A stretch of DNA of 64,000 bases. Source: a virus. Position numbers and translations under genes: made by a program. The notes beneath the pieces are model-generated. The model made no database searches and was not told the DNA's origin. It was given only the letters and a program-made list of their open reading frames with translations. Positions 1 to 64,000 of this stretch are shown piece by piece. The DNA lies in the IMG/VR virus record IMGVR_UViG_3300028581_000018, positions 45,450-109,449 of that record, one strand, 5' to 3'. Every line of letters begins with the position of its first letter. Position 1 is the first letter of the stretch.

Positions 1-2706
1 TCTTCCTTGATCTTTAGCTGTTTGCATTGCTTTGAAAAATGCTTCTGCTACAATTTGACGATCCTCAGATTGTGTATTTTTATCTGGATGTACGAGTTTA
101 GCATATTCTTTAAACAATCGTGCAGCTTCTGCTTTATTTGTTTTTACTACCTCACCCTTAAGAGTTTTATTGATAGCATCAAACATTTGAGATCCTAAGT
201 TATCAGGTATAAACTCACCTCTAACAACTTTACCTGGTTGATTTTCACTAAAATCAAATAATGATTCGGATCCAAATACTTTTGATATAGTATCATTAAT
301 TCTCTTTATTATATCCCCTTTATCAGAAACAGTAGTACCTTCTAAAGCAGCTAGTTCTGCATCATATTTAGCATTGATTTCTTTATTTCTTTTTTGAACT
401 TCTGGCATCCATACATTGTCAGGTAAAGAAGCTCTATTATTTTTAGCATATTCAGCGACCTGTTCTCTTTCTTCTTGTCTTCTTCTTTCTATAGCAGTAA
501 CCTCCTTAAACAATGCTGGATATCTAGTAACTACACTTCCTGCTACTACAGGCTCTTTAGGATTCTCTAACAAGAATTTTGCAAGTCTTGTTAGCTCTTT
601 AAATTCAGCAGGAGTTATCTTTTGTTTTTCATCTTCTAACGCATCTGCTCCTTCACCCTCTCCAGTTTCTTCTCCTGATGGCTCTTCTTCTTCTGCTCCT
701 GTTTCTTCTTCTGTTACCTCTTTTAGTCTATTACCTAGTGCTTCATCTACAATCTCTTCTAATGTCATTTCTTTCTTGGTTGTATCACTAGGAACATCGC
801 TTGTGAATACTACATGTTTTTCATTGACGTTGATGGTTATAAAGGGCGCATCCGCTGTGAGCTTTTGAGTACCTACTTTTGCTGGAGTTTTAATAGACGA
901 TATTTTTGCGTCGCCATCATACTCTACCTCAAGAGGTAATATCCCCAGGTTTATTTTGTCAAGACCAGTAATTTCCTGTAAGATCTTTTTGTAAATAATC
1001 TGTTGTAGAGCATTTTTTATATATGTTCTATATGCATCCGCTCCTGTAGAATATTTTGACCATTTAGATTTCTTACCGGTTTTTACATCTACAATCCACC
1101 ACTCTGAGTTTTCGTCAATGAATAGTAAATCCATTTGCCCAGCAACCTTTGTATTATCAGAATAGATTACATCTGTATTAGAGGCTATTTCTCCAACCGT
1201 TTGTTTAAAAGGCTCTAGTATCTTTTGTAGTTGTTTAGCCGCAGCTTCTGATAATAAAGACGTTTCTGGAATACTTGTAGCACCAATATCTGCTACAAAA
1301 TCTCTTACCGCCTCATCAACCTCGTTACCAACATCTCTTGATGCATCATATAAACTATTCATTATCTCTTCAGATAATGTATCTAAATAGTTAGTTTGTA
1401 CCTTAGCCGTTATTGTACTTGATGCTAATACCCCAAGAAAATCAGGCAATCTTTGAATTGTACGATCTAGTATTTTACCAGCTTTTTCAGAACTAACTTT
1501 ACCACCAGTTATACTAACAAGCTCTCTTTGCATATGCGCGCGCACATCTGTAGCACGATCACCTTTTAACGCATTAGCTAATTGTGTAAGGTATAGTGTT
1601 ACCTCAGCATTTGGCGCTAAACCAAAAGGCTCTTGTCTAAAATACTTTTCTAGTATTTTTTCAACTATTAAACTCACCCTAGCATACTCTTCTTCTTTAA
1701 TGATATATGCTTCAGATGATTTTACTGGAGTACCATCAGGATTTTTCTCTACACTAGCCATTCTTTGTCTAATAGAATCTAGAACTTTTTCAATTTCTTG
1801 TTCTATTAAAAAGATGTCTTTGTTTGTATAGAGAGCATACTGTTTTATAAAAGCATCCAGCGCGTTTATATCATTTGCTAAAGCTGTGTATTCACGAGTT
1901 CTAGTTGTAAGTGTAGCTAGTTTAGATTTTAAAGATTTTAGCAAACTCCTCAAATACAATAAAGACATATCTGTAGATATCTCTTCGCCTGTTGTACCAA
2001 GTTTTATATTTGCTGGTTTTGTTTTAGCAGGGGTTCCTGTAGATGGCACCGTGGCAAGTGCTGTGTTGTATTGGCTTATAATACTTACCGCTGTGCTTGT
2101 AGATAAAAACTTACTTATATCAGTGTATAACGTTGGATTAGCTCTTTGAGCATTTGCAAATGCTGTATCTAATTTAGTTTTTAATTCTCTTAGTGCTTGA
2201 TAAGTAGCATCAGTATCAGGTAATAACTCAAAATCTTCATAAGTAATATCACCAATTGATATTTCTTCATTAGGCACCAGCTTAGTTGTCTTTTCTTCTT
2301 CCTCTTCTTCTTCCGCTGGAGTAGGGGTAATAGGTGTTGCACTTGTAGATGTAGTGCTTAATGTAGTACCTGGTATTTTAAATCCAATATACAAGAACAC
2401 TTTTTCTAATCCTTCTACAGGACTAGTAAACTTATTGATCATATCTACTAACGCCGTTTCACGTATTGGCGTAGCATCAAGCACTGACTTAAATACAGGT
2501 ATACTTCTACCTTTACCAATAATAGCAAATGCTGTTTGTACAAATAATGCTGCCCTACTAACACTCCCCGTGCTAGTAGCAACAAGATTGAACAGATCAT
2601 TCATGTAAACGTCTATGTCAAACGTAGCAGGATCCGCATTAATATGCGCATATACATCATTTGCTAAATCAGAAATCTGCTCTTTAGTTAATGCACAAGT
2701 TATCAT
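1..2706 (-). CDS. Giant virion/ejection protein with a PD-(D/E)xK nuclease-like domain, N-terminal part only (runs off the window; missing from the ORF track)
   Basis: The ATG at 2706 overlaps the TGA of the upstream gene (MITCALTKEQ...). The frame was open where spot-checked, including position 1. It contains VAGQMDLLFIDENSEWWIVDVKTG near 1.1 kb. Its position matches the giant cargo/RNAP-associated genes of crAss-like phages. Confidence 0.75.
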   Translation of the reverse strand, partial: MITCALTKEQISDLANDVYAHINADPATFDIDVYMNDLFNLVATSTGSVSRAALFVQTAFAIIGKGRSIPVFKSVLDATPIRETALVDMINKFTSPVEGLEKVFLYIGFKIPGTTLSTTSTSATPITPTPAEEEEEEEKTTKLVPNEEISIGDITYEDFELLPDTDATYQALRELKTKLDTAFANAQRANPTLYTDISKFLSTSTAVSIISQYNTALATVPSTGTPAKTKPANIKLGTTGEEISTDMSLLYLRSLLKSLKSKLATLTTRTREYTALANDINALDAFIKQYALYTNKDIFLIEQEIEKVLDSIRQRMASVEKNPDGTPVKSSEAYIIKEEEYARVSLIVEKILEKYFRQEPFGLAPNAEVTLYLTQLANALKGDRATDVRAHMQRELVSITGGKVSSEKAGKILDRTIQRLPDFLGVLASSTITAKVQTNYLDTLSEEIMNSLYDASRDVGNEVDEAVRDFVADIGATSIPETSLLSEAAAKQLQKILEPFKQTVGEIASNTDVIYSDNTKVAGQMDLLFIDENSEWWIVDVKTGKKSKWSKYSTGADAYRTYIKNALQQIIYKKILQEITGLDKINLGILPLEVEYDGDAKISSIKTPAKVGTQKLTADAPFITINVNEKHVVFTSDVPSDTTKKEMTLEEIVDEALGNRLKEVTEEETGAEEEEPSGEETGEGEGADALEDEKQKITPAEFKELTRLAKFLLENPKEPVVAGSVVTRYPALFKEVTAIERRRQEEREQVAEYAKNNRASLPDNVWMPEVQKRNKEINAKYDAELAALEGTTVSDKGDIIKRINDTISKVFGSESLFDFSENQPGKVVRGEFIPDNLGSQMFDAINKTLKGEVVKTNKAEAARLFKEYAKLVHPDKNTQSEDRQIVAEAFFKAMQTAKDQGR

Positions 2707-5700
2707 TTACAATTAAGATTATTAGATAATTTTTCTCTAGCTGTAAGAACATCTGGGCTAAATGTAAAAGTACTATCTACTACACTAGAAACATCACTTA
2801 CTGTATTATTAGCAAAAGCTCTTTCTTCATCTGTAATATCAGGTGTTTCACCACGCTCTTCTGCAGGCACAGCCTCAGAGTTATTTAACTCCCTCGCAAT
2901 GTTTAAAACTTCAATGTAATTTTCATACTCTAAAGAATCTTCTGTTACTTGAACACCGCGGCGCACATCAATAAATTCAATAGGTACGTTTTTACCGGGA
3001 GGAGAGTTTACATAATTTGTAAACTGTTCCGCGTCAACATATATTTGAAACTTATCAGCAAGATAATTCAGAGTAGCATTCTTCTCATGCGCCTTTAAAA
3101 AGTTATTTACAATAGTATCAGCATAGGTCTTCTTGTTGTTATAAAGATCCTGCATAATTAAAAAGTTGCGAGAGTATTGTTCCTCTAATGATGCTGGATC
3201 AAACATCGCATCAATATAAGGCTGCATAAATTTTTCATTAGAACTTATTGTATGATAATCTAACAACTTATCAATAAACGCCATTGCTTTTTGATCATCT
3301 ATTTTTGTACCAGATTGTTTAGATAATTTACCTAGTAATTCTTTTGTTTTAGCATGCACTCTACCTCTTAATGATTGTTGTTCTGCATCAATTTTTGCTT
3401 CTTCCTTACGTGTTAAATTTCTTTTTACAGCAGCTGTAGCATTTTTATATGGAGAAGAAGCTTTTAACAACTGAAGTTTAAGTTGACTATACTTATCAAA
3501 ACTATTAAGTGTAGTTAACATTTGGATAAGAGAACCTTCTGTGGGTATACCAAAAATACCAGAGTCAAAAACAGTACCGGTTAATGTTTTTAAAAGATCT
3601 TCCTTTTCACTTAAGATTTTTTTATCAGATTCTTTTGTAGATTTTTTTAGAATATCAATCTCTTGTTGCAACAGTGAAACCTCATTCTCAGAGTTTTGAG
3701 GGTTAAACAACATTGTAAACAAACTATTGGCGCCCCCACCAATTGGTGAGTCAACAGCCATAGCTTCTGCATAAAGTTTTTCTTTTCTTTCTAGTTGCGC
3801 GTCAAAGATAGAACCATTAAATATAGCGTTGGTGATTGTGTGACGATAAGCATTCTCTTTTAGTTTAGCTTTTATATACTCTGGTGAGTCTTTAATCATA
3901 CCTTCTGTTGATGCCTCTGCAGGTAGCTCAAAGTTTTCAGTCATATATTTATGACGTTCTCGTATAGCAGCAACTTTTTTCTTGAACTCAGGGACTTCTT
4001 GTTTCATCCTCTGAGCTTTTTCTAGAGTTACATTATAAGCATCTGCTACATCTTGAGCTTCTTGTTCTTCAATTGTTTCAAGGTTCTCTAGATAGTAATC
4101 TAATGTTCCTGTATTGATTGCTGTTAAGATACCGAGAGCTCGCGCGCCATCTCTCTCATTTTTCTGTTTCCACTCATCATTTCTTAGTTGCGCATCATCC
4201 ATACCGCGAGCAAACTCATCTTGGGCAGCAACATTAAAAAACCTACTATCAAACATGACGTCAACATCTTGCATCATCTCAGTAAGAGTCTTAGCTAGTT
4301 TTGGCCCGTATTCTTCTTTAGCTTTTAAATAGTTTCCGTATTCAGTTTTATCAAAGAAGTAGTTATATGCAATTGGTGCCTTAGCAATAGCCGTATTAAT
4401 AGGCTTCATGTGAGCACCAATTAAAAACCCTGATAAAAATGTTTCTAACCCCTGACCACTAAGTTGCTCCTTAGCACCATGAATATATGCAGCTTTGTGA
4501 GCAAGAAAGTTTGCAGCAACAGGATTGTTAAAAGCATTGATATAATGTTCTTTTGCTCCTATAGCAACAGCTTCCTGGAATACTTCCTGGAAACCTTCCA
4601 TGAAATTTGCAGAGGTATATTTAAGACCTGATAATAATGTCTTGCGCCCTTCTTTTAAAGATATTTTAGGCAAGAAAGAATCTTTTACCCATTCAACTTT
4701 TGGTGCTTTCCCTTTACCACGAATAACATTAAGATAACCACCTTTTCTTTTTACAACATCTTCTGTAAGTTCACGAATTGGCCTAAACCCTCTAAAGGCA
4801 TTACCAATAGTAATCCGGTTACTTAAATAGATAATAGGCCAGTTTAATAAACCAGCTTCATTACCTGCAGCGCTTGCTTGTTGGTATATCTGTTTTACTT
4901 TACCTTCTGAGAGTGGTTGATTATTATTTTTTTCAAGTTCAGTTGCATATAAGCTTTTGTACACTTCATTATTTACAAAGCCGCCTTCTAAGTTTGATTC
5001 TGATAATGCTACAGATACTTCTTTAACATCTCTATAAAAAGCACCACCCGTTTTAGCAACTTTAGCAAGAGATGTAAGATTCTTTGACTTTCTTAGATCT
5101 AAGAACGCCTCTGTAGTTTGACGTAAAGGATTAGCAAAATTTACAAAATCATTGCCTGCAGCTTTCCAAAATGTTTTTGCTCGTAATGGGTTTTTAGAAA
5201 GAGCTTGTAGAGCTTTTCTGGTTTTATTTATTGCCCCATAAATATCACCAACACTACTCACAATTTTACTACCAGATCTAATTGCTGCAGGTACAGCGCC
5301 CAATCCTTGTGTAGCAGCGGTAATTAAAGATGCCTCAGCAACAGACTCTGCAGCAATACCCACAGTATAAGCAAAAGACATCTGGATATTAGATAAACTT
5401 GAAAGCATTCCTCCCCTAGATGAGTAACCCATTTCTGTAGCTTTCTCATATGCGTCTGCTTGATCTATATTACCGAGAGGTTTATTAGATGAACTTAGCA
5501 AATCTGGGATAGACATAAAAGCATCTATGGCTCCTCGAGTTGCAAGAGGCATAAAACTCTTAGTCATCATTCTTTTCCAATCATCAAACACAGATGTATT
5601 TGCGTTGTATACAGATTCGTTATCGCGAAATGGATTAAAACCTAGTTTGTTTTTTACATCACCCAGCGCATAATATCTTTCAAAAGATTGACCACTTAAA

Positions 5701-5984
5701 TCTTTACCACCATATTGAAATAGAGATGCTAGCTTGGGAGAACGTGATGCATTGATTGAAGCAACATCCATTTTTTGTTGGAGTTGGTTATTAAACAATT
5801 TACCAGGATCTCCTGATGTAGATGTTATTCCTGTTGCTAAAGGATCTGACTGTGTAGCATATGGATTAGGGCGCCCAACAGCATTTTTATAACCACTATT
5901 TAATACAGGATCTTTTAGATTAATGTTTTTTTGAATACCTGCTAGTGGATCAAAATTATTATTAGGTACTTGTAATTCTTCCAT
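2703..5984 (-). CDS. Large virion cargo/ejection protein (1093 aa)
   Basis: Long helical ORF with Gly/Ala-rich hydrophobic segments, in the cargo-gene block downstream of the tail genes. Confidence 0.6.
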   Translation of the reverse strand: MEELQVPNNNFDPLAGIQKNINLKDPVLNSGYKNAVGRPNPYATQSDPLATGITSTSGDPGKLFNNQLQQKMDVASINASRSPKLASLFQYGGKDLSGQSFERYYALGDVKNKLGFNPFRDNESVYNANTSVFDDWKRMMTKSFMPLATRGAIDAFMSIPDLLSSSNKPLGNIDQADAYEKATEMGYSSRGGMLSSLSNIQMSFAYTVGIAAESVAEASLITAATQGLGAVPAAIRSGSKIVSSVGDIYGAINKTRKALQALSKNPLRAKTFWKAAGNDFVNFANPLRQTTEAFLDLRKSKNLTSLAKVAKTGGAFYRDVKEVSVALSESNLEGGFVNNEVYKSLYATELEKNNNQPLSEGKVKQIYQQASAAGNEAGLLNWPIIYLSNRITIGNAFRGFRPIRELTEDVVKRKGGYLNVIRGKGKAPKVEWVKDSFLPKISLKEGRKTLLSGLKYTSANFMEGFQEVFQEAVAIGAKEHYINAFNNPVAANFLAHKAAYIHGAKEQLSGQGLETFLSGFLIGAHMKPINTAIAKAPIAYNYFFDKTEYGNYLKAKEEYGPKLAKTLTEMMQDVDVMFDSRFFNVAAQDEFARGMDDAQLRNDEWKQKNERDGARALGILTAINTGTLDYYLENLETIEEQEAQDVADAYNVTLEKAQRMKQEVPEFKKKVAAIRERHKYMTENFELPAEASTEGMIKDSPEYIKAKLKENAYRHTITNAIFNGSIFDAQLERKEKLYAEAMAVDSPIGGGANSLFTMLFNPQNSENEVSLLQQEIDILKKSTKESDKKILSEKEDLLKTLTGTVFDSGIFGIPTEGSLIQMLTTLNSFDKYSQLKLQLLKASSPYKNATAAVKRNLTRKEEAKIDAEQQSLRGRVHAKTKELLGKLSKQSGTKIDDQKAMAFIDKLLDYHTISSNEKFMQPYIDAMFDPASLEEQYSRNFLIMQDLYNNKKTYADTIVNNFLKAHEKNATLNYLADKFQIYVDAEQFTNYVNSPPGKNVPIEFIDVRRGVQVTEDSLEYENYIEVLNIARELNNSEAVPAEERGETPDITDEERAFANNTVSDVSSVVDSTFTFSPDVLTAREKLSNNLNCK

Positions 5985-5986
5985 GG

Positions 5987-8900
5987 TTATTCAGAATCTA
6001 CTGGTTCAGGGCTAATAATATTTTTTAGATTTGCTGTAGTTACATTAGCCATAATATCATCAAACTGACTAAGAATTTGGCTAAACGAAGCGCCATTTGC
6101 AAGTACATCATTATCTATTGGTACAGATACACTATTTGTTCTATAAATACTTTTAAGAGGATCAAAATATTTATAGTCTACAGTTCCATTATATACCTGC
6201 ATTATAGGATCAAAGCCAATGTTTAATTCAGCATCTCCCCGGCGATTTTTTTCTTGGTATGAAAATCTACCATTATTATCTGTATTTGATAAAAATAAAT
6301 TATATCTAGGATCTACATCATATGTATCAAACAACGATGATTCAAAATCATTAGAATTACTGTAAATAACAAATCCATCATTTACAATTTTTTCTTTTAA
6401 AGACTTAGCTTCTTCTTCATTAGTTGTAAACTGATTAACTACACCATTTACAACTTCAGATGATATATTGTTAAACCAATATCCTCTTTTATCAATGTTA
6501 CCACCAATTTGAACTAAAGGAGATAACTCAAAAGATTTACTACTTTTTGGATTAGTTGCTTCATTATATAACTCTTGAGTAATAGCTTTTATAACTTCAA
6601 CTTCAGTATTAGTTGCTAGGTTTTTAGGATTATAACCAATAGATATTTTTGGGGCACCTTTTAAGTCCTGATCTACTCTTGTAAGTATAGGTTGAATATC
6701 TGTTTGATAAGCTCCATAAAAACTCATATTTATAGGTGTTTGTTTATAATCACCTTGAATTTTAAAGTTATTAACAGAAAGCTTTCCATCTTTACTAGTA
6801 GCAAACATACCTAAACCAGAAACTAAAGGATTTCCAGGATTTATTTTTAAACCAATTTGTGGATCAGATACCATTTGTGCTGCAACTGTATTCAGTCCAT
6901 CAAAAGATTGTTCACCTATAGATTCAAAGAATTGTTTTTTTGAAAGTTCATTTGAAGGAACACCACCTGCTGGTGCATCTAAATCATCTTGTATTAATTG
7001 ACCTTTATAATAAACTTTCATTTTACGTTTTGGTACTTGATAACCACTTACATAATATTCAATATTTATATCTTTTCCATATTTAGCATTTAAAGAAGTT
7101 GCTATTTCACCAGGTGAGCGTAATCCACCATCAGGATCTAATAAAGATGTCTTAAGCATTTCTGATTTAACTTTAGCTGATTCTTTACTTTCTTGATCAG
7201 GTTTTAATAACCAACCTACAGATTTATGAAGAAGCACAGAAAATATACCTGCTTCTGCAGGAAGATTTTTAAGATCATACATATCTTGTCCTTGTTTTTC
7301 TAACCAAGTAATTGCACTTTCTTCTTCTAATCTTCTTAGTACATTATCTACAACTCTTTGGTTAAACTGTTTAGTTTTACTAACCTCTACTTTAGCTGAT
7401 TGTATACTTTGGTCTATTTTACGCAATTGACCAGCATAACTTTGTAAAGCATTACCAAGTGATGTTTTTAATAAACCTTCATTACCTTCTTTCAAAGGAT
7501 CAATAGCTGTTAAAACGTCATTAATTGCAAATGTTCCAGTACTTCCTGAACGTTCTCTGTTATTTTTAATATTGGCTAATATAACTTTAGCAGTTGCTGC
7601 ATCAGGAGTATTAGTTCTAGAAACTTCATTTAGATATTTAACAGCGCCATTAACTGTATTTGCTTGTACTGATTGAATATTTTGTTCAGTTTCATTTACA
7701 GTTTTAGAATATTCAACTTGTTTAGCATCTTCATCTGGAAATTCTGCTTTTATATCTTTTGTACCAAACTGTAACTGATATAATCTAAGAGCTTCTTCAG
7801 TTTTTTCTTTTTCTTCAAGTTCTAATTTTTTTAGAAATCTAGCATTTTCATTTTTTTCACGCGTTTCAGCTCTAGCATTAGCACCTGCTTCACGCATTCT
7901 AGCTAAAGCAACAGGATCTGCTTTTATCTTAACTTCTGCACCCATTGCTGAATTAGAAATAGCAGCTTGCATAAAGTCACCATTCATTTTATAAAAAGCA
8001 ACTATTGCATCTGCACCTTGAGGTGTATATTGAGGAGATGTAGGAGTTGAAGAAAGACCAGATGGAGTAGTTATTGCATACCCATTATTAATGTTATTTG
8101 CAATGTCTGTTACAGACCGGCGATTAACTTCATTAACCTGAATTTGTTGTTCTAAGTTTTGTTTAGTTTGAACAAGTGGATGATTTTCATTTACATTGGG
8201 GATGCTTTCTAAAAACTGATTAACACGTTCTAGTTGATTTTGTAATGATGCACCTTGGGTCTCCGCCATTTTTTTGCTATCATCAACTAATAACTGGTAT
8301 TTTTCGTATTTGTCTTTTGCGTAAATCTGATCAGCTTCTTCTCTAGAAATACCTTTACTTTCAGAGGTGCGAATAAAATTTTCTCTTTCTACATATGCCT
8401 CTACTGCATACATTCTCTTAACTGCAGGATCTTCTCCAATAAGAGCTTTGAAGTGTTCATAAAGGGGCACCTGCACAAGTTGACCATTCTTCCTAGTAAC
8501 AATATACATCCCTTGAGATGTTTCTTGAACTACTGGTTTAAACTCTTTTGCCAGCTCATTTGCTCTACCCATTACATCAATCATAGGTACCGCATCTGGA
8601 GCACTCATATTTAATGCTTCATCTGCAGACGCCCGTTTGTACTCATCTAGTTTATACTGGATAAATAGTTGACCTTCATTCCAATATTTACCATCACATT
8701 TTTCTCCAACACAAGATTTTAATGAATCTAGTTTAGAAAAATTCTCCATAGCTTTTTTAGTAAGACTCATGTCATGTATAAGATTCTTGTCATTATACAA
8801 TGGTGAAAAAACTTGAAGAGCTTGCTGGACATTTTGATCTAATGATAAATCCATGCTGGTTATCTTTTGTATCGCAGCTACAGATTGTTTATAGTATTGA

Positions 8901-9094
8901 TCTCTGTTTTTAATATTATCCTCTCTAGTAAGAGGAGCATTTAAAAACTTACCATAAAGACTATTTAATTTTGACCAGTTTTGATCATATTGCTGTTGCT
9001 TCTTTTGGATAACACCCGCAAAGAAATTAAAATCAGGCTGAAAAGGCTGATATTGTGGTATATAATCGGTCACACCACTTATGTAGGTTGCCAT
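5987..9094 (-). CDS. Large virion cargo/ejection protein (1035 aa)
   Basis: Coiled-coil-rich ORF; cargo-block synteny. Confidence 0.6.
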   Translation of the reverse strand: MATYISGVTDYIPQYQPFQPDFNFFAGVIQKKQQQYDQNWSKLNSLYGKFLNAPLTREDNIKNRDQYYKQSVAAIQKITSMDLSLDQNVQQALQVFSPLYNDKNLIHDMSLTKKAMENFSKLDSLKSCVGEKCDGKYWNEGQLFIQYKLDEYKRASADEALNMSAPDAVPMIDVMGRANELAKEFKPVVQETSQGMYIVTRKNGQLVQVPLYEHFKALIGEDPAVKRMYAVEAYVERENFIRTSESKGISREEADQIYAKDKYEKYQLLVDDSKKMAETQGASLQNQLERVNQFLESIPNVNENHPLVQTKQNLEQQIQVNEVNRRSVTDIANNINNGYAITTPSGLSSTPTSPQYTPQGADAIVAFYKMNGDFMQAAISNSAMGAEVKIKADPVALARMREAGANARAETREKNENARFLKKLELEEKEKTEEALRLYQLQFGTKDIKAEFPDEDAKQVEYSKTVNETEQNIQSVQANTVNGAVKYLNEVSRTNTPDAATAKVILANIKNNRERSGSTGTFAINDVLTAIDPLKEGNEGLLKTSLGNALQSYAGQLRKIDQSIQSAKVEVSKTKQFNQRVVDNVLRRLEEESAITWLEKQGQDMYDLKNLPAEAGIFSVLLHKSVGWLLKPDQESKESAKVKSEMLKTSLLDPDGGLRSPGEIATSLNAKYGKDINIEYYVSGYQVPKRKMKVYYKGQLIQDDLDAPAGGVPSNELSKKQFFESIGEQSFDGLNTVAAQMVSDPQIGLKINPGNPLVSGLGMFATSKDGKLSVNNFKIQGDYKQTPINMSFYGAYQTDIQPILTRVDQDLKGAPKISIGYNPKNLATNTEVEVIKAITQELYNEATNPKSSKSFELSPLVQIGGNIDKRGYWFNNISSEVVNGVVNQFTTNEEEAKSLKEKIVNDGFVIYSNSNDFESSLFDTYDVDPRYNLFLSNTDNNGRFSYQEKNRRGDAELNIGFDPIMQVYNGTVDYKYFDPLKSIYRTNSVSVPIDNDVLANGASFSQILSQFDDIMANVTTANLKNIISPEPVDSE

Positions 9095-9096
9095 AT

Positions 9097-9732
9097 TTAG
9101 ATATATTTAAATGTTGTTTTATTTATTCTTTTTCCTAATAGGATTCTTGAAAGAGAACCTTTGGTCATTCCAATTAACTCACAAACTTCAGCTAATGAGC
9201 TATATATAACGCCTGTTGTAATATCTATAATTTTTTTTCCTCTTTTTTCCCTATGTAGCTTTGTATAGTTTATACCTTCTCTTGATCTTTTTAAAAGTTC
9301 TTTATGTTGACAAGAAAGTGTCCTTTGTTTTAAAGCTTCAATACAGGCTTGAGATGGTTTTTTGCCTTTATTTGCTTGTCTTAATTTTTCTATTGTTGCT
9401 TCTGAATGTATAGAGCAACCATTTGGATTTGTAGGTTTTATATTATAACCAGTTGATCTGTCCAAACAATTTAATTCATTAACCCAATAGTGTTCTCTAG
9501 CATGTAAATTACTGATGTCACATTTTTCAATCATCTCGAAAATAAAATTTTCTTCACCGTACTTAGTCCATGCTCTTTGCAAATAACTATTATTATGTTT
9601 GTCTTTTCTTAAATCATAGAGATGTCCATTTATTCTAGTTCTTACATTGGAAGCACAACCAATATATATTTTACCGTTAGTTATACTAGTAATTTTATAT
9701 ATTCCAGGAGTTGATTGTATATAAGTAGCCAT
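9097..9732 (-). CDS. Free-standing GIY-YIG homing endonuclease with NUMOD-type C-terminal DNA-binding segments
   Basis: GIYKITSITNGKIYIGCASNVRTR, followed by HSEATIEKLRQANKGKK (NUMOD3-like) and a C-terminal HTH-like segment. Confidence 0.92.
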   Translation of the reverse strand: MATYIQSTPGIYKITSITNGKIYIGCASNVRTRINGHLYDLRKDKHNNSYLQRAWTKYGEENFIFEMIEKCDISNLHAREHYWVNELNCLDRSTGYNIKPTNPNGCSIHSEATIEKLRQANKGKKPSQACIEALKQRTLSCQHKELLKRSREGINYTKLHREKRGKKIIDITTGVIYSSLAEVCELIGMTKGSLSRILLGKRINKTTFKYI

Positions 9733-9737
9733 ATCTT

Positions 9738-12700
9738 TTAACTAAATAAACCTTTGTATTGTGTATAATAATTAGGATCTACTCCTGTATTTTGAGTCTT
9801 TGACTTGTACTCACGATCATATTGTTCTTTTGCAAATTGTGCAGCTTTATTATCATCAACACCCATTTGTGACTTAATTTTTTCTTTTCTTTTTGCAATC
9901 TCATCCCAGTCATATTCTGCAGAAGCAGTTTGTGAACCGTCAAATGGTTTAGATACACCTGTTGGTAATACAAAACCACTACTTGGATCAACTTGATATT
10001 GTGGATTTAAAACATTTAACGCTTGCGTTTTCCCCCGGTTGGTAAGTGCATTAGTGTAAGCTTGTGTATACTGCTGCCGTGCTTGATTTTTAGCATTCTC
10101 AAATTGTTGATTAGCTACTGTAGTTTTATCAAATATATTTGTAGCCCTATCAGCAGCCGCTTTTCTACCAGCATCTATTAAACCAACATTTATTTGGTTG
10201 GCTTGGTTATAGATATTTTGGTTAGCGTTATTAACAGATGATAATGTATCAGCTATACTTTTAGCAGCGTTGCCTTGTAAATCAGACATTCTAGCAGAAA
10301 AAGCTTGTGGCCCACTATATGAAGTTAAACCTTGTACAGCTTGTCCAGCAGATTCATTAATTGCAGCAATTTGACGATCCGGGTCTATATATGATGCAAA
10401 CATTTGTGGTGGTTCATATGGTGCTACAAAAGGTAACTGTTTGTTTATGTTATACAAGTTACCAAAGGTAGCAAGATTAAGAACTTCATCCTGCGCCCAC
10501 CATGGAGTAAATCCTGGTACACCAGGAATATTTTGATTTGTTTGCGTAGGTTGATCTGTTTCAGTTTCAGTAGTTGTACTTGGTTCTGTAAACTCTTCTT
10601 CAGCATATTTACCAGGATCATATCCAGCTAATTGACCACGAGTAGTATTAGCAAGTACATTATCAGCTCTAGAAATAGAGCCTGCCTTATCTCCTGTAAT
10701 TTTATCATTAAACTTACCAGCTTGTTGTATGCTGTAAGGCTTAAGTTTTTCTTTCAGTGCTGGAGGTGCGTCTTTATCATCACGATACTTTAATAGATCT
10801 CTATAAGCAATGTAAGATAACTGTTGACCAATACCTGAAGTTCCAGATGGTGGTGTAATACCAATCTGTTTAAGTTTTGTATTTATATCTGCACCTGTTT
10901 CACCTGCTTTACTAACATCATAACCATGTGCCTGTAAAGCAAGATTAGCTTTTTCAAATTCTAAAAACTGTTGAACTATTTCATCAGGAGAAAGATTCCG
11001 CAGCTCATTTTTTTGAGCTTCTGTAATTTTTTCACCAAAATAGTCATTGTTGTCCAAACCCTTTTTAAACTGTTCAACAAATGCATCTTTAACATCAGTG
11101 TCACTAAATGTTTCTTCTATAGCAGCATATTGTTGAGCAAATCCTTTATTATTATTAAAGATCTTCGTAAAATCATTAGACTGTTCATCAAGTGTAAATT
11201 GTCTTGGTTGAGATGTAACCTTTCTTAATTTACCATCTGCTGTTTCATAAATATCACCAACATTTAAATTATTCTTATCAAAACCAGCATCTTCTTCTTT
11301 AGGATAGTTTGATTTTTTACCAGCATTATCAGATGCTGTAACTGGCGTAGTTTCAGTTTTAGTAGTTGTAGGAGAAGGAGTAGCTTCAGAGGATGTTTGA
11401 TTAGTTGCAGATTGAGTAGGTGTAGTGGATGGTTGAGTAGTTGCAGGTTGCGTTTGAGTTACTGGAGTTGCAGTTGCAGGAGTATACTCAGATAAAGTTT
11501 TATCAAATGCAGCACCTTGATTTTTTTTGTTGTATGCGTCTTTTGCAAATGTAGGTTCGTAGTTATACTGTTGTGGGTTCTCAGTATAAAATTCGCGTGG
11601 TGTTTCAGTTGTCTTAGGAGCATTGTTATTAAAGTCAAAATTATTCCACATCAAAGATCTAGGAACAAAATTATCTTTAAAGTTCTTAACATATACATCA
11701 GGTTCAGCATCTAAATTTTTTCCTGTTTGATATGAACCATTAATTTTAGCTTCATCAATAGAAGCAAAACTATTAGGGTTAGTTAAAAAAGAATTGTAAT
11801 CAAAGTTTGGTACATCTTTAACTGTACCACCCATAGTAGAAGGATCTACACTTCCACTAGCAACTAAAACTAAATCTTTAATTGAGCGACCAGTATTAAA
11901 TTTATAATCAACAAGCCTTACTTGCATTTCAGGTTTTAAAGAATTATAATCTACACCTAACTTGGTAAGCTCATCAACTGTTTTTTGTATATGTTCTTTC
12001 ATTTTAGTCTTATTACTACCAGTCCAGTTATCATCTGAATACTTACTTTGATAAGACGTATTACCTTGTGTGGCTGCTTTACCACCTTTCATGCCAGCAT
12101 CTCTTTCATGCTTAAGTATATACTTTGTCCAGTTATCATTCCAGCTATTAAATGCTGTATCAATTGGATCTCCACTATTAGCTTGTGCTTGGCTATTAGC
12201 TGCATTTTGTAATGCTACTGCGTCATTTCCACGATATGTGCCAGATTGAGCATCTGACTTTAAGATATTTATTAGACCTTCTTGATTAGAATCAAGATTA
12301 ACTGCATTACCTGTTTGAAAAATAGGTAATGAAATACGTACACGAGATCTTGATTGTCCACCTTCACGCATATATGGCATGCCACCATATTCCATTACAG
12401 GGTTATAGTAAGATCCTCCATACATCATCATCATCTCTGGTGATACTCCTTGCATCATTTGTGGATCAACAGGTTGTTGATCTGGAGCCATCATTTGTTG
12501 AGCTTCTGGTTCTTCTTGAATTGGCCCTTGATTATATGACTCTGTTGGTACATCTTGTATGTTTTCTTCACCAGGTTGAGTTTGTGGTAAAAGCATTTCT
12601 GGTTTAATACCTTTGGACTCTAGGTAAGGCATCGCAATTACAGGTATCCCCTGGGGGAAACCTTTAATAGATTCTTGTGCTAAAGCTAAAGAACCTAATT

Positions 12701-13208
12701 TAAGATTAATGTTTTTAAGCATCATCTCTGCGGTGCGTACTTGTAAGGTGTCGCTGTTCTTATCTTGCAACATCTTACGATACTCATTACCTTTTTTGTT
12801 TATGTGGTTTGATATTTCCGCGGGGGTATATGCTTTCTTACCCTTCTTAGTAGGCATACCAAAGTATGCTAACAAATCAGGATCTTTTATAAGCATTGCC
12901 CTAGTATCAGAAAAGATAAAAGTGTTTTCAGGTAGATTAAGTGGTACGCCACCGCTTGAGTGGCGGGGCCCAGATATCTTGTAGAACTCAGCCATGCCAT
13001 CTTTGTTGATGTCACCCATGGCTGTTTCACCACCTTCAGCTTCTAAGTTAGCTTCATTTCTAGGAACACGAGTAAGTGCTTTACGAGATGTTAAGTCAGG
13101 AGTTTTAAACTCATTAACATTGGCACCACCCCACATGCTCATTTGACGAGCATTTGCGGTAACCTCATTTCCGTATTGTGCTTTAGGTAATGTAACGCGA
13201 ACTTTCAT
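9738..13208 (-). CDS. Virion cargo protein with a possible lysozyme-like (GH108-type) domain
   Basis: N-terminal EAEGGET...GPRHSSGGVPL resembles crAss-like cargo proteins; ILKHE...LVDYKFNTG resembles the GH108 fold; Thr-rich linkers. Confidence 0.55.
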   Translation of the reverse strand: MKVRVTLPKAQYGNEVTANARQMSMWGGANVNEFKTPDLTSRKALTRVPRNEANLEAEGGETAMGDINKDGMAEFYKISGPRHSSGGVPLNLPENTFIFSDTRAMLIKDPDLLAYFGMPTKKGKKAYTPAEISNHINKKGNEYRKMLQDKNSDTLQVRTAEMMLKNINLKLGSLALAQESIKGFPQGIPVIAMPYLESKGIKPEMLLPQTQPGEENIQDVPTESYNQGPIQEEPEAQQMMAPDQQPVDPQMMQGVSPEMMMMYGGSYYNPVMEYGGMPYMREGGQSRSRVRISLPIFQTGNAVNLDSNQEGLINILKSDAQSGTYRGNDAVALQNAANSQAQANSGDPIDTAFNSWNDNWTKYILKHERDAGMKGGKAATQGNTSYQSKYSDDNWTGSNKTKMKEHIQKTVDELTKLGVDYNSLKPEMQVRLVDYKFNTGRSIKDLVLVASGSVDPSTMGGTVKDVPNFDYNSFLTNPNSFASIDEAKINGSYQTGKNLDAEPDVYVKNFKDNFVPRSLMWNNFDFNNNAPKTTETPREFYTENPQQYNYEPTFAKDAYNKKNQGAAFDKTLSEYTPATATPVTQTQPATTQPSTTPTQSATNQTSSEATPSPTTTKTETTPVTASDNAGKKSNYPKEEDAGFDKNNLNVGDIYETADGKLRKVTSQPRQFTLDEQSNDFTKIFNNNKGFAQQYAAIEETFSDTDVKDAFVEQFKKGLDNNDYFGEKITEAQKNELRNLSPDEIVQQFLEFEKANLALQAHGYDVSKAGETGADINTKLKQIGITPPSGTSGIGQQLSYIAYRDLLKYRDDKDAPPALKEKLKPYSIQQAGKFNDKITGDKAGSISRADNVLANTTRGQLAGYDPGKYAEEEFTEPSTTTETETDQPTQTNQNIPGVPGFTPWWAQDEVLNLATFGNLYNINKQLPFVAPYEPPQMFASYIDPDRQIAAINESAGQAVQGLTSYSGPQAFSARMSDLQGNAAKSIADTLSSVNNANQNIYNQANQINVGLIDAGRKAAADRATNIFDKTTVANQQFENAKNQARQQYTQAYTNALTNRGKTQALNVLNPQYQVDPSSGFVLPTGVSKPFDGSQTASAEYDWDEIAKRKEKIKSQMGVDDNKAAQFAKEQYDREYKSKTQNTGVDPNYYTQYKGLFS

Positions 13209-13210
13209 AA

Positions 13211-16200
13211 TTATAAGTATTCAATTGTACCACCCATGCGTTGAATATAAGCAACTTCTTCAGGTGTCAAATCCATTTCATAAGTACCACCCATTTTCAT
13301 CATACCCCCAAATTTAGCAAATCCACTTGACACACCGGGACTAAACTGTTGACGTTGACCCATAAATGATTGATATGGTCTTGACATATCATATGTGTTT
13401 ATGTTAATGCCCTCATCTGGGTTAGCATAAGTTTGTGCAAAGTAGTTATAAGGATCTGTTTCACGGTTTAACATTTCAGCTTGAGCAAGCTCCTGATCTG
13501 CACGATTTTTCAGATTAGTAATTAAATTGGCACCAGCATATCCTATGTCTCCATACTGTGTAACACTTAAAGGATCTTTTCTAAAATTAAGACCAAATGT
13601 TTTCATTGAAGCATCTGGATCAACTTCTTGAGCACGTTCTTTAGCTGTCTTAGTAGGTAACTGCATTGGTTGTGGGCGCGCCCCAACTAAAGCACTATTA
13701 TCAAATGGCTCCATAGCAAATTCAGTGTCACCAAATGTTTTAGCAGACTGACCAGGGTTAGAAATTGAACGTGGTGCTAAAGTTACTTCACTTGCATCAG
13801 GGCCTTGGAATCTAGGTAATCCACCATTTTTATAAAGATATAGTTGTCCCCCGTTTTGTTTATTTTTAAGAGGTGGTGCAACAGGAAAGTTTTCAATAAA
13901 CTTTTTATCTTCTGGATTTCGAGAATCAATATAAACTGCAGTATCTCCTTCTGTACCAAATCTTTCAGTTAAACACTCTAAAGAATATGGTTCAAAGTTT
14001 GTACATCCATAGCTACCAAATCTATTATCAGGTTGACTAAACCTTTTAAGTCTTGATTGATATTCTACTGGATCATGATGTGGTTTTGCACCTATACCCT
14101 GTGAAGGATCCCACGTATAACCAGGTTTTGCTCCTGCACCATATACAACATGCATTGCTAAAGGAGTTGTAGCAATAGGCGCATCTTCTCCAAAAGCAGC
14201 AATAGGTTTTTGATAATATCCAGGATAACCATAAATACTCTTATCGTATTTCATGTTATATGTTCCTGTTGGAGTAGATCTTGCCGCAGGATTGTCTTTT
14301 AAATATGATACTGGATAAGGATTGGCATTAGGATCTGTTTCATAATTTTTACCAGCTAATCCCGTTAATACGGGAAACTTTTGATCAATTTTACCAGCTC
14401 TTACAAAATTGATAGTTCCTGTTGCCTTATCAACAATAACTCCAGATTCAAGATTGCTTCTTAAATCTTTATTTTCATAATAACCATCACCTTGAAATGG
14501 ACTATTACCAGTATTTTTAAAATCAATACCATTTCTTCTTTGTAACAAAGGTGGTATTTTAACTTTTACATTGTTAACCTCTTTAGCATTTTGTTTTTTT
14601 GCTTGGTTAACTACTTTAGGAGTACTTGGCTTTTGATTATTAGATTGATCTATTTGAGAACTTCTAGATGAAACATTAGTAGTTTTTGGTTGTTGAACCG
14701 TTTTAAAATCTTCAGTATTTTTTTTACGATTTATATCATTAACCAGTTGAATATTTCCAGAAAGAAGTTCTTTTTTTAATGTAGAATTTTGTTCATAAGT
14801 ACCAGTATAAGGTTCATCAAAATAATCTTGGAATATTTTTTTTCTAGATTCAAAAGATGGATCATACCCTTTACTCTTTACTATATCATAAAGTGTTGAT
14901 CCACCAGTTTGATATGAATCTTCTTGATAAAAAGATTGTTTATTTCTTGGATTAGGTTGACTAACTTTAAAACTCTCTTCTCTCTTCAATGCATCTACTT
15001 CACTTTGGTTAGTAAGATTAATTGGGCCAGCACCACTTAAATCAATTGGTGTTAGTGATTGTCTCATGTAATTTATAGCATCACTATTAGGTGCAAAATT
15101 GTTGTCAGCTTCCTGACCATATGCACCAGTATAAGAAGGATCTCTTGGTATAGATTGGTTAATACTTTGAGTAGGTAAACCAGTAATACTGGTAGGAGGA
15201 ATTTGTTGTATACCTGGCGTATACTGTGATGGTGGAGTTACTGAATAATCTCTTATATTAGTTTGTTGTGGAGGTGATATATTGTTTGGATCTAATAGAG
15301 GTGGTACACCAATTCTAGCGGGTTTATTAGAAGATGTAGTGCCAGATGTAGTTGATGTTTCTTGTGGAAAATTAAGTGGAGGTAACGATCTACTAAACTG
15401 CATTGACAAGGTTCTAGGATTATTAATATTTCCTAAAAAACCTTTTTTAGCTTCTACGTTAGATAAATAAGATCTGTCTAATGGTATAGTGCCATATACT
15501 TTTTGAGCATCTGCAAAATCTCTAGCGCTTTTTCTTGTAAGACTATACCCACGCGGTTGAAACCAATCATTAGAAATTGGCGCCGCGCCAAACATGCTTA
15601 ACAAGTTACTCATATTTACACTCCTACCTATTCCTGGATATTGTGGAGTAGCACCCCTATTTTGAGCAGCTAGTAGCTGATTAAACTGTTCAGGAGTAAG
15701 TGATATGTTACCCGTATTAGACGTATTACCTGTTTGACTATTCTGAGTGCCTTGAAAAGTTGGTAAACCACCATATCTCATCATAGGGGGTTGGCTAAAG
15801 TAATCCATACTTTGTTCAACTGCTTCGTCAGCCATTGTATTAGCTACATTGCGCTGTATGCCAGCGACGAATTTTTTGAGACGCTCACCGCCATATGAAG
15901 AATCACCAGTAGGTAAACCATCTGTGTTTACCATTTCCTGTGCCATACCGCGCGCAGCTTTTTTAAGCTGAGATGTAAATTTATTACGCCCACGCTTTGA
16001 ACCACCATACATATAATCTTCCTCACCATAATCTGCAGTGGCTGCCTCAACAGCAGCGTTATACTGTTCTTCTTCAGCTTCTAAACCTGCAAGCTCTTCT
16101 GGAGTTGGTGTATTGTAAGATTTTTGATATTGAGCTGGTTGTGCAGATTCATCTTCTTCATCATACATACTTTGTTGTTGCTCATCAACCATTTGATTTT

Positions 16201-16522
16201 GTTGACGAGATTGTTGCATAGTATAGTATTTCTGAACAGTACCAACCATTTCTTGTAATGCAGCCTGTTGATCTTCTTGACTCATTGAAGAAATTTGGCT
16301 CATTACTTCTTCAGGATCTGATTCTGTAATCTCAGAATACATTTGAATGTATTGCATTATTTCATCATCACCACCACCACCTTGTTGCTGTTGCTGTTGT
16401 TGTTGACCCCAAGGCATACCACCCACTTGAAAACTAGATAACATTGCATTATCGTCAGTTTGCATAGGCCCGTAAAAAGCATAGTCATATAAGTTGGCGC
16501 CGGGAGTATATTCTGGTAACAT
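13211..16522 (-). CDS. Virion cargo protein with an L,D-transpeptidase (YkuD-like) domain
   Basis: VIVDKATG...FPVLTG...TPTGTY...AMH...SYGCTN retains the catalytic His and Cys; large Q-rich low-complexity regions. Confidence 0.7.
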   Translation of the reverse strand: MLPEYTPGANLYDYAFYGPMQTDDNAMLSSFQVGGMPWGQQQQQQQQGGGGDDEIMQYIQMYSEITESDPEEVMSQISSMSQEDQQAALQEMVGTVQKYYTMQQSRQQNQMVDEQQQSMYDEEDESAQPAQYQKSYNTPTPEELAGLEAEEEQYNAAVEAATADYGEEDYMYGGSKRGRNKFTSQLKKAARGMAQEMVNTDGLPTGDSSYGGERLKKFVAGIQRNVANTMADEAVEQSMDYFSQPPMMRYGGLPTFQGTQNSQTGNTSNTGNISLTPEQFNQLLAAQNRGATPQYPGIGRSVNMSNLLSMFGAAPISNDWFQPRGYSLTRKSARDFADAQKVYGTIPLDRSYLSNVEAKKGFLGNINNPRTLSMQFSRSLPPLNFPQETSTTSGTTSSNKPARIGVPPLLDPNNISPPQQTNIRDYSVTPPSQYTPGIQQIPPTSITGLPTQSINQSIPRDPSYTGAYGQEADNNFAPNSDAINYMRQSLTPIDLSGAGPINLTNQSEVDALKREESFKVSQPNPRNKQSFYQEDSYQTGGSTLYDIVKSKGYDPSFESRKKIFQDYFDEPYTGTYEQNSTLKKELLSGNIQLVNDINRKKNTEDFKTVQQPKTTNVSSRSSQIDQSNNQKPSTPKVVNQAKKQNAKEVNNVKVKIPPLLQRRNGIDFKNTGNSPFQGDGYYENKDLRSNLESGVIVDKATGTINFVRAGKIDQKFPVLTGLAGKNYETDPNANPYPVSYLKDNPAARSTPTGTYNMKYDKSIYGYPGYYQKPIAAFGEDAPIATTPLAMHVVYGAGAKPGYTWDPSQGIGAKPHHDPVEYQSRLKRFSQPDNRFGSYGCTNFEPYSLECLTERFGTEGDTAVYIDSRNPEDKKFIENFPVAPPLKNKQNGGQLYLYKNGGLPRFQGPDASEVTLAPRSISNPGQSAKTFGDTEFAMEPFDNSALVGARPQPMQLPTKTAKERAQEVDPDASMKTFGLNFRKDPLSVTQYGDIGYAGANLITNLKNRADQELAQAEMLNRETDPYNYFAQTYANPDEGININTYDMSRPYQSFMGQRQQFSPGVSSGFAKFGGMMKMGGTYEMDLTPEEVAYIQRMGGTIEYL

Positions 16523-16549
16523 AGTATCTGTATTAAGGTTAAAATACGA

Positions 16550-18019
16550 TTATTTTTTGGATTTAGAAAATCTAGGGGACTGGCGTTGTATGAAGTTTAG
16601 TACTGGGTCTCCTGCTGTTGGTAGAGAACCGCCAAATTGCTTAGACATATATTGCAACTGGTTTTCTCCAAAATATCCTTCTGGATTATAGGTAACATTG
16701 TAATTGTTATAAACTTCTGGATTTAACTGATAACCATACATTGATTCCATCCAAGCTGTAGGATGTTGTTTAGATTTTAACCACATACCTGTTTCTTCAT
16801 CTACTGAAGGATAATGTCCTGCTTCATCTGGAGTGTAACCTAGCTCTGATGCTCTTTTCATATTGTAGTCACCACCCTTTTGAAAGTTTAGATTACCACC
16901 AAATCTTTGCATAGGTTGTGCATCTTGCATTTGATTTACTCCGTATGCTCCTGCTCCTATACCCATAACTGGTGCTAATGCTTTATATATATTAGGATTA
17001 GTCATGTCAAAAAATCCTACATTACCTGTTGCTGATTTAAGTTGTTTGTTTTTAGGAATACTCTGTTCCCATGCATATTTACCTGTTAAAGGATTAGGTC
17101 TAGCTAACTGTGGATTAAACTGACCCTCGTATTGAAATCTTGGTAACGCTCCGCCTAGTTGTTTAAAACTATCATATCCTTTTTGTATAGATTTATCTTT
17201 AGCTTTCTGTACGCTTGTTCTAAAACTTCCCCTATTTTCACCTTTTTCTATCTTTTTATGACCTTGTAACCATAAATCTACTAATGGCAATTTATTATCA
17301 GCATAATCTTTAAGCTTTGCACTTGACTCAGATAAGTTTATTAAGAATAAAGAGTATTGTTGTTCTGGAGAAAGTTCAAGTGCAGACTTAGCACTTAGTA
17401 TTTTAGGATCCGGTTTAAGGTTTAATCTATCAGATATTCTCTGATATCTATTTTGAGCAGTTATTAAAGAAGGAGCTTCAAATTGAAATATTCCTCTTCC
17501 AGGGCCTCCACTATTTTGCATTTGTAAAGGATCCATTGTGTGACCAGATTCATGATAACCAATAGTGTCAGCCATGTGTCCCCATAAATCTCTAGTACCA
17601 CCTCTGGTTTCTACTAAATAATCTAGTGTGTTATCTAAATCTAGAACATCAGATTTTTTCTTTTCCATGTACTCTGCATTAGGATTAATGTTCATATGAA
17701 CTCTTAATGCATCTGGTTGTTGAATAGGTACTTGTAATCCTACTTGAGCCATGGGTAACTCTAGAACATTCTTACCAGGAAACTGATACTCTTGATTGGG
17801 ATACATCATTTGACCATATCCTGTTTCATCTTGACCATATACTGGATAAGGGACTCCACGCATCGTAATTCTACCATCATCTGTTGGCACCATTGTATTC
17901 ATACCTGGAAAATCCCACTGACCCCTTTGAGAAACTATAATATTTTTTACTTTCTCAAACATTTCATTAGGCCCACCTGGTAAGCCTTGTCTAGAATTTT
18001 TTGAATAAGTCTTTTTCAT
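16550..18019 (-). CDS. Virion cargo protein with a lysozyme-like domain
   Basis: TIGYHESG...GPGRGIFQFE fits the lysozyme-superfamily ES and GxxQ motifs. Confidence 0.6.
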   Translation of the reverse strand: MKKTYSKNSRQGLPGGPNEMFEKVKNIIVSQRGQWDFPGMNTMVPTDDGRITMRGVPYPVYGQDETGYGQMMYPNQEYQFPGKNVLELPMAQVGLQVPIQQPDALRVHMNINPNAEYMEKKKSDVLDLDNTLDYLVETRGGTRDLWGHMADTIGYHESGHTMDPLQMQNSGGPGRGIFQFEAPSLITAQNRYQRISDRLNLKPDPKILSAKSALELSPEQQYSLFLINLSESSAKLKDYADNKLPLVDLWLQGHKKIEKGENRGSFRTSVQKAKDKSIQKGYDSFKQLGGALPRFQYEGQFNPQLARPNPLTGKYAWEQSIPKNKQLKSATGNVGFFDMTNPNIYKALAPVMGIGAGAYGVNQMQDAQPMQRFGGNLNFQKGGDYNMKRASELGYTPDEAGHYPSVDEETGMWLKSKQHPTAWMESMYGYQLNPEVYNNYNVTYNPEGYFGENQLQYMSKQFGGSLPTAGDPVLNFIQRQSPRFSKSKK

Positions 18020-21000
18020 CGTGATGAAAACTGTAATTTTTCATTAAATGATCTGAGTATCATGTTTACATTACCAGACACTCGCTTCCTTAAAAGTACA
18101 TAATTTATATAATGCCTAAACTTTTTACGCTGTGTTTGAAGCTTGTTGTAATTTAAGTTGTTAGGATTTAATGTTTTTAGATAACCATTTGGTTGTGTAT
18201 TCCATATTTGCCTTTGGGCAATAGGGTTAAATTCGCCGCGATCATCTGTGATATCCCAGAACTGATTAAATCTTATCTTCTGTTCTTCTTTAGCGTATAG
18301 TATATCAATAAAACCTGGGTTAATAATTGGGTAAGCAAGATTTGCAATACCATTATTTTTAGACTGAAGATTTAATCTTAGCAACCCTGATGTTTGCTCT
18401 GTATTCCAGATTATTGCTTCGTCGAAGTTGTAATCTAAAATTTGAAAATCATCTGTGCAGTTGTTTAAATTTCTAGCAACAAAAGATTCTACTGTATATT
18501 CTAAACTTCTCAATGTAAATACTTGCTGGCCGCTAGCTACAGGTATCTCAATTTCAAAAGGATAGTCTATACCATAGAAGTTACAGTATTGTGCACATGT
18601 ATTATTATGGCGCCATATACCCGAACCCTTAATACTTGAAAAGTGATTCTTTGAAGGTAATAACAAATCAGGTTTCCAATCATGAAAACTTATCCACATT
18701 TCATTTTTCAAGTCATAGCTTACTGTCCATGATGCGTCATCAAAGTAATTAAAGAAGTTTGCGTCTCCTATTTTTACACGAATCAATCTGTCAATAACAA
18801 ACTCGTTTGTTGACTCATCATAGATAACACGTCCAGTATTTTTATACTGATCTCTGAGATAGTAGTCTTTCTTACATATGTAAAGAATAGTATCTACATT
18901 CTCGTAGATTGTTTGCATACCAACACCTGCAACAGGATTAGCTACCAGCGGGAAATTTGGAAAATCCTTTAGCAACTCATATTGCATGTATTTAAAGAAC
19001 CACCATTTCAAACCAGCTAGCGAAATTTCTTTTAGTTGACCAGTATATTGATATATCTTACCTTGGTTTTGACTTGTCCAGAATAACCCGCCGGGAGTAC
19101 TTATCACTGATCTTATATCTTGACAAGATGCATATTCAAATGAATTTTCTGCATTGACTATTCTTTGTTCTGCTTGAGAGAAAAGCGCCCCGTCGCCAAG
19201 AGTAACTTTGGTGCCAAGATCTGTTTTTAGTTCATCAACACCCTGGAATAAAACAGGACTAGAATCTCTAAAGAAAAACATTGCACCATTTCTACTAATA
19301 CTCTTTACACCAGTAACATAGTTACGATAGTCTTTGTAGTTATTAGCCAAATATATTCTCCAGCTATCTCTTATCTGCTCATCTTGCTGAGGGAGGGAAT
19401 ACAATATCCTGTATGGAAAATACTGATAGCAAAGCTGTGATACCTGTGGATCATAGTTTCTTGCTTGTAATTGTCCCCAGGAAATAAAGTTGTTGAACAA
19501 CCTACTTATGCTAAAAGACTCGTCGTATGCATAAAAGTTATCAAATGGTATAACATCTGGGTTGGCATTAAACATAGTACCCAAATCGTTGAAACCATAG
19601 GGATCATAAAATTTGTCTTTGTTTAACACACCCTGTTCTCTAAACTCAGACAACCTTTCTGTCTCTACAAAGAAATCACGCACCCCAGAATTAAATAGAT
19701 AGAAGTAAGTATTGTCATTTGTAAATACACTTAATGGGTTGAAGACACCACCATCATCTAATTTATAAAAATCACTAGGTAAAATACCTGCTCCAGTTGA
19801 AGGGCTTGGTGGCTGAAGAGTTATTAAACTACTAATAGCACTATTAACAGCACCACTTAAAGTAAACTGTTTACTATTTACCCAAAACTTTGGTTTTGAT
19901 ACCATCCTGTAGTTGTAGTAATTATACTCAAACCCATCAGGTTGACTATACAACCAATCATTAAAATAAAAGAAAGTTGTCTTTTCAGTATATCGTTGGA
20001 TATATGTATCTCCTCCAAAAAATATACATGCTGGAGGCGCTGGTGAATTAAAGTTTATACCAGATGGTATAACTCGTTTAGTGTACTGCTTGCCGTTGAC
20101 AGTAAAAGAATTAGATATTAAACTGCTAAAATCAATTTTCTGTTCGCAGTCTGTAATAGGTATTTGTTTAATACTATCTAACTGACCATATTGATTTTGT
20201 ATTCTAACCTTTATGCCAGCATACCAAGAAGAAATATTTCTTTGAAACTCTTGTCTTGGATCACTATAGCTTGCAGGTTTAGCATAAGAGTTATCTAAAT
20301 TAGGTGGAACAAGAAATGCTGAACTTTGAGCATTAACTAAAGTTTTAATACCAACAAAAGTATTACGTTTAATATTGTTGATTTTATAATTTTGATCAAA
20401 GTTTACAAGTCCCGGGCGCACGTAAGCATTAAAGTCTATCTCTCTTGTAACATTTGGAATAATTGGTCTTACTGAAGAATCATAAAAACCATGGGCTAAA
20501 CTTTGTAATGCGTATTGTCTGTATGGAGTAAATGCATAAATTGCTCTCATTGCAGTTTCTGCACCTTCACTAAAAAAGTAGAGAAAATTAAAAGCATTAG
20601 CATTTAAAGGAAACCCATCATAAGGATTTGATTCATAACTTTCAGTATATTCCCCACCTATAAAACCAGGAGATAAAGCAGCTGCAGTATTTGCTGTTGT
20701 TTGTTCAGCTTGAGATACTGATGATTGACCACCAGGAGCCGCAGCTTGCACTATTGCTACACTACTTGAAGAAGCAGTATTACCTGACGTAGCCTGTGTT
20801 GTTGTTGCGGTTGCAACATGTGCACCAGGTATTGGTACAAATGGATAAAATGCTGGTGGTAGAGTAGTACCATTTGCTGTTATAGGAAAAGCTATATTTA
20901 ACCCTCTTGGTGAACTATATGTTCTTTGCTTTTTACCGTTAAGTTTTATTATACCATATGCTGCTCCAGCCATTAACGCAAAAACAACAAAAACATCTTT

Positions 21001-23058
21001 TATTAGTTTAAACTGCGGGTGATCTTCAGGCTCCTGAAAATAATGTGTTGAGTTACCATAAATATTATTGTACAGTTTAAGCTGTTTAGTATTTAGATAT
21101 GGTCTATTAAAATTTGTATCAGGAGAATGAAAACTTAAATATTGATTACTAAACAAGTTTGGAGTTATATCTAAAAAAGGATCTCCACCAAGAGGATTAA
21201 AAGGATAATTTTGATAAAGAACTTCATCAATAACAGTTGTACTGTTAAGATCTTTAACTTCATACTTACGCATGTTGTTGATAAGACCCTTTGCAATAAT
21301 AGACCTATTACCCTGACGCGTACCTCTTAATATCTCATAACCTACTATGTTAGTTATGTCATTTCCGTCATTGTCTTTTGGTAGTGCAATGTTTTGAAAT
21401 CGCACACCCATTATTCTAATAAACTGATTACCTGTAACTGGGTCTACTCTAAAGTGTACAAGCTCACCTCTGGTTAGATATCCATTAGGTGTATACTGGT
21501 AATTTTCAGGAAACTTATGGTGTCTTATTTTTTTACCACATAAATCATATGATGGGTTGGTTTGATTAAATACCCCCGTCCATGGTTGTGAACTAGAGTT
21601 CCAGATTTCTGGTTTGTCATCGGGATATATCTCTGTTGATTCCCAATAGCTCATATCTCCTTCTGCTATAATTGTTCCTTGATAAGGAGCGTCATCTATA
21701 GATTTAGTGGATCCCGGCGCCGTGTTAATAACTGCTGTGTTATACACCTGCCATGTTTGATTACCAATACCCTCAGCAATATTTTGTGCGGCGTCTGCAT
21801 TTGATACAGTTGGTAAATCAAAAAGACCATTAGAAAATCTACCAGGTATATGATAAGATTGACTCTTATCGCCAGTATCATATATCCACCTAATAAAAAA
21901 TGAGTAAACTTCATCTCGCAAATAAGATGTTCTAAATCCACCATTTTGGTAATAAGTAGCAGGATACTCAACAGACACCCACTTAGCACCAATTAAATTT
22001 GCTAATGGTTGATAGTTAAAGTCTAGTTTACCACTAGGTCTGATTCTAAGTAAATATCTATTTACCTCAAACATCCCCTCACTTTTCTCATAGACATTGT
22101 TTCTGAGTGGTATGTTGTCAATAGGTACAGATGTTAATTCACTTGCAATGATATCTAATGACACAATTGTTTGCCGCGTGCTGTAAATACCAATCCTCTT
22201 AGCAACAGTTTGTTGAGATACATTAGATACTATTACTAACTCATACTCACTAAAGTATTCAGTATCTGCTTCTACTTCAATTTCTAATGAACCAGCAAAC
22301 TCTGCATCTCTATCAAATAATACCTGCACATTACTAGGTGAAAAGTAATCTGTTACTTTTTGACCATTGATGCAATATGCAATAACAGCATAATAAGAAC
22401 CAGCTTGTAGGTTACCACCACCAGGGCCTTGACGCACCTTTACACAAGGTGTTTCCATTAACGATGCTAATCTTAGTTTATCACAATCTAAGTCAGGCAA
22501 GTTAATACATGTAGTACACCCATTTACTGTAGTGCACTTTTGTTTCCAAGGTGGCCCATCCCAAAGTGTTAATGGAGCAATACAATTTTGTGGCCACAAA
22601 GTAGGGTTACCAATGTTCATAACCCTATCTGGGTTTAAACCATCTGCCCAGTATATTGACCAAGTACAATCTGCGTTCTCTCTAGAAACACCGAGTATAA
22701 GATTCTCTTTTTTAAATTCTAAACAGCTATCATTTACAATACGTAAATAACAACAATCACTTTCATCATACAAACCTATTTCTGAGTTTGTATTATCTGT
22801 AGAGTAAATTATCCACTTGTCTCCAAATAGATGTGTTGTTCCAATAATAGGATATGGCGCTGCACCACATAAAAAGTTAGCAGGCTCATTACTCACTGTG
22901 CCAACATCACCAGTAACAGTATTGTTTTGTAAATTTCTAGCATGTGTCCAATAACCTTCAGGTAGAAACGTGGTATCCACGTCTTTATTCATACCCTTAG
23001 TAAAAGGTTTTGTTATAACAGTGCTGCTAACATTTTCTTGAGAACCTTTCTTTGCCAT
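18016..23058 (-). CDS. Tail stabilisation/muzzle protein (P22 gp10-like, crAss Tstab), 1680 aa
   Basis: FTKGMNKDVD N-terminus, beta-propeller-like composition and C-terminal WISFHDW; follows the ring/tube genes. Confidence 0.75.
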   Translation of the reverse strand: MAKKGSQENVSSTVITKPFTKGMNKDVDTTFLPEGYWTHARNLQNNTVTGDVGTVSNEPANFLCGAAPYPIIGTTHLFGDKWIIYSTDNTNSEIGLYDESDCCYLRIVNDSCLEFKKENLILGVSRENADCTWSIYWADGLNPDRVMNIGNPTLWPQNCIAPLTLWDGPPWKQKCTTVNGCTTCINLPDLDCDKLRLASLMETPCVKVRQGPGGGNLQAGSYYAVIAYCINGQKVTDYFSPSNVQVLFDRDAEFAGSLEIEVEADTEYFSEYELVIVSNVSQQTVAKRIGIYSTRQTIVSLDIIASELTSVPIDNIPLRNNVYEKSEGMFEVNRYLLRIRPSGKLDFNYQPLANLIGAKWVSVEYPATYYQNGGFRTSYLRDEVYSFFIRWIYDTGDKSQSYHIPGRFSNGLFDLPTVSNADAAQNIAEGIGNQTWQVYNTAVINTAPGSTKSIDDAPYQGTIIAEGDMSYWESTEIYPDDKPEIWNSSSQPWTGVFNQTNPSYDLCGKKIRHHKFPENYQYTPNGYLTRGELVHFRVDPVTGNQFIRIMGVRFQNIALPKDNDGNDITNIVGYEILRGTRQGNRSIIAKGLINNMRKYEVKDLNSTTVIDEVLYQNYPFNPLGGDPFLDITPNLFSNQYLSFHSPDTNFNRPYLNTKQLKLYNNIYGNSTHYFQEPEDHPQFKLIKDVFVVFALMAGAAYGIIKLNGKKQRTYSSPRGLNIAFPITANGTTLPPAFYPFVPIPGAHVATATTTQATSGNTASSSSVAIVQAAAPGGQSSVSQAEQTTANTAAALSPGFIGGEYTESYESNPYDGFPLNANAFNFLYFFSEGAETAMRAIYAFTPYRQYALQSLAHGFYDSSVRPIIPNVTREIDFNAYVRPGLVNFDQNYKINNIKRNTFVGIKTLVNAQSSAFLVPPNLDNSYAKPASYSDPRQEFQRNISSWYAGIKVRIQNQYGQLDSIKQIPITDCEQKIDFSSLISNSFTVNGKQYTKRVIPSGINFNSPAPPACIFFGGDTYIQRYTEKTTFFYFNDWLYSQPDGFEYNYYNYRMVSKPKFWVNSKQFTLSGAVNSAISSLITLQPPSPSTGAGILPSDFYKLDDGGVFNPLSVFTNDNTYFYLFNSGVRDFFVETERLSEFREQGVLNKDKFYDPYGFNDLGTMFNANPDVIPFDNFYAYDESFSISRLFNNFISWGQLQARNYDPQVSQLCYQYFPYRILYSLPQQDEQIRDSWRIYLANNYKDYRNYVTGVKSISRNGAMFFFRDSSPVLFQGVDELKTDLGTKVTLGDGALFSQAEQRIVNAENSFEYASCQDIRSVISTPGGLFWTSQNQGKIYQYTGQLKEISLAGLKWWFFKYMQYELLKDFPNFPLVANPVAGVGMQTIYENVDTILYICKKDYYLRDQYKNTGRVIYDESTNEFVIDRLIRVKIGDANFFNYFDDASWTVSYDLKNEMWISFHDWKPDLLLPSKNHFSSIKGSGIWRHNNTCAQYCNFYGIDYPFEIEIPVASGQQVFTLRSLEYTVESFVARNLNNCTDDFQILDYNFDEAIIWNTEQTSGLLRLNLQSKNNGIANLAYPIINPGFIDILYAKEEQKIRFNQFWDITDDRGEFNPIAQRQIWNTQPNGYLKTLNPNNLNYNKLQTQRKKFRHYINYVLLRKRVSGNVNMILRSFNEKLQFSSR

Positions 23059-24107
23059 TACATTATGTATGATCTTTTATACGGATAAGCAATATTATTA
23101 CGGGGATAGCTCTTAAACATGTCATAGTATTTTGAATACATAGCACGCCTATTTGTTTCCCATAACTGCCTCATCTCAGCAAAGTTTGGAGTATTGATAA
23201 ACCCTAATGCTACATTTCTAGCAGCTCTATAGCGAGCTTCAATAAGTTGCATTTTAGCTGTCACGTCTTCGCCGTTCATAAGGAGATTCTCGAGTATGCG
23301 TTGTTTCAACGCGTATTCATAGTATTCATTTAAATACTCATGATCAGGAACCAGTAAGTTACCATCTTCATCTTCTAGAGATCCTTGATAGTTAAGGTAA
23401 ACATTCCCGTGCTCAAAATTGACATATAGAAAGCCATCTTTGATCCAACCCTCGTGTGGTGATTTCCAGTATAAATTTGGGCACCCACATTCTATATCCT
23501 GAGATTCGCGAAGTCTAATAGGGTGCACACTTTTATAGTGACGAGTTTGTGTTTTTAACATCTGCACTATTTCATACTGTTCACCTTTTTGATTTACAAA
23601 TGTTCGCGGGCGCACGCATACATTCCCGTAAGGATTGTTGGGATCATATACATTTGTTTGTGTATATACAACACCGTTATCCCCGGGCATACACATTGCT
23701 GGATTACAACCACAAGGTGTGCAACCACAATTTGCACAGTTTACAGTAGGTGGTGCACACTGGTCAATAGTACCAGGCACTTCAGTATATGTAGGCACAA
23801 CCTTAACTTCTTCAATATGAGTACCTTGCGGTAAAAATTCTTTTGTAGTAAGATCTGCACATATTAGCGCATAGTTTATACTGAAGAAATCATCAGGTAG
23901 TTTTACCTTATGATTAGTTACTTCAAGTACAGTTTCCTTAGTCATGTAAATCCTTAGACCTAAATCATAGGTTACACGCTTGGCTACCTTGATTAATGTT
24001 TGCGGGTCAATCATGTTGTCAAGAGCATACTGCCTAAAATCAACATTGACATCTTCCAACAAGCTGTCAAAGGTTTTATATTTAATAGTGTAATTGTAAG
24101 TTGCCAT
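23058..24107 (-). CDS. Tail tubular/ring protein with a Cys-rich insert
   Basis: VKLPDDF and YQGSLEDEDGNLLVPD motifs typical of crAss ring proteins; synteny. Confidence 0.7.
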   Translation of the reverse strand: MATYNYTIKYKTFDSLLEDVNVDFRQYALDNMIDPQTLIKVAKRVTYDLGLRIYMTKETVLEVTNHKVKLPDDFFSINYALICADLTTKEFLPQGTHIEEVKVVPTYTEVPGTIDQCAPPTVNCANCGCTPCGCNPAMCMPGDNGVVYTQTNVYDPNNPYGNVCVRPRTFVNQKGEQYEIVQMLKTQTRHYKSVHPIRLRESQDIECGCPNLYWKSPHEGWIKDGFLYVNFEHGNVYLNYQGSLEDEDGNLLVPDHEYLNEYYEYALKQRILENLLMNGEDVTAKMQLIEARYRAARNVALGFINTPNFAEMRQLWETNRRAMYSKYYDMFKSYPRNNIAYPYKRSYIM

Positions 24108-24778
24108 TACCGTAAAATATTTTGTTTGTCATCTTGACCATCTCCAGGAATACTAGCGGCGGCAGTTAATTCTTTCAAAGCAAATTGTTCTATTTCTGCA
24201 AACAAGTAATCTGGTACGTTAAAGTTTTGCTCTTGCCGAGGAATACATTGATCCTGACTATCACACTGAAATGCACCAATGTTACCTTCAAAAATAGCCT
24301 CTACTTTAATTGCTTCCCAAGTTTGATTTGGTATATAAATGTAATCGTTGATAATCCAGCAATATACATTTTTATTATACTTAAATGTACTAGTCTTAGT
24401 CATAGAAGTATAGGTACCGGGATCAGTAATTATAATAGAAATAGAGCCATCAATTGAAGTAATAGATCTAAACATAGGCCCATATGTAGCATCAAGAATC
24501 TTAGGTAGTTTATCTTTAGTGCGCATTACAATACAGTTGGTTTTTATACCAGAGCAACACGCTTCTATCTTATCAACCTCAATAAGTTCTATGCAAGGTA
24601 ATACACTATAAATAGATGACATACGGATAATTTTCCCGCGGTCATCATCTCTCTTTATCAAGAGTTTAGCATACTTAAGTATAACAGTATAAAGCATACG
24701 ATCAGTAATGAAACTATCTTCATTGACAGCTTTTAAAATACTTCTCAATCGCGATACTGCATCTCCTATGGTGTTCAT
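24107..24778 (-). CDS. Tail ring protein
   Basis: DSFITDR...RTKDKLP...YIYIPN; synteny. Confidence 0.6.
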   Translation of the reverse strand: MNTIGDAVSRLRSILKAVNEDSFITDRMLYTVILKYAKLLIKRDDDRGKIIRMSSIYSVLPCIELIEVDKIEACCSGIKTNCIVMRTKDKLPKILDATYGPMFRSITSIDGSISIIITDPGTYTSMTKTSTFKYNKNVYCWIINDYIYIPNQTWEAIKVEAIFEGNIGAFQCDSQDQCIPRQEQNFNVPDYLFAEIEQFALKELTAAASIPGDGQDDKQNILR

Positions 24779-25359
24779 ATGTCAAATTCGTTATAGTTCT
24801 TTAGTGATTTCTCCCTAAGATACGTTCTTTGTTTTTTACGCTTCTCCTCTTTCATAATACGTGATATCTTATGCATACTATCTACAACAATATACATCTG
24901 CCAAGTATCAGGATATGTTTTTGCTACCGTTCTAGAAAAAAGTCTAGATGGTTTGAATTGCCATAATTCCCGGTTATTAAACATGTACCTGTTATCATAG
25001 TTGCTATAAAAGATTTTACCCAGATAACTGTCTGAGCCAAGATTACTATGAATAACTTTTATACCATATTTGATAGATTTACCAAAGTCAATATTTTCTT
25101 TTTTAGGTCTTTGACAACTACCAATAAATATGTAACCTATTTTTTCTGGTAACTCTATACCATCGCGCCGTTCAATTACTTGCTCAGTAACTTTTATATT
25201 AAAAGTTTTAATTATTTTCTTAAACTCATTAATACTATAACTTGGCATATCAGGATTTTTTTCCTTAAACCTTTTTAAAAAATCCTTATCAATCACCAAT
25301 TGATTTTTTTGATAAAACCGTGGCTTATTAAGATCTGGCTTTTTGAACATTTTATTCAT
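24775..25359 (-). CDS. IHF/HU-like protein of the tail module
   Basis: Helices followed by GIELPEKIGYIFI, as in the HU/IHF beta-arm; basic; crAss-like phages carry an IHF-like gene at this position. Confidence 0.6.
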   Translation of the reverse strand: MNKMFKKPDLNKPRFYQKNQLVIDKDFLKRFKEKNPDMPSYSINEFKKIIKTFNIKVTEQVIERRDGIELPEKIGYIFIGSCQRPKKENIDFGKSIKYGIKVIHSNLGSDSYLGKIFYSNYDNRYMFNNRELWQFKPSRLFSRTVAKTYPDTWQMYIVVDSMHKISRIMKEEKRKKQRTYLREKSLKNYNEFDI

Positions 25360-25417
25360 AGGTATAATATACTAATTATATAGCCACTTTACAAATTTGA
25401 GGGTTTTGAACGGGTAT

Positions 25418-25450
25418 AAAAAGCAAGCCCCCATTAAAGGGGGCTGCCTT
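25418..25450 (-). terminator. Intrinsic terminator
   Basis: GCCCCC/GGGGGC stem followed by a T-run on the minus strand. Confidence 0.7.
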
Positions 25451-25486
25451 GTTGTCACAGATAAACCAACAAACTGAGACATATTT

Positions 25487-26377
25487 TTAACATGGATCAC
25501 CCACGGCTACGGTGCCACTAGTAATGTACCATGAGTTGTTGCTCGCACATACTGCTAGAGTAGCTAATGGGCCTAAAGCTACAGGGCCAATAAATTCGCC
25601 ACTGCAATCAACATAGTAAACATTACCACCACCACCACCGGCAGTAAATGTAATATTTCGACAATCATAACAGCACCCTCCAGCATTAATTACAATACCA
25701 CTAGGAACTGAAATAATAGTTAAGTCATTTACTGAGCAAACAGAAACTGTTTCATTTACTGGTAATGACGGGAAAGCTTCAGTTGAACCATTACAATCTG
25801 TAATGTTAAATACTGTACAGGGAGTAAGAGCTGCATCTGCAGTTGCTGTTACACCTGGCACAGGAGGAGGATCAATTACTACACTAGGTGTACTAATATA
25901 TCCTGTACCCGGAGCTACTAATGTTACAGCTGTAATTGTATTTGCTCCACCAACAGTAGCGTTAGCTGTTGCACCAAGACCACCTCCACCACTAATTGTA
26001 ACAGTAGGTGGGTTTAATGGATCATAGTTGGTACCAGCATTAGTAACACTAAATGTCATAATAGTATATTGACACTCTATGTTATAACCATCACAAGTAG
26101 GTACAGGAGTAAATGTTACGGAGAAGGGTACGCGTTTATTCAACGAAACTTCTGACTCGCAAGTTGGTTGCACGTACCCTTCAAATGTTACAGTGTCACA
26201 CGTTTCATTATCAACAGTTGTAACAATATTTGCGTTGCAAGATGCTCCTCCACCAGTACAAGTAACTATAGTTGTACAGTCATAGGGTGAAGAAGGACTA
26301 GTTCTCCAACATACGCGGTGATTACCAGCGAAGTTGGAGTTGAAAGTTACTGTAATCGTAGCTGGAATTGCTGCCAT
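25487..26377 (-). CDS. Cys-rich beta-strand virion (tail/fibre) protein
   Basis: Thr/Val/Gly/Cys-rich, with a GTNY...VTISGGGG...GTGY module. Confidence 0.55.
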   Translation of the reverse strand: MAAIPATITVTFNSNFAGNHRVCWRTSPSSPYDCTTIVTCTGGGASCNANIVTTVDNETCDTVTFEGYVQPTCESEVSLNKRVPFSVTFTPVPTCDGYNIECQYTIMTFSVTNAGTNYDPLNPPTVTISGGGGLGATANATVGGANTITAVTLVAPGTGYISTPSVVIDPPPVPGVTATADAALTPCTVFNITDCNGSTEAFPSLPVNETVSVCSVNDLTIISVPSGIVINAGGCCYDCRNITFTAGGGGGNVYYVDCSGEFIGPVALGPLATLAVCASNNSWYITSGTVAVGDPC

Positions 26378-26380
26378 GAA

Positions 26381-26923
26381 TTATGAATTTAGTGTTCTAA
26401 CTTTAATTGTTACAGAGTTACAAGGGCCACCAGATGCACATGCTGTACTAACACGAATATAGTATTCTGTATTAGGTGTTAGACCAATTAGTGTATCTGT
26501 TAGTAGAGTAGTTGCAACATTAGGTTGTGTATACGGCCCCGCAAAACTAGTAGCTACAGATAACTGATAGTTTACAGCTGTAGGATTAGCTGTCCAGCTA
26601 ATAGTTATTGCACTAGTAGTAACTGTACCTACAGATAAACCAGTAGTAGCTAAACAGGTACCAGTAGGATCAACGCAACCATCAATTTGATCAAGAATAT
26701 ACTTCTCAAGAATATTACAGAGAGTATCTCCAGTTTCAATAATAAACGGATCAAGATCTACAATTGTAGGCCCATTATACACAACACAACACATGTTGTA
26801 AAACTCTGAGCAAATCTCAGGAGTAGGACAACCCACACCGCTTGGACAAGCAGGTGGGGTTGTCAGATATGAATCGCAAGTACATGTTGTCTTGCTGCAG
26901 GAACAATTTGTGCAGTAGCTCAT
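26381..26923 (-). CDS. Cys-rich protein with a fibronectin type III domain
   Basis: ITISW...YQL...GLTPNTEYYIRV FN3 signature. Confidence 0.75.
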   Translation of the reverse strand: MSYCTNCSCSKTTCTCDSYLTTPPACPSGVGCPTPEICSEFYNMCCVVYNGPTIVDLDPFIIETGDTLCNILEKYILDQIDGCVDPTGTCLATTGLSVGTVTTSAITISWTANPTAVNYQLSVATSFAGPYTQPNVATTLLTDTLIGLTPNTEYYIRVSTACASGGPCNSVTIKVRTLNS

Positions 26924-26924
26924 C

Positions 26925-28421
26925 TTAGTATGTTAAAATTACAGTTACAGTGTCAGGAGCTTCACATAGATCTGATAGGGTGCTGGTTACATTATAAGAA
27001 CACTCTTGTTCTTCAGAACCAACAACAATACGCAGACGCACGCGATATGTAGTAGAACTTGTCAATCCACTAAATGTTCCAGTATAAACTGCAGGTGATG
27101 CACCAGCAGCTTGTACATATGTACTAATTAGTGAACCAGGTGAACCACCATCCCACAACTCTACATTGTAAGTAGCTGTGCCACCGGGATGGCTAAAGCT
27201 CCATGCAACTGTAGATGCAGTAGGAGTAAGTGTTACAACAGGACAAGGAATCGTATTATTCACAGTATCACTTAGAACCTGGAAGCAAGTTTGACCAATT
27301 GACGTGTTATTAAAACAAGTCGTAGAAGTAATCGTGAAATCCAACAATGGATTCAACGGTGTACTACCAATGGTTATACCAAAATAGGTACTGTTGATTA
27401 GTGAAGGAATACTAAGAATGGCATTGTAGAGATTTCCTGCTGTGTCCAAGATTGTAAATGTGCTAGAACCAGCGCATTCTACAAAACCAGCAGGGATTGT
27501 GCCAGTAAAGTACAAGCGAAGTTCTCCACTTACAACCAGAGCTTGAAGAACAATTTGTAGATCTTCACAACCATCTGGACAACAGTTTACTTTAATGTTT
27601 TGAACAGCAGCACGCAAATCACAAACTGTTAGCCACATATTTGTAACTGAATCAGATAAATTTGTTACTGTGTTTACCCATCCTGGTAAAGATGACATAT
27701 TACCTAAACCAGGAGCTAACGCCGGGCTGTTATTTAGATTAGGGCATTGTACTGCAATAGCTGAAAAGATATCTGCAGGTAAACCTGTAGATGTTCTTAG
27801 CTGACAAAACTGAGTTTCTAATGCCTCTAAAATAATATCAATTGTAGTTGGTACAGGAGGTGTAATTACACAATCAGGTGTAAAGCTAGGCAATGTAAAT
27901 GTTGGTGCCGGGGTATTTTCTAATACAGTAACACGGATATCTAGTTGCTGAATAGCTAACTGGATCTGAGTAATATCACTAACAATATCACAAACACGGT
28001 TACCAATTAAGTTTACATAATCAGTAATAGACAAAAACCTTACCTCATCACCTAAGTTGTTTATATAGTAAAAACACTCAGAAATAGGTACAACGCAATT
28101 ATCTGGGCAACCTCCACCTGTGCTAGCAATCCCCGGTGTTACACCAGCTTGTTGTTCGCAAATCTTTTGAATAAGGATATTGATTAAATCCTTAAAGTTT
28201 TCAGGAGTTGGACAACCTAAATTTAAACATGTAAGATCATAGTTTTGCAGATCAAACATGTCAATTAATTTACACAACTCTGTAGCTAGTTTATAGACTA
28301 CATCAGTAATGGTATCACCACTGCATAAGTTAATGCATGGGATATCTGAGCCTTGCCACACTACACAGTTTGAAGAAACTGGTGTGCAACCTCCATGTTT
28401 TTGTTTGTTAACTGGTACCAT
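26925..28421 (-). CDS. Cys-rich tail/fibre protein with a C-terminal FN3-like domain
   Basis: Likely start MVPVNKQ at 28421; GLTSSTTYRVRL; short coiled coil. Confidence 0.6.
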   Translation of the reverse strand: MVPVNKQKHGGCTPVSSNCVVWQGSDIPCINLCSGDTITDVVYKLATELCKLIDMFDLQNYDLTCLNLGCPTPENFKDLINILIQKICEQQAGVTPGIASTGGGCPDNCVVPISECFYYINNLGDEVRFLSITDYVNLIGNRVCDIVSDITQIQLAIQQLDIRVTVLENTPAPTFTLPSFTPDCVITPPVPTTIDIILEALETQFCQLRTSTGLPADIFSAIAVQCPNLNNSPALAPGLGNMSSLPGWVNTVTNLSDSVTNMWLTVCDLRAAVQNIKVNCCPDGCEDLQIVLQALVVSGELRLYFTGTIPAGFVECAGSSTFTILDTAGNLYNAILSIPSLINSTYFGITIGSTPLNPLLDFTITSTTCFNNTSIGQTCFQVLSDTVNNTIPCPVVTLTPTASTVAWSFSHPGGTATYNVELWDGGSPGSLISTYVQAAGASPAVYTGTFSGLTSSTTYRVRLRIVVGSEEQECSYNVTSTLSDLCEAPDTVTVILTY

Positions 28422-28450
28422 CTTATTTAATATACAATTTTTTAGCCGAT

Positions 28451-30154
28451 TTAACAACCCGAGCAACTACTACATCCTGATGTACAGTTACCTGTACAAC
28501 TTGATGTGCACCCACAGTTTGAAGTATTTGTTCCACAATTAATGTTGTCTGTAAGTTGAAGCATTAAAAGCTTTTCTTTAGCAAGAAAAGATTCAAGTAA
28601 ATCATACTCACAACATATATTAATACCATAGCGCCTACTTAACATGTCAGAATAATACGCTTCAGCAAATGCACAGTTTACAAGAATTTCTCTTTCTTCA
28701 GTACATACTATTGGTATATATCCAGGTTCTATGTAAAACTTAGTTTGTTTAACTGGTTTTGGTAAACATAGATCACAGCGGCTAAAGGACGCAGTTTTTG
28801 TAGTTGCTTGGATACAATCACAGCCATCTTGACTACCTGCAGATACTGTCCAACATTTATTATTGCCTTGTATTTGAATTACATTACCAATTTCAACAGT
28901 AAGATCTTCATTAGTGTAAATGATATCTGTTGGATCCTCACAGTTTATAAGAATAAAACAAGGTATAATACATGCATCACAATCTTGAATTACATTAAAT
29001 GTAAATGGTGATGGTGTAATAATTACAGGATCACAAGACCCATCAATAATTGTGTAACAACCTTTTATACTCTCTGGTTGAGAAACATAAATGCTTGTAC
29101 CAATAAAACTTGTTAAGTCTTGACTAATGCTAATTGTTGACCCATCTGCACAAGATTCTAAAACTGTACACGTTGCAGAAGATGTTTCTTCAGTCCATAC
29201 TGCTCTAGGTAGATAGTAAGGATTATCAGATTGTGTCAATGTCACCATTGAATCTGCTGTAGAATGCACTGGGCCACCTATACCTGCGCCAGTACCAGTT
29301 ACATATCCGTCATCAGCATTGTACATGTGTGCACCATAATGCCATTCACCTTGTGCAGATGCTGCATTTTGTGTAGTCCAGGTTGCTCCAGCATTAACTG
29401 TTTTTAATCTTAATCCAGCAGTGCCTGTAACCCATAAAACATTATCGTTAATCCAAGTAAGATGTAGAAGATTATTAGATATATCTCCTCCAACTGTATA
29501 TTCAGCAGTAAAAACGGCACCTGCATTTGTACTACGCCAAATATTAAATGCAGTAACTGCAATTATAGTTTGCTGATCCTGACTAATATGAATACCAACA
29601 ATAGGATCCTTGATTGCTATTGATCCTGGTAAAGCACCCCAGTTCGCACCAGCATCTAATGTATAGTAAACCTCACCATTTACTCCACCTACTACACCAA
29701 TATTAGGTGTAATAAAATGTATAGAATATAAATCAACAGGATTAGAACCGCTGTCAAGAACTTGTCCAGTAGCAAGATTAAAAGTGTTTCCTTGGTCTGT
29801 AGATATTGCTACTCTACCGTTATCACCAGCGACAACAATATTTGCTGTGTCTATGCACCATACTTCACGCCATGAAAAACCTGTATTCCATATAGACTGG
29901 TAATTACCAGAAGGGGTTGCCCATGTAACACCTGCGTTGTTAGTAACAAGTATACCCTTATTATTGACTAATACACTACCTACCCTACCAACAATAATAG
30001 CTGAGTCAGCTACACTAGGTCTAGACATAACATCTAGAATTGACTGCATCTGTAAATTTGGAAACAGTGTACTAGTCAAATCTACCCAGGGAAGGGTATG
30101 ATTATCTAACCTTTTTACAAGGCTATTATCACCAACAACATATGTTCTAAACAT
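28451..30154 (-). CDS. BNR/Asp-box beta-propeller virion protein with a Cys-rich C-terminus
   Basis: Repeats TNNAGVTW, STDQGNTF, TLDAGANW, STNAGAVF, TVNAGATW. Confidence 0.8.
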   Translation of the reverse strand: MFRTYVVGDNSLVKRLDNHTLPWVDLTSTLFPNLQMQSILDVMSRPSVADSAIIVGRVGSVLVNNKGILVTNNAGVTWATPSGNYQSIWNTGFSWREVWCIDTANIVVAGDNGRVAISTDQGNTFNLATGQVLDSGSNPVDLYSIHFITPNIGVVGGVNGEVYYTLDAGANWGALPGSIAIKDPIVGIHISQDQQTIIAVTAFNIWRSTNAGAVFTAEYTVGGDISNNLLHLTWINDNVLWVTGTAGLRLKTVNAGATWTTQNAASAQGEWHYGAHMYNADDGYVTGTGAGIGGPVHSTADSMVTLTQSDNPYYLPRAVWTEETSSATCTVLESCADGSTISISQDLTSFIGTSIYVSQPESIKGCYTIIDGSCDPVIITPSPFTFNVIQDCDACIIPCFILINCEDPTDIIYTNEDLTVEIGNVIQIQGNNKCWTVSAGSQDGCDCIQATTKTASFSRCDLCLPKPVKQTKFYIEPGYIPIVCTEEREILVNCAFAEAYYSDMLSRRYGINICCEYDLLESFLAKEKLLMLQLTDNINCGTNTSNCGCTSSCTGNCTSGCSSCSGC

Positions 30155-30359
30155 CGCTTAATCTTACACTTACTTTTTGAATAATAGGTTCATCAGTAGA
30201 TCTTGTAAGGTTTGGTTGAACAAGTTTGTTTCTGTTTTTAAGAGACAACTCGTACTCATACTTTGCCGCGCAGGTTACACATACAGAGTAACCATCACTC
30301 GCGGTTTTCTTTTGACAACCACAACCTAGTTTAGTTCTACAATTTGTACATTGTGCCAT
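30147..30359 (-). CDS. Small Cys-rich, probably Zn-binding protein
   Basis: CxxC-CGC-CxxC. Confidence 0.6.
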   Translation of the reverse strand: MAQCTNCRTKLGCGCQKKTASDGYSVCVTCAAKYEYELSLKNRNKLVQPNLTRSTDEPIIQKVSVRLSDV

Positions 30360-30379
30360 ATGAATTGGTTTTTAATTGG

Positions 30380-30922
30380 TTAACAGTTTACGCAGTTTAT
30401 TTTATCTAATAGCTTTACAGCATAGTTGTAAATATCTATCCCGCGCATGGGCTCGTGGCAATATTCAGTAGCAGCTTTTGCAGCATCTAATAGTGTACGG
30501 ATATACTGCAGTTGACGTAGTTTGTCTTTTACTTTAACTGTAGGATCACAATTTGCAAGATTTAAACTACATAGTGCTCTCTCATATTTTTTGAGAGCTG
30601 CTGTAATTCGTAAATGATTATACTCTACATATAACTGATCAGAAGGTGAAAGACTATACTTAATTATCCATACACCATCTGGTAAGTCAATATATGAACT
30701 ACCACAACCATTAGTTTGAATACCAAGATCACACGCCGTGATGTTTAAATTGAAGTTTTCAGTTACACTCAGCTCTTTTGAAAAAGAATATCCCGGTAGT
30801 GTAATATGAAGCGTAGGACATGTAATAGGTAAACCTGTAGCATAAACGCTAGTATCTACTACTTTAAGAATACAACCTGTCATCGTGGTTGGTACATCAA
30901 GACTTAAAACGTGATTTGCCAT
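30380..30922 (-). CDS. Virion structural protein (tail hub-like)
   Basis: DLPDGVWIIKY motif; synteny. Confidence 0.5.
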   Translation of the reverse strand: MANHVLSLDVPTTMTGCILKVVDTSVYATGLPITCPTLHITLPGYSFSKELSVTENFNLNITACDLGIQTNGCGSSYIDLPDGVWIIKYSLSPSDQLYVEYNHLRITAALKKYERALCSLNLANCDPTVKVKDKLRQLQYIRTLLDAAKAATEYCHEPMRGIDIYNYAVKLLDKINCVNC

Positions 30923-30938
30923 ATGCTAAGATATATAA

Positions 30939-30976
30939 GAAAAGGGAGAGGAGAGATAAACTCTCACTCTCCCTTT
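30939..30976 (-). terminator. Intrinsic terminator
   Basis: AAAGGGAGAG...CTCTCCCTTT stem, T-run on the minus strand. Confidence 0.7.
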
Positions 30977-30996
30977 AACTTAAGATTCAGAAATAA

Positions 30997-32628
30997 TTAA
31001 CTAATACTTGGAATATCAATTACTGAAGTGCTGCAAGGTGTACAAGATACAACTTCAAGTGTAGGACACTGAGCACAAGCAGTCAACCATGCATCGACAG
31101 TTTGTTCAAAACTGGTAGAACGAGCATTCGTGATGATTTCCAACATGTAGCGATCATTATCAAATACGCCAGAAGGGTTGTTGAAGCGAGGAACGCTGTG
31201 CAACAAGTAATAGCGGAAATAACGAGTGCTACGGTTAATCACGTTAAACACATTGTCTCCTTGAGTAATCTCCCGGATACGAATGTCAGTGGCAAAGAAG
31301 TTTTGACGATAGCTCTCAGAAAGAATCAAATCGCGCAAAATTGTTTCGCCAAATCCATTGCCTTGTAAACCTAAACACTCAGTGCGGTTTACGCAGATAC
31401 CTTCAAACTTACAAGGATCTCCAGTGTAATCTACCATAGAAGCGTAGATCTGAATTGGCTCAACTTCATAGAAGTCAGACACTTGGAAAGAGCAGTTACC
31501 AAAAGTGGTATCTACATAAGCTCCAAACAATACCAAACCAGCACACTCACCAGTAGTATGACCAGGAGATACATAATTATCCCAAGTACCATAAACTACA
31601 TCAGTAGGAGCAGCAGTTAAAGCAGTTAGATCAGTTCCAGGAGGGTACAACCATTTTGTGCTACCACTTACAGTTTCAGAAATTACCACAGGGTAAATAA
31701 AATCACTTAGGTAAGGTACATTACGAGTAATATCCATGATTTGAGAGGCCCAACCAATCATAACCAAAGTGGAATCTACAGGAGTGGGTGCTAAAGTCCC
31801 AGAAGGGCAGCAACCAGTGTAGTAATCCAGAGTGTTATACACTTGGTGGTTCATAAAACGTAAAGCAGGTGAACCTTTAATGTCAAGACGCAAGTAGTAG
31901 GTCTCACCACAAAGGAACTCAAAGCAACACTCACCATCTACACTACTTCCATTTACAGAAGTGATGGTTAAGGTAGCATTTGCACCACCGCCAGTAATTG
32001 TTACTACATCTCCTACTTTGTAACCATAACCACTATTGTTAATAGCAACAGCTGTAACTATACCTGCTGCTTGAGTAACATTAACAGTTAAACCATTACC
32101 GTCACCTGTAGAAGTAGTTGCTACACCAGTTCCAGTACTATATCCAGTACCACCTGTGGTAATAGATACACCAGTAACTGCAGTGTTAAAAGGAGTTTTA
32201 CCAATGTTTACAATTGCTTGTTGTGGCGTACATGGTGCAACAACATAGAAATTCTGAACATATTTGGGATTGATTTCTTTAGACTTGTTGGTCTCTTGGT
32301 ATCCACCATGAAATTTACCAATCTTGTCATTTTCATAAAATGAAGAACCAGCAAGGATCAAAGGGCAACATGCACTAGCACCGCTCCATGAAGTATCAGT
32401 TCCTACAGATGCATAAGTGTCTTTGTAAAAAAGACCATAAGCAGGAGTTGCTTTAGGATTAGTAGGCGCAATACTGCGACCAGTTACATATGCACCATTA
32501 AGATTTACCATAGGCATACTTACACTGGTGACATAACCTTGATCCAAGCCTGCAGCTGTTGCTGACTCAACTTGGTTTCCAGCAGTTCCTACGAACACTT
32601 TCTGGAATGAATGATTAAAATAAGCCAT
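30997..32628 (-). CDS. Abundant structural protein (auxiliary capsid-like)
   Basis: Flanked by its own promoter-like motif and terminator; codon usage resembles the capsid gene; contains an inserted TGGTGY module. Confidence 0.5.
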   Translation of the reverse strand: MAYFNHSFQKVFVGTAGNQVESATAAGLDQGYVTSVSMPMVNLNGAYVTGRSIAPTNPKATPAYGLFYKDTYASVGTDTSWSGASACCPLILAGSSFYENDKIGKFHGGYQETNKSKEINPKYVQNFYVVAPCTPQQAIVNIGKTPFNTAVTGVSITTGGTGYSTGTGVATTSTGDGNGLTVNVTQAAGIVTAVAINNSGYGYKVGDVVTITGGGANATLTITSVNGSSVDGECCFEFLCGETYYLRLDIKGSPALRFMNHQVYNTLDYYTGCCPSGTLAPTPVDSTLVMIGWASQIMDITRNVPYLSDFIYPVVISETVSGSTKWLYPPGTDLTALTAAPTDVVYGTWDNYVSPGHTTGECAGLVLFGAYVDTTFGNCSFQVSDFYEVEPIQIYASMVDYTGDPCKFEGICVNRTECLGLQGNGFGETILRDLILSESYRQNFFATDIRIREITQGDNVFNVINRSTRYFRYYLLHSVPRFNNPSGVFDNDRYMLEIITNARSTSFEQTVDAWLTACAQCPTLEVVSCTPCSTSVIDIPSIS

Positions 32629-32691
32629 TGTTTTAGATTAAAAGGGTTATAAACATATTATAATATAAGAAAAAGTTTTTCAAATGCAAAA

Positions 32692-33189
32692 TCAGGAAAG
32701 AAAAAGTAATTTATATTTGGCTGCATTTATACTGTCTTTAACAGTATCAAGGCTGTTTACTATTTCTGAGTATGGCATTTTTGCCTGCAGTTTTGTAATT
32801 GCTGCATACATGTCTCGTAGATAGTTTACAGCATCTTGTACTAAATCTAGTTCTCTGGGTGCACTCTCTGTATACTTCAATATCTTTTCTGCGGCGCCTT
32901 GATACCCTTCAATTAAACTATCAGCATGATCTGGTAATGCTACATATAAATCATTTAATGCTTTATGAACAGCATATGAACCAGGGCCTGTAATTTTTAA
33001 GTGTAGTTTATGAAAGCTTGATGCTGCATTCATCATCTCTGTTGCACAGGCTGCTGTCATTGTGTCTAAAGAGCTGCCACCAACACCTGTATCAGAAGCA
33101 GGTACTGGTTTTACAGTTTCTGGTTGCACTTCTGGCCTAGCAATCTTTTTTGCTGGCTCAGGATTTCTTTTTAAAAGTCTTGATTCCAT
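32692..33189 (-). CDS. Dps/ferritin-like protein
   Basis: FHKLHLKITGPGSYAVHKALNDLY...DSLIEGYQG, a Dps-type H/H/D/E pattern. Confidence 0.8.
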   Translation of the reverse strand: MESRLLKRNPEPAKKIARPEVQPETVKPVPASDTGVGGSSLDTMTAACATEMMNAASSFHKLHLKITGPGSYAVHKALNDLYVALPDHADSLIEGYQGAAEKILKYTESAPRELDLVQDAVNYLRDMYAAITKLQAKMPYSEIVNSLDTVKDSINAAKYKLLFLS

Positions 33190-33887
33190 TAGTTATTTTG
33201 TTCTACGCGTTGTTGCTCTCGTTGATACTGAGTAAATATTTCCATATCACCAGCAAGAATTGATGCTGCCTCGTCAATCATGACTTCAACAACATCATCT
33301 TTAAATTCACTAGTTACATCTGTTGTTGATGTAATACCTGTATAAGGATCTACACAACCCGTAATTTGTATACGCCGGGGTTGACGATAATAGATAAAAC
33401 TACCTTTTGTAATTTCAAACTCTTCGTTGGTATAAACAAAAAGTTTCCCATCACGCAAAGTAGCTACTGTTTCACCCCAATCAAAACTTGGGCGCTTATT
33501 GGTGTCTTTTAAAATAATATCAAGGTTACCTTCTTCAACAAGATACACAACAAGTTTTTTTATAGGACAACATTCATTTTTGGCATACACACTAATTCTT
33601 TTCCATTGAAAATAATCAGCGGGTATAGCACCAAAACTATAGCCATCTTTATCTGTAAGAATAATGTTATACTCAGTTAAAAGAATTTGAAGGTCATCAA
33701 TGCGCCGGTTACTTTGCTCATCACCTTCTTTAAACTGGTTAAAGCCATGGAGCTGGCGCCGGCACCATTCAACTTGCGCTTTATTAAAAGCCTCAACAAT
33801 ATGCCAACACTCAAGATTATCATAGTCTTGACTATCTAGTTTATTGAGCCGTTGCTTAATCTTAAGCTGTATGGTTGAATTTAGCAT
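33189..33887 (-). CDS. Head-tail ring/adaptor protein
   Basis: NKLDSQ...FNKAQ...RIDDLQILL; conserved crAss-like gene in the head block. Confidence 0.65.
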   Translation of the reverse strand: MLNSTIQLKIKQRLNKLDSQDYDNLECWHIVEAFNKAQVEWCRRQLHGFNQFKEGDEQSNRRIDDLQILLTEYNIILTDKDGYSFGAIPADYFQWKRISVYAKNECCPIKKLVVYLVEEGNLDIILKDTNKRPSFDWGETVATLRDGKLFVYTNEEFEITKGSFIYYRQPRRIQITGCVDPYTGITSTTDVTSEFKDDVVEVMIDEAASILAGDMEIFTQYQREQQRVEQNN

Positions 33888-33890
33888 TGA

Positions 33891-34136
33891 TTATTTTTTC
33901 ATCTTACCAAGAGTTTTAGCAAGCCTTGCGCGTTGCGCTGTCTTACCAGAACCTTTAGCTTTCTCGTTTAACCATGATTTTTTAATAGTACCTTCAGGAG
34001 TAATTGCTCCTGCAGCTTTAGCAGTTGCACGTAAAGAACCTGGTTTTTTAATAGCACCTTTAATCCAGCTACCACCAGATTCCATTTTAGTAAGTTTGGT
34101 TGGTGTAATAGCACCACCGCATTTTATGCATTTCAT
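33891..34136 (-). CDS. Small basic protein
   Basis: WIKGAIKKPGSLR...RARLAKTLGKM; Lys-rich. Confidence 0.7.
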   Translation of the reverse strand: MKCIKCGGAITPTKLTKMESGGSWIKGAIKKPGSLRATAKAAGAITPEGTIKKSWLNEKAKGSGKTAQRARLAKTLGKMKK

Positions 34137-34146
34137 GGTTGTATTA

Positions 34147-34719
34147 TTAACAGTTCCATTTTCTTAAATATTCTTCTGCTTCAGAAGAGTCCTTATTATA
34201 ATATAGTAAATAAATCCGTGCAAACTCTAATAAAAACGGATCATCTTTAAAATGACCTAATCCCATATTACAGTTATTACAAAGCATTCCTCTTACTATG
34301 TTTGTAGTATGACAATGATCAACTACGAGTTTTTCTTCAGAGCCACATATAACACAACTTTCAGTTTTGATTAATTCTTTTAATTCTTTATCACTAATCA
34401 TTGATCTATACTGACCTCTTCTTATTTCACTTCTATAATTACCTCTACATGTTTTACACCAACTATCAAAACCATCTAAAGTTTTTTTGTGTGCTGTAAA
34501 ATATTCATTTGTTCTTGGTTTTTCTACATTACATTTTTTACATGTTTTGTTTTCTGAAAAACCTTTTTCTAATTGAAGTTTATTATTATATTCTTTTGAG
34601 CAAGTTATACTACAAAAAACAGTGTTGTTCTTTTTTAAAGATCTTTCAATATCATACTTACCTCTTATAAAAAAAGTGTTACACTGTGTACAATTATATT
34701 TTATTTTCTTTGAAGGCAT
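34147..34719 (-). CDS. Endonuclease VII-type HNH homing endonuclease
   Basis: CVICG...LVVDHCHTTNIVRGMLCNNCNMGLGHFKDDP, plus N-terminal Zn fingers. Confidence 0.92.
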   Translation of the reverse strand: MPSKKIKYNCTQCNTFFIRGKYDIERSLKKNNTVFCSITCSKEYNNKLQLEKGFSENKTCKKCNVEKPRTNEYFTAHKKTLDGFDSWCKTCRGNYRSEIRRGQYRSMISDKELKELIKTESCVICGSEEKLVVDHCHTTNIVRGMLCNNCNMGLGHFKDDPFLLEFARIYLLYYNKDSSEAEEYLRKWNC

Positions 34720-34720
34720 G

Positions 34721-34996
34721 TTAACAATTCCATTTTTTCCTTGCTAATCTTAATCTACTATTTGGATCTTTAGCTGCTTTTGGAAAATTAGCCATTTGCC
34801 CTGCAGATCTAGCACAAAATGATTTACGACGCTTGGCATCTTTACTACCTGGTTTAAGCTCAGAAGGTTTTTTTGTAACTGCAGTTTGTAACTTACTACC
34901 AGGATTTTCCCGGCGATAAGAAGCTACACCTTTAGCATTAAGACCACCTTTTGGATCTTTACCCTCTTTTCTTGTCCAAGCAGCAGTTTTCGCCAT
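34721..34996 (-). CDS. Small basic protein (DUF6321-like)
   Basis: GKDPKGGLNAKG...RRKSFCAR...KWNC. Confidence 0.7.
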   Translation of the reverse strand: MAKTAAWTRKEGKDPKGGLNAKGVASYRRENPGSKLQTAVTKKPSELKPGSKDAKRRKSFCARSAGQMANFPKAAKDPNSRLRLARKKWNC

Positions 34997-35220
34997 TACT
35001 TTTTAAGTTTGCGCACCGGGCTACTTGATGCGGGTTTAGATGCATTCTTTTGAACAATACTGCTTAATGCAGAAAGCTGTTGTTTAGCAAGAGCTTGTGC
35101 GGCTGTTATTCGAGACTTATCAGCCATAATTTCTTTAGCGCGTTGTAGAGTTGATAGATCAGACTCTGTGCGCCATTTCTTTTCTTCTACAGAAAGATTG
35201 ATTGCTTTAGACTTAGCCAT
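34996..35220 (-). CDS. Small basic protein
   Basis: WRTESDLSTLQRAKEI; overlaps the next gene. Confidence 0.65.
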   Translation of the reverse strand: MAKSKAINLSVEEKKWRTESDLSTLQRAKEIMADKSRITAAQALAKQQLSALSSIVQKNASKPASSSPVRKLKK

Positions 35221-35222
35221 GA

Positions 35223-35369
35223 TTATTTGGTTTTTGGTTTAACATTTCCGCCACGTTTGTAAGCGGGTTTCTTTTTACATACAGCTTTAAAACGCTGCAA
35301 CTCTTCTACGCCGGCGCCACTTTGTACACCACCGTAAGCTTTTTTCTTTAAGGGTTTAGTCTTTTTCAT
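35223..35369 (-). CDS. Small Lys-rich protein (48 aa)
   Basis: Likely start MKKTKPL at 35369, downstream of a TATATTA motif; two xxGG motifs. Confidence 0.55.
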   Translation of the reverse strand: MKKTKPLKKKAYGGVQSGAGVEELQRFKAVCKKKPAYKRGGNVKPKTK

Positions 35370-35388
35370 AAGATTAATATACAAAAAA

Positions 35389-35655
35389 TTAACGATATCT
35401 TTTTGCTTTTTCACGAGCACTCTTAGGTTGAGGTACAAACTGTTTACCTCTCTTGTTACCCTCAGCTTTAGCTTTATTTGTAGATGCTTTCTCTCCTGTT
35501 GATAAGGCATCCCACGCTGCTTTAGGTAAGTAGCGTTTTTTACCTTTAGATTTTATTTCTTTAGAAGACCCTCGCTTTTTATTAGCTGCGGTGCCAGAAG
35601 TCATCCACTCTTGCTTAGTCCAGTCACGAAGACTTTGTTGAGGATCTTTAGCCAT
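35389..35655 (-). CDS. DUF5872-like protein, C-terminal half
   Basis: QQSLRDWTKQEW...RYLPKAAW...GKQFVPQP. Confidence 0.7.
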   Translation of the reverse strand: MAKDPQQSLRDWTKQEWMTSGTAANKKRGSSKEIKSKGKKRYLPKAAWDALSTGEKASTNKAKAEGNKRGKQFVPQPKSAREKAKRYR

Positions 35656-35677
35656 TACTTGTTTAATATAAGTTTAA

Positions 35678-35812
35678 TCACCTATGTTCTTTATATAAAC
35701 ATGTATTACATCTGCTTTTTAGTAGATGCTTTTGTAATCCACCTCTACTTCTAAAATTAGAAGTTTCTTTAGATTCTTTACATATAGAACATATTTTAGT
35801 TTTTGTATCCAC
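35678..35812 (-). pseudogene. Truncated homing-endonuclease remnant (Zn finger only)
   Basis: KICSICKESK...SRCNTC resembles KTCKKCNVEK...SWCKTC of 34147..34719, but it stops before any HNH core. Confidence 0.6.
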
Positions 35813-35990
35813 CACCCTTTTTTTTATATTCACGTGCAAGCAATTGACTTTTTCTAGCAGACCATTCTCCAGGATCACCTCCTTTAGAACCAGCTTTGAC
35901 TCTATTAAAGATCGTCTTACGCAAACCAGGCTTGGTGTAGACACCAGCCTGGTTTACTTTAGACTTAGTTTTTGACTTAGAAGGGGTCAT
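35796..35990 (-). CDS. DUF5872-like protein, N-terminal half
   Basis: YTKPGLR...GSKGGDPGEWSARKSQLLAREYKKKGGGYK. Confidence 0.7.
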   Translation of the reverse strand: MTPSKSKTKSKVNQAGVYTKPGLRKTIFNRVKAGSKGGDPGEWSARKSQLLAREYKKKGGGYKN

Positions 35991-36493
35991 TACTTTTTGC
36001 GAGTAGCGCCGCCTTTTTTCATCATTGATTTCTTGGCTCCACCGTACATCATTTTGCCTTTGCCATCAGCAGCAAATGAAGGTACCATTTTGCCATCTTT
36101 TTTTACCATAGGCATAGATCCGCCTTTTTTCATCATAGGTTTAGCTTTAGTAGCTCCACCTTTCTTTTTATAGTCTTCTGGATAACCATCTTTTGTAAAA
36201 CCTGGTAAACCCTTACGACCTTGTCGGTTTAAATCTTTAAGCGCACCAGCAGCAACAGAATCAGCTTTTGCAGATCTAGTAGAATCTCCATAATTTTTTA
36301 AGTTATTTGAAGCATCTGTATAATATCTTTCTTTACCTATAAAATATTCAGTACTATCTGTACTACGAGGTTGATTTGGATTTTTGAACTTGGGTACTTC
36401 CTTACCAACTTGAGCTTTGGCTAACATTTTTTTAGGTGCACGCGATGTGCCACCTTTTTTCATAGTGTTCATTTTGGGTTTTACAGCATTCAT
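35990..36493 (-). CDS. Lys/Met-rich internal virion protein with repeated MKKGG motifs
   Basis: Likely start MNAVKPK at 36493; MKKGG three times, plus YKKKGG and MMYGG. Confidence 0.65.
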   Translation of the reverse strand: MNAVKPKMNTMKKGGTSRAPKKMLAKAQVGKEVPKFKNPNQPRSTDSTEYFIGKERYYTDASNNLKNYGDSTRSAKADSVAAGALKDLNRQGRKGLPGFTKDGYPEDYKKKGGATKAKPMMKKGGSMPMVKKDGKMVPSFAADGKGKMMYGGAKKSMMKKGGATRKK

Positions 36494-36512
36494 GAGTATA
36501 AAAATTAAAGAG

Positions 36513-37517
36513 TTACATATTCCAGTTACGCTCAACCTTTTTGGTAAGATCAAGCAAAATATCCTCATGCAACGGATTCTTTAAAAACTCAACAATGTCA
36601 GAAACATTTCTTCCTAGCAAAGCATTTAACTCAGTGTGGTAAATATAACCATCACCTTTGGTAATAATAAACTTGTAGAAAGTAGCGTCTTTAACAATAG
36701 AGCGAATCTTTAAAGTTTCCATGTCTAACTTTGCAGCATCCAAAAACTGATTAGCAGCCCGAGTTTTGTTTGTTTCAACACCTTCACCATTAATGAACCT
36801 ATCCATTGCGTCATAAATAACATCATTGGGTGTGTTCTTTTTATAAATCTGGCTTGCGGCGTCAACTACTTTAGCAACATAGAACAACTTATTGCTATTC
36901 TTATCATACAGCTTTTGCATTTCTGAAAGAGCTTTGTTGCGTAGTTTTTTACCCTCGGTTTTAGTAATAATAGTTTCTTCAGCCTTATCAAGATAAAACT
37001 TAGGTGGCACCGCGCGAGAACGAGCATCATCTAAGCTTTTAGCCACAATAGAAAATCCACCAGCATTAATTGCGTGTAATTTAATCCTATCAAATGGATC
37101 AACAGGATCCAAGAATAATGGATCATTACCACAACGAATAGCAATTTTGTTCCAGAAAGATTTGTTGTTAGGTTGAAGTAATTCAACCTTATTCCAAAAT
37201 TCTTTGTCCTCTGGATCAAGAATGTTAGCTGCTAATTCTCGCTCAAGTTCAACTACAGCTGAACGGATTTCTCGAATGCGTGCTTCACGAACCTCTGGGT
37301 CAAGTTTTTTAATTTCAGGAGCAAACTCATTTAAACCGGTAAGGTAACGAGTTATTCCATTCATTTCAATACAAGCTAATTGCTCTTCGTGGTAGACACC
37401 ATCATAAAGAGTTAAGCCATATTTTTCAAGACCTAAATTAGATACGTTTCCATCAAAGTAAGGTTTCACAGAAACTGCCGTGAGTTTGGTAGGATTTAAA
37501 GTTTCGACAAGTGTCAT
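36513..37517 (-). CDS. Conserved crAss-like head-module protein
   Basis: 334 aa, two genes downstream of the capsid gene. Confidence 0.55.
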   Translation of the reverse strand: MTLVETLNPTKLTAVSVKPYFDGNVSNLGLEKYGLTLYDGVYHEEQLACIEMNGITRYLTGLNEFAPEIKKLDPEVREARIREIRSAVVELERELAANILDPEDKEFWNKVELLQPNNKSFWNKIAIRCGNDPLFLDPVDPFDRIKLHAINAGGFSIVAKSLDDARSRAVPPKFYLDKAEETIITKTEGKKLRNKALSEMQKLYDKNSNKLFYVAKVVDAASQIYKKNTPNDVIYDAMDRFINGEGVETNKTRAANQFLDAAKLDMETLKIRSIVKDATFYKFIITKGDGYIYHTELNALLGRNVSDIVEFLKNPLHEDILLDLTKKVERNWNM

Positions 37518-37539
37518 GAGTTGTTGGTTTTAAAAGGGG

Positions 37540-38034
37540 TTAATTAATTACTAAGAAATGAATAGTTGCCGCTGCGTTTAATACTGCAGATGAAACGTTT
37601 TTAATGTCAACACTAAAAGAACCATTTGCTACAGTACTAATTGATGCTAAAGGATATCCTGTAGAAGCACTAGGATAAGATACAGTAACCAAAATAACAC
37701 TTGTAGTTTTTACAAAACTGTTATTTACAGTAAACTGAAATTCACCATTTGCTGCTGTAGTTAAAGCTACAGTAGTAATTCTACCAGACGCTGAATTAAT
37801 AGTTACTGGCGTTACATTAGATGTTATTTGAGTTACTGTTGTATTGTCTCCCAAAAACTCAGAATATAGGTCAGTAACCAATTCTGTTTTAAAGTTTGAA
37901 AATTCAATAGCCCAAGTTTTGTAACCGTCATCACGAGTAGAATCAGGATTACCAAATAACAATAACGCGTTATCTGGTACAGTAGTCGAAATAATTTCGT
38001 TAGCTACTAAATATGAAAAATTAACTATGTCCAT
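37540..38034 (-). CDS. Capsid decoration/head fibre-like protein
   Basis: Beta-rich C-terminus (FTVNNSFVKTTSVILV...IHFLVIN), directly after the capsid gene. Confidence 0.5.
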   Translation of the reverse strand: MDIVNFSYLVANEIISTTVPDNALLLFGNPDSTRDDGYKTWAIEFSNFKTELVTDLYSEFLGDNTTVTQITSNVTPVTINSASGRITTVALTTAANGEFQFTVNNSFVKTTSVILVTVSYPSASTGYPLASISTVANGSFSVDIKNVSSAVLNAAATIHFLVIN

Positions 38035-38055
38035 GGATTTTATTTTTTATAAGTA

Positions 38056-38088
38056 AAAAATGGGGAGGATTTGATCCCTCCCCATTTC
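38056..38088 (-). terminator. Terminator after the major capsid gene
   Basis: AAATGGGGAGG...CCTCCCCATTT stem, T-run on the minus strand. Confidence 0.75.
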
Positions 38089-38103
38089 TACTCAGATTTA
38101 TAA

Positions 38104-39720
38104 TTAGAATGAACCTCCAGTGATTGGGTTGCGCATAACAATCTTCAATACCTTGGTAGGATCTTTTACCCAGATTGCAGGCATAGTCTGTGTCATATAC
38201 ACACGGTAACCGTTGAATTGACCAGAGCTTGCAAATCCTTGAGAGCGACCCATGTAGTCCATGGTACCATTTTGGTAGAACCACTTCAACTGATTATCCC
38301 AAGATAACTTCAATAGGAAGATGTTATCATTGGTGTTATCAGTGATATCAAAGATGATAAAGTTATAAGAAGACAAAGGATAACCATCAATGATTGGGTT
38401 TTCAATGTCATTCGTAAACACGTTATCAAATGCAGGATTCAATACAAATTTTACGTTAGCCAAGAATGGAATCACGTAGCTGGTATATGCAAAACCAAAG
38501 TTCAAGTCCATACCTTTACCAGTGATTGCACCGATATCAGCAGCTTGAATCAACAAACCAGAGCTAATAGCTTCTTGTTTGATGGCTTCATTAACCATAC
38601 GCATACCACCCATACCAGTTTGTACAACTAGTGAACGCATTGGATCTGGGCCTTTGAACTCAACTTTACCATTGAAGAAGTTGAAGATCTCAGAGCGGAA
38701 CAAGTCAAGGTTAAAGTTGTTCTTGTTGTAAACACGCTTGAATGAATTATCAAGCTGTTTCCATAGACCAACTGATAAACGCAAATCATCTGGGCCATCT
38801 TGCTTAACACGTCCACCATGTCCCCACATTAAGTAGGTCTCGATGTCAGTAGCAATTTTGGTTAGGTGAGCTGCTTCCATAGTAGTTAGGAAAGTGCGAG
38901 ACAAATCACCATTATCCATTGAACGCTTAACTGCATCTTTACCCATGGTCTTAACCATATCTTCCAAAGAAGTGATTGAAGGATCCATGCGCTTGTCGAA
39001 GTTACGCCAGATTTCAGTTACAGGTACAGTACCGTCAGCATTCATACCACCTTTGATCATAAGATCAGCGCGAGAAGAAACACTATAATGAACGTGAGCT
39101 TCAGCACCACCTACGTAGTTGTAAAACTCACGATATCCAGCACCGGTTTGAATATCAGAGAAACGCTCTCCATATTCACCACGAGCAGAACCTTTACGGA
39201 ATACGCGTGTACCATTTGCAAGATATTTATTATCCATGAAACGGTAGTTGTCATTGTTCACCAACTGCACAGTATAGATGAATCCATCACCAATAGGTAA
39301 AATATCATCAGCAGTGATGTACAATTCAGCGCCGTTGTATTTGTCATAAGTGATGATATCACCATGACCAAACTCGCGCTTGTTCAATTTGATTTTGAAG
39401 GATTGACCATCAATACCTTTAGTAAGGTTATTAGATTCAATGTCTTCAACAATATAGGGAAGCTCTAAGCTTACCGGGGTTTGCCATTTGTACTCACCGC
39501 GAGCGTTATCAACACTGATAACATTCTTACCACCAAAGGATGACATTTGATAAAGAGGCATTTCTACTTTCTGAGCCATTGCCCAAAGGTCAACGGGGCC
39601 CATATCCATAGGTTCTGCATCTTTCAACATGTTTACCAAGTGGTAAGAATCCACGTGAGAACTGGCAGCATATTTGGTATCTCGAAGGAATATACCATTA
39701 TTTAAAACTGGAGTTGCCAT
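38104..39720 (-). CDS. Major capsid protein (crAss-like)
   Basis: 538 aa, in TerL-portal-scaffold-MCP order, with biased codon usage and a downstream terminator. Confidence 0.85.
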   Translation of the reverse strand: MATPVLNNGIFLRDTKYAASSHVDSYHLVNMLKDAEPMDMGPVDLWAMAQKVEMPLYQMSSFGGKNVISVDNARGEYKWQTPVSLELPYIVEDIESNNLTKGIDGQSFKIKLNKREFGHGDIITYDKYNGAELYITADDILPIGDGFIYTVQLVNNDNYRFMDNKYLANGTRVFRKGSARGEYGERFSDIQTGAGYREFYNYVGGAEAHVHYSVSSRADLMIKGGMNADGTVPVTEIWRNFDKRMDPSITSLEDMVKTMGKDAVKRSMDNGDLSRTFLTTMEAAHLTKIATDIETYLMWGHGGRVKQDGPDDLRLSVGLWKQLDNSFKRVYNKNNFNLDLFRSEIFNFFNGKVEFKGPDPMRSLVVQTGMGGMRMVNEAIKQEAISSGLLIQAADIGAITGKGMDLNFGFAYTSYVIPFLANVKFVLNPAFDNVFTNDIENPIIDGYPLSSYNFIIFDITDNTNDNIFLLKLSWDNQLKWFYQNGTMDYMGRSQGFASSGQFNGYRVYMTQTMPAIWVKDPTKVLKIVMRNPITGGSF

Positions 39721-39757
39721 TGTTTTGATGTTTGATTAAGGGTTAAAAAATTAAAAG

Positions 39758-41017
39758 TTAAAATCTTTGAAACATATTTTTGTTTGAACGTTGAATAGTT
39801 CTTTTAGGTTTATTTGTTACTGTGTCTTCATCCCGGTCTACTACTGCTGAACTTCTTCTGCGAGCTTCTTCTGTTTTTAGAGAACGCACTGTTTGCTCAG
39901 TAGCTACACGAGTACCTTGAGATTTGACTTTGTTTTTAAATCCATCAGGATCTGCAAGCAGCCATAAAGCTTCAGCAATCAATTCGTGATTAGGTTCAAC
40001 CCATTGATACTTCTCTAGTAAGTGCCCTAACAAGTTTGTAGGTTTTCCACTTATTGAAGGATACCCAGGTTGTACTAATCCTGTATAAAGCATATTTTGT
40101 GTTTTACGATCAAGTTTTACTCCACTGAGTTCACCTTTTTCTAGAACACCATATACACTATCTACAAATTGTCCTGCAATAGCTTGTTGTTTTTGTTTTT
40201 GCTGCTCTTGCTCTGCAATTTTTTTAGCTACTTCTTTTTCACGAACTGCTTCAAGTTTTGGCTTAAACTGGTTAGCCTTTTGCTCTAAGCGATCCATGTC
40301 TTTAAACGTGGCTATTTCCTCTTCAATTTCATCTTGTGTCATATCTCCTTTAAGAGACAGATACTGACGAACAATTAGTTCTTGATCTGAAGAGTCTGAT
40401 GGGTCTAGCTCCATTACTTCATTAACCTGAGCTAGTTGTTGCATCATACCTTTCACATCTGTACCACCTTTAGAAATGTAATCCATAAGATATTGCATTT
40501 CACCAGGCATAGATTGAAAAATCTGCTGAGGAATATCTTGAGATAACTGCTGCTCTTTTTCTTTCATGTTTGCTTCAAACAACTCACGAAAGTCTTTAGC
40601 AGTGTACTCATCTAAAGATTTATCATCATCAAAAGGAAAAAGAACACCTTCTTCAATCATTTTTGAAGCTAGTTCAACAAGACCACTCTTATCAACTTTT
40701 TTGCGACCCCGAGCACTTGGATCTTCTTGCTGGTTGATTAAAGTTTCAAACTCTTCTAAAGCTTCTTGATTTTTTTCAGAATCTTCTTGCGTTTCTGCAG
40801 CAGGTGTATCAGCTTTTGCAGCAGGGGCTGCAGGTTTTAATTTGTCAAGGAACGAAGTATCTACATTTGTAGACGAAAACATATTAGGTTTTTTTTCATC
40901 ATCATCCTCAGCACCAGGAACCATAATGTTCTCTGCACCAGGAAGAGCGAATAGCTCATCAATATTAACGTCAGCTTGTGAAACCTGTGTCACTTCTTCA
41001 TTTGTATTATTTGCCAT
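39758..41017 (-). CDS. Acidic scaffold-like head assembly protein
   Basis: Acidic coiled-coil protein between the portal and capsid genes. Confidence 0.65.
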   Translation of the reverse strand: MANNTNEEVTQVSQADVNIDELFALPGAENIMVPGAEDDDEKKPNMFSSTNVDTSFLDKLKPAAPAAKADTPAAETQEDSEKNQEALEEFETLINQQEDPSARGRKKVDKSGLVELASKMIEEGVLFPFDDDKSLDEYTAKDFRELFEANMKEKEQQLSQDIPQQIFQSMPGEMQYLMDYISKGGTDVKGMMQQLAQVNEVMELDPSDSSDQELIVRQYLSLKGDMTQDEIEEEIATFKDMDRLEQKANQFKPKLEAVREKEVAKKIAEQEQQKQKQQAIAGQFVDSVYGVLEKGELSGVKLDRKTQNMLYTGLVQPGYPSISGKPTNLLGHLLEKYQWVEPNHELIAEALWLLADPDGFKNKVKSQGTRVATEQTVRSLKTEEARRRSSAVVDRDEDTVTNKPKRTIQRSNKNMFQRF

Positions 41018-41123
41018 TAGTTGTTGGTTTATGGTATTAATATATGCAAATTTATTATATAAACTTTAAAAAGTTACATTGATAAAAAATCAAGAATAAA
41101 ATAAAGTTGATTATATAGCAACT

Positions 41124-43898
41124 CTATTTTTTCTTTTTATCAGATGCCTTTGTCTTTTCTTTTTCTGTAGCTTTTGCATCGTATTGATTTTTGTTTTCTC
41201 TAGCTATTTGAAGCTGAGTATTGTTCTTTTCACGTTCAACTTGTAAACGCTCCCGTTCAATATTTAACTTTTCACCTTCTGTAATTTTACGATTAGTTTC
41301 TTTTTCGCGTTGCAAAGCTGTTTGCTGTTCATACTGTTCAGATTCACGAATGTCACGCATAGCATCTTTATAGTCAGATTGCTGGTTTTTATCAATATCA
41401 ACCATTGACCCATAACCAGCAGCTTTAATTTCAGCAACAAGAATATCGCGTTGACGATCTTTTTGTTTTTCAGCAGCATCAAATTCAAGCTTTCTTTTCT
41501 GTTCTTCCAATCTAGTTTGTTGTTCTTGCTGTGCAAGTTGTTGTTCATGCTGTTGTTGTTCAGCACGTTGAGCATTAGTTTTCTCTTCAATTTTCTTAAG
41601 AGCACCTGAAACATCTGCCATAGACTCAGCTTCAATAATTTGTCCAAGATCATAGATGCTGGCACCAGCTGTATTGTTTTGAACAGCTAACTGTTTTATT
41701 TGATCTAGGATAGCCCTATGATTAGCTTTTGTGGTGCAGTAAACACCAATGTCTCTTAACAACAAATCAGTACCATTCATCTGGAAGTTTACAATCTCAT
41801 CTTTAGTACTAATGTATTGTAAACGAGAAGACGGTTTAGTTGAATAATAATACTGTGCAATGTCAGTGCGCATTTGATGTACTCTAGGCATTAGATAATC
41901 ACAATGCTGTATAAAGTACTGTTCTGTTTGTGCATAAGAGCCAACCACCGCTTGCTCTACAGCAGTAGCAGTTTGTTGACCAATCTGTTGACCTAAACGT
42001 TGTGGGCTTATACCAATAACCTCAAATGCCTGCATTTTAAAGTAATTGGCCAACTGAATCCTAGACATCAACCTTTCTGTTTGAGAAAGATCTAGTTTCT
42101 GGAAGTGGTTAAAGTTTAGCGAGTTTTCAGTATTTGTAATACTTGTATCTAAAGGTAGCATTTGAAAATTCTTCATTGCTACATATGCTTTAGCAAGATT
42201 GTTTCTACCCCAGTCTTCACCAGCTGAATGGCGTGGTAAAGTATTTTGGTCTAATAATATTACCGTACCAAGTTCATCAACTAAAATATCTGCAATCTGG
42301 TTGTTTACAATGTTATAACCAATTTGAAAAGGTTTCATTAAGTCAACCATAGATGTAGATCGCGTATTGCGATCTGAAAATACAGATCCTTCAACAGGTA
42401 GTTTGCAACCATATAAGGTAGTATCACCTTTCATTTGGTAACGCAATCTTCCAGGACGATTCTTTTGTACACCTAGATAAATTGGGTTAATACCACCAGG
42501 ATTATTCATGCCCCAAAAAGATGGGTGATTAGGGCCAATCTTTACACCACCCCAAGTGTCGTTAATCCAAATCCAATCTATGTGCTCACCAAAAATTAAA
42601 TTATCTTTTGCTTTATTCTTAAAAAGTGTAGTATCATAAACAGGTTTATCAGTTACTGTATAATCTTCTCCAATAATAGCTGTTTCTACATTACCTAGTT
42701 CATCTAGTTTAGTCAAGTGTCCAACTCGGCGCTGAGATTTCCAATACACCGTGGTAACACGCAGTAAATGCGCTACTCCAACATCAAAATAATCTTCACC
42801 TTCAGAAAGAATCCAGTTTACAATATCTCCACCATTATTACCTGAGTTATTATAAACAGATGTAAATTGCCGGTATGCTAAACTTGGCATGTTAGTATTC
42901 CACTCATGCGATTTAGTAGCATCGTAGTATGTACCGTCATTTTGATAACCTTGAATAGCATAACCTGCAGAGCGCACAGGGTAAATAGCTTCTAATGATT
43001 TAACTTCATCTTCTGTCATTAAGTAACCATACTTATCAATCACATCAGATACTGACATCATATCTGTTTTGCCAACCCAGTTTCCCTGGGAGATATATCT
43101 TACATCTGGTGATTTATGATAAAAAGTTAGTACAGGATTCCAAAGCTCAACCTCGTAATCATCTTCCATCATGTGAAAATGCCAAAACTCTCTATCTGTA
43201 ATTAGCATGTCACGAAAAGCACGTTCTTCTAATTCTTCAATCTTGAAGCGTTCCATGTCATGTTGCATAAGATGCGTAGCCCACTGTTCACCTTGTGACT
43301 TATAATTTGTTCTAAAGTAGTCTTCAATCTCAGGTAAAGTTTTTAATTTTTCTGGGTTAAGCTCTTGCTGGCCTTCTTCTGATTCTGGATCCATACCCAT
43401 CTCCATCATCTTATTCATAATTTTCATCTGAGCATCTGACATTAGATAGTCTTCTACCATAGACTTCTTTTGTTCAAGAAGTTCATTGTAAGAATACTCA
43501 TCAACAGCTTTAAACGTAATCTTAGTGTTTCTCTTTGCAAATTCTGAAACTAAAACGTTAATTACATTGGGTATAATAGGATAAAACTTTAGCTCTAGTG
43601 CACTATGATCTTCTTGAGTTAGTGTTTCAATTAAATCAGACATCTCATTATTTTCTTCAACAATGTAGTCTGTCTTATCTATAATACCTTTTGCAAGTTT
43701 GTAGTTCTTCATAAGGCGCCGCGCGTTACGGCGCAGTTGCTTTAATCCATTCCACTCTAACCAGTCAACATTCCAAGCCGCCCACTCATCTGATTTATCT
43801 TTATCAGGAATAAACTGCAATGGCTGAGTTACGCTACCTAGCCTATTGTAATCAGCTTTTGCTCCATTCTTAATCTGTAATGCGTTATATATTTGCAT
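41124..43898 (-). CDS. Portal protein
   Basis: FYPIIPNVINVL and SMVDLMKPFQIGYNIVNNQI; Q-rich C-terminal coiled coil; adjacent to TerL. Confidence 0.88.
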   Translation of the reverse strand: MQIYNALQIKNGAKADYNRLGSVTQPLQFIPDKDKSDEWAAWNVDWLEWNGLKQLRRNARRLMKNYKLAKGIIDKTDYIVEENNEMSDLIETLTQEDHSALELKFYPIIPNVINVLVSEFAKRNTKITFKAVDEYSYNELLEQKKSMVEDYLMSDAQMKIMNKMMEMGMDPESEEGQQELNPEKLKTLPEIEDYFRTNYKSQGEQWATHLMQHDMERFKIEELEERAFRDMLITDREFWHFHMMEDDYEVELWNPVLTFYHKSPDVRYISQGNWVGKTDMMSVSDVIDKYGYLMTEDEVKSLEAIYPVRSAGYAIQGYQNDGTYYDATKSHEWNTNMPSLAYRQFTSVYNNSGNNGGDIVNWILSEGEDYFDVGVAHLLRVTTVYWKSQRRVGHLTKLDELGNVETAIIGEDYTVTDKPVYDTTLFKNKAKDNLIFGEHIDWIWINDTWGGVKIGPNHPSFWGMNNPGGINPIYLGVQKNRPGRLRYQMKGDTTLYGCKLPVEGSVFSDRNTRSTSMVDLMKPFQIGYNIVNNQIADILVDELGTVILLDQNTLPRHSAGEDWGRNNLAKAYVAMKNFQMLPLDTSITNTENSLNFNHFQKLDLSQTERLMSRIQLANYFKMQAFEVIGISPQRLGQQIGQQTATAVEQAVVGSYAQTEQYFIQHCDYLMPRVHQMRTDIAQYYYSTKPSSRLQYISTKDEIVNFQMNGTDLLLRDIGVYCTTKANHRAILDQIKQLAVQNNTAGASIYDLGQIIEAESMADVSGALKKIEEKTNAQRAEQQQHEQQLAQQEQQTRLEEQKRKLEFDAAEKQKDRQRDILVAEIKAAGYGSMVDIDKNQQSDYKDAMRDIRESEQYEQQTALQREKETNRKITEGEKLNIERERLQVEREKNNTQLQIARENKNQYDAKATEKEKTKASDKKKK

Positions 43899-43899
43899 C

Positions 43900-46104
43900 T
43901 TATTTCATATTTTTAAATGGGCTTCTCCTCATACCAGCTGGTAATAAAGACTTACCCATGTGTCTAAACGGACTATTATTAAATTTAGTCATTTTATCTG
44001 ATTTTACCAATTTAGAGTCATCAGTAATTGTACGTCTTGCATAACCTCTGTTTGTTTGCTGGATTTTAGCAAATGCAACTAATGCAGAAAATGCAACTAA
44101 TCTGTCAACGTTAAGACGATCATGATAAGCCTGCATTTCACGCAAAAGCATAATATCAGGTATCCGCTCTACACCAAACTTTGTGCTAACTATAGAACCA
44201 TCTTCAGCAATATCTTGATCTAGGATCTCTTGAAGATACTCAATAGCATATGACAATAAATGACTTTTAAATAATGTACCTGTGTTTTTCCAACCATAGT
44301 CTGCATACACGGCCCGGTTTGATGATATCTCCTTTAAAAACAGAATTTGATCTTTGGGTACTAGGTATTTTTGTTTACGTTTTAACATCATGTATTGTAT
44401 AAACAAGCTAACGTTGTTTTCTACTAGTGTCCACGCGTTATAATATTCAATAATATTCTCTAGTCTTTCATGTGTTTGTTTAATATCATCAAAGCGACCA
44501 CACCAAGATGCTACTATTTTGTCACCTTCAATATAACTTGTAATGTTTGAACCCTCAACTTTTGTAACTTCCGTAGGAGCTTTATATACAAAAATCGAAC
44601 AGAGCGAGTCAGACGTAGTAGTCTTTCCCTCTCCCACAGGGTCAATTGATGCATAATACATACCAAAAGGCGGACTTTTAACAGGGCGCTCATAAATGAT
44701 AACAACGCTTTCTTTGTTATTTGAGTTCTTAGCAATAGGAAATTCATTAATAGGTAATTTACGGGTTTCTTTCATTGTAATAATGTCGTGCTCATCGCGT
44801 ACAAGCTCCACAAACTCCATTGGGTATTCTTTATCTTGAATACGTTTGATCTGGGCATTAACCAGATGCTGAGGAAACTTTGATTCTTTTCTATAAGCAA
44901 ACGCTTCTTCAATGTTGCGCGGGTGCTGAGAAATACGCAACTGATACTTATCTGCAGGTAACTCTTTTCTCCATATATTAAACTGTTCGTCTAATGCAGT
45001 TAAAGCTTCTTCTACTTTAGAATTACCAAATGCATCAATGAATGGTGGCATTGACCATTGCTCTGGAATAAATAACCCTGATCTACCAAGAGTACCGTCT
45101 TTGTCAATAAGTGTAGTTTCTACAGAATAAATGTCATTTATATCTGGTTTGAGAATCATCTCTTTTAGTGGCTCACACTGGTCAAGATCACCAACAGAAC
45201 CCGCTGCTATAAACATACCACTAGTAATAAACCCAGATTTCATTGCAGGGCGTATATACTCAAAGGTATCATTCATCTTTGGTGCAATACCTGCTTCTTC
45301 ATGAAAGAAGTATTTACATGGGCCACCAACACCATTTGTAGGATCCTTTTCAAATGACATACCTTGAATAGTACCTTTAAGACCAACCTCGGTTTTACGA
45401 TTACCCTTTTTAACCTCAATCTTTTGCTGCCACATTAATGTTTTATCTGGGCTAAATGGTCTATACCAAGCTGTATGCTCATTTAAAAAAGCAGCATACT
45501 CGTCTAGCATTTTCCAGGTACCTTTCTCATTAATGTAATCTTTAAGACTAGCACCTATTTTTAAGGTGATACCTTCTTCAAACCATATTTGATTTATAAA
45601 TTTAGCGGAGTGAAAATATGAACTAGCTATCTGACGCTTTTTTAATATTGCTGAATGCTTGTAGTGTAACTCAGCTAGTAACTCATATAATGCCATATGA
45701 TACTGAGCATCTCTAATTTTAGCAAAACCAAAGGTGTTTTCTTCTTTATCATAAATAGGTAAGAAGTTTAACCACATATAGTAGTCTCTACATATATACC
45801 ATGTTTTACTACCAGAGATAATTATTGTTCCATTTCTATTCTTGTTTTTTTGATCATCCCAGTATGTAACAAAGTCTTTGCTCTTTGTAGGAGACGCACA
45901 GTAGTAGTTTTGTTTATTGAAGATTGTAGCCTGCTCATTAAATATTGCAGTATCTTCATTAAATTCATACTTCCCGGGCTCCTTAAAAAGAGGTAACAAG
46001 AACTCTTTAAATTCATCCCTGCTACCAAATTCTGTTACTTCCCAGTTGCCATTACGCCAGGTTGGTATTCTCTCATAAAACTTTAAACCACTTCTACTGA
46101 TCAT
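43900..46104 (-). CDS. terL: Terminase large subunit
   Basis: Walker A-like LKKRQIASSY, Walker B FFHEEAG, and nuclease motifs ASIDP and NVDRLVA. Confidence 0.93.
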   Translation of the reverse strand: MISRSGLKFYERIPTWRNGNWEVTEFGSRDEFKEFLLPLFKEPGKYEFNEDTAIFNEQATIFNKQNYYCASPTKSKDFVTYWDDQKNKNRNGTIIISGSKTWYICRDYYMWLNFLPIYDKEENTFGFAKIRDAQYHMALYELLAELHYKHSAILKKRQIASSYFHSAKFINQIWFEEGITLKIGASLKDYINEKGTWKMLDEYAAFLNEHTAWYRPFSPDKTLMWQQKIEVKKGNRKTEVGLKGTIQGMSFEKDPTNGVGGPCKYFFHEEAGIAPKMNDTFEYIRPAMKSGFITSGMFIAAGSVGDLDQCEPLKEMILKPDINDIYSVETTLIDKDGTLGRSGLFIPEQWSMPPFIDAFGNSKVEEALTALDEQFNIWRKELPADKYQLRISQHPRNIEEAFAYRKESKFPQHLVNAQIKRIQDKEYPMEFVELVRDEHDIITMKETRKLPINEFPIAKNSNNKESVVIIYERPVKSPPFGMYYASIDPVGEGKTTTSDSLCSIFVYKAPTEVTKVEGSNITSYIEGDKIVASWCGRFDDIKQTHERLENIIEYYNAWTLVENNVSLFIQYMMLKRKQKYLVPKDQILFLKEISSNRAVYADYGWKNTGTLFKSHLLSYAIEYLQEILDQDIAEDGSIVSTKFGVERIPDIMLLREMQAYHDRLNVDRLVAFSALVAFAKIQQTNRGYARRTITDDSKLVKSDKMTKFNNSPFRHMGKSLLPAGMRRSPFKNMK

Positions 46105-46606
46105 ATGCTAGTGATTGTCCCCCGCGAACTGAAGATTGTTGTTCATCTTTAAGGTCACGAAATGCGCCTTTAAAGCTTTCACGAATCTGTTGATACTTTG
46201 CAGCAGCATTTACAAGAGAGTTAATATTACCATCGCGACCATGCTCGATTGGTGTATTCTCCATATAGTCTGCTAACCGGTCAAGCATTGTTTTTATTCC
46301 CCTGTACGCGCGCGAAGTTGGTGTTTCGTATAGCTTTTTTAAAACGTCAACAGCATTCATAATCATCTCATCCTCAGTTGAAAACTCAGCTTCAAGTTCA
46401 TTAAGAATAAGTTCTTCACGATCAATATCTGGTACATCAAAGAATGGATTAAGGTCAGGATTCATACATGTCATATAAAAGGCATACTGGTAGATCTTAA
46501 GATAGTTTTCTGGATATTCATCCATAATTGCTTTAAGACTACGCATTGTATAACAGTGTTCTGTAGGAACAACTGCACCATTTTGGATATCAAATATTCT
46601 CACCAT
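46094..46606 (-). CDS. Putative terminase small subunit
   Basis: Helical 170-aa ORF overlapping the TerL start. Confidence 0.5.
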   Translation of the reverse strand: MVRIFDIQNGAVVPTEHCYTMRSLKAIMDEYPENYLKIYQYAFYMTCMNPDLNPFFDVPDIDREELILNELEAEFSTEDEMIMNAVDVLKKLYETPTSRAYRGIKTMLDRLADYMENTPIEHGRDGNINSLVNAAAKYQQIRESFKGAFRDLKDEQQSSVRGGQSLAYDQ

Positions 46607-46669
46607 TTTCTCTGTCTTTTATCTTTTTAGTAAAATGCGATGCTCTTACATAGCATTTAAAATAGCCAT

Positions 46670-47476
46670 TTATCCTAGGAATTTAATGATGTCAATGACT
46701 TCTCTCTTTAAATAGGGTACATTGATAACATTTACACGTTTAACAATAAACTCACCACGCTCATCTTTAAGATAAATAGGATAGCCATGGTTATCTGTAC
46801 CAGAGCTTTCAAACTCAATATGGTGGATTTCCATTTTACCTGGTTTATAGCGAGGGTTGTGTTTGTTGATCATGTACATGTACAAACTTAACTGCAGGGC
46901 ATAGTGGTTAAAATTACAATCATCAAGATGACCTAATGGTTTTTGCATTTTTTTACTAACCCCATCCCAAGTTTTAAAACCTTCGCGTTTTATCTCCTTG
47001 TTAGTTTTATAGTCGATGATGTTGATCTTACCATTAATAATCTCAATTCTATCTGCTTGACCGCATATACGTGCTGACTTAAGATATGCAAAATGTTCAG
47101 GGTAAATACCTTCAACAAGATTTTGTTCTGGTGCATGTTTTACACCGTCAAACTCAATAGGTTTTACAATCTGTAGTGCACGACCTTCAATAGTTATTGT
47201 ATCACAAGAGTATAGATCAGTCTCTCTTTGTTGGTGGTAAAAGGTACCCAGCGACATAGCCCGCTCAGACTCTGATTTCCAAATATTTTGAATCTCAGCT
47301 GGTGCCATACCATACCATTTAGATCTTTTATTTACAGAAGACTTCTTGGCTTGTGATACTGCGTCAAATGGTTCTTTGAATTTACTTACTACAGATGTTA
47401 CGCTTGTCCACTTAATATTATCAGAGTCATTCGTCGAGATGTAAGTATGAGTCTCCGGGAGAAATTTTACTGCCAT
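46670..47476 (-). CDS. PD-(D/E)xK nuclease (RecB/Cas4-like)
   Basis: GTFYH...CGQADRIEI...IIDYKT...YALQLSLY; likely start MAVKF at 47476. Confidence 0.85.
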   Translation of the reverse strand: MAVKFLPETHTYISTNDSDNIKWTSVTSVVSKFKEPFDAVSQAKKSSVNKRSKWYGMAPAEIQNIWKSESERAMSLGTFYHQQRETDLYSCDTITIEGRALQIVKPIEFDGVKHAPEQNLVEGIYPEHFAYLKSARICGQADRIEIINGKINIIDYKTNKEIKREGFKTWDGVSKKMQKPLGHLDDCNFNHYALQLSLYMYMINKHNPRYKPGKMEIHHIEFESSGTDNHGYPIYLKDERGEFIVKRVNVINVPYLKREVIDIIKFLG

Positions 47477-47657
47477 GATTAATTGAGTTGTTATTTGGGT
47501 TGATTTTTGAAAATATGTTTTCAACGAAGTCTGGTGGTAAACCAGTAATTTCATTGATAATTCTTTTGCCATAACATGTTGGGCAAATCTCAGTTGTATT
47601 TATTGTTGTTGGGCAGACACCTTTACCCAAACAAACAGGACATTTTTGAAAAGCCAT
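47427..47657 (-). CDS. Small Zn-finger protein
   Basis: CPVCLGKG...CPTCYGK. Confidence 0.6.
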   Translation of the reverse strand: MAFQKCPVCLGKGVCPTTINTTEICPTCYGKRIINEITGLPPDFVENIFSKINPNNNSINHGSKISPGDSYLHLDE

Positions 47658-47980
47658 TAGTATTCTAGATTAAGGTTAGACTTTATTTGATTTTCTGTTT
47701 CTTCATCTGTTAACGCGTCCCAGCGATCATCATCACAGGCGCTAGACAAAGAACGTGTTTTCCATTTAAGATTACAGCCACATAATGAACAACACGGTTG
47801 GGTACCTGGCATTAAACAAGATTTACCCTTTTTGTCAATGTAAGGGCACTTTTTACAAATTGACATGCGCCCATCTGCAATCTGTTCTACACTTTCAGAT
47901 GTAAAAATGGAGTTCTTGATACCCTCAAGAATTTTCTCCTTGTTGTTCCATATTTTGAGAAGATCTATTTTTTTCATCAT
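47657..47980 (-). CDS. Cys-rich Zn-binding protein
   Basis: RMSICKKC...CCSLCGC...C..W. Confidence 0.65.
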   Translation of the reverse strand: MMKKIDLLKIWNNKEKILEGIKNSIFTSESVEQIADGRMSICKKCPYIDKKGKSCLMPGTQPCCSLCGCNLKWKTRSLSSACDDDRWDALTDEETENQIKSNLNLEY

Positions 47981-48323
47981 AAAAGTTTTTCATGCGTTGT
48001 TTATCTTCAACTATATACGCTAAACCGCGTTCCAAGTCTACTAACTCTTCTTCATAAAGTTTTACTAGTTTATAGTCTTGCATCGTATCTTTTTTAGAAA
48101 AGTTTACGATGCGATTGTATTTTTCAATTTTACGTCTAACAACATTTTCGCGCAAATTAAAATCACCAAGACCATCAACTCTAATCTTTTTGTATTTAAG
48201 CTTAATGAGGGCCTGACGTAATTCTTTATAGTAAAAATCAACTATCTTAGTAAGGTCTGCTTCTGACATATTCATGTCTTCAGCAACTTCTGGAATAAAT
48301 AATTTAAACTTATACGGGGTCAT
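47925..48323 (-). CDS. HU/IHF-like DNA-binding protein
   Basis: VAEDMNMSEADLTKIVDFY...IRVDGLGDF. Confidence 0.75.
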   Translation of the reverse strand: MTPYKFKLFIPEVAEDMNMSEADLTKIVDFYYKELRQALIKLKYKKIRVDGLGDFNLRENVVRRKIEKYNRIVNFSKKDTMQDYKLVKLYEEELVDLERGLAYIVEDKQRMKNFYDEKNRSSQNMEQQGENS

Positions 48324-48672
48324 TAGATATCATTTTAATATCCAAAAATACAGGATGCTCAGTAACTATCTTTATATCAGAGTTTACGTAAATAGTCCTA
48401 GACTTCTTACGTTTAAAAACTAGATTTTTAGTTTGCAGCTTTACCACCAGATTTCTTACAGATTGAGGATTTGAGAGAATATCTTGATCAACTATGTGTT
48501 GACAAAAAGGAATTAACTCAAACTCACCCAATACTGCAAGATGTGATAGACATTCAATTTCAGTTTCAGTAATGTTAATACCACTAACTAAACAGTGGTG
48601 CCAGAACTGATACTTGATAATGTCAGCAACACTTAATCTAGTTCTTTTTTGAACTTGATTAACTATTGCCAT
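48310..48672 (-). CDS. Winged-helix DNA-binding protein
   Basis: ITETEIECL...SNPQSVRNLVVKLQTKNLV. Confidence 0.55.
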   Translation of the reverse strand: MAIVNQVQKRTRLSVADIIKYQFWHHCLVSGINITETEIECLSHLAVLGEFELIPFCQHIVDQDILSNPQSVRNLVVKLQTKNLVFKRKKSRTIYVNSDIKIVTEHPVFLDIKMISNDPV

Positions 48673-48673
48673 C

Positions 48674-48934
48674 TTATGCTTTTTTTAGTTTACGAGATGC
48701 AGGATCACCAGCAGAATCTGGATTAGGTTCTTCTTCAGGTTCTGGTGCCATAAACTGAGCAACCTTTACTTGAATCATAAACCTGTTAGCACGCGTTTCT
48801 TCAATCTTAGTAAGCAACTCTTCATACTCAAGTTGCTTCTTTAAGAAAGGAATAGTTTTCTTGTAATGCGCATCTAACTCTTCTCTACGCATTTCAAGTT
48901 GTTCTGGACTTAGGTGTTCTTGTTGGTTTTCCAT
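48674..48934 (-). CDS. Hypothetical coiled-coil protein
   Basis: Likely start MENQQEH at 48934, below a Bacteroidota-type promoter. Confidence 0.6.
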   Translation of the reverse strand: MENQQEHLSPEQLEMRREELDAHYKKTIPFLKKQLEYEELLTKIEETRANRFMIQVKVAQFMAPEPEEEPNPDSAGDPASRKLKKA

Positions 48935-48949
48935 ATTGATAAAGTTTAC

Positions 48950-48983
48950 ACAAATATACAAAAAATATTTAAAGTGTACAAAA
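48950..48983 (-). promoter_or_regulatory. Bacteroidota sigma-A-type promoter
   Basis: Minus strand reads TTTG...TATATTTG (-33/-7 boxes). Confidence 0.65.
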
Positions 48984-49013
48984 AAGAAACCCCGCAGTGA
49001 CCAGCTGCGGGGA
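48981..49013 (-). terminator. Terminator after the lysis genes
   Basis: CCCCGCAG/CTGCGGGG stem with a T-run. Confidence 0.75.
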
Positions 49014-49036
49014 ATCATATAACCAAAAAACACATA

Positions 49037-49459
49037 TTAAGACGCAGCAAATATAACAATTAAAATAACAAGTAGACCACCAATCACACTTCCTATTACA
49101 GTTCTTTTCTTAATTTTTCTTTCTAGCTTGTTAATATTTTTGTCTTTTACAGTAATAATTTCAGTATAAACACTATCCTTATTATATACCAAAGAATCTT
49201 TTGTAATTATAGACCGTTGTAAGTCCTTGTTAATCAGGATTAATTCCTGACAATCTGTGGCAACTCTTTCTAAACTATCTAGCTGAATACTAGCAAAGTC
49301 ATAGTTTACATGAAGTAAATTAAGGTTCTTAACCTGGGCCCGGGAAATAGCTACAACCGTATCACTTTCTAGAACTATAATCCTGGGATATCCAACTTGC
49401 GAAAAACACAAATGAGGCAGAATCGCTAAGATGACTAACATAATTAACTTTTTCATCAC
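49037..49459 (-). CDS. Spanin-like membrane protein
   Basis: Signal peptide, coiled coil and C-terminal TM; overlaps 49362..49721. Confidence 0.5.
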   Translation of the reverse strand: MMKKLIMLVILAILPHLCFSQVGYPRIIVLESDTVVAISRAQVKNLNLLHVNYDFASIQLDSLERVATDCQELILINKDLQRSIITKDSLVYNKDSVYTEIITVKDKNINKLERKIKKRTVIGSVIGGLLVILIVIFAAS

Positions 49460-49721
49460 GCTGTTTTTTAATTTGTTTGACGTTTACCAGTGTAATATTA
49501 ACCTGGTTTGATATTTTATCAGCTTGCACATTTAAAGTTTTAATTTCTGTATTTACTGAATCAATCTTCTTACCAAGAGAATAGAGCTCTAATTCAAGTT
49601 TAGTCGTTGAGTCAAGAGGCTCATCAACAGTAAAGTATTTATCAAGCATGAAAAATATGATCATCCCAATACCAAACAGTGATACGTAGCGCACAATTCT
49701 ATCAAATAATTCTAGGCTCAT
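49362..49721 (-). CDS. i-spanin-like protein
   Basis: N-terminal TM plus coiled coil, downstream of the holin. Confidence 0.55.
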   Translation of the reverse strand: MSLELFDRIVRYVSLFGIGMIIFFMLDKYFTVDEPLDSTTKLELELYSLGKKIDSVNTEIKTLNVQADKISNQVNITLVNVKQIKKQRDEKVNYVSHLSDSASFVFFASWISQDYSSRK

Positions 49722-49744
49722 AAACTACCAATTAGGTATTAAAA

Positions 49745-50209
49745 TTATTCAACATTACGTTGCTCACGAAAATCAACAAGTGTTTTGATTGTTTTTTTAA
49801 TCTTATTCACAAACTCAAATACTCTGTCTGTTATACCTTTTCCCGTAGTCCATTTAACTTTCTCATCAACAGATGTGTACTCTATCCATATTAAAAAGAG
49901 CGCAGTGAATAATGTTGAAAGATAATCTTGCGGAAAATAATGCAGTACAAACTTGTTAAGAATCCATACATCTAAAAGATATATGAATACTAGACCTCCG
50001 CCATAGGTCATCATCTTTAGGGTAAAGCCTTCCCTAGTTTTTTTACTTGTTACTTCTTTACCTTCTCTTTTAGCATACCACCGGCCAACAAAGGTGTCAG
50101 CAACTACCGCAAAAAATACTAGCACTAACAAAGGTGCCAGGGGCATAAAAAATGTAATCAGTGTTGAAATATAGGCTAGTATTGCGCTTTTATATGAAAT
50201 CTTTTCCAT
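49745..50209 (-). CDS. Holin
   Basis: Three TM segments; ADTFVG...IEYTSVDEK resembles phage holin family 4. Confidence 0.75.
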   Translation of the reverse strand: MEKISYKSAILAYISTLITFFMPLAPLLVLVFFAVVADTFVGRWYAKREGKEVTSKKTREGFTLKMMTYGGGLVFIYLLDVWILNKFVLHYFPQDYLSTLFTALFLIWIEYTSVDEKVKWTTGKGITDRVFEFVNKIKKTIKTLVDFREQRNVE

Positions 50210-50250
50210 TGTTTTAACTTACTATATAATATACAATTTTTTTGCGGGTA

Positions 50251-51375
50251 TTACAAGAATGCTGCTAATTGAGCACCTGTACTTTGTACTGTAGATGCAT
50301 CTTTTAATCTTTCTCCTATGCTATTAGGTGTAGTGATACTTGCTAGTGGTACATTCCAGATATCTGTAGCATTTAGATAACCTGTGCCTACTGTATTATC
50401 TACTGGTACACCAATACTTACTGCTGCTGCAGGAGGTACAGCACAAATTCCAGTTAGGTTATTTGTTGGGCCGTAAACTACACCAGTACGCACATTTGCC
50501 TTTGCTGGGTGACCTGTGGCCACTCCGGCAGTATATAATGGATTTAAAACATTTGTAGTACTTCTTGTCCTCCACTCTAATTGTTGACCATCAAAAGTTT
50601 TAATCATATAAGGAGCAACACTAAAGTCATTGAAATTATAAATAATTCCAGCCATTTTGAGAACAGTGCCATATACAACAATTTGTCCAGCTGATATAGT
50701 GCTACCTATAATATTGCACTGGGCATTTGTATTTCCATACGGTAAAGAAGAAATAACCTCTGTTCCAGCCATAGCAATAGCACTCCCAGTCAGATTATAT
50801 ACTCCATTATTTGCGATTACAATAGCTCTTCCGTTAAGCGATGTATTTGATGTCGTTGCTCCATACACATTACCAGTATGGTTAACTGTGCAGTTTGCAC
50901 CAACAAAAACCACATGTTGGTCACCTTGATAAGGCCCTGTTATAATATTGCCAGTTATGTTAACAGTTACATTGGAGCCTGACATATTTAGTGCTCCTGA
51001 GTTTCCAGTTGTATCATTGGTTATATTTCCAATTATATTTAAGGTCAGGTTTGAGCCAGTAATATAAATTAGACTCATCCACCAACCTTCAAAATTTGGA
51101 GCTATTTTATATACACCTAAACCTGTAAATGTTAATGTTCTAGATGCAGTTATATAAAATCCACTATATGATCCGCTTGCTATTCCTGTTGTTGAATTGT
51201 TTCTTATAGACGCAACTGTAATATTTTGGTCAATAGTAACTTGGTAGCTATTTGAATATACATCATCACTTGCCCCCGGCAATACCGTAGAAGCTACAAA
51301 ACTGCCGCTTGAATTATCTTGCCATGTTGCCAAGTTTGACCAGTTGCCGTTTGCTACGGCCTTGTAATTAGCCAT
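50251..51375 (-). CDS. Tail fibre/spike-like beta-helix protein
   Basis: GNWSNLATW N-terminus and GNI/GNV repeats. Confidence 0.55.
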   Translation of the reverse strand: MANYKAVANGNWSNLATWQDNSSGSFVASTVLPGASDDVYSNSYQVTIDQNITVASIRNNSTTGIASGSYSGFYITASRTLTFTGLGVYKIAPNFEGWWMSLIYITGSNLTLNIIGNITNDTTGNSGALNMSGSNVTVNITGNIITGPYQGDQHVVFVGANCTVNHTGNVYGATTSNTSLNGRAIVIANNGVYNLTGSAIAMAGTEVISSLPYGNTNAQCNIIGSTISAGQIVVYGTVLKMAGIIYNFNDFSVAPYMIKTFDGQQLEWRTRSTTNVLNPLYTAGVATGHPAKANVRTGVVYGPTNNLTGICAVPPAAAVSIGVPVDNTVGTGYLNATDIWNVPLASITTPNSIGERLKDASTVQSTGAQLAAFL

Positions 51376-51378
51376 AAC

Positions 51379-51672
51379 TTAAAGCCCTTTAGCGTTAATG
51401 TACTCTTGTAATGCCTCGGTAATCTTGGCAAATGCAGTTAATGCATCTGTATCACCTGAAGTAGTTACATCTCCATATACAATAGGTACATCATATTGAG
51501 ATAGGTCTTCAGGTCTAATTACATTACCATCTTCATCATGGGTGTAATACTGTAGTCTAATTGCTACAGTTTGACCAATTTCTTCTTCTCTGAATAGAGG
51601 CATTGATGATAAAGATGCCGCCACCTTATCATAGGTAACTCCCTCAACAACAATAGGTTTATTAGTATTCAT
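51379..51672 (-). CDS. Hypothetical protein (fibre-associated)
   Basis: ORF packed within the operon. Confidence 0.5.
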   Translation of the reverse strand: MNTNKPIVVEGVTYDKVAASLSSMPLFREEEIGQTVAIRLQYYTHDEDGNVIRPEDLSQYDVPIVYGDVTTSGDTDALTAFAKITEALQEYINAKGL

Positions 51673-51676
51673 AGTT

Positions 51677-52156
51677 TCAATGATTATTATTTAACATTTC
51701 CAGAATCATTTCTTTGATAGCTTTTTCAGCTCTTGGATCTACATCAGCTTTTCTCCCTGGGCATATCTCTCGATGTGTAGTTATCCTGTCAATACCAAAG
51801 TTATAGAGTTTCATTTTGGCTACACACCATTCAGCAACACTATTAATCTCATCTTCATTTAGTAAACGCTTACTAGTATTACCAGTTACCGCTATACCCA
51901 ACAGAAAGTTATTACAATGTTGCTTGCCTTTAAAAGAAGATACACCAGCATGCCATGCCCTTTTATTATCAGGGACTAATATAGTTCTATTCCCATCAGT
52001 GTTTACTAAACAATGGTATGACACCTTGCTTTTTGGGGATAAAATCCAAGATTCTGAGCCCACAAAATTACCTGCAGAGTGATGCAATACAATCCCAGTA
52101 GGTTGTAGCACTCTAGATTTATTAGGAGATTCTTTAAAAACTTCTGTGTAGTTCAT
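51677..52156 (-). CDS. Endolysin, N-acetylmuramoyl-L-alanine amidase (Amidase_2)
   Basis: IVLHHS, SYHCLV, RAWHAG, THREI...RKAD. Confidence 0.9.
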   Translation of the reverse strand: MNYTEVFKESPNKSRVLQPTGIVLHHSAGNFVGSESWILSPKSKVSYHCLVNTDGNRTILVPDNKRAWHAGVSSFKGKQHCNNFLLGIAVTGNTSKRLLNEDEINSVAEWCVAKMKLYNFGIDRITTHREICPGRKADVDPRAEKAIKEMILEMLNNNH

Positions 52157-52161
52157 AACAA

Positions 52162-52695
52162 TTAAGTATAAGGTACTATATATCTATTAGTCCACGCGAC
52201 ATTATTAGCGCTAAGTGTTGTAGTGCTTCCGTTATTATTTACTTGGATTCTATCTATATCCCAAAAGGGATCGGTTTGTGGTACACCTATTGGTGCCACC
52301 CCGCAATAACTATAAGGACTTACCCAATCACTTTCTGTTTGTAAGAGAAGCTGTCCCGGGCTATATGTAGCCGTGAGTCTGTTAGTCCAGGCAACATTAT
52401 ACGCAGATGAAAATATTACATCACCGGTATTTGTTATTTCTAGCCTGTCAATTTGCCACACTGGATCTGTATCTAGTGCCCCCGTGGGCGCGGTGCCGCA
52501 GTAAGAATAAGGTGCAACCCAGTCATGTCTGTATTCACCTACTACAGGTATACCACCTCCACCACTAGATACTGGTTTATATGTACCATCATCAGCCAAA
52601 TAGCTATTGCCTGAACCCCCTTTTGTAAGGACTTCAACCACATCCCAATTAAAGTGAACGTGTTGTTTTTGCCTATCTGCCCAAGTTTGTTTCAC
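52162..52695 (-). CDS. Virion protein with a tandem internal duplication
   Basis: Two copies of DWVxPYSYCGxAP...WxIDR...NVAWTNR. Confidence 0.6.
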   Translation of the reverse strand: MKQTWADRQKQHVHFNWDVVEVLTKGGSGNSYLADDGTYKPVSSGGGGIPVVGEYRHDWVAPYSYCGTAPTGALDTDPVWQIDRLEITNTGDVIFSSAYNVAWTNRLTATYSPGQLLLQTESDWVSPYSYCGVAPIGVPQTDPFWDIDRIQVNNNGSTTTLSANNVAWTNRYIVPYT

Positions 52696-52697
52696 CG

Positions 52698-52934
52698 CTA
52701 CGACATATTATCATTTAGTTCAAACTCAGTTGGTACACCGAGTACTGGCAACAAAGGTTCAGCATAAAGAATATACCAGAATACAGGAACATTTTGACTA
52801 GCATAGTAGTAATCTACATACTCTTGTGTAACATTAGTATCATTTACTGGAATACCATAATACGCAGCGCATGCAGATTTTGCTAAGATCGCACTTTGCT
52901 CGGTATTATATTTATAACCATTACGGATAGACAT
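52698..52934 (-). CDS. Hypothetical protein
   Basis: Coupled to the upstream lectin-like gene. Confidence 0.5.
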   Translation of the reverse strand: MSIRNGYKYNTEQSAILAKSACAAYYGIPVNDTNVTQEYVDYYYASQNVPVFWYILYAEPLLPVLGVPTEFELNDNMS

Positions 52935-53847
52935 TGTAGTATGAATTTATATTTAAAGTTGCGGGAGCAACAATACTAGTTTGTTCACTATTGTAAATCG
53001 TTATCTCCTGCATATGACCATTAAAATTTAAAGTACTATTATTACGACCACCAATATACTTTATATCATCAGGTTCAACAACATTATTAAAACCACTAGT
53101 TATTGCTGTAACTAATGACAGTGTAGTGTTATTTCTGCGTGCAGTAAAAGAAGTATTAGATATATAAACAACAGAGTTTAACACTTGACCATTTATGGGT
53201 GAAGTAGTATCTCCATATCCATAAATTTGACCTGCTCGCAACGTAGTAAAAAACTCAGTTTCGTTTGTCAATGTACTACTAATAGCACCATAACCATACA
53301 ACATTTCTGAAAAAATAGCAGTTGAAGGAGATCCCCCATACTTAAGCATTGCTGGTGTAGAGGCTGTTACATTCGTAACAGCAACAACATCAAATATAGA
53401 ATGACTAGTTATAGGAATAGCAGTATCAATGATCATATAATCGTTTAACCCATCAAATAAAATTGAAGGTCTCAAATTATAAGTGATTACACCAGTTGTT
53501 GAATCATAAATCTTTGGTTGATTCAACAAGTTAGGTTGCCTGGCATTATTTAACCCAAGATCCTGACCATATATTGTGGTCACAAAGCCATTTGCACCAC
53601 TACAAAAACTAGTTATTGTAGCTGTGTCTACAACATTCCCAATAAAAGGTATATCTAACTCGGCATTATCAGTACTCCTACGCACGCGCACAGCATTACC
53701 TGTATAAGTGCTCCTCTGTTTACGCAAAGAAAATGCTGCATTTGCACCAGGATACAAGTCTAAGAAATACGAAGCGCCTACAATTGGCGGCTCAATACCC
53801 CTTACCTTAGATCCAAGGTATTTACCTATGTTAATGTTATTACCCAT
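52921..53847 (-). CDS. Concanavalin A/LamG-like (arabinofuranosidase B-like) virion protein
   Basis: AAFSLRK...AVRVRRSTDNAELDI...FDGLNDY...FNGHMQEITIYN. Confidence 0.7.
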   Translation of the reverse strand: MGNNINIGKYLGSKVRGIEPPIVGASYFLDLYPGANAAFSLRKQRSTYTGNAVRVRRSTDNAELDIPFIGNVVDTATITSFCSGANGFVTTIYGQDLGLNNARQPNLLNQPKIYDSTTGVITYNLRPSILFDGLNDYMIIDTAIPITSHSIFDVVAVTNVTASTPAMLKYGGSPSTAIFSEMLYGYGAISSTLTNETEFFTTLRAGQIYGYGDTTSPINGQVLNSVVYISNTSFTARRNNTTLSLVTAITSGFNNVVEPDDIKYIGGRNNSTLNFNGHMQEITIYNSEQTSIVAPATLNINSYYNVYP

Positions 53848-54212
53848 TAGTAAGTATAACTAATAATAAAGGTTGTACCAGTTGCGTTGTAAGCAAAATG
53901 ACTAGTAGGATATTTAGACGCAGTGCCAGCATCAAAGTTCAAAGTAACACCACCAGGTATACTAACGTTACCACCACCATTTACATTTACAGTGCCCGGC
54001 GCGGCGCCAGCATTATAAATAGAAACAGATTTTGTAGCAACAGCTACAGTACCCGCTCCAGTAGATGACAATAAAGCCCCAGTAGAACTACCTGTATTAC
54101 CAACAAATGTAGATAATGAAGTAAATAAAGCTTGCAACCCCTCAAGTACCTTGAGCTGGTAGGGCATATTACTACCCTTTTGACCATACGTTTTTATATT
54201 TCCAATTGACAT
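53847..54212 (-). CDS. Small structural protein
   Basis: GQKGSNMPYQLKVLEGL N-terminus and beta-rich C-terminus. Confidence 0.5.
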   Translation of the reverse strand: MSIGNIKTYGQKGSNMPYQLKVLEGLQALFTSLSTFVGNTGSSTGALLSSTGAGTVAVATKSVSIYNAGAAPGTVNVNGGGNVSIPGGVTLNFDAGTASKYPTSHFAYNATGTTFIISYTY

Positions 54213-54214
54213 GG

Positions 54215-54904
54215 TTAATAAGTTTTAGATAATGTTACAATTTCAGTATAAATAGAGTTCAAAGCATCTGCAGCATTCCATTCAATAGTAAGATCAAGCG
54301 TATTATTTACAGTAGTATCAAAAGTTGTATTGTTTACAACACTAAAATCAGCCCCCTCAAAAGTAGTAGAAGCATTCTTTATATAAGTAAACTGACCACC
54401 GCTAGCAATACTAGCTACACCAGCACCGCCAATTGCTCGTACTGTAAAGTCAATGTTTAACTCAAAATGTTTATTAGTTAATCCTGGCATATTTATAAAA
54501 CCAGTATCAACTAATACCACAGCTCCTGACTTAACTCTTATACGCAGATCATCATTGTTTTTAGAGGATAAATGGCCAATAATAACTACATGGAAACTAT
54601 CACCAACTCTAAAAGCCCCCGCGGGAACACTCAAACTACCAACACCAGTACCTAATATACTAGACTCAACAGTAGTATTAGTAACAACAGGCCCATCAAC
54701 AGTTTGAGAAAATAACCCACCCGCAGCAGGAGTACTCAAGTTTATATAGTTAATCAAGTCCTGCCAACTAATAATAGCAGGTCTATAATCCCCATCATAC
54801 TTACCATTTTTAACACCAAGCATGAACAAATCACTACTCTCCAACGTCTGCCGGCGAGAACCTATCTTGATTAAATTAAAAATGTTCAGTAAATTGTTTA
54901 ACAT
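54215..54904 (-). CDS. Structural (fibre/decoration-like) protein
   Basis: Beta-rich C-terminal domain. Confidence 0.5.
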   Translation of the reverse strand: MLNNLLNIFNLIKIGSRRQTLESSDLFMLGVKNGKYDGDYRPAIISWQDLINYINLSTPAAGGLFSQTVDGPVVTNTTVESSILGTGVGSLSVPAGAFRVGDSFHVVIIGHLSSKNNDDLRIRVKSGAVVLVDTGFINMPGLTNKHFELNIDFTVRAIGGAGVASIASGGQFTYIKNASTTFEGADFSVVNNTTFDTTVNNTLDLTIEWNAADALNSIYTEIVTLSKTY

Positions 54905-54905
54905 C

Positions 54906-55046
54906 TTACCTACCTTGTCGGTTATAACGCTTACTATAATTTTTGCTAGTTTTTAATACACTAGACCTCTTCTTAGAGTGAATACCAGGACGACGAATCT
55001 TACCCCTCACTGGTTTTAAACTCGTTGATTCTTTTTTCGCAGCCAT
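54906..55046 (-). CDS. Small basic protein (46 aa; not in the ORF track)
   Basis: MAAKKESTSLKPVRGKIRRPGIHSKKRSSVLKTSKNYSKRYNRQGR*; fills the gap between genes, downstream of a TATATTA motif. Confidence 0.7.
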   Translation of the reverse strand: MAAKKESTSLKPVRGKIRRPGIHSKKRSSVLKTSKNYSKRYNRQGR

Positions 55047-55086
55047 AATTGATACTGATTATACCTTATAATATAATCATTATAAC

Positions 55087-55449
55087 CTACTTCTCCAAAC
55101 TAGAATCCCGAGCCAATAAAAAATCGCGGATCTCTACACATATCTCATACTGCTCAGTATCCTCATAATACCCCAACATATCATCAATAACCTCATCAGT
55201 AATACCCTCATCGGGGTCGTGCCCTAAAAACAACATCAAATTCTTCTCACGAGCAATACCCAATAACTGCTCATAAGTAACCTTACCAAATAAAATCTTC
55301 CTGGTATTATTAAACCCTACCTCAAAAGCTACATCATCCATATTATCCATGTTGAACTTAATAGCTCGTATACTATCTGACATCTCATCACCAAAATCAC
55401 CCTCTAAATAAAAAGACTCTTCATCGTTTTTCATATTACCAATATACAA
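55087..55449 (-). CDS. Acidic protein with a C-terminal UVR-like motif
   Basis: YEDTEQYEICVEIRD. Confidence 0.55.
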   Translation of the reverse strand: MYIGNMKNDEESFYLEGDFGDEMSDSIRAIKFNMDNMDDVAFEVGFNNTRKILFGKVTYEQLLGIAREKNLMLFLGHDPDEGITDEVIDDMLGYYEDTEQYEICVEIRDFLLARDSSLEK

Positions 55450-55813
55450 ATTTACTAGATACCATACAATAACACCCCCCCATACCTACATAAATTTACC
55501 CACCCCCCCCCACCATAGGGATACAAAACAAAATACAATAGAGACTGTAAGTGGGGCCCTATTCGCCGCTCCCCGGCGCGCGCACCTCGCGGGCCCACCC
55601 CCTAGTGCCACGGTGCACTCGCCGCAATGCCACCGCGCGCCAACAAAAAGTTTTCTGGGGAAAACTTTGTTGTTGTCTTGCTATGCTGTGCATGCGGTGC
55701 ATGCACTACGTTGTCATCGTGCTGTGCATGCTATGCATGCACCTGCTTGCGACACAGCGCAGCGACACAGAGCAAGGCATTTCTCTAATACCTTAACCTT
55801 AAACCCTTTTCTT

Positions 55814-56017
55814 ATGAGCAATTCTAAGCCTTCTTTTACACCGCGTAAAGTACGCGTTGACCTGTTCTCTGTTGCTTTAGCCGACGATAAAGCCTTGACT
55901 GCTATGCAGACAAAGCTTAATCAATGGCTTACTGCAGGAACATTGGTCAAGTACCAAATACATACGACAAGCACTCATGCTTTGTTTAATGTATGCCGAC
56001 GTAAAGACGCTGAATAA
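55814..56017 (+). CDS. Early hypothetical protein
   Basis: Likely start MSNSKPS at 55814, between the motif and a terminator. Confidence 0.65.
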   Translation: MSNSKPSFTPRKVRVDLFSVALADDKALTAMQTKLNQWLTAGTLVKYQIHTTSTHALFNVCRRKDAE

Positions 56018-56085
56018 GCGTCTTTTTTCTTTGTAGGAAGCCGCAAGGCATTTCTTTTACCTCTTAACAATTAACCCTATATCTT

Positions 56086-56370
56086 ATGAGAACTCCATTC
56101 GGATTTTACAAAACGCCTTTTGGCACAGCCTTGCATTTGCGCTACAAAGACAAAGAAAGCGCAGACCTCATTAGCGAATGCCTTGAGCGCTCTACAATTT
56201 GGCTCGGCAAGAACGACTGCTGGCACATTGAAGGCTTGATTAAGCCTGGCTACGAGCAACTTACCAGAAAAGCCATTCTGCTAAATCGCTCTCGCACATT
56301 ATCTAAGCAGCAGCGGGAAATTCTTGACGAAATCAATGCTATTGACCAGGCTATTGACTTAGGCTACTAA
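56086..56370 (+). CDS. Early hypothetical protein
   Basis: Motif upstream, terminator downstream. Confidence 0.65.
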   Translation: MRTPFGFYKTPFGTALHLRYKDKESADLISECLERSTIWLGKNDCWHIEGLIKPGYEQLTRKAILLNRSRTLSKQQREILDEINAIDQAIDLGY

Positions 56371-56377
56371 CGCATAC

Positions 56378-56402
56378 GCCCCGCATTAAGCGGGGCTTTG
56401 CT
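56378..56402 (+). terminator. Intrinsic terminator
   Basis: GCCCCGC attaa GCGGGGC ttt. Confidence 0.7.
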
Positions 56403-56454
56403 TATTCTTCGCAAGGGCATTTCTTTTATAACTTAACAATTAAATCTTTTACCT

Positions 56455-56664
56455 ATGAAAGCAGTTATCTATCTACTCAAAGCGTGGTTTGTAGCCCTAT
56501 TAACCGCGTTTGCCCTACCATTTAGCCTTAGTCTGTTGGCTGTATTGACAACAGACATTACCTTTCACCAAGTGTTCCACTCTGAATTGTTTTGGTTACC
56601 ATTTGGCTTCATATTGGTTATAATGTTCATTGTAATATGTGGATTTGAACCATATGAAGATTAA
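56455..56664 (+). CDS. Early small membrane protein (two TM segments)
   Basis: Two hydrophobic segments. Confidence 0.65.
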   Translation: MKAVIYLLKAWFVALLTAFALPFSLSLLAVLTTDITFHQVFHSELFWLPFGFILVIMFIVICGFEPYED

Positions 56665-56689
56665 TATTAGGTTTAGGGTTTAAGTAATT

Positions 56690-56722
56690 GGCTCCGCAGT
56701 AATGCGGGGCCTTTTGCTTTTT
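56690..56722 (+). terminator. Intrinsic terminator
   Basis: GGCTCCGCA gtaa TGCGGGGCC tttt. Confidence 0.75.
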
Positions 56723-56835
56723 AAAGAGCGGGAGTGGTTAGACGCAGTGCCCATCTCGGGGGCCATTTATCTTAATCCAGCATGCTTACCTCGACGCGGC
56801 AAGGCATTTCTTTTATTACTGAAACCTTATATCTT

Positions 56836-57048
56836 ATGATCAAACATGCACAAACGGTTGTCACTAAACAAGAGTATTTTGACACCACGCTGCGGAATGG
56901 CGAAACAATCCCTGTTCGTATCGAGCGCGTAATCTATCATCGCACCAAGACGATGACTGTACGCAAATGGTGCTTGAACTCTGGTATGATCATCGACGTG
57001 TTCCGTGATTTGCCTGCACCACCTGAGTTCGCAATCGTGGTCAAGTAG
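56836..57048 (+). CDS. Early hypothetical protein
   Basis: Likely start MIKHAQ at 56836. Confidence 0.6.
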   Translation: MIKHAQTVVTKQEYFDTTLRNGETIPVRIERVIYHRTKTMTVRKWCLNSGMIIDVFRDLPAPPEFAIVVK

Positions 57049-57050
57049 CC

Positions 57051-57083
57051 AAGCATAAGCCCCATTTGGGGCTTTGCTTTTTT
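57051..57083 (+). terminator. Intrinsic terminator
   Basis: AAGCCCCA tt TGGGGCTT plus a T-run. Confidence 0.7.
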
Positions 57084-57158
57084 ATTTGCAATACTATTAG
57101 GGCATTTCTTTTATTTCTTAAGGCGCTATTGCCACAAAACCCCATAAAATCAAATCAA

Positions 57159-57692
57159 ATGGGACAACTCAAAGCGACGCTAAACGGCGTCTACAATCGT
57201 AACGGCGAAATCGTCAACCGTTATGTGGTTTCAGGTTCAGCAGCAGACATCGCTGAATTTAAGAAAATCCAAGGTCAATACTTTCGCGAAGACACGCAAG
57301 GTAGGCCCTTGTACTTTCGCCCAAAGTTTGACCCACAAGGGCGACCTCACCCCTCGACGATGCTCATTGAGCCCAATTATCGTGGCGACGGCTTTGTCCC
57401 TGTGTACGACACTATTCTCGCTGACGCAGAATACGCCGAGTCAATTGGCGGTGTCGTAGGACAAGAACTCGGTAAGGCTCTTGCCCTTGAGTTACTCGAA
57501 AAGCGTCGCGCTCTTCGTAGCAATACTCGCGCCGTGGCTCTTGACACGCCTGAACCCATTGAGCAACCGCTCGTTGATGAACAACCCATTGACGACGATT
57601 TCAGCGGGAGCGGGTTAGACGACGAGCCTGTTGCTGAAAAGCCCAAAGCTAAAGCCAAGGCTACCGCAACACCTGATTTGGGGGACATCTAA
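57159..57692 (+). CDS. Early protein with an acidic disordered C-terminal tail
   Basis: Likely start MGQLKAT at 57159; ends ...DDEPVAEKPKAKAKATATPDLGDI. Confidence 0.65.
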   Translation: MGQLKATLNGVYNRNGEIVNRYVVSGSAADIAEFKKIQGQYFREDTQGRPLYFRPKFDPQGRPHPSTMLIEPNYRGDGFVPVYDTILADAEYAESIGGVVGQELGKALALELLEKRRALRSNTRAVALDTPEPIEQPLVDEQPIDDDFSGSGLDDEPVAEKPKAKAKATATPDLGDI

Positions 57693-57710
57693 TCACCCGT
57701 TTGGGTGCAC

Positions 57711-57747
57711 AAGCAAGGCAGGTCTCACACACCTGCCTTGCTTTTTC
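57711..57747 (+). terminator. Intrinsic terminator
   Basis: AAGCAAGGCAGGT...ACCTGCCTTGCTT plus a T-run. Confidence 0.8.
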
Positions 57748-58261
57748 TACATTATCCTTTTTTTTCACCATACTATTATGGCATTTCTTTTTCTTCGCAG
57801 GCCCACAGCACAATATCCACGCGCAGCGGGAGTGGGGTTGACACCAAAAAATAGGAAATCGTATCTTGTTGATTATCAAATCCCTAGAGTGAAACCAAAA
57901 CCTCCACTCCCACTCATCACTAGATACAAAATACAAAATTGTTTACGCTGTAACATACGCTGATTATCAAGTAGTTAGTCTCATTTTCCCACCGCGTGGA
58001 TAAACTCTTGTAAACCCTATTGTTTACGCTTTACATTGTTTGCGTATATTCACTGTTGGTAGAGAACTGCATTTATATCGTCAATTACTTTAAGTAACAC
58101 GACGTAAGTGTCTGAGTATCAGTGAGTGGGATACCATATACCCCTTATTATCTAACAATTGATAATCAAACTAATCTTGTATACTTCCTAGTTTAACTAC
58201 TGGATATAGCTTATCTAACATAACTAATTCAACTAACATAACTCTTAAACTCTAATGCTTT

Positions 58262-58498
58262 ATGGTTACTTCTTCTTCTATATCTATATTAGGTAGGGTT
58301 CTTATTGTTGATAGAGAGAATCCGCGCGCACGTGCATTAGATACCTGCGCTGATTGTGGTCACCCTATACAGGGTTACTCACCAATCGTGGTTCACACCT
58401 ACACCAGCAAGCACGCCGATAAACCTGAATCAACTCGTATCATATGTCAATCATGTGATTACCTTGACTATTGTGAACCATATAGTATATTTGGTTAA
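58262..58498 (+). CDS. Small Zn-finger protein
   Basis: CADCG...CQSC. Confidence 0.55.
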   Translation: MVTSSSISILGRVLIVDRENPRARALDTCADCGHPIQGYSPIVVHTYTSKHADKPESTRIICQSCDYLDYCEPYSIFG

Positions 58499-58667
58499 CA
58501 ATTAAATTCACCGCATGAACAAACGATTGTGGTACTATTCTAAAATGGGGTGATGACCTACATCAACAACCTACAGTGCGGGGCAGCAATCCTCGTCGCA
58601 ACTAGCATGACTAACCAATAATGTCTTGCACACTTCCTAAGCACGAATTAAACTGCTTCATCATTTT

Positions 58668-58787
58668 CCCTTTGCACACTCACTAGTGAGCAGTTGTAAT
58701 ATGACCATTCTCGTAAAAGTTCCCTTAAATGTGGGTTGAGATTTACTCTATGGAGGGCGATAATATATTACAACTGAGTGCAGAGGG
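58668..58787 (+). ncRNA. Structured RNA motif, copy 1
   Basis: CCCTTTGCAC/GTGCAGAGGG outer stem and CAGTTGTAAT/ATTACAACTG inner stem; repeated at 59385. Confidence 0.6.
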
Positions 58788-59089
58788 ATTACAATATATC
58801 AACTGTAAATAACTTAATTAGGCTTTTTAACCTTTTGTGCCTGAATAAGTTTACACGAATTAGTAATAATTCTGGGGTTGTTGATATTAAACAAAAGTCT
58901 GCCTATTAAATAGGGAAGCTGCAACAGGCGTTAAATCGTGCGAGTAATAGCAGCATACAAGGATCGCAACCTTGGGAAACAAGTATTTACGTGCAAAGAG
59001 GGAATTTGATAGAAATATCAATAATCGACTGTATTTATACAGGAAGACAACTTAATGTACTAAAGGAATACTTGTTTCTTTTAATTTGT

Positions 59090-59332
59090 ATGTCAACACC
59101 TATACATAAAATCGTTTTTATCTTCAATTCAACTAATACTAAACAATTAGAAGAAGATACTAACAAAGTTAAAATGATTATTAAACGTAATTGTGAAGTT
59201 GTTACTGGCCCTGTATGTTTTAAACATGAAAGACAGCTTACAGCTTACATTAAGTTTAGTAATACATTAAATAGATTAATGGAATTTAAAAACCATAAAT
59301 CTGTTAATGTGCATATTTTAACTAAATCCTAA
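59090..59332 (+). CDS. rpsJ: Ribosomal protein uS10/NusE homologue lacking the ribosome-binding loop (80 aa)
   Basis: Manual alignment to a remembered S10 sequence: KIVFIFNS with KIRIKLKS, VVTGPV with VVSGPI, and HERQLTAYIKFSNTLNRLM...VNVHI with YKRLIDIYSSTAKTVDALM...VEVEI. Confidence 0.65.
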   Translation: MSTPIHKIVFIFNSTNTKQLEEDTNKVKMIIKRNCEVVTGPVCFKHERQLTAYIKFSNTLNRLMEFKNHKSVNVHILTKS

Positions 59333-59384
59333 TAAAAAGGTTGGTTAATGCTGGAATAACCATAAAGCATTATTTTTAATTTTT

Positions 59385-59497
59385 CCCTTTGCACTAACCG
59401 TAAGGTGAGCAGTTGTAATGTTACCTATTTAGGTTATGAAAAGACATTGGCGAGTTTTATACTCATTAGTCTTAACATTACAACTGAGTGCAGAGGG
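59385..59497 (+). ncRNA. Structured RNA motif, copy 2
   Basis: Same arms as 58668..58787, with a different interior. Confidence 0.6.
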
Positions 59498-59740
59498 TAA
59501 ATAAAAAACTCAATAACTTCCCAAGATGTTGAGAGCACAAGTTTTTCTTTGATAATGAGGAGTATAGCCTCACAGTCCGTAGTTTTATAACTAAACCCGT
59601 CTGAGCAGCCCACGCTTATAATATCAAAGTTTTAGGTGTAAAACACAGGATTTTATCTGGTAGACTTCATTTATCAGAGGCTTTATGGTGAGGCTGAAAC
59701 CATTTTTTATTAACCATTTAACCTCTAAAACAAATACATC

Positions 59741-60016
59741 ATGAAACAATTTCTTTTAAACTCTTCTTTAGTGGTTGCAATGATAGGCAGTGCCTTTTTT
59801 GTATCTTCTTTTGCTATTGATGTTGTTGGTAAGGATAACACCCCGCCGGCGCAACCTAAATCTTATGAAGTTACCCAGGCAATTATGGCATTAGAAGATA
59901 TGCGTGACTGGGTAGATGAAGATTTAATGTATGTACAAGAAGACTCTGTATTATATACTCGTCTTCAAGCGTATCGAAACAACCTCGATTTTGCAATAGA
60001 TCATCTTAATAGATAA
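59741..60016 (+). CDS. Membrane-anchored or secreted hypothetical protein
   Basis: N-terminal hydrophobic segment. Confidence 0.6.
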   Translation: MKQFLLNSSLVVAMIGSAFFVSSFAIDVVGKDNTPPAQPKSYEVTQAIMALEDMRDWVDEDLMYVQEDSVLYTRLQAYRNNLDFAIDHLNR

Positions 60017-60049
60017 TTTTAATCTCAAATCCACTCAAAACCACAAATC

Positions 60050-61165
60050 ATGACACAGAATTTTGGAAACTACTATTCACCTGAAAATCAAGAAAAAATT
60101 CAGCAAGTTCAAGCGTTAGAAGATAAAATCGCTCGCAAAATAGCATGGAAAAAGTTGAGTTTAGGTATAGGTTATAACATTACTGAGAAAGATGGTAAGT
60201 TATACTTTTCTATAACATGTTATACACCATCCATAGGCGTATATGGTCAAACATATATGAAAAGACAAACAGAAAATGGTTTGACTTTTGATGGTAAGAA
60301 AGTTAGATTTTGGTTTGGTAAAACTGACTGCTTCCTTAATATGAGCCAACATGACCTTGCTGTAGTGCTTAAAGCATTAAAAATAGACTGGCTTTTATCA
60401 AAGAAAGATACGTTTATTGTTGATCACGCAGTTTCAAAACCTACCATACTAGCAAAGATTTTATCTTTTAAGATTACAAACTTTACAGATTTGACAAAGT
60501 TTCTTATCAAAAATTATAAACTCAGATGCTCGGCAGCAACTTTTGATAACTACGTTACAGACAATTCACATTTATATTTCTTGAAGAAGATAAGCAGGCT
60601 TACAGAAAATGTAGATGAAAATGCAAAAGTCTATTTTGCTGGTACCAATGATTATCAGAACTTAGAAACGCATATCCTCATGCAAGATGTTCTAAATCAA
60701 GCAGAAACCCTCGAGGAAAAAGTTGATTTAAGATGGTCAAGTAAACGTTTAAATGAAGTTCATACTGATTTTACAAGTAGATTAATGTTGTACGAAACAG
60801 ATGCTGTTCCTGAAGACTATTTTGGTATACCAAAAGTGCAGAATATAGCTAACTTGCACGGTATTGAATACATTACGACTAGTAAACGTCTTTACATTGA
60901 AGGTTACACGTTAAAACATTGTGTGTATACCAGCTACGGAGACATTACCAGAAGAAAACAATACCTGGTTTTTCACATTGATGGTCATACACTGGGACTA
61001 AGATTTAGTAAACCTCTGGATAGCAAATCTGTGGTTGCAGAATGGGATCAACTTTATGGTAAGTTTAATTCTAGTCCTGATGATGAAACCACAGTTATAG
61101 CAAAAAGGTTTGTAGAAGAGTTAAACAATGTTCTTCAAGAAGAAAACTGCTTGCTTTCTGTTTAA
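60050..61165 (+). CDS. PcfJ-like domain protein
   Basis: LNEVH...LYIEGYTLKHCVYTSY...QLYGKFN. Confidence 0.75.
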   Translation: MTQNFGNYYSPENQEKIQQVQALEDKIARKIAWKKLSLGIGYNITEKDGKLYFSITCYTPSIGVYGQTYMKRQTENGLTFDGKKVRFWFGKTDCFLNMSQHDLAVVLKALKIDWLLSKKDTFIVDHAVSKPTILAKILSFKITNFTDLTKFLIKNYKLRCSAATFDNYVTDNSHLYFLKKISRLTENVDENAKVYFAGTNDYQNLETHILMQDVLNQAETLEEKVDLRWSSKRLNEVHTDFTSRLMLYETDAVPEDYFGIPKVQNIANLHGIEYITTSKRLYIEGYTLKHCVYTSYGDITRRKQYLVFHIDGHTLGLRFSKPLDSKSVVAEWDQLYGKFNSSPDDETTVIAKRFVEELNNVLQEENCLLSV

Positions 61166-61285
61166 TGTATTCCACGGCGGGCTCCCATATCCCAACGTTT
61201 CCCAACTCTTTGGGGGCCCGCCAAACTTATAGGTGGACATGAGTATACCTTTATAAACTCATACAATTCCTTTTATTTTACAACT

Positions 61286-61510
61286 ATGTATTTACACGAA
61301 AAACTAAATTTGTCAGAAGAACAAATTGAAAAAATCAGCAAAATAACAATGGAAGCTTATTCTTCTAATGATAATTTAGGAGATGTTATCTTAGACATCC
61401 ATGAAAAGATTACAGGTGAAATCCCTGATGAACAAGCAAAAATGTTGATGTTTGCATTTTTTGTTTTAGGTGCTAACCAGACAATAATGGAGGGTAATTC
61501 ACAAAAGTAA
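61286..61510 (+). CDS. Hypothetical protein
   Basis: ORF with an A-rich leader. Confidence 0.6.
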   Translation: MYLHEKLNLSEEQIEKISKITMEAYSSNDNLGDVILDIHEKITGEIPDEQAKMLMFAFFVLGANQTIMEGNSQK

Positions 61511-61558
61511 AACATACCACTCAATTTTCTTTTAATCACCAATTAACCATTTTTAATT

Positions 61559-61846
61559 ATGAACACAGTTAATGAAGCTTTAAACATTCCAATGTCAACA
61601 TGGAATGATGATCAAGAGAATGTTACTCAAGCACTCTTTGCAAATAATACAATATCAGATGCATTATTGCAGATTGGTAACAATGTAAAAAATGATGAGT
61701 TTAACATGAATGACGTTAACCTCACCATTTATGAACGCCGATTGCTAGCAGTAGGCTACATTCTTGGTTGTAATCTTACTGAACATACGATCAAAAAAAA
61801 GATCAAAGAAAATCCAGCTCTTCTCTTTGAATTTATGAGTAAATAA
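61559..61846 (+). CDS. Hypothetical protein
   Basis: ORF followed by a terminator. Confidence 0.6.
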   Translation: MNTVNEALNIPMSTWNDDQENVTQALFANNTISDALLQIGNNVKNDEFNMNDVNLTIYERRLLAVGYILGCNLTEHTIKKKIKENPALLFEFMSK

Positions 61847-61865
61847 GCAACTGTTAATCTTTTAC

Positions 61866-61897
61866 AGTGGTGGGTGGTTAGCCCACCACTATTTTTA
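61866..61897 (+). terminator. Intrinsic terminator
   Basis: AGTGGTGGG...CCCACCACT attttt. Confidence 0.75.
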
Positions 61898-61917
61898 ATC
61901 ATTAATCTTATTAAACA

Positions 61918-62334
61918 ATGAAAAAGTTACTATTTATTATGCTTACCCTACTAACAGTAACGGCGAGCGCACAGAAAACCACAATTTATGTAGATGTAAC
62001 ATACTCTCGAATGAAAGAGCGTATTACTGAAGATAATTGTTTCATAGAAAAAGAAAGTAATCATGAAGGTGAACGTGTAGTGCACATTCGTAACAATGAA
62101 TACGGTGATCAACTTTTAAGCTTAACCTTTTATACAGGAGAAGTATGTACCAGCCAAGGTATTCTTATGTATAATATGAATGTTATCAATGAACAGGTAA
62201 AACTTTATAATGAAAGTTTTGTAACCCTTTCTAAGGATAGCTGGCGGGTGTATGTTAAAGGAAAATCATACATTTGTAATCTTAAGACCTTAAAAGATAA
62301 CACTTTTTACTTTCACTGGTTACCAGAAAACTAA
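61918..62334 (+). CDS. Secreted protein with a Bacteroidota-type signal peptide
   Basis: MKKLLFIMLTLLTVTASA/Q (Q at +1). Confidence 0.7.
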   Translation: MKKLLFIMLTLLTVTASAQKTTIYVDVTYSRMKERITEDNCFIEKESNHEGERVVHIRNNEYGDQLLSLTFYTGEVCTSQGILMYNMNVINEQVKLYNESFVTLSKDSWRVYVKGKSYICNLKTLKDNTFYFHWLPEN

Positions 62335-62354
62335 ACAAACAAAAACAAAAAACC

Positions 62355-62687
62355 ATGAACAATTTAAAACAACAACAACTTCTGTTATCTCATCTCAACG
62401 AATTACTAAGTTCAATCAGTGATACCACTGATACTATGGCTTGTATTATAAATTCTATTCGTGAAGAACTTGATGCAGATTCTAAAGAAGAAACTGCTTG
62501 TGCTGATGGTCGTATTTTAGAAGAAGAACAAAAACGTTTTCAACAAAAATACGATTATGAAAAACTACACCATATGACAAAATATCATCTGGATAATGTA
62601 CAAGCATCAACCGGTGAGATAACTGTTGCAGACTACGAGTACTGTACCAATCTTACACAAAGGATTCTTGCATATCAATCTTCTTAA
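62355..62687 (+). CDS. Hypothetical protein
   Basis: ORF with an A-rich leader. Confidence 0.6.
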   Translation: MNNLKQQQLLLSHLNELLSSISDTTDTMACIINSIREELDADSKEETACADGRILEEEQKRFQQKYDYEKLHHMTKYHLDNVQASTGEITVADYEYCTNLTQRILAYQSS

Positions 62688-62786
62688 AATGTAGATTGAA
62701 TAATGATCTGCTTATGCCCACTAGTCCCTGAAGTAATTCAAACTAGTGGGTACAGCAAATCTTGTCCTGACTACTAAAAGAAAAAT

Positions 62787-62891
62787 ATGAAAAAGTTCAT
62801 AATAAACCAGTTGGAAACTAAACCATTTGGAGGAATGGTTGGAATAACCATTATATTGATTGCTTGTTTATTGATGGTAATCTTTATATAA
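62787..62891 (+). CDS. Small membrane peptide (34 aa; not in the ORF track)
   Basis: MKKFIINQLETKPFGGMVGITIILIACLLMVIFI*. Confidence 0.5.
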   Translation: MKKFIINQLETKPFGGMVGITIILIACLLMVIFI

Positions 62892-62898
62892 AACAAAT

Positions 62899-63118
62899 AG
62901 TCAGGTGGCGGAATTGGTAGAGCAAGTTGAAATAAACTGGGAGGAACACCGAGAGGAAGTAATGGCTCACAATCCCCTATCAAAACGGTAGACGCACTTA
63001 TAGAAGAATCAGGGATTGACTCCTGATACCTTAACCATAAGGTAAAGCATTGTTGAATGATGCAACTATAAGATTTGGGTGTACACTCAAATACAGGTTC
63101 AAATCCTGTCCTCGGCTA
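62899..63118 (+). ncRNA. tRNA-Leu-like scaffold with large inserts and no canonical anticodon loop
   Basis: 5' end AGTCAGG TG GCGGAATTGGTAGA, variable arm, T arm ACAGG TTCAAAT CCTGT, and 3' acceptor strand CCT(C)GGCT. Confidence 0.65.
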
Positions 63119-63159
63119 GACAAGTTGTATGTGGGAGGTAGAAATATCTCCTACATCTC

Positions 63160-63190
63160 TTGTTTCTTAACAAGAAGGTTCGTATATTTG
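63160..63190 (+). promoter_or_regulatory. Bacteroidota sigma-A-type promoter for the HNH gene
   Basis: TTG-N20-TATATTTG. Confidence 0.6.
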
Positions 63191-63210
63191 TGACTACAAA
63201 ATATAAGTAT

Positions 63211-63624
63211 ATGAAAAGATTTTTTGACAAAGTAGAAAAGACTGATACTTGCTGGTTGTGGAAAGCAGCTATTAGAGGTAAAACAAGATATGGTGCATTT
63301 AAACTTAATGGTAAAGTTATAGATGCTCATAGAATATCTTATGAATTACACAATGGGATTATTCCTGATGGGATGTATGTTTGTCACACTTGTGATAATA
63401 GAAAGTGTGTAAACCCTAATCATTTATTTTTAGGTTCTCCTAAAGATAATTGGCAAGATGGATTTGATAAACAAAGAATTAAACCATTAGGAGGAATAGA
63501 TACAGAGAAATTAAAAAAACATCCAAGTAGAGGTGCTTATTTAAGAGGATGTAGATGTGATGAATGTAAAGCTATCAATAACATGATGGTTAAAAGATAT
63601 AGGGAAGGATTAAAAAATAAATAA
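63211..63624 (+). CDS. HNH homing endonuclease
   Basis: CWLW...AHRISY...VCHTCDNRKCVNPNHLFLGSPKDN; likely start MKRFF at 63211. Confidence 0.9.
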   Translation: MKRFFDKVEKTDTCWLWKAAIRGKTRYGAFKLNGKVIDAHRISYELHNGIIPDGMYVCHTCDNRKCVNPNHLFLGSPKDNWQDGFDKQRIKPLGGIDTEKLKKHPSRGAYLRGCRCDECKAINNMMVKRYREGLKNK

Positions 63625-63798
63625 TCCTGTCCTGACTACAAAACACATATCACAAATAAAAATGTGATTTACTTTGAAATAGCCAATTATAAGCCAACAT
63701 AAAGCTGTTGGGTACAGACGGAGTAATTAACCTGAGTATAGAGCAACAATTGTGACATTGTAACAAATACCCATTTGAGTGATATGTGTTTAAAATAT

Positions 63799-63870
63799 AG
63801 TCAGGTAACGTTAATCGGCTAAACACCCATAAATCTTTGGGATCCCAGGTTCAAATCCTGTCCTCGACTA
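63799..63870 (+). ncRNA. Degenerate tRNA-like element, same family as 62899..63118
   Basis: AGTCAGG...CAGGTTCAAATCCTGTCCTCGACTA, with irregular D and anticodon arms. Confidence 0.55.
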
Positions 63871-63886
63871 CTAAAAATTGAAAGTT

Positions 63887-64000
63887 ATGAAAACAATAGA
63901 TGATTTTATTAAAGAACTTCAAATGATTAGTGAGAACAAAAGAAAGTTACCATTAGTCATTCAATGTCCTAATGGAGAATTAACATCACCATCAATAAAA
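63887..64000 (+). CDS. Hypothetical protein (partial)
   Basis: MKTIDDFIKELQ... open to the window end. Confidence 0.6.
   Translation, partial: MKTIDDFIKELQMISENKRKLPLVIQCPNGELTSPSIK

Follow-up and report, generated by a model that had tools for sequence, protein, structure and literature searches.

In phage T7, RNase III processing sites lie between the early genes, and T4-type phages carry stem-loop cassettes termed PeSL. The twister self-cleaving ribozyme was reportedly described by Roth et al. in 2014, and its type P1 form corresponds to Rfam entry RF03160. Twister RNAs are defined by three essential helices (P1, P2 and P4), three optional helices (P0, P3 and P5) and two pseudoknots (T1 and T2), and they require a conserved adenine at the cut site together with a conserved guanine (PMC5408937). 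The L4-P4/L1-T1 architecture is key to their activity, with T2 as the most critical tertiary contact (PMC5408937), and self-cleavage has been put forward as a means of processing polycistronic transcripts (PMC6765202). The chemistry of these ribozymes is well understood, but their biology largely is not. Here we describe two RNA elements from a phage genome that point to a large phage family of apparent twister type, so far missed by Rfam, and to a recurrent subclass of that family in which the catalytic pseudoknots appear to have been removed.

Two copies of a junction-forming RNA in one phage genome

The window analyzed here, a stretch of 64,000 nucleotides, covers the final 64 kb of a record of 109 kb, which belongs to a tailed phage that encodes portal, terminase and major head proteins. 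Its + strand can be read directly to contain two elements in which the same arms surround unrelated, well-folding interiors (Table 1). These are the only two copies in the whole record. Exactly two occurrences of the 21-nt 3' arm are present in the window, where none would be expected, and the 13-nt 5' block GAGCAGTTGTAAT is found twice with no mismatch. The interiors and the small hairpins of the two copies show no sequence relation to each other, and in copy 2 the trinucleotide GAG stands between the small hairpin and CAGTTGTAAT.

Both copies are predicted to fold into a three-way junction on the + strand, with free energies of -43.4 kcal/mol (z -4.5) for copy 1 and -45.6 kcal/mol (z -7.2) for copy 2, and the predicted folds contain flawless 10-bp and 12-14-bp helices in each case. 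A U-G pair in the closing helix makes the - strand of the copies fold less stably than the + strand. The initial annotation of this DNA had described constant arms around a variable core that nevertheless still pairs, and had proposed that the arms form a three-way junction. Direct reading and the folds of both copies bear out the former statement, and the fold predictions for the + strand agree with the latter.

Table 1. Positions of the two elements and of their parts in the window.
Feature	Position	Strand	Basis or partner
Copy 1, putatively non-catalytic, twister-derived three-way-junction RNA of subclass 3	58668-58787	+	sequence, fold, model R1
Copy 1, 5' strand of closing helix, CCCTTTGCAC: CCCUU extension and UGCAC (P2 5' strand)	58668-58677	+	pairs with 58778-58787
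Copy 1, small hairpin CTCACTAGTGAG (CUCA-CUAG-UGAG) at the twister P4/L4 position, without the UUCCCAAGG loop	58679-58690	+	
Copy 1, P5 arm, conserved base CAGUUGUAAU/AUUACAACUG enclosing structured cargo	58691-58776	+	
Copy 1, CAGTTGTAAT (P5 base, 5' side)	58691-58700	+	
Copy 1, interior (cargo), 66 nt	58701-58766	+	
Copy 1, ATTACAACTG, followed by A	58767-58776	+	
Copy 1, GTGCAGAGGG: GUGCA (P2 3' strand) and GAGGG, fully paired with CCCUU	58778-58787	+	
Copy 2, same RNA as copy 1	59385-59497	+	sequence, fold, model R1
Copy 2, CCCTTTGCAC, 5' strand of closing helix	59385-59394	+	pairs with 59488-59497
Copy 2, small hairpin ACC-GUAA-GGU (DNA ACC-GTAA-GGT) with GNRA tetraloop, in place of P4/L4	59397-59406	+	
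Copy 2, P5 arm	59410-59486	+	
Copy 2, CAGTTGTAAT	59410-59419	+	
Copy 2, interior (cargo), 57 nt	59420-59476	+	
Copy 2, ATTACAACTG, followed by A	59477-59486	+	
Copy 2, GTGCAGAGGG: GUGCA and GAGGG strand	59488-59497	+	

A family of twister-type elements in crAss-like phages

The exact 17-mer of the 3' arm is present in at least 119 viral loci, nearly all of which are preceded by a corresponding 5' arm. The most frequent form of the 5' half is UUAAUGCACCA(Y)AA-CUCAC-UUCCCAAGG-GUGAG-CAGUUGUAAU, and a search anchored solely on this half returned at least 120 loci, in which the 3' strand GAGUGCAGAGGG is conserved although the anchor left the 3' strand free. The long stem covaries in these 5'-anchored loci (CAGAUGUAC/GUACAUCUG, CUAUUGUAC/GUACAAUAG and others), and hundreds of family copies are found in IMG/VR and metagenomes. 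All loci stem from pattern-anchored scans, with counts that are lower bounds and a composition that is biased by the anchors; comparisons were restricted to the features left free by each anchor.

Canonical members follow the order UAA (cleavage site), P2 (UGCAC/GUGCA), P4 with the L4 loop UUCCCAAGG, an optional P5 and then GAGGG, with the CCC of L4 pairing onto the GGG of GAGGG as the T1 pseudoknot. The P5 interior ranges in the family from a 7-nt loop, in a minimal member of 67 nt (L123:3143-3209), to more than 200 nt. The Rfam twister-P1 consensus, obtained from a canonical twister adjoining one family member, runs P1, UAA, P2, GC, P3, P4 with L4 GUCCCAAGCC, UAAA, P2', GAGGG and P1'. The agreement between the two is element by element, comprising the UAA, a P2 of 4-5 bp with UGCA(C), an L4 with (U)CCCAAG, an arm that follows P4, precedes the 3' strand of P2 and equals the optional P5, and finally GUGCA-GAGGG.

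A covariance model of the family (R1), built from 27 canonical members, gave 108 matches in one set of about 100 loci and 109 in a second set of similar size. Across 106 distinct canonical sequences, pairing is found in 97.3% of cells, with changes on both sides at 20 of 24 pairs, and none of 500 shuffles equalled this result. Furthermore, T1 presents compensatory changes from C-G to A-U in three canonical sequences, support of a kind confined to canonical members, and the fifth P2 pair has become U-A in five. Judged from their sequences, the canonical members are twister-type ribozymes of a variant form, in which the cut is predicted to fall between the U and the A of UUAAUGCAC. They differ from the textbook twister in having a 5-bp P2 with covariation, in the absence of P3 and in T2 partners that are CC:GG instead of GC:GC; these bases are invariant, so T2 is assigned from invariant bases only. 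A further departure from the textbook form lies in large insertions, which are present in P5 and, for a second subclass, in L4 as well. Members of that subclass contain an insertion of about 100 nt in L4, and their P2 5' strand is present after all. The inserted segment is itself conserved, reading GUGGAUAUAAAGACUUCUUAG...CUAAGAUGUGAAACCACCUGAUUAA...UUAAUCAG between the P4 5' strand and UCCCAAGG (L116, L050, L124, L112 and other loci).

No Rfam 15 family reaches its gathering score in the window, cmscan returned nothing relevant at E<=10 in 58000-60200, and neither copy has an Rfam match, in line with the initial annotation. In 20 related loci the element itself was also unmatched by Rfam, the sole matches being to neighboring tRNAs, one twister-P1 and one hammerhead. 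Searches of GenBank phages at blastn sensitivity found no canonical member, and from the window stretch only a neighboring 45-nt element was matched there. The same annotation had looked to further homologs with covariation, and the scans supply such relatives, whose pairs covary. It had also been unable to match the motif to a known ribozyme, a position that is now superseded, since the arms correspond to strands P2, P5 and GAGGG of the twister-type family and the interior to its optional P5 arm.

Loss of the catalytic core in the window copies

Both window copies match R1 over the full model length, copy 1 with 38.9 bits (E 3e-9) and copy 2 with 31.3 bits (E 5e-7), scores of 31-39 bits that compare with 75-100 bits for canonical members. 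By this comparison, the window copies are shown to belong by descent to the twister-variant family of crAss-like phages. They share with the canonical members of that family the arms, the pool of P5 cargos and an intergenic place in early gene arrays. UGCAC/GUGCA and then GAGGG are found in both copies, and the parts retained from twister comprise P2, the conserved P5 base with its cargo, and the GAGGG strand, the former T1/catalytic-G strand.

The cleavage-site adenine is gone from both copies, which read CCCUU-UGCAC where canonical members read UUAA-UGCAC, or (N)UUAA. The L4 sequence (U)CCCAAG is missing as well, with loops of CUAG and GUAA in its place and the L4 columns deleted in the R1 alignment. 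As a result of this replacement neither pseudoknot can form. The GGG that would serve T1 pairs in both copies with the 5' CCC in a nested helix instead, and T2 has no L4 partner. The new 5' CCCUU and the GAGGG thus paired give a continuous 10-bp helix. From these missing core elements we infer that the window copies do not self-cleave. A search for a hammerhead core pattern near the copies found none, and HDV-like, hairpin, pistol and hatchet topologies, assessed by hand, were dropped because their stem order does not fit and Rfam is silent.

A putatively non-catalytic subclass with a replacement helix

About 8% of the 3'-anchored family members are without L4. Scans for this third subclass, anchored on its 5' half (TGCACTAAC...GCAGTTGTAA), returned at least 25 viral and at least 95 metagenome loci, and from these we obtained, as a lower bound, 57 distinct complete elements with one recurring architecture. 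A degenerate pattern scan yielded mostly chance matches and one true member.

The 3' 11-mer is intact in 5 of 14 subclass members compared with 75 of 82 canonical members (p=1.2e-5), and the catalytic G is changed in 4 of 14 and 1 of 82, respectively (p=0.0014). In the larger subclass set, GAGGG is intact in only 32 of 56 members. Among the sequences compared, these counts show that constraint on the catalytic bases is relaxed in the subclass.

The replacement helix, formed by the 5' extension and the GAGGG strand, pairs in 220 of 280 cells across 56 members, against a mean of 210.6 in shuffles that ignore relatedness (p=0.003; p=0.009 with Watson-Crick pairs only), and full sequence turnover is seen within it (AUAAU:AUUUU, UUCUU:GAGAA). 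On a set of 15 subclass members, pairing in this helix was not significantly above that of the shuffles (standard pairs, p=0.135; Watson-Crick pairs alone, p=0.16), and the first 13 members presented nearly no double-sided covariation. Given the outcome with 15 members and the nature of the shuffles, we regard the result with 56 members as supportive, but not conclusive, of a replacement helix maintained by selection. UUCG or GNRA tetraloops close the replacement hairpin in 17 of 57 members, including the GUAA of copy 2. An AA/GA internal loop (CCYAA) is kept in about 17 of 56 members; both window copies belong to the type that is fully closed (YYYUU). The distance to the upstream stop codon has a median of 134 nt in the subclass compared with 342 nt in canonical members, a weak difference (p=0.035). 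Taken together, the relaxed catalytic constraint and the better-than-shuffled new helix suggest that the copies are maintained, non-cleaving structural derivatives.

Module exchange and genomic surroundings

The family elements are intergenic, with downstream ORFs on the same strand in 135 cases and on the opposite strand in 7, and they sit between small, co-oriented genes in uncultured crAss-like phages. The genes that they adjoin in other phages are unrelated. A scan for sigma-70 promoters and terminators revealed no obvious promoter or terminator logic around the window copies, and no relatives of the downstream 371-aa protein were found.

Comparison of individual loci reveals how cargo is distributed over the family. 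A canonical member (L032) and a member of subclass 3 (L091) are about 98% identical over a segment that opens with the first P5 stem base and runs through the whole 3' arm; outside it they share nothing. A common cargo is present in L021, L029 and L064 despite their differing 5' halves, and another is common to L088 and L346, where the hairpin keeps its pairing through two double changes (GCAAG/CUUGC vs GUGAG/CUCAC). Chimeric and truncated forms of the family also occur (L344, L016, L019, L171), with L344 combining two 5' halves and a neighboring element, and the cargo motif of L021 recurs outside P5, just 3' of the L137 element. The exchanges involving L032/L091, the L021 group, L088/L346 and L344 indicate that the arms act as break-points and that the cargo itself is a selected structure. 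The earlier suggestion of a cassette recombination site therefore survives in part: cargo and 3' arm are exchanged between phages as a sharply bounded unit, but no evidence was found that the intervening gene moves as a cassette. The cargos of the window itself have no relatives in about 330 related loci, and their complementarity to the phage genome is not above that of shuffled controls.

Several other elements were noted around the copies. Directly 3' of copy 2 lies a second RNA with conserved ends (59503-59646, + strand), composed of AAAAAACUCAAUAACUUCCCAAGAUGUUGAG-AGCAC-AAGUUU, a variable stem CUUUGAUA...UAUCAAAG and then UUUUAGGUGUAAAACAC; its hairpin loop carries CUUCCCAAG, a motif that is also that of twister L4. 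This RNA ("family B") occurs in about 30 of the loci retrieved, as well as in unannotated DNA of 10 GenBank Crassvirales genomes, and is absent from Rfam. It was considered as a permutation of twister, and none fits. Between the stop codon of the small ORF and copy 2, a module of about 57 nt (59324-59380, + strand), with GGUUGGUUAAUGCUGGAAUAACCAUAAAGCAUU and a U-run, contains crossing pairings detected by eye (GGUU/AACC and AAUGCU/AGCAUU) and is 80-93% conserved in at least 8 other loci. Non-coding blocks at 58533-58658, 58792-58895, 58902-58952 and 59647-59710 (+ strand) match other phage loci at 72-90% identity. The order of the flanking blocks relative to the twister-type elements varies, and the region reads as a string of shared RNA-like modules.

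Elsewhere in the window, GCAAGGCATTTCTTTTA is repeated about six times in 55772-57796 (+ strand), ahead of the small + strand ORFs that open the + strand gene block, and constitutes a candidate phage promoter. Ends resembling a tRNA T-arm and acceptor (CAGGTTCAAATCCTGTCCTCGRCTA, AATCYTGTCCTGACTAC) are repeated at 62758, 63094, 63623 and 63846 (+ strand), and ARAGORN finds no tRNA in the window. At L086 and L341, a family member begins right after the 3' end of a tRNA. In other loci tRNAs, a hammerhead and a twister lie near family elements, and no such ribozyme was found near the window copies. At L088, a type I hammerhead core (2735-2795, + strand; CUGAUGAG...GAAAC...GUC) begins 7 nt after a member of the non-catalytic subclass, and scores 35.5 bits with RAGATH-1-hammerhead, below the gathering cut-off of 56.3.

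The open reading frame between the copies

An ORF of 80 aa is present between the two copies (59090-59332, + strand), with no match to Ribosomal_S10 and no other significant Pfam or PHROG match. The predicted fold of its product, of low confidence (pLDDT 67), is a generic ferredoxin-like beta-alpha-beta-beta-alpha-beta sandwich, for which comparison retrieves S6, HMA, ACT and S10 alike (E about 0.02-0.04). The initial annotation had designated this gene S10-like and had envisaged a nut/put-like element working with a NusE mimic. The designation is not supported, as the ORF has no S10 signature and its fold shows no preference for S10, and without S10 homology in the ORF the proposed antitermination element is left unsupported.

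Integron attC sites present their core sites in the order R''(RYYYAAC)...R'(GTTRRRY). The window elements reverse this order, as GTTGTAA belongs to their 5' arm and TTACAAC to their 3' arm, and an integron attC site was rejected on this basis.

Discussion

We consider it probable that both copies are RNA-level structural derivatives of the twister-type family, which no longer cleave and which form stable junction blocks. The U-A site, L4 and both pseudoknots have been lost from them, and P2, the P5 base with its cargo and GAGGG have been kept. A 5' CCCUU extension zips up GAGGG, and a short stable hairpin takes the place of P4/L4. With modest confidence, we propose that in the early transcript the copies serve as stable blocks built on a three-way junction, in which stacking of the closing helix on P5 would create a near-continuous duplex of about 22-24 bp. 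Such a block may punctuate or stabilize the flanking messages or protect message ends, and a host double-strand RNase of the RNase III type may cut it, thereby replacing self-cleavage. Of the roles initially put forward, a scaffold for variable cargo and a processing signal remain live options.

The copies might instead be neutral relics, that is, dead twisters heading for deletion whose arms would look conserved solely through repeated copying by recombination. The decay of GAGGG in the subclass, the modest covariation within it, the occurrence of chimeric and truncated forms (L344, L016, L019, L171) and the coincidence of the arms with recombination break-points would all be in keeping with such a fate. 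We nonetheless hold it to be unlikely, for the same architecture recurs in 57 distinct members, pairing in the replacement helix exceeds that of shuffles and persists through complete turnover in some members, stable UUCG or GNRA tetraloops have been installed in the replacement hairpin, and the 10-bp and 12-14-bp helices of the window copies are flawless in a phage genome that is tightly packed elsewhere. We also deem it rather unlikely that the module is in essence a scaffold for cargo display, in which the variable P5 hairpin would be the functional part, acting as a regulatory or decoy small RNA irrespective of any cleavage by the core. The same cargo does appear on catalytic and non-catalytic 5' halves (L032 vs L091; L021 vs L029 and L064), the cargo hairpin of L088/L346 keeps pairing through double changes, cargo length varies from 7 to more than 200 nt, and the L021 cargo motif is also found just 3' of the L137 element, outside P5. 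However, both window cargos are without relatives in the roughly 330 related loci and without complementarity to the phage genome beyond shuffled controls, and the minimal member with its 7-nt loop indicates that cargo is dispensable for the family.

It is highly improbable that the copies are still self-cleaving ribozymes with a reduced or different active site. Although P2 and GAGGG are retained, and a genuine hammerhead lies directly 3' of a subclass member in L088 amid a ribozyme-rich neighborhood, the cleavage-site adenine, L4, T1 and T2 are all missing, although the L4-P4/L1-T1 architecture is key to twister activity and T2 is its most critical tertiary contact (PMC5408937). Moreover, the subclass tolerates mutation of the catalytic G, no Rfam ribozyme matches at E<=10, and there is no hammerhead core nearby. 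Direct repeats that bracket a small gene, with arms coinciding with recombination break-points, could be expected of a DNA-level site, or of a nut/put-like antitermination signal acting with an S10/NusE mimic encoded between them. Yet the structure favors one strand through its G-U pairs, it presents RNA-type covariation and tetraloops, the intervening ORF lacks any S10 signature and is predicted to adopt no more than a generic ferredoxin-like fold, and the elements flank unrelated genes in other phages, leaving very little probability for a site or signal of this kind.

If the reading of the copies as non-cleaving junction blocks is confirmed, the twister-type family would have a role beyond cutting, and its third subclass, in which the helical junction and cargo arm are kept and re-stabilized, would provide a natural active/inactive pair for asking what intercistronic ribozymes do in phage early transcripts. 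As a tentative conjecture to which we assign limited likelihood, the twister-derived junction may be a portable natural scaffold, with constant P2/P5 and exchanged structured cargo arms, that serves a cleavage-independent function, for instance in early regulatory or decoy RNAs, and the subclass would be this scaffold stripped to that function. For annotation, this twister-type family offers an assignment for "orphan" repeats that number in the hundreds in crAss-like phages.

The elements have no sequence or structural homology to the RNase III sites of T7 or to the PeSL cassettes of T4-type phages and no associated promoter, and in their case cleavage by a host nuclease is a prediction. By analogy, they nevertheless appear to resemble both systems as repeated, structured and co-oriented intercistronic elements of early transcripts that mark points of module exchange.

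Follow-up and report, generated by a model that had tools for sequence, protein, structure and literature searches.

S10 (uS10, NusE) is a textbook moonlighting protein, with one surface for the ribosome and a second for antitermination and transcription-translation coupling. To our knowledge, these two roles have been separated so far only by an engineered deletion of a loop. The 22-residue loop (E. coli 46–67), a long β-hairpin that reaches into the head of the 30S subunit, is the ribosome-binding element of S10. Only the transcription role can do without this loop, and a variant in which it is replaced by a serine still supports antitermination by lambda N. NusE is the active partner, and NusB is the loader. 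The engineered NusE-Δloop protein binds NusG-CTD and RNAP through α1, α2, β1, and β4, on the side opposite to that for NusB and the ribosome, and engineered Δloop constructs of E. coli, Aquifex aeolicus, and Thermotoga (3D3B, 3R2C/3R2D, 2KVQ, and 2MEW) bind NusB, BoxA, NusG-CTD, and RNAP and support antitermination. The Nus interfaces are conserved in Bacteroidota. Viruses are also known to carry genes for ribosomal proteins: phage-encoded bS21, bL12, bL9, bL31, bL33, bS6, uS9, and uS15 have been described, and these are full-length, exchangeable proteins under purifying selection (Mizuno et al. 2019, PMC6375957).

The locus described here lies in the window, i.e., the whole stretch of 64,000 nucleotides that was analyzed, which corresponds to positions 45450–109449 of a 109,449-nt IMG/VR record estimated to be 91% complete. 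The window contains an ORF (P0001; 59090–59332, + strand; ATG start, 80 codons plus stop) assigned here to a loop-less uS10/NusE homolog. Compared to the engineered Δloop proteins, the phage protein has the same predicted fold and lacks nearly the same segment, but it is natural, ~20–25% identical, carries a deletion that is ~4 residues longer, and is without H15 and the PIPLPT motif. The cellular uS10 proteins of Bacteroidota (e.g., 7JIL chain o) are the closest sequence relatives found and align over the full length; unlike these, the phage protein lacks residues 42–67, is encoded outside a ribosomal operon behind its own leader RNA, and forms a separate family. It shares the viral location and the purifying selection with the phage-encoded ribosomal proteins listed above, but in contrast to them it has lost the ribosome anchor. 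The likeness to lambda N with nutL and to the HK022 put RNA is an analogy of layout only, in which a gene for a small basic protein directly follows a conserved structured RNA close to where an early operon begins; S10/NusE belongs to the lambda complex. The sequences are unrelated, and neither boxA nor boxB was identified, BoxA-like words being at chance level. The leader can also be likened to the leaders through which ribosomal protein operons regulate themselves. Both the carriage of ribosomal protein genes by phages and the moonlighting of NusE are known; the present case adds a dedicated RNA and a natural truncation that is unusual. No homolog was found by tblastn among the 50,697 deposited phage records of INPHARED, uS10 goes unmentioned in the main text of the survey by Mizuno et al. 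(2019) of ribosomal proteins that viruses encode, and full-text searches of the literature turned up no description of a uS10 or NusE from a phage.

Relationship of the phage protein to uS10

The original prediction had aligned the protein by eye with both halves of S10. This likeness is not significant by itself, because the single 80-aa sequence gave no S10 (PF00338) match in Pfam and matched only an archaeal S10, with an E-value of 0.3 but in the correct register, in the PDB. It became significant once relatives were added, and the register proposed by eye turned out to be right. The homologs comprise 22 close (63–99% identity) and five distant (32–46%) sequences, and a profile search gave 38 clusters; the family consists of ~39 metagenomic clusters, and all members are 74–92 aa long. 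A 21-sequence profile made from close relatives and distant members gave 124 matches in the PDB, and the best 60 of the 124 were all uS10. The top match was S10 of Flavobacterium johnsoniae (7jil_o, E = 1.9e-8), which was aligned in two pieces (residues 4–48 of the query with residues 3–47 of the chain, and 45–75 with 70–100), with residues 48–69 of the chain being skipped. The engineered Aquifex NusE-Δloop (3r2c_J) was aligned in a single piece with the same profile (E = 1.8e-6).

As a reference for Bacteroidota S10, 113 rpsJ genes were collected with a back-translated pattern and reduced to 60 distinct sequences. Comparison of the 39-member family with this reference by hhalign gave a probability of 97.1% and an E-value of 7.7e-11 over 74 columns with 26% identity. 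The alignment contains a single gap of 26 residues, S10 residues 42–67 (E. coli 43–68), located at the ribosome-binding hairpin, with GPVCF opposite GPIPL and KHERQL opposite S-Y-K-R-L-I. The jump from GPVCF straight to KHERQL, which the original prediction had explained by the absence of a loop of ~25 residues, therefore corresponds to this one gap. The deletion is common to the entire family, because each member has only 74–92 residues. A search for longer or fused forms of the family found none, which is weak evidence. Weak matches to PF00338 were obtained for eight of 23 members, a precomputed match exists for one member, and the JGI automated naming calls four members "ribosomal protein S10".

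The family also has a motif, C-x-K-H-Q-R-Q-L-x-x-x-I-K, that is similar to the conserved helix of S18, raising the question of whether the protein is a relative of bS18 instead of uS10. When a shallow 23-sequence profile of close relatives was used, bS18 (9t0z_R) was the first match (E = 1.9e-4), just ahead of F. johnsoniae S10, and 11 of 23 members gave weak matches to Pfam S18 (PF01084; best E = 0.036). This likeness is confined to the motif CxKHQRQL, whereas the likeness to S10 extends from end to end, and with the more diverse profile S18 disappeared from the best 60 of the 124 PDB matches. In addition, the S18-like motif is predicted to be a β-hairpin inside a β-α-β-β-α-β fold, not a helix, and structure searches brought back S10 but no S18. 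We consider a bS18 identity hardly credible and rejected it, since only a local motif suggests it, the match is lost with a deeper profile, and the predicted fold is S10-like.

The structure predicted by AlphaFold2 from the family alignment (pLDDT 88.5) has the β-α-β-β-α-β fold, with β1 at residues 6–13, α1 at 17–33, β2 at 42–44, β3 at 47–54, α2 at 57–65, and β4 at 73–79. In the model, a two-residue turn (K45-H46) takes the place of the 26-residue hairpin of S10. A Foldseek search of the PDB with this model placed loop-deleted NusE on top (3r2d_J, 3r2c, 3d3b_J, and 2kvq_E, the last with a TM-score of 0.87 and an rmsd of 1.2), and the first chain other than S10 appeared at rank 40. VIA-align over 48,161 chains also placed uS10 first (Z = 13.4, rmsd of 1.1 over 73 residues), followed by designed ferredoxin folds (Z ~11) and S6 (~8). 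The fold is a common one, as 45 chains scored Z ≥ 8. The ESM Atlas, which uses its own lower-confidence model, returned only generic ferredoxin-like and S6 clusters, with S6 nearest, and among the viral structures of BFVD no S10-like one was found (the best was the papillomavirus E2 DNA-binding domain, TM ~0.6). Because the fold is common, the case for S10 is built on the sequence profiles and the structure together.

The commonness of the fold, the S6 cluster nearest in the Atlas, and the failure of the single sequence in Pfam would fit a small phage protein with a ferredoxin-like fold that resembles S10 by convergence, or a captured gene fragment that is decaying and has no role. Both are very improbable. 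Full-length sequence profiles, not the fold alone, point to S10 with E-values of 1e-8 to 1e-10. Across the ~39 clusters the length is conserved and no frameshifts occur, pairwise dN/dS values are 0.32–0.85 (below 1, with rather low dS), and the gene possesses a dedicated conserved leader. The gene is under purifying selection, which is moderate rather than tight. The profile comparisons (hhalign and PDB), Foldseek, and VIA-align agree, with uS10 on top in both the profile and the structure searches, so that the claim of a uS10 homolog beyond a generic ferredoxin-like fold was upheld. These analyses led us to conclude that the 80-aa protein is, almost certainly, a true loop-less uS10 homolog and a diverged paralogue.

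The phage and its host

Genes for the large subunit of a terminase and for a major head protein are present in the window, on a minus-strand block of 55 kb, showing that the S10 homolog is encoded by a phage. The terminase is ~25% identical to those of Crassvirales and is related to terminases of Flavobacterium and Cellulophaga phages; these relationships identify the phage as a divergent crAss-like virus. Of the words sampled from the region, 60–100% were present in DNA sequencing runs from sediment, a lagoon, and lake water. The phage has a freshwater habitat and originates from lake water rather than the gut. Its host probably belongs to the freshwater Bacteroidota.

The S10-like gene lies in a plus-strand block of small ORFs adjoining the strand switch. 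Its neighboring ORFs match no Pfam families, and the phage genome encodes no NusB or NusG. Just past the strand switch, 56001–58000 forms a GC-rich island (45%, compared to ~35% elsewhere), the small ORFs of which gave no Pfam or PHROG matches. Downstream of the gene, a 371-aa ORF (60050–61165) showed a weak, sub-threshold PcfJ-like match (E = 0.0015). A group I intron (RF00028, 71.8 bits, E = 5e-16) is located outside the window, at 15613–15850 (+) of the phage genome (G000; locus L140).

The leader RNA and its cassette

Alignment of five loci (the window, L001/L007, L004, L005, and L006) revealed a structured leader RNA of ~135 nt that ends at the start codon of the S10-like gene (58953–59092, + strand). 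The alignment consists of five sequences only, including a relative with 45% protein identity. A closing helix of 12 bp (58976–58987 with 59067–59078) surrounds two hairpins, CTGTA/TACAG and TTGATA/TATCAA, the latter of which carries a GNRA loop in two of the loci. The leader also contains an invariant hairpin, AAGG.TCGCAA.CCTT, and the junctions AAAGAGGKAAT and GGAAGACAACTT show little or no variation. Over the 27 pairs, 95.6% of the cells are paired, compared to 37–47% when the 3′ partners are slid, and 11 pairs are changed on both sides, a covariation as high as which was seen in none of 500 shuffles. A covariance model of the leader (R1) found one copy in G000 (E = 3.9e-28) and one in the viral record G001, each before the S10-like gene, and gave no significant match in two Crassvirales genomes. 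Rfam contains no family for the leader, the flanking hairpins, or the 3′ element described below. The leader is co-conserved with the loop-less S10 gene in the five loci. That it is a new structured RNA is well supported, and the loop-less S10 is its candidate protein partner. A longer in-frame ORF starting with GTG at 58991 was rejected, as this codon falls within the conserved non-coding RNA and is not supported by the N-termini of the relatives. The dedicated leader had been missed by the original prediction, and its presence raises the possibility that the protein works with, or is controlled by, its own RNA.

Comparison of the window with L001, L004, L005, and L006 gave dS values of 0.25–0.39 in pairs with dN values of 0.11–0.24. 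The low synonymous divergence relative to the non-synonymous one hints at a constraint on the S10-like mRNA itself.

The leader RNA, the ORF, and a 3′ hairpin form a cassette. Only 58957–59380 is common to the five loci, and no neighboring ORF is common to them. The 3′ element follows the stop codon (59339–59379, + strand; sequences read directly), and the homology ends at 59380. Its stem TGGTT/AACCA (59342–59346 with 59358–59362) covaries in four loci, being CGGTT/AACCG in L004 and L005 and CAGTT/AACTG in L001. An invariant pair, AATGCT/AGCATT (59347–59352 with 59366–59371), stands ahead of ATTTTT and could be a pseudoknot or a weak terminator stem; a terminator scan found none near the gene, the 3′ element missing the criteria of the scan. 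At the other end, an optional non-coding 5′ extension (58790–58952, + strand) is present with ~83% identity in L004 only and is not conserved in L001, L005, or L006; by blastn, 58790–59380 of the window matches 365–978 of L004. A wastewater metatranscriptome contig covers 58796–58977 of an L004-like variant. The 3′ half of the ORF (59163–59342) occurs at a depth of 3.6 among the contigs of one lake metatranscriptome, which is no proof of transcription, and the uncovered parts are uninformative.

L001 is part of G001, a 41-kb viral record. The S10-like proteins of L001 and the window are 63% identical, while the only terminase-like match between them is 23% identical, suggesting either transfer of the cassette from phage to phage or an unusually strong constraint on it. 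In this comparison the cassette looks like a mobile unit of the moron type. The idea that the cassette is a group I intron was dropped, since it has no Rfam match and the boundaries of homology fit a gene cassette, not an intron within a gene.

In the window, the cassette is bracketed by two copies of a branched hairpin: the upstream copy of ~120 nt (58664–58787, + strand; fold z of −5.0) abuts the cassette, and the downstream copy (59381–59497, + strand; fold z of −6.8) starts one base past it. Constant arms (CCCTTTGCAC/GTGCAGAGGG and CAGTTGTAAT/ATTACAACTG) enclose a variable core. The genome contains no further copies; the bracketing occurs in the window phage only, and the hairpins are absent from L004. 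Lake metatranscriptome contigs carry the same arms with other cores, one of them at a depth of ~720 (3.6 for the ORF), which suggests an abundant RNA family. The next stretch (59498–59648) contains a 45-nt motif with a hairpin, AAAAAACTCAATAACTTCCCAAGAYRTTGAGRGCACMAGTTT, and, ~80 nt further on, AAAGTTTTAGGTGTAAAA. The AAAAAACTCAATAACTTCCCAAGAYRTTGAGRGCACMAGTTT motif is ~90% identical to intergenic sites in ten records of Suoliviridae crAss-like phages. It is upstream of the S10 cassette in L005 and downstream of it, before the next gene, in the window, and contigs from RNA libraries span 59477–59647. The element at 59498–59648 may be a promoter or leader module common to crAss-like phages.

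Possible roles of the loop-less S10

The residues kept as in Bacteroidota S10 are K7, I8, S14, L20, and G35-x-V-V-T-G-P-V, in addition to R48 (E. coli R72), L50, Y53, T59, D61, and L63-M64 (L87-M88), and, in β4, V72, V74, and I76 (E. coli V96/V98/I100). In the numbering of Bacteroidota S10, the common residues are G-x-V-V-T-G-P, R71, Y76, T82-x-D84-x-L86-M87, and V95/V97/I99. Within the family, R48 is invariant, and L63 and M64 are conserved in 95% and 64%, respectively. R72 is the site of nusE100, and α2 and β4 belong to the face used for NusG-CTD and RNAP. Judging from these residues, this face (α1, α2, β1, and β4) is kept in part. It is altered too, since the outward-facing basic residues R6 and K8 of β1 are replaced by valine and isoleucine in most members.

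The residues on the side of NusB, BoxA, and rRNA are strongly conserved within the family and are unlike those of cellular S10. The family has its own invariant residues (S14, K18, C43, and K45), and F44 is a further family-specific invariant. K18 sits opposite R16 of E. coli and Aquifex, at a position where Bacteroidota S10 itself has methionine or asparagine, and the equivalent of H15 is threonine or asparagine. Of the universal G-P-I/V-P-L-P-T motif, G-P-V is retained and is followed by C-F-K in place of P-L-P and by the deletion, so that the NusB-side motif reads GPVCFK against GPIPLPT. In the Aquifex ternary complex, H15 hydrogen-bonds to E81 of NusB, and the H15/R16 pair shapes the U8 pocket for BoxA together with NusB (Stagno 2011).

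With a two-residue turn instead of the ribosome-penetrating hairpin, the protein would not be a stable component of the ribosome, and from the loss of the anchoring loop we infer that it probably works off the ribosome. A ribosome-directed role would have the protein enter the S10 site of the assembling or mature 30S subunit, either poisoning the maturation of host ribosomes or making phage-biased ones. Phage-encoded bS21 and bL12 do enter ribosomes (PMC6375957). The globular core of S10 is retained according to the AlphaFold2 model and hhalign, and the yeast Rps20 (uS10) Δloop protein, a eukaryotic laboratory mutant, still enters pre-40S particles and is present in stalled ones, as stated in the title of PDB entry 6RBE. 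On the other hand, S10 is anchored to rRNA mainly by the loop, and the adjoining PIPLPT motif is replaced. The ribosomal proteins favored by viruses are exchangeable ones that bind loosely, and the main text of Mizuno et al. (PMC6375957) does not name S10 as one of them. The ribosome-directed role is less likely because both the anchor and the neighboring motif are gone, and we regard it as distinctly improbable.

Off the ribosome, the protein would act on the transcription elongation machinery of the host, as engineered NusE-Δloop does. Such a NusE-like action is predicted tentatively, as the likeliest single activity but one that falls somewhat short of an even chance. The premise of the original prediction, that the engineered loop deletion keeps antitermination and that the loop is the ribosome-binding element, is confirmed in the literature. 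Its further suggestion of a link to UpxY and capsule operons found no support in any result, and the phage is not of gut origin. Since the α2/β4 face for NusG-CTD and RNAP is kept, the protein could occupy the KOW domain of NusG or RNAP, which would deprive Rho of the access that NusG assists, blunt NusG/Rho-dependent termination, and uncouple ribosomes. Alternatively, it might nucleate an antitermination complex of the Nus type, possibly on its own leader RNA. In either case, the outcome may be that host RNAP is helped through the very long leftward middle/late block, by analogy with the crAss-like phage phi14:2, in which the rightward early genes are transcribed by a virion RNAP and the leftward middle and late genes by host RNAP; in these terms, the S10-like gene is part of the early-type block.

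Several observations speak against the NusE-like action. As far as can be read from the residues, the face on the NusB/BoxA side is remodeled (H15 to threonine or asparagine, and PIPLPT to VCFK plus the deletion). The natural deletion exceeds the engineered one by ~4 residues, R6 and K8 of β1 are replaced in most members, the fold is widespread, with S6 nearest in the ESM Atlas, and the dN/dS values point to no more than moderate constraint. The phage's own RNAP may transcribe the early block, and we know of no link between that RNAP and Nus factors. Prediction of a complex with NusB of Flavobacterium sp. P21 (L130:886–1827) gave a score of 0.01, which speaks neither for nor against binding, as NusB was folded without an alignment and the host was guessed. 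Candidate boxA words of Flavobacterium, GTTCCTTGAGAGA in the rrn leader and GTTCATTGACATA in the 16S–23S spacer, resemble TTTTCTTTGATAA at 59543. This resemblance was rejected as evidence, as such words occur at chance level in the genome (17 vs 12 ± 4 and 13 vs 9.4 ± 2.9).

The leader RNA probably provides the protein with a binding or regulatory site of its own. In the main rival explanation, the protein would be an RNA-binding protein with phage RNA as its real partner, either its leader or other structured RNAs such as introns or the flanking hairpins, and would serve as a translational autoregulator, an RNA chaperone, or an RNP subunit with no involvement of Nus factors. We consider this explanation rather unlikely, although a number of features are consistent with it. 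The leader accompanies the gene in all five loci and has no other copy in the genomes, and ribosomal proteins often bind leaders in the mRNAs that encode them. The loop-less S10 is a strongly basic protein, and its most conserved family-specific residues (K18, K45, H46, and R48) are themselves basic and belong to the surface through which S10 contacts rRNA and, together with NusB, BoxA and dsRNA. The genome is also rich in structured RNA, with one confirmed group I intron in addition to the hairpin elements. The leader may equally be a riboswitch-like or processing element that is independent of the protein. RNA binding is, moreover, compatible with the NusE-like action; lambda N also binds its own leader. 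The combination of the two, in which the loop-less S10 and its cis-acting RNA would form a phage-specific device of processive antitermination or anti-Rho activity for host RNAP, appears unlikely to us, if conceivable. As the leader has an obvious candidate partner, binding and regulation are directly testable with a few purified components.

A loop-less S10 that is natural, conserved, and encoded by a virus would mean that evolution has removed the same segment as the laboratory did. If the combined action with the cis-acting RNA is true, the protein would be the first natural counterpart of the laboratory NusE-Δloop, and phages of Bacteroidota would have split off the moonlighting half of S10 and made a system like nut/N from a ribosomal protein. 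The loop-less S10 would also give a ready-made probe for the biology of Nus factors in Bacteroidota, where they are little studied, and could reveal how crAss-like phages steer host RNAP on their long late operons.
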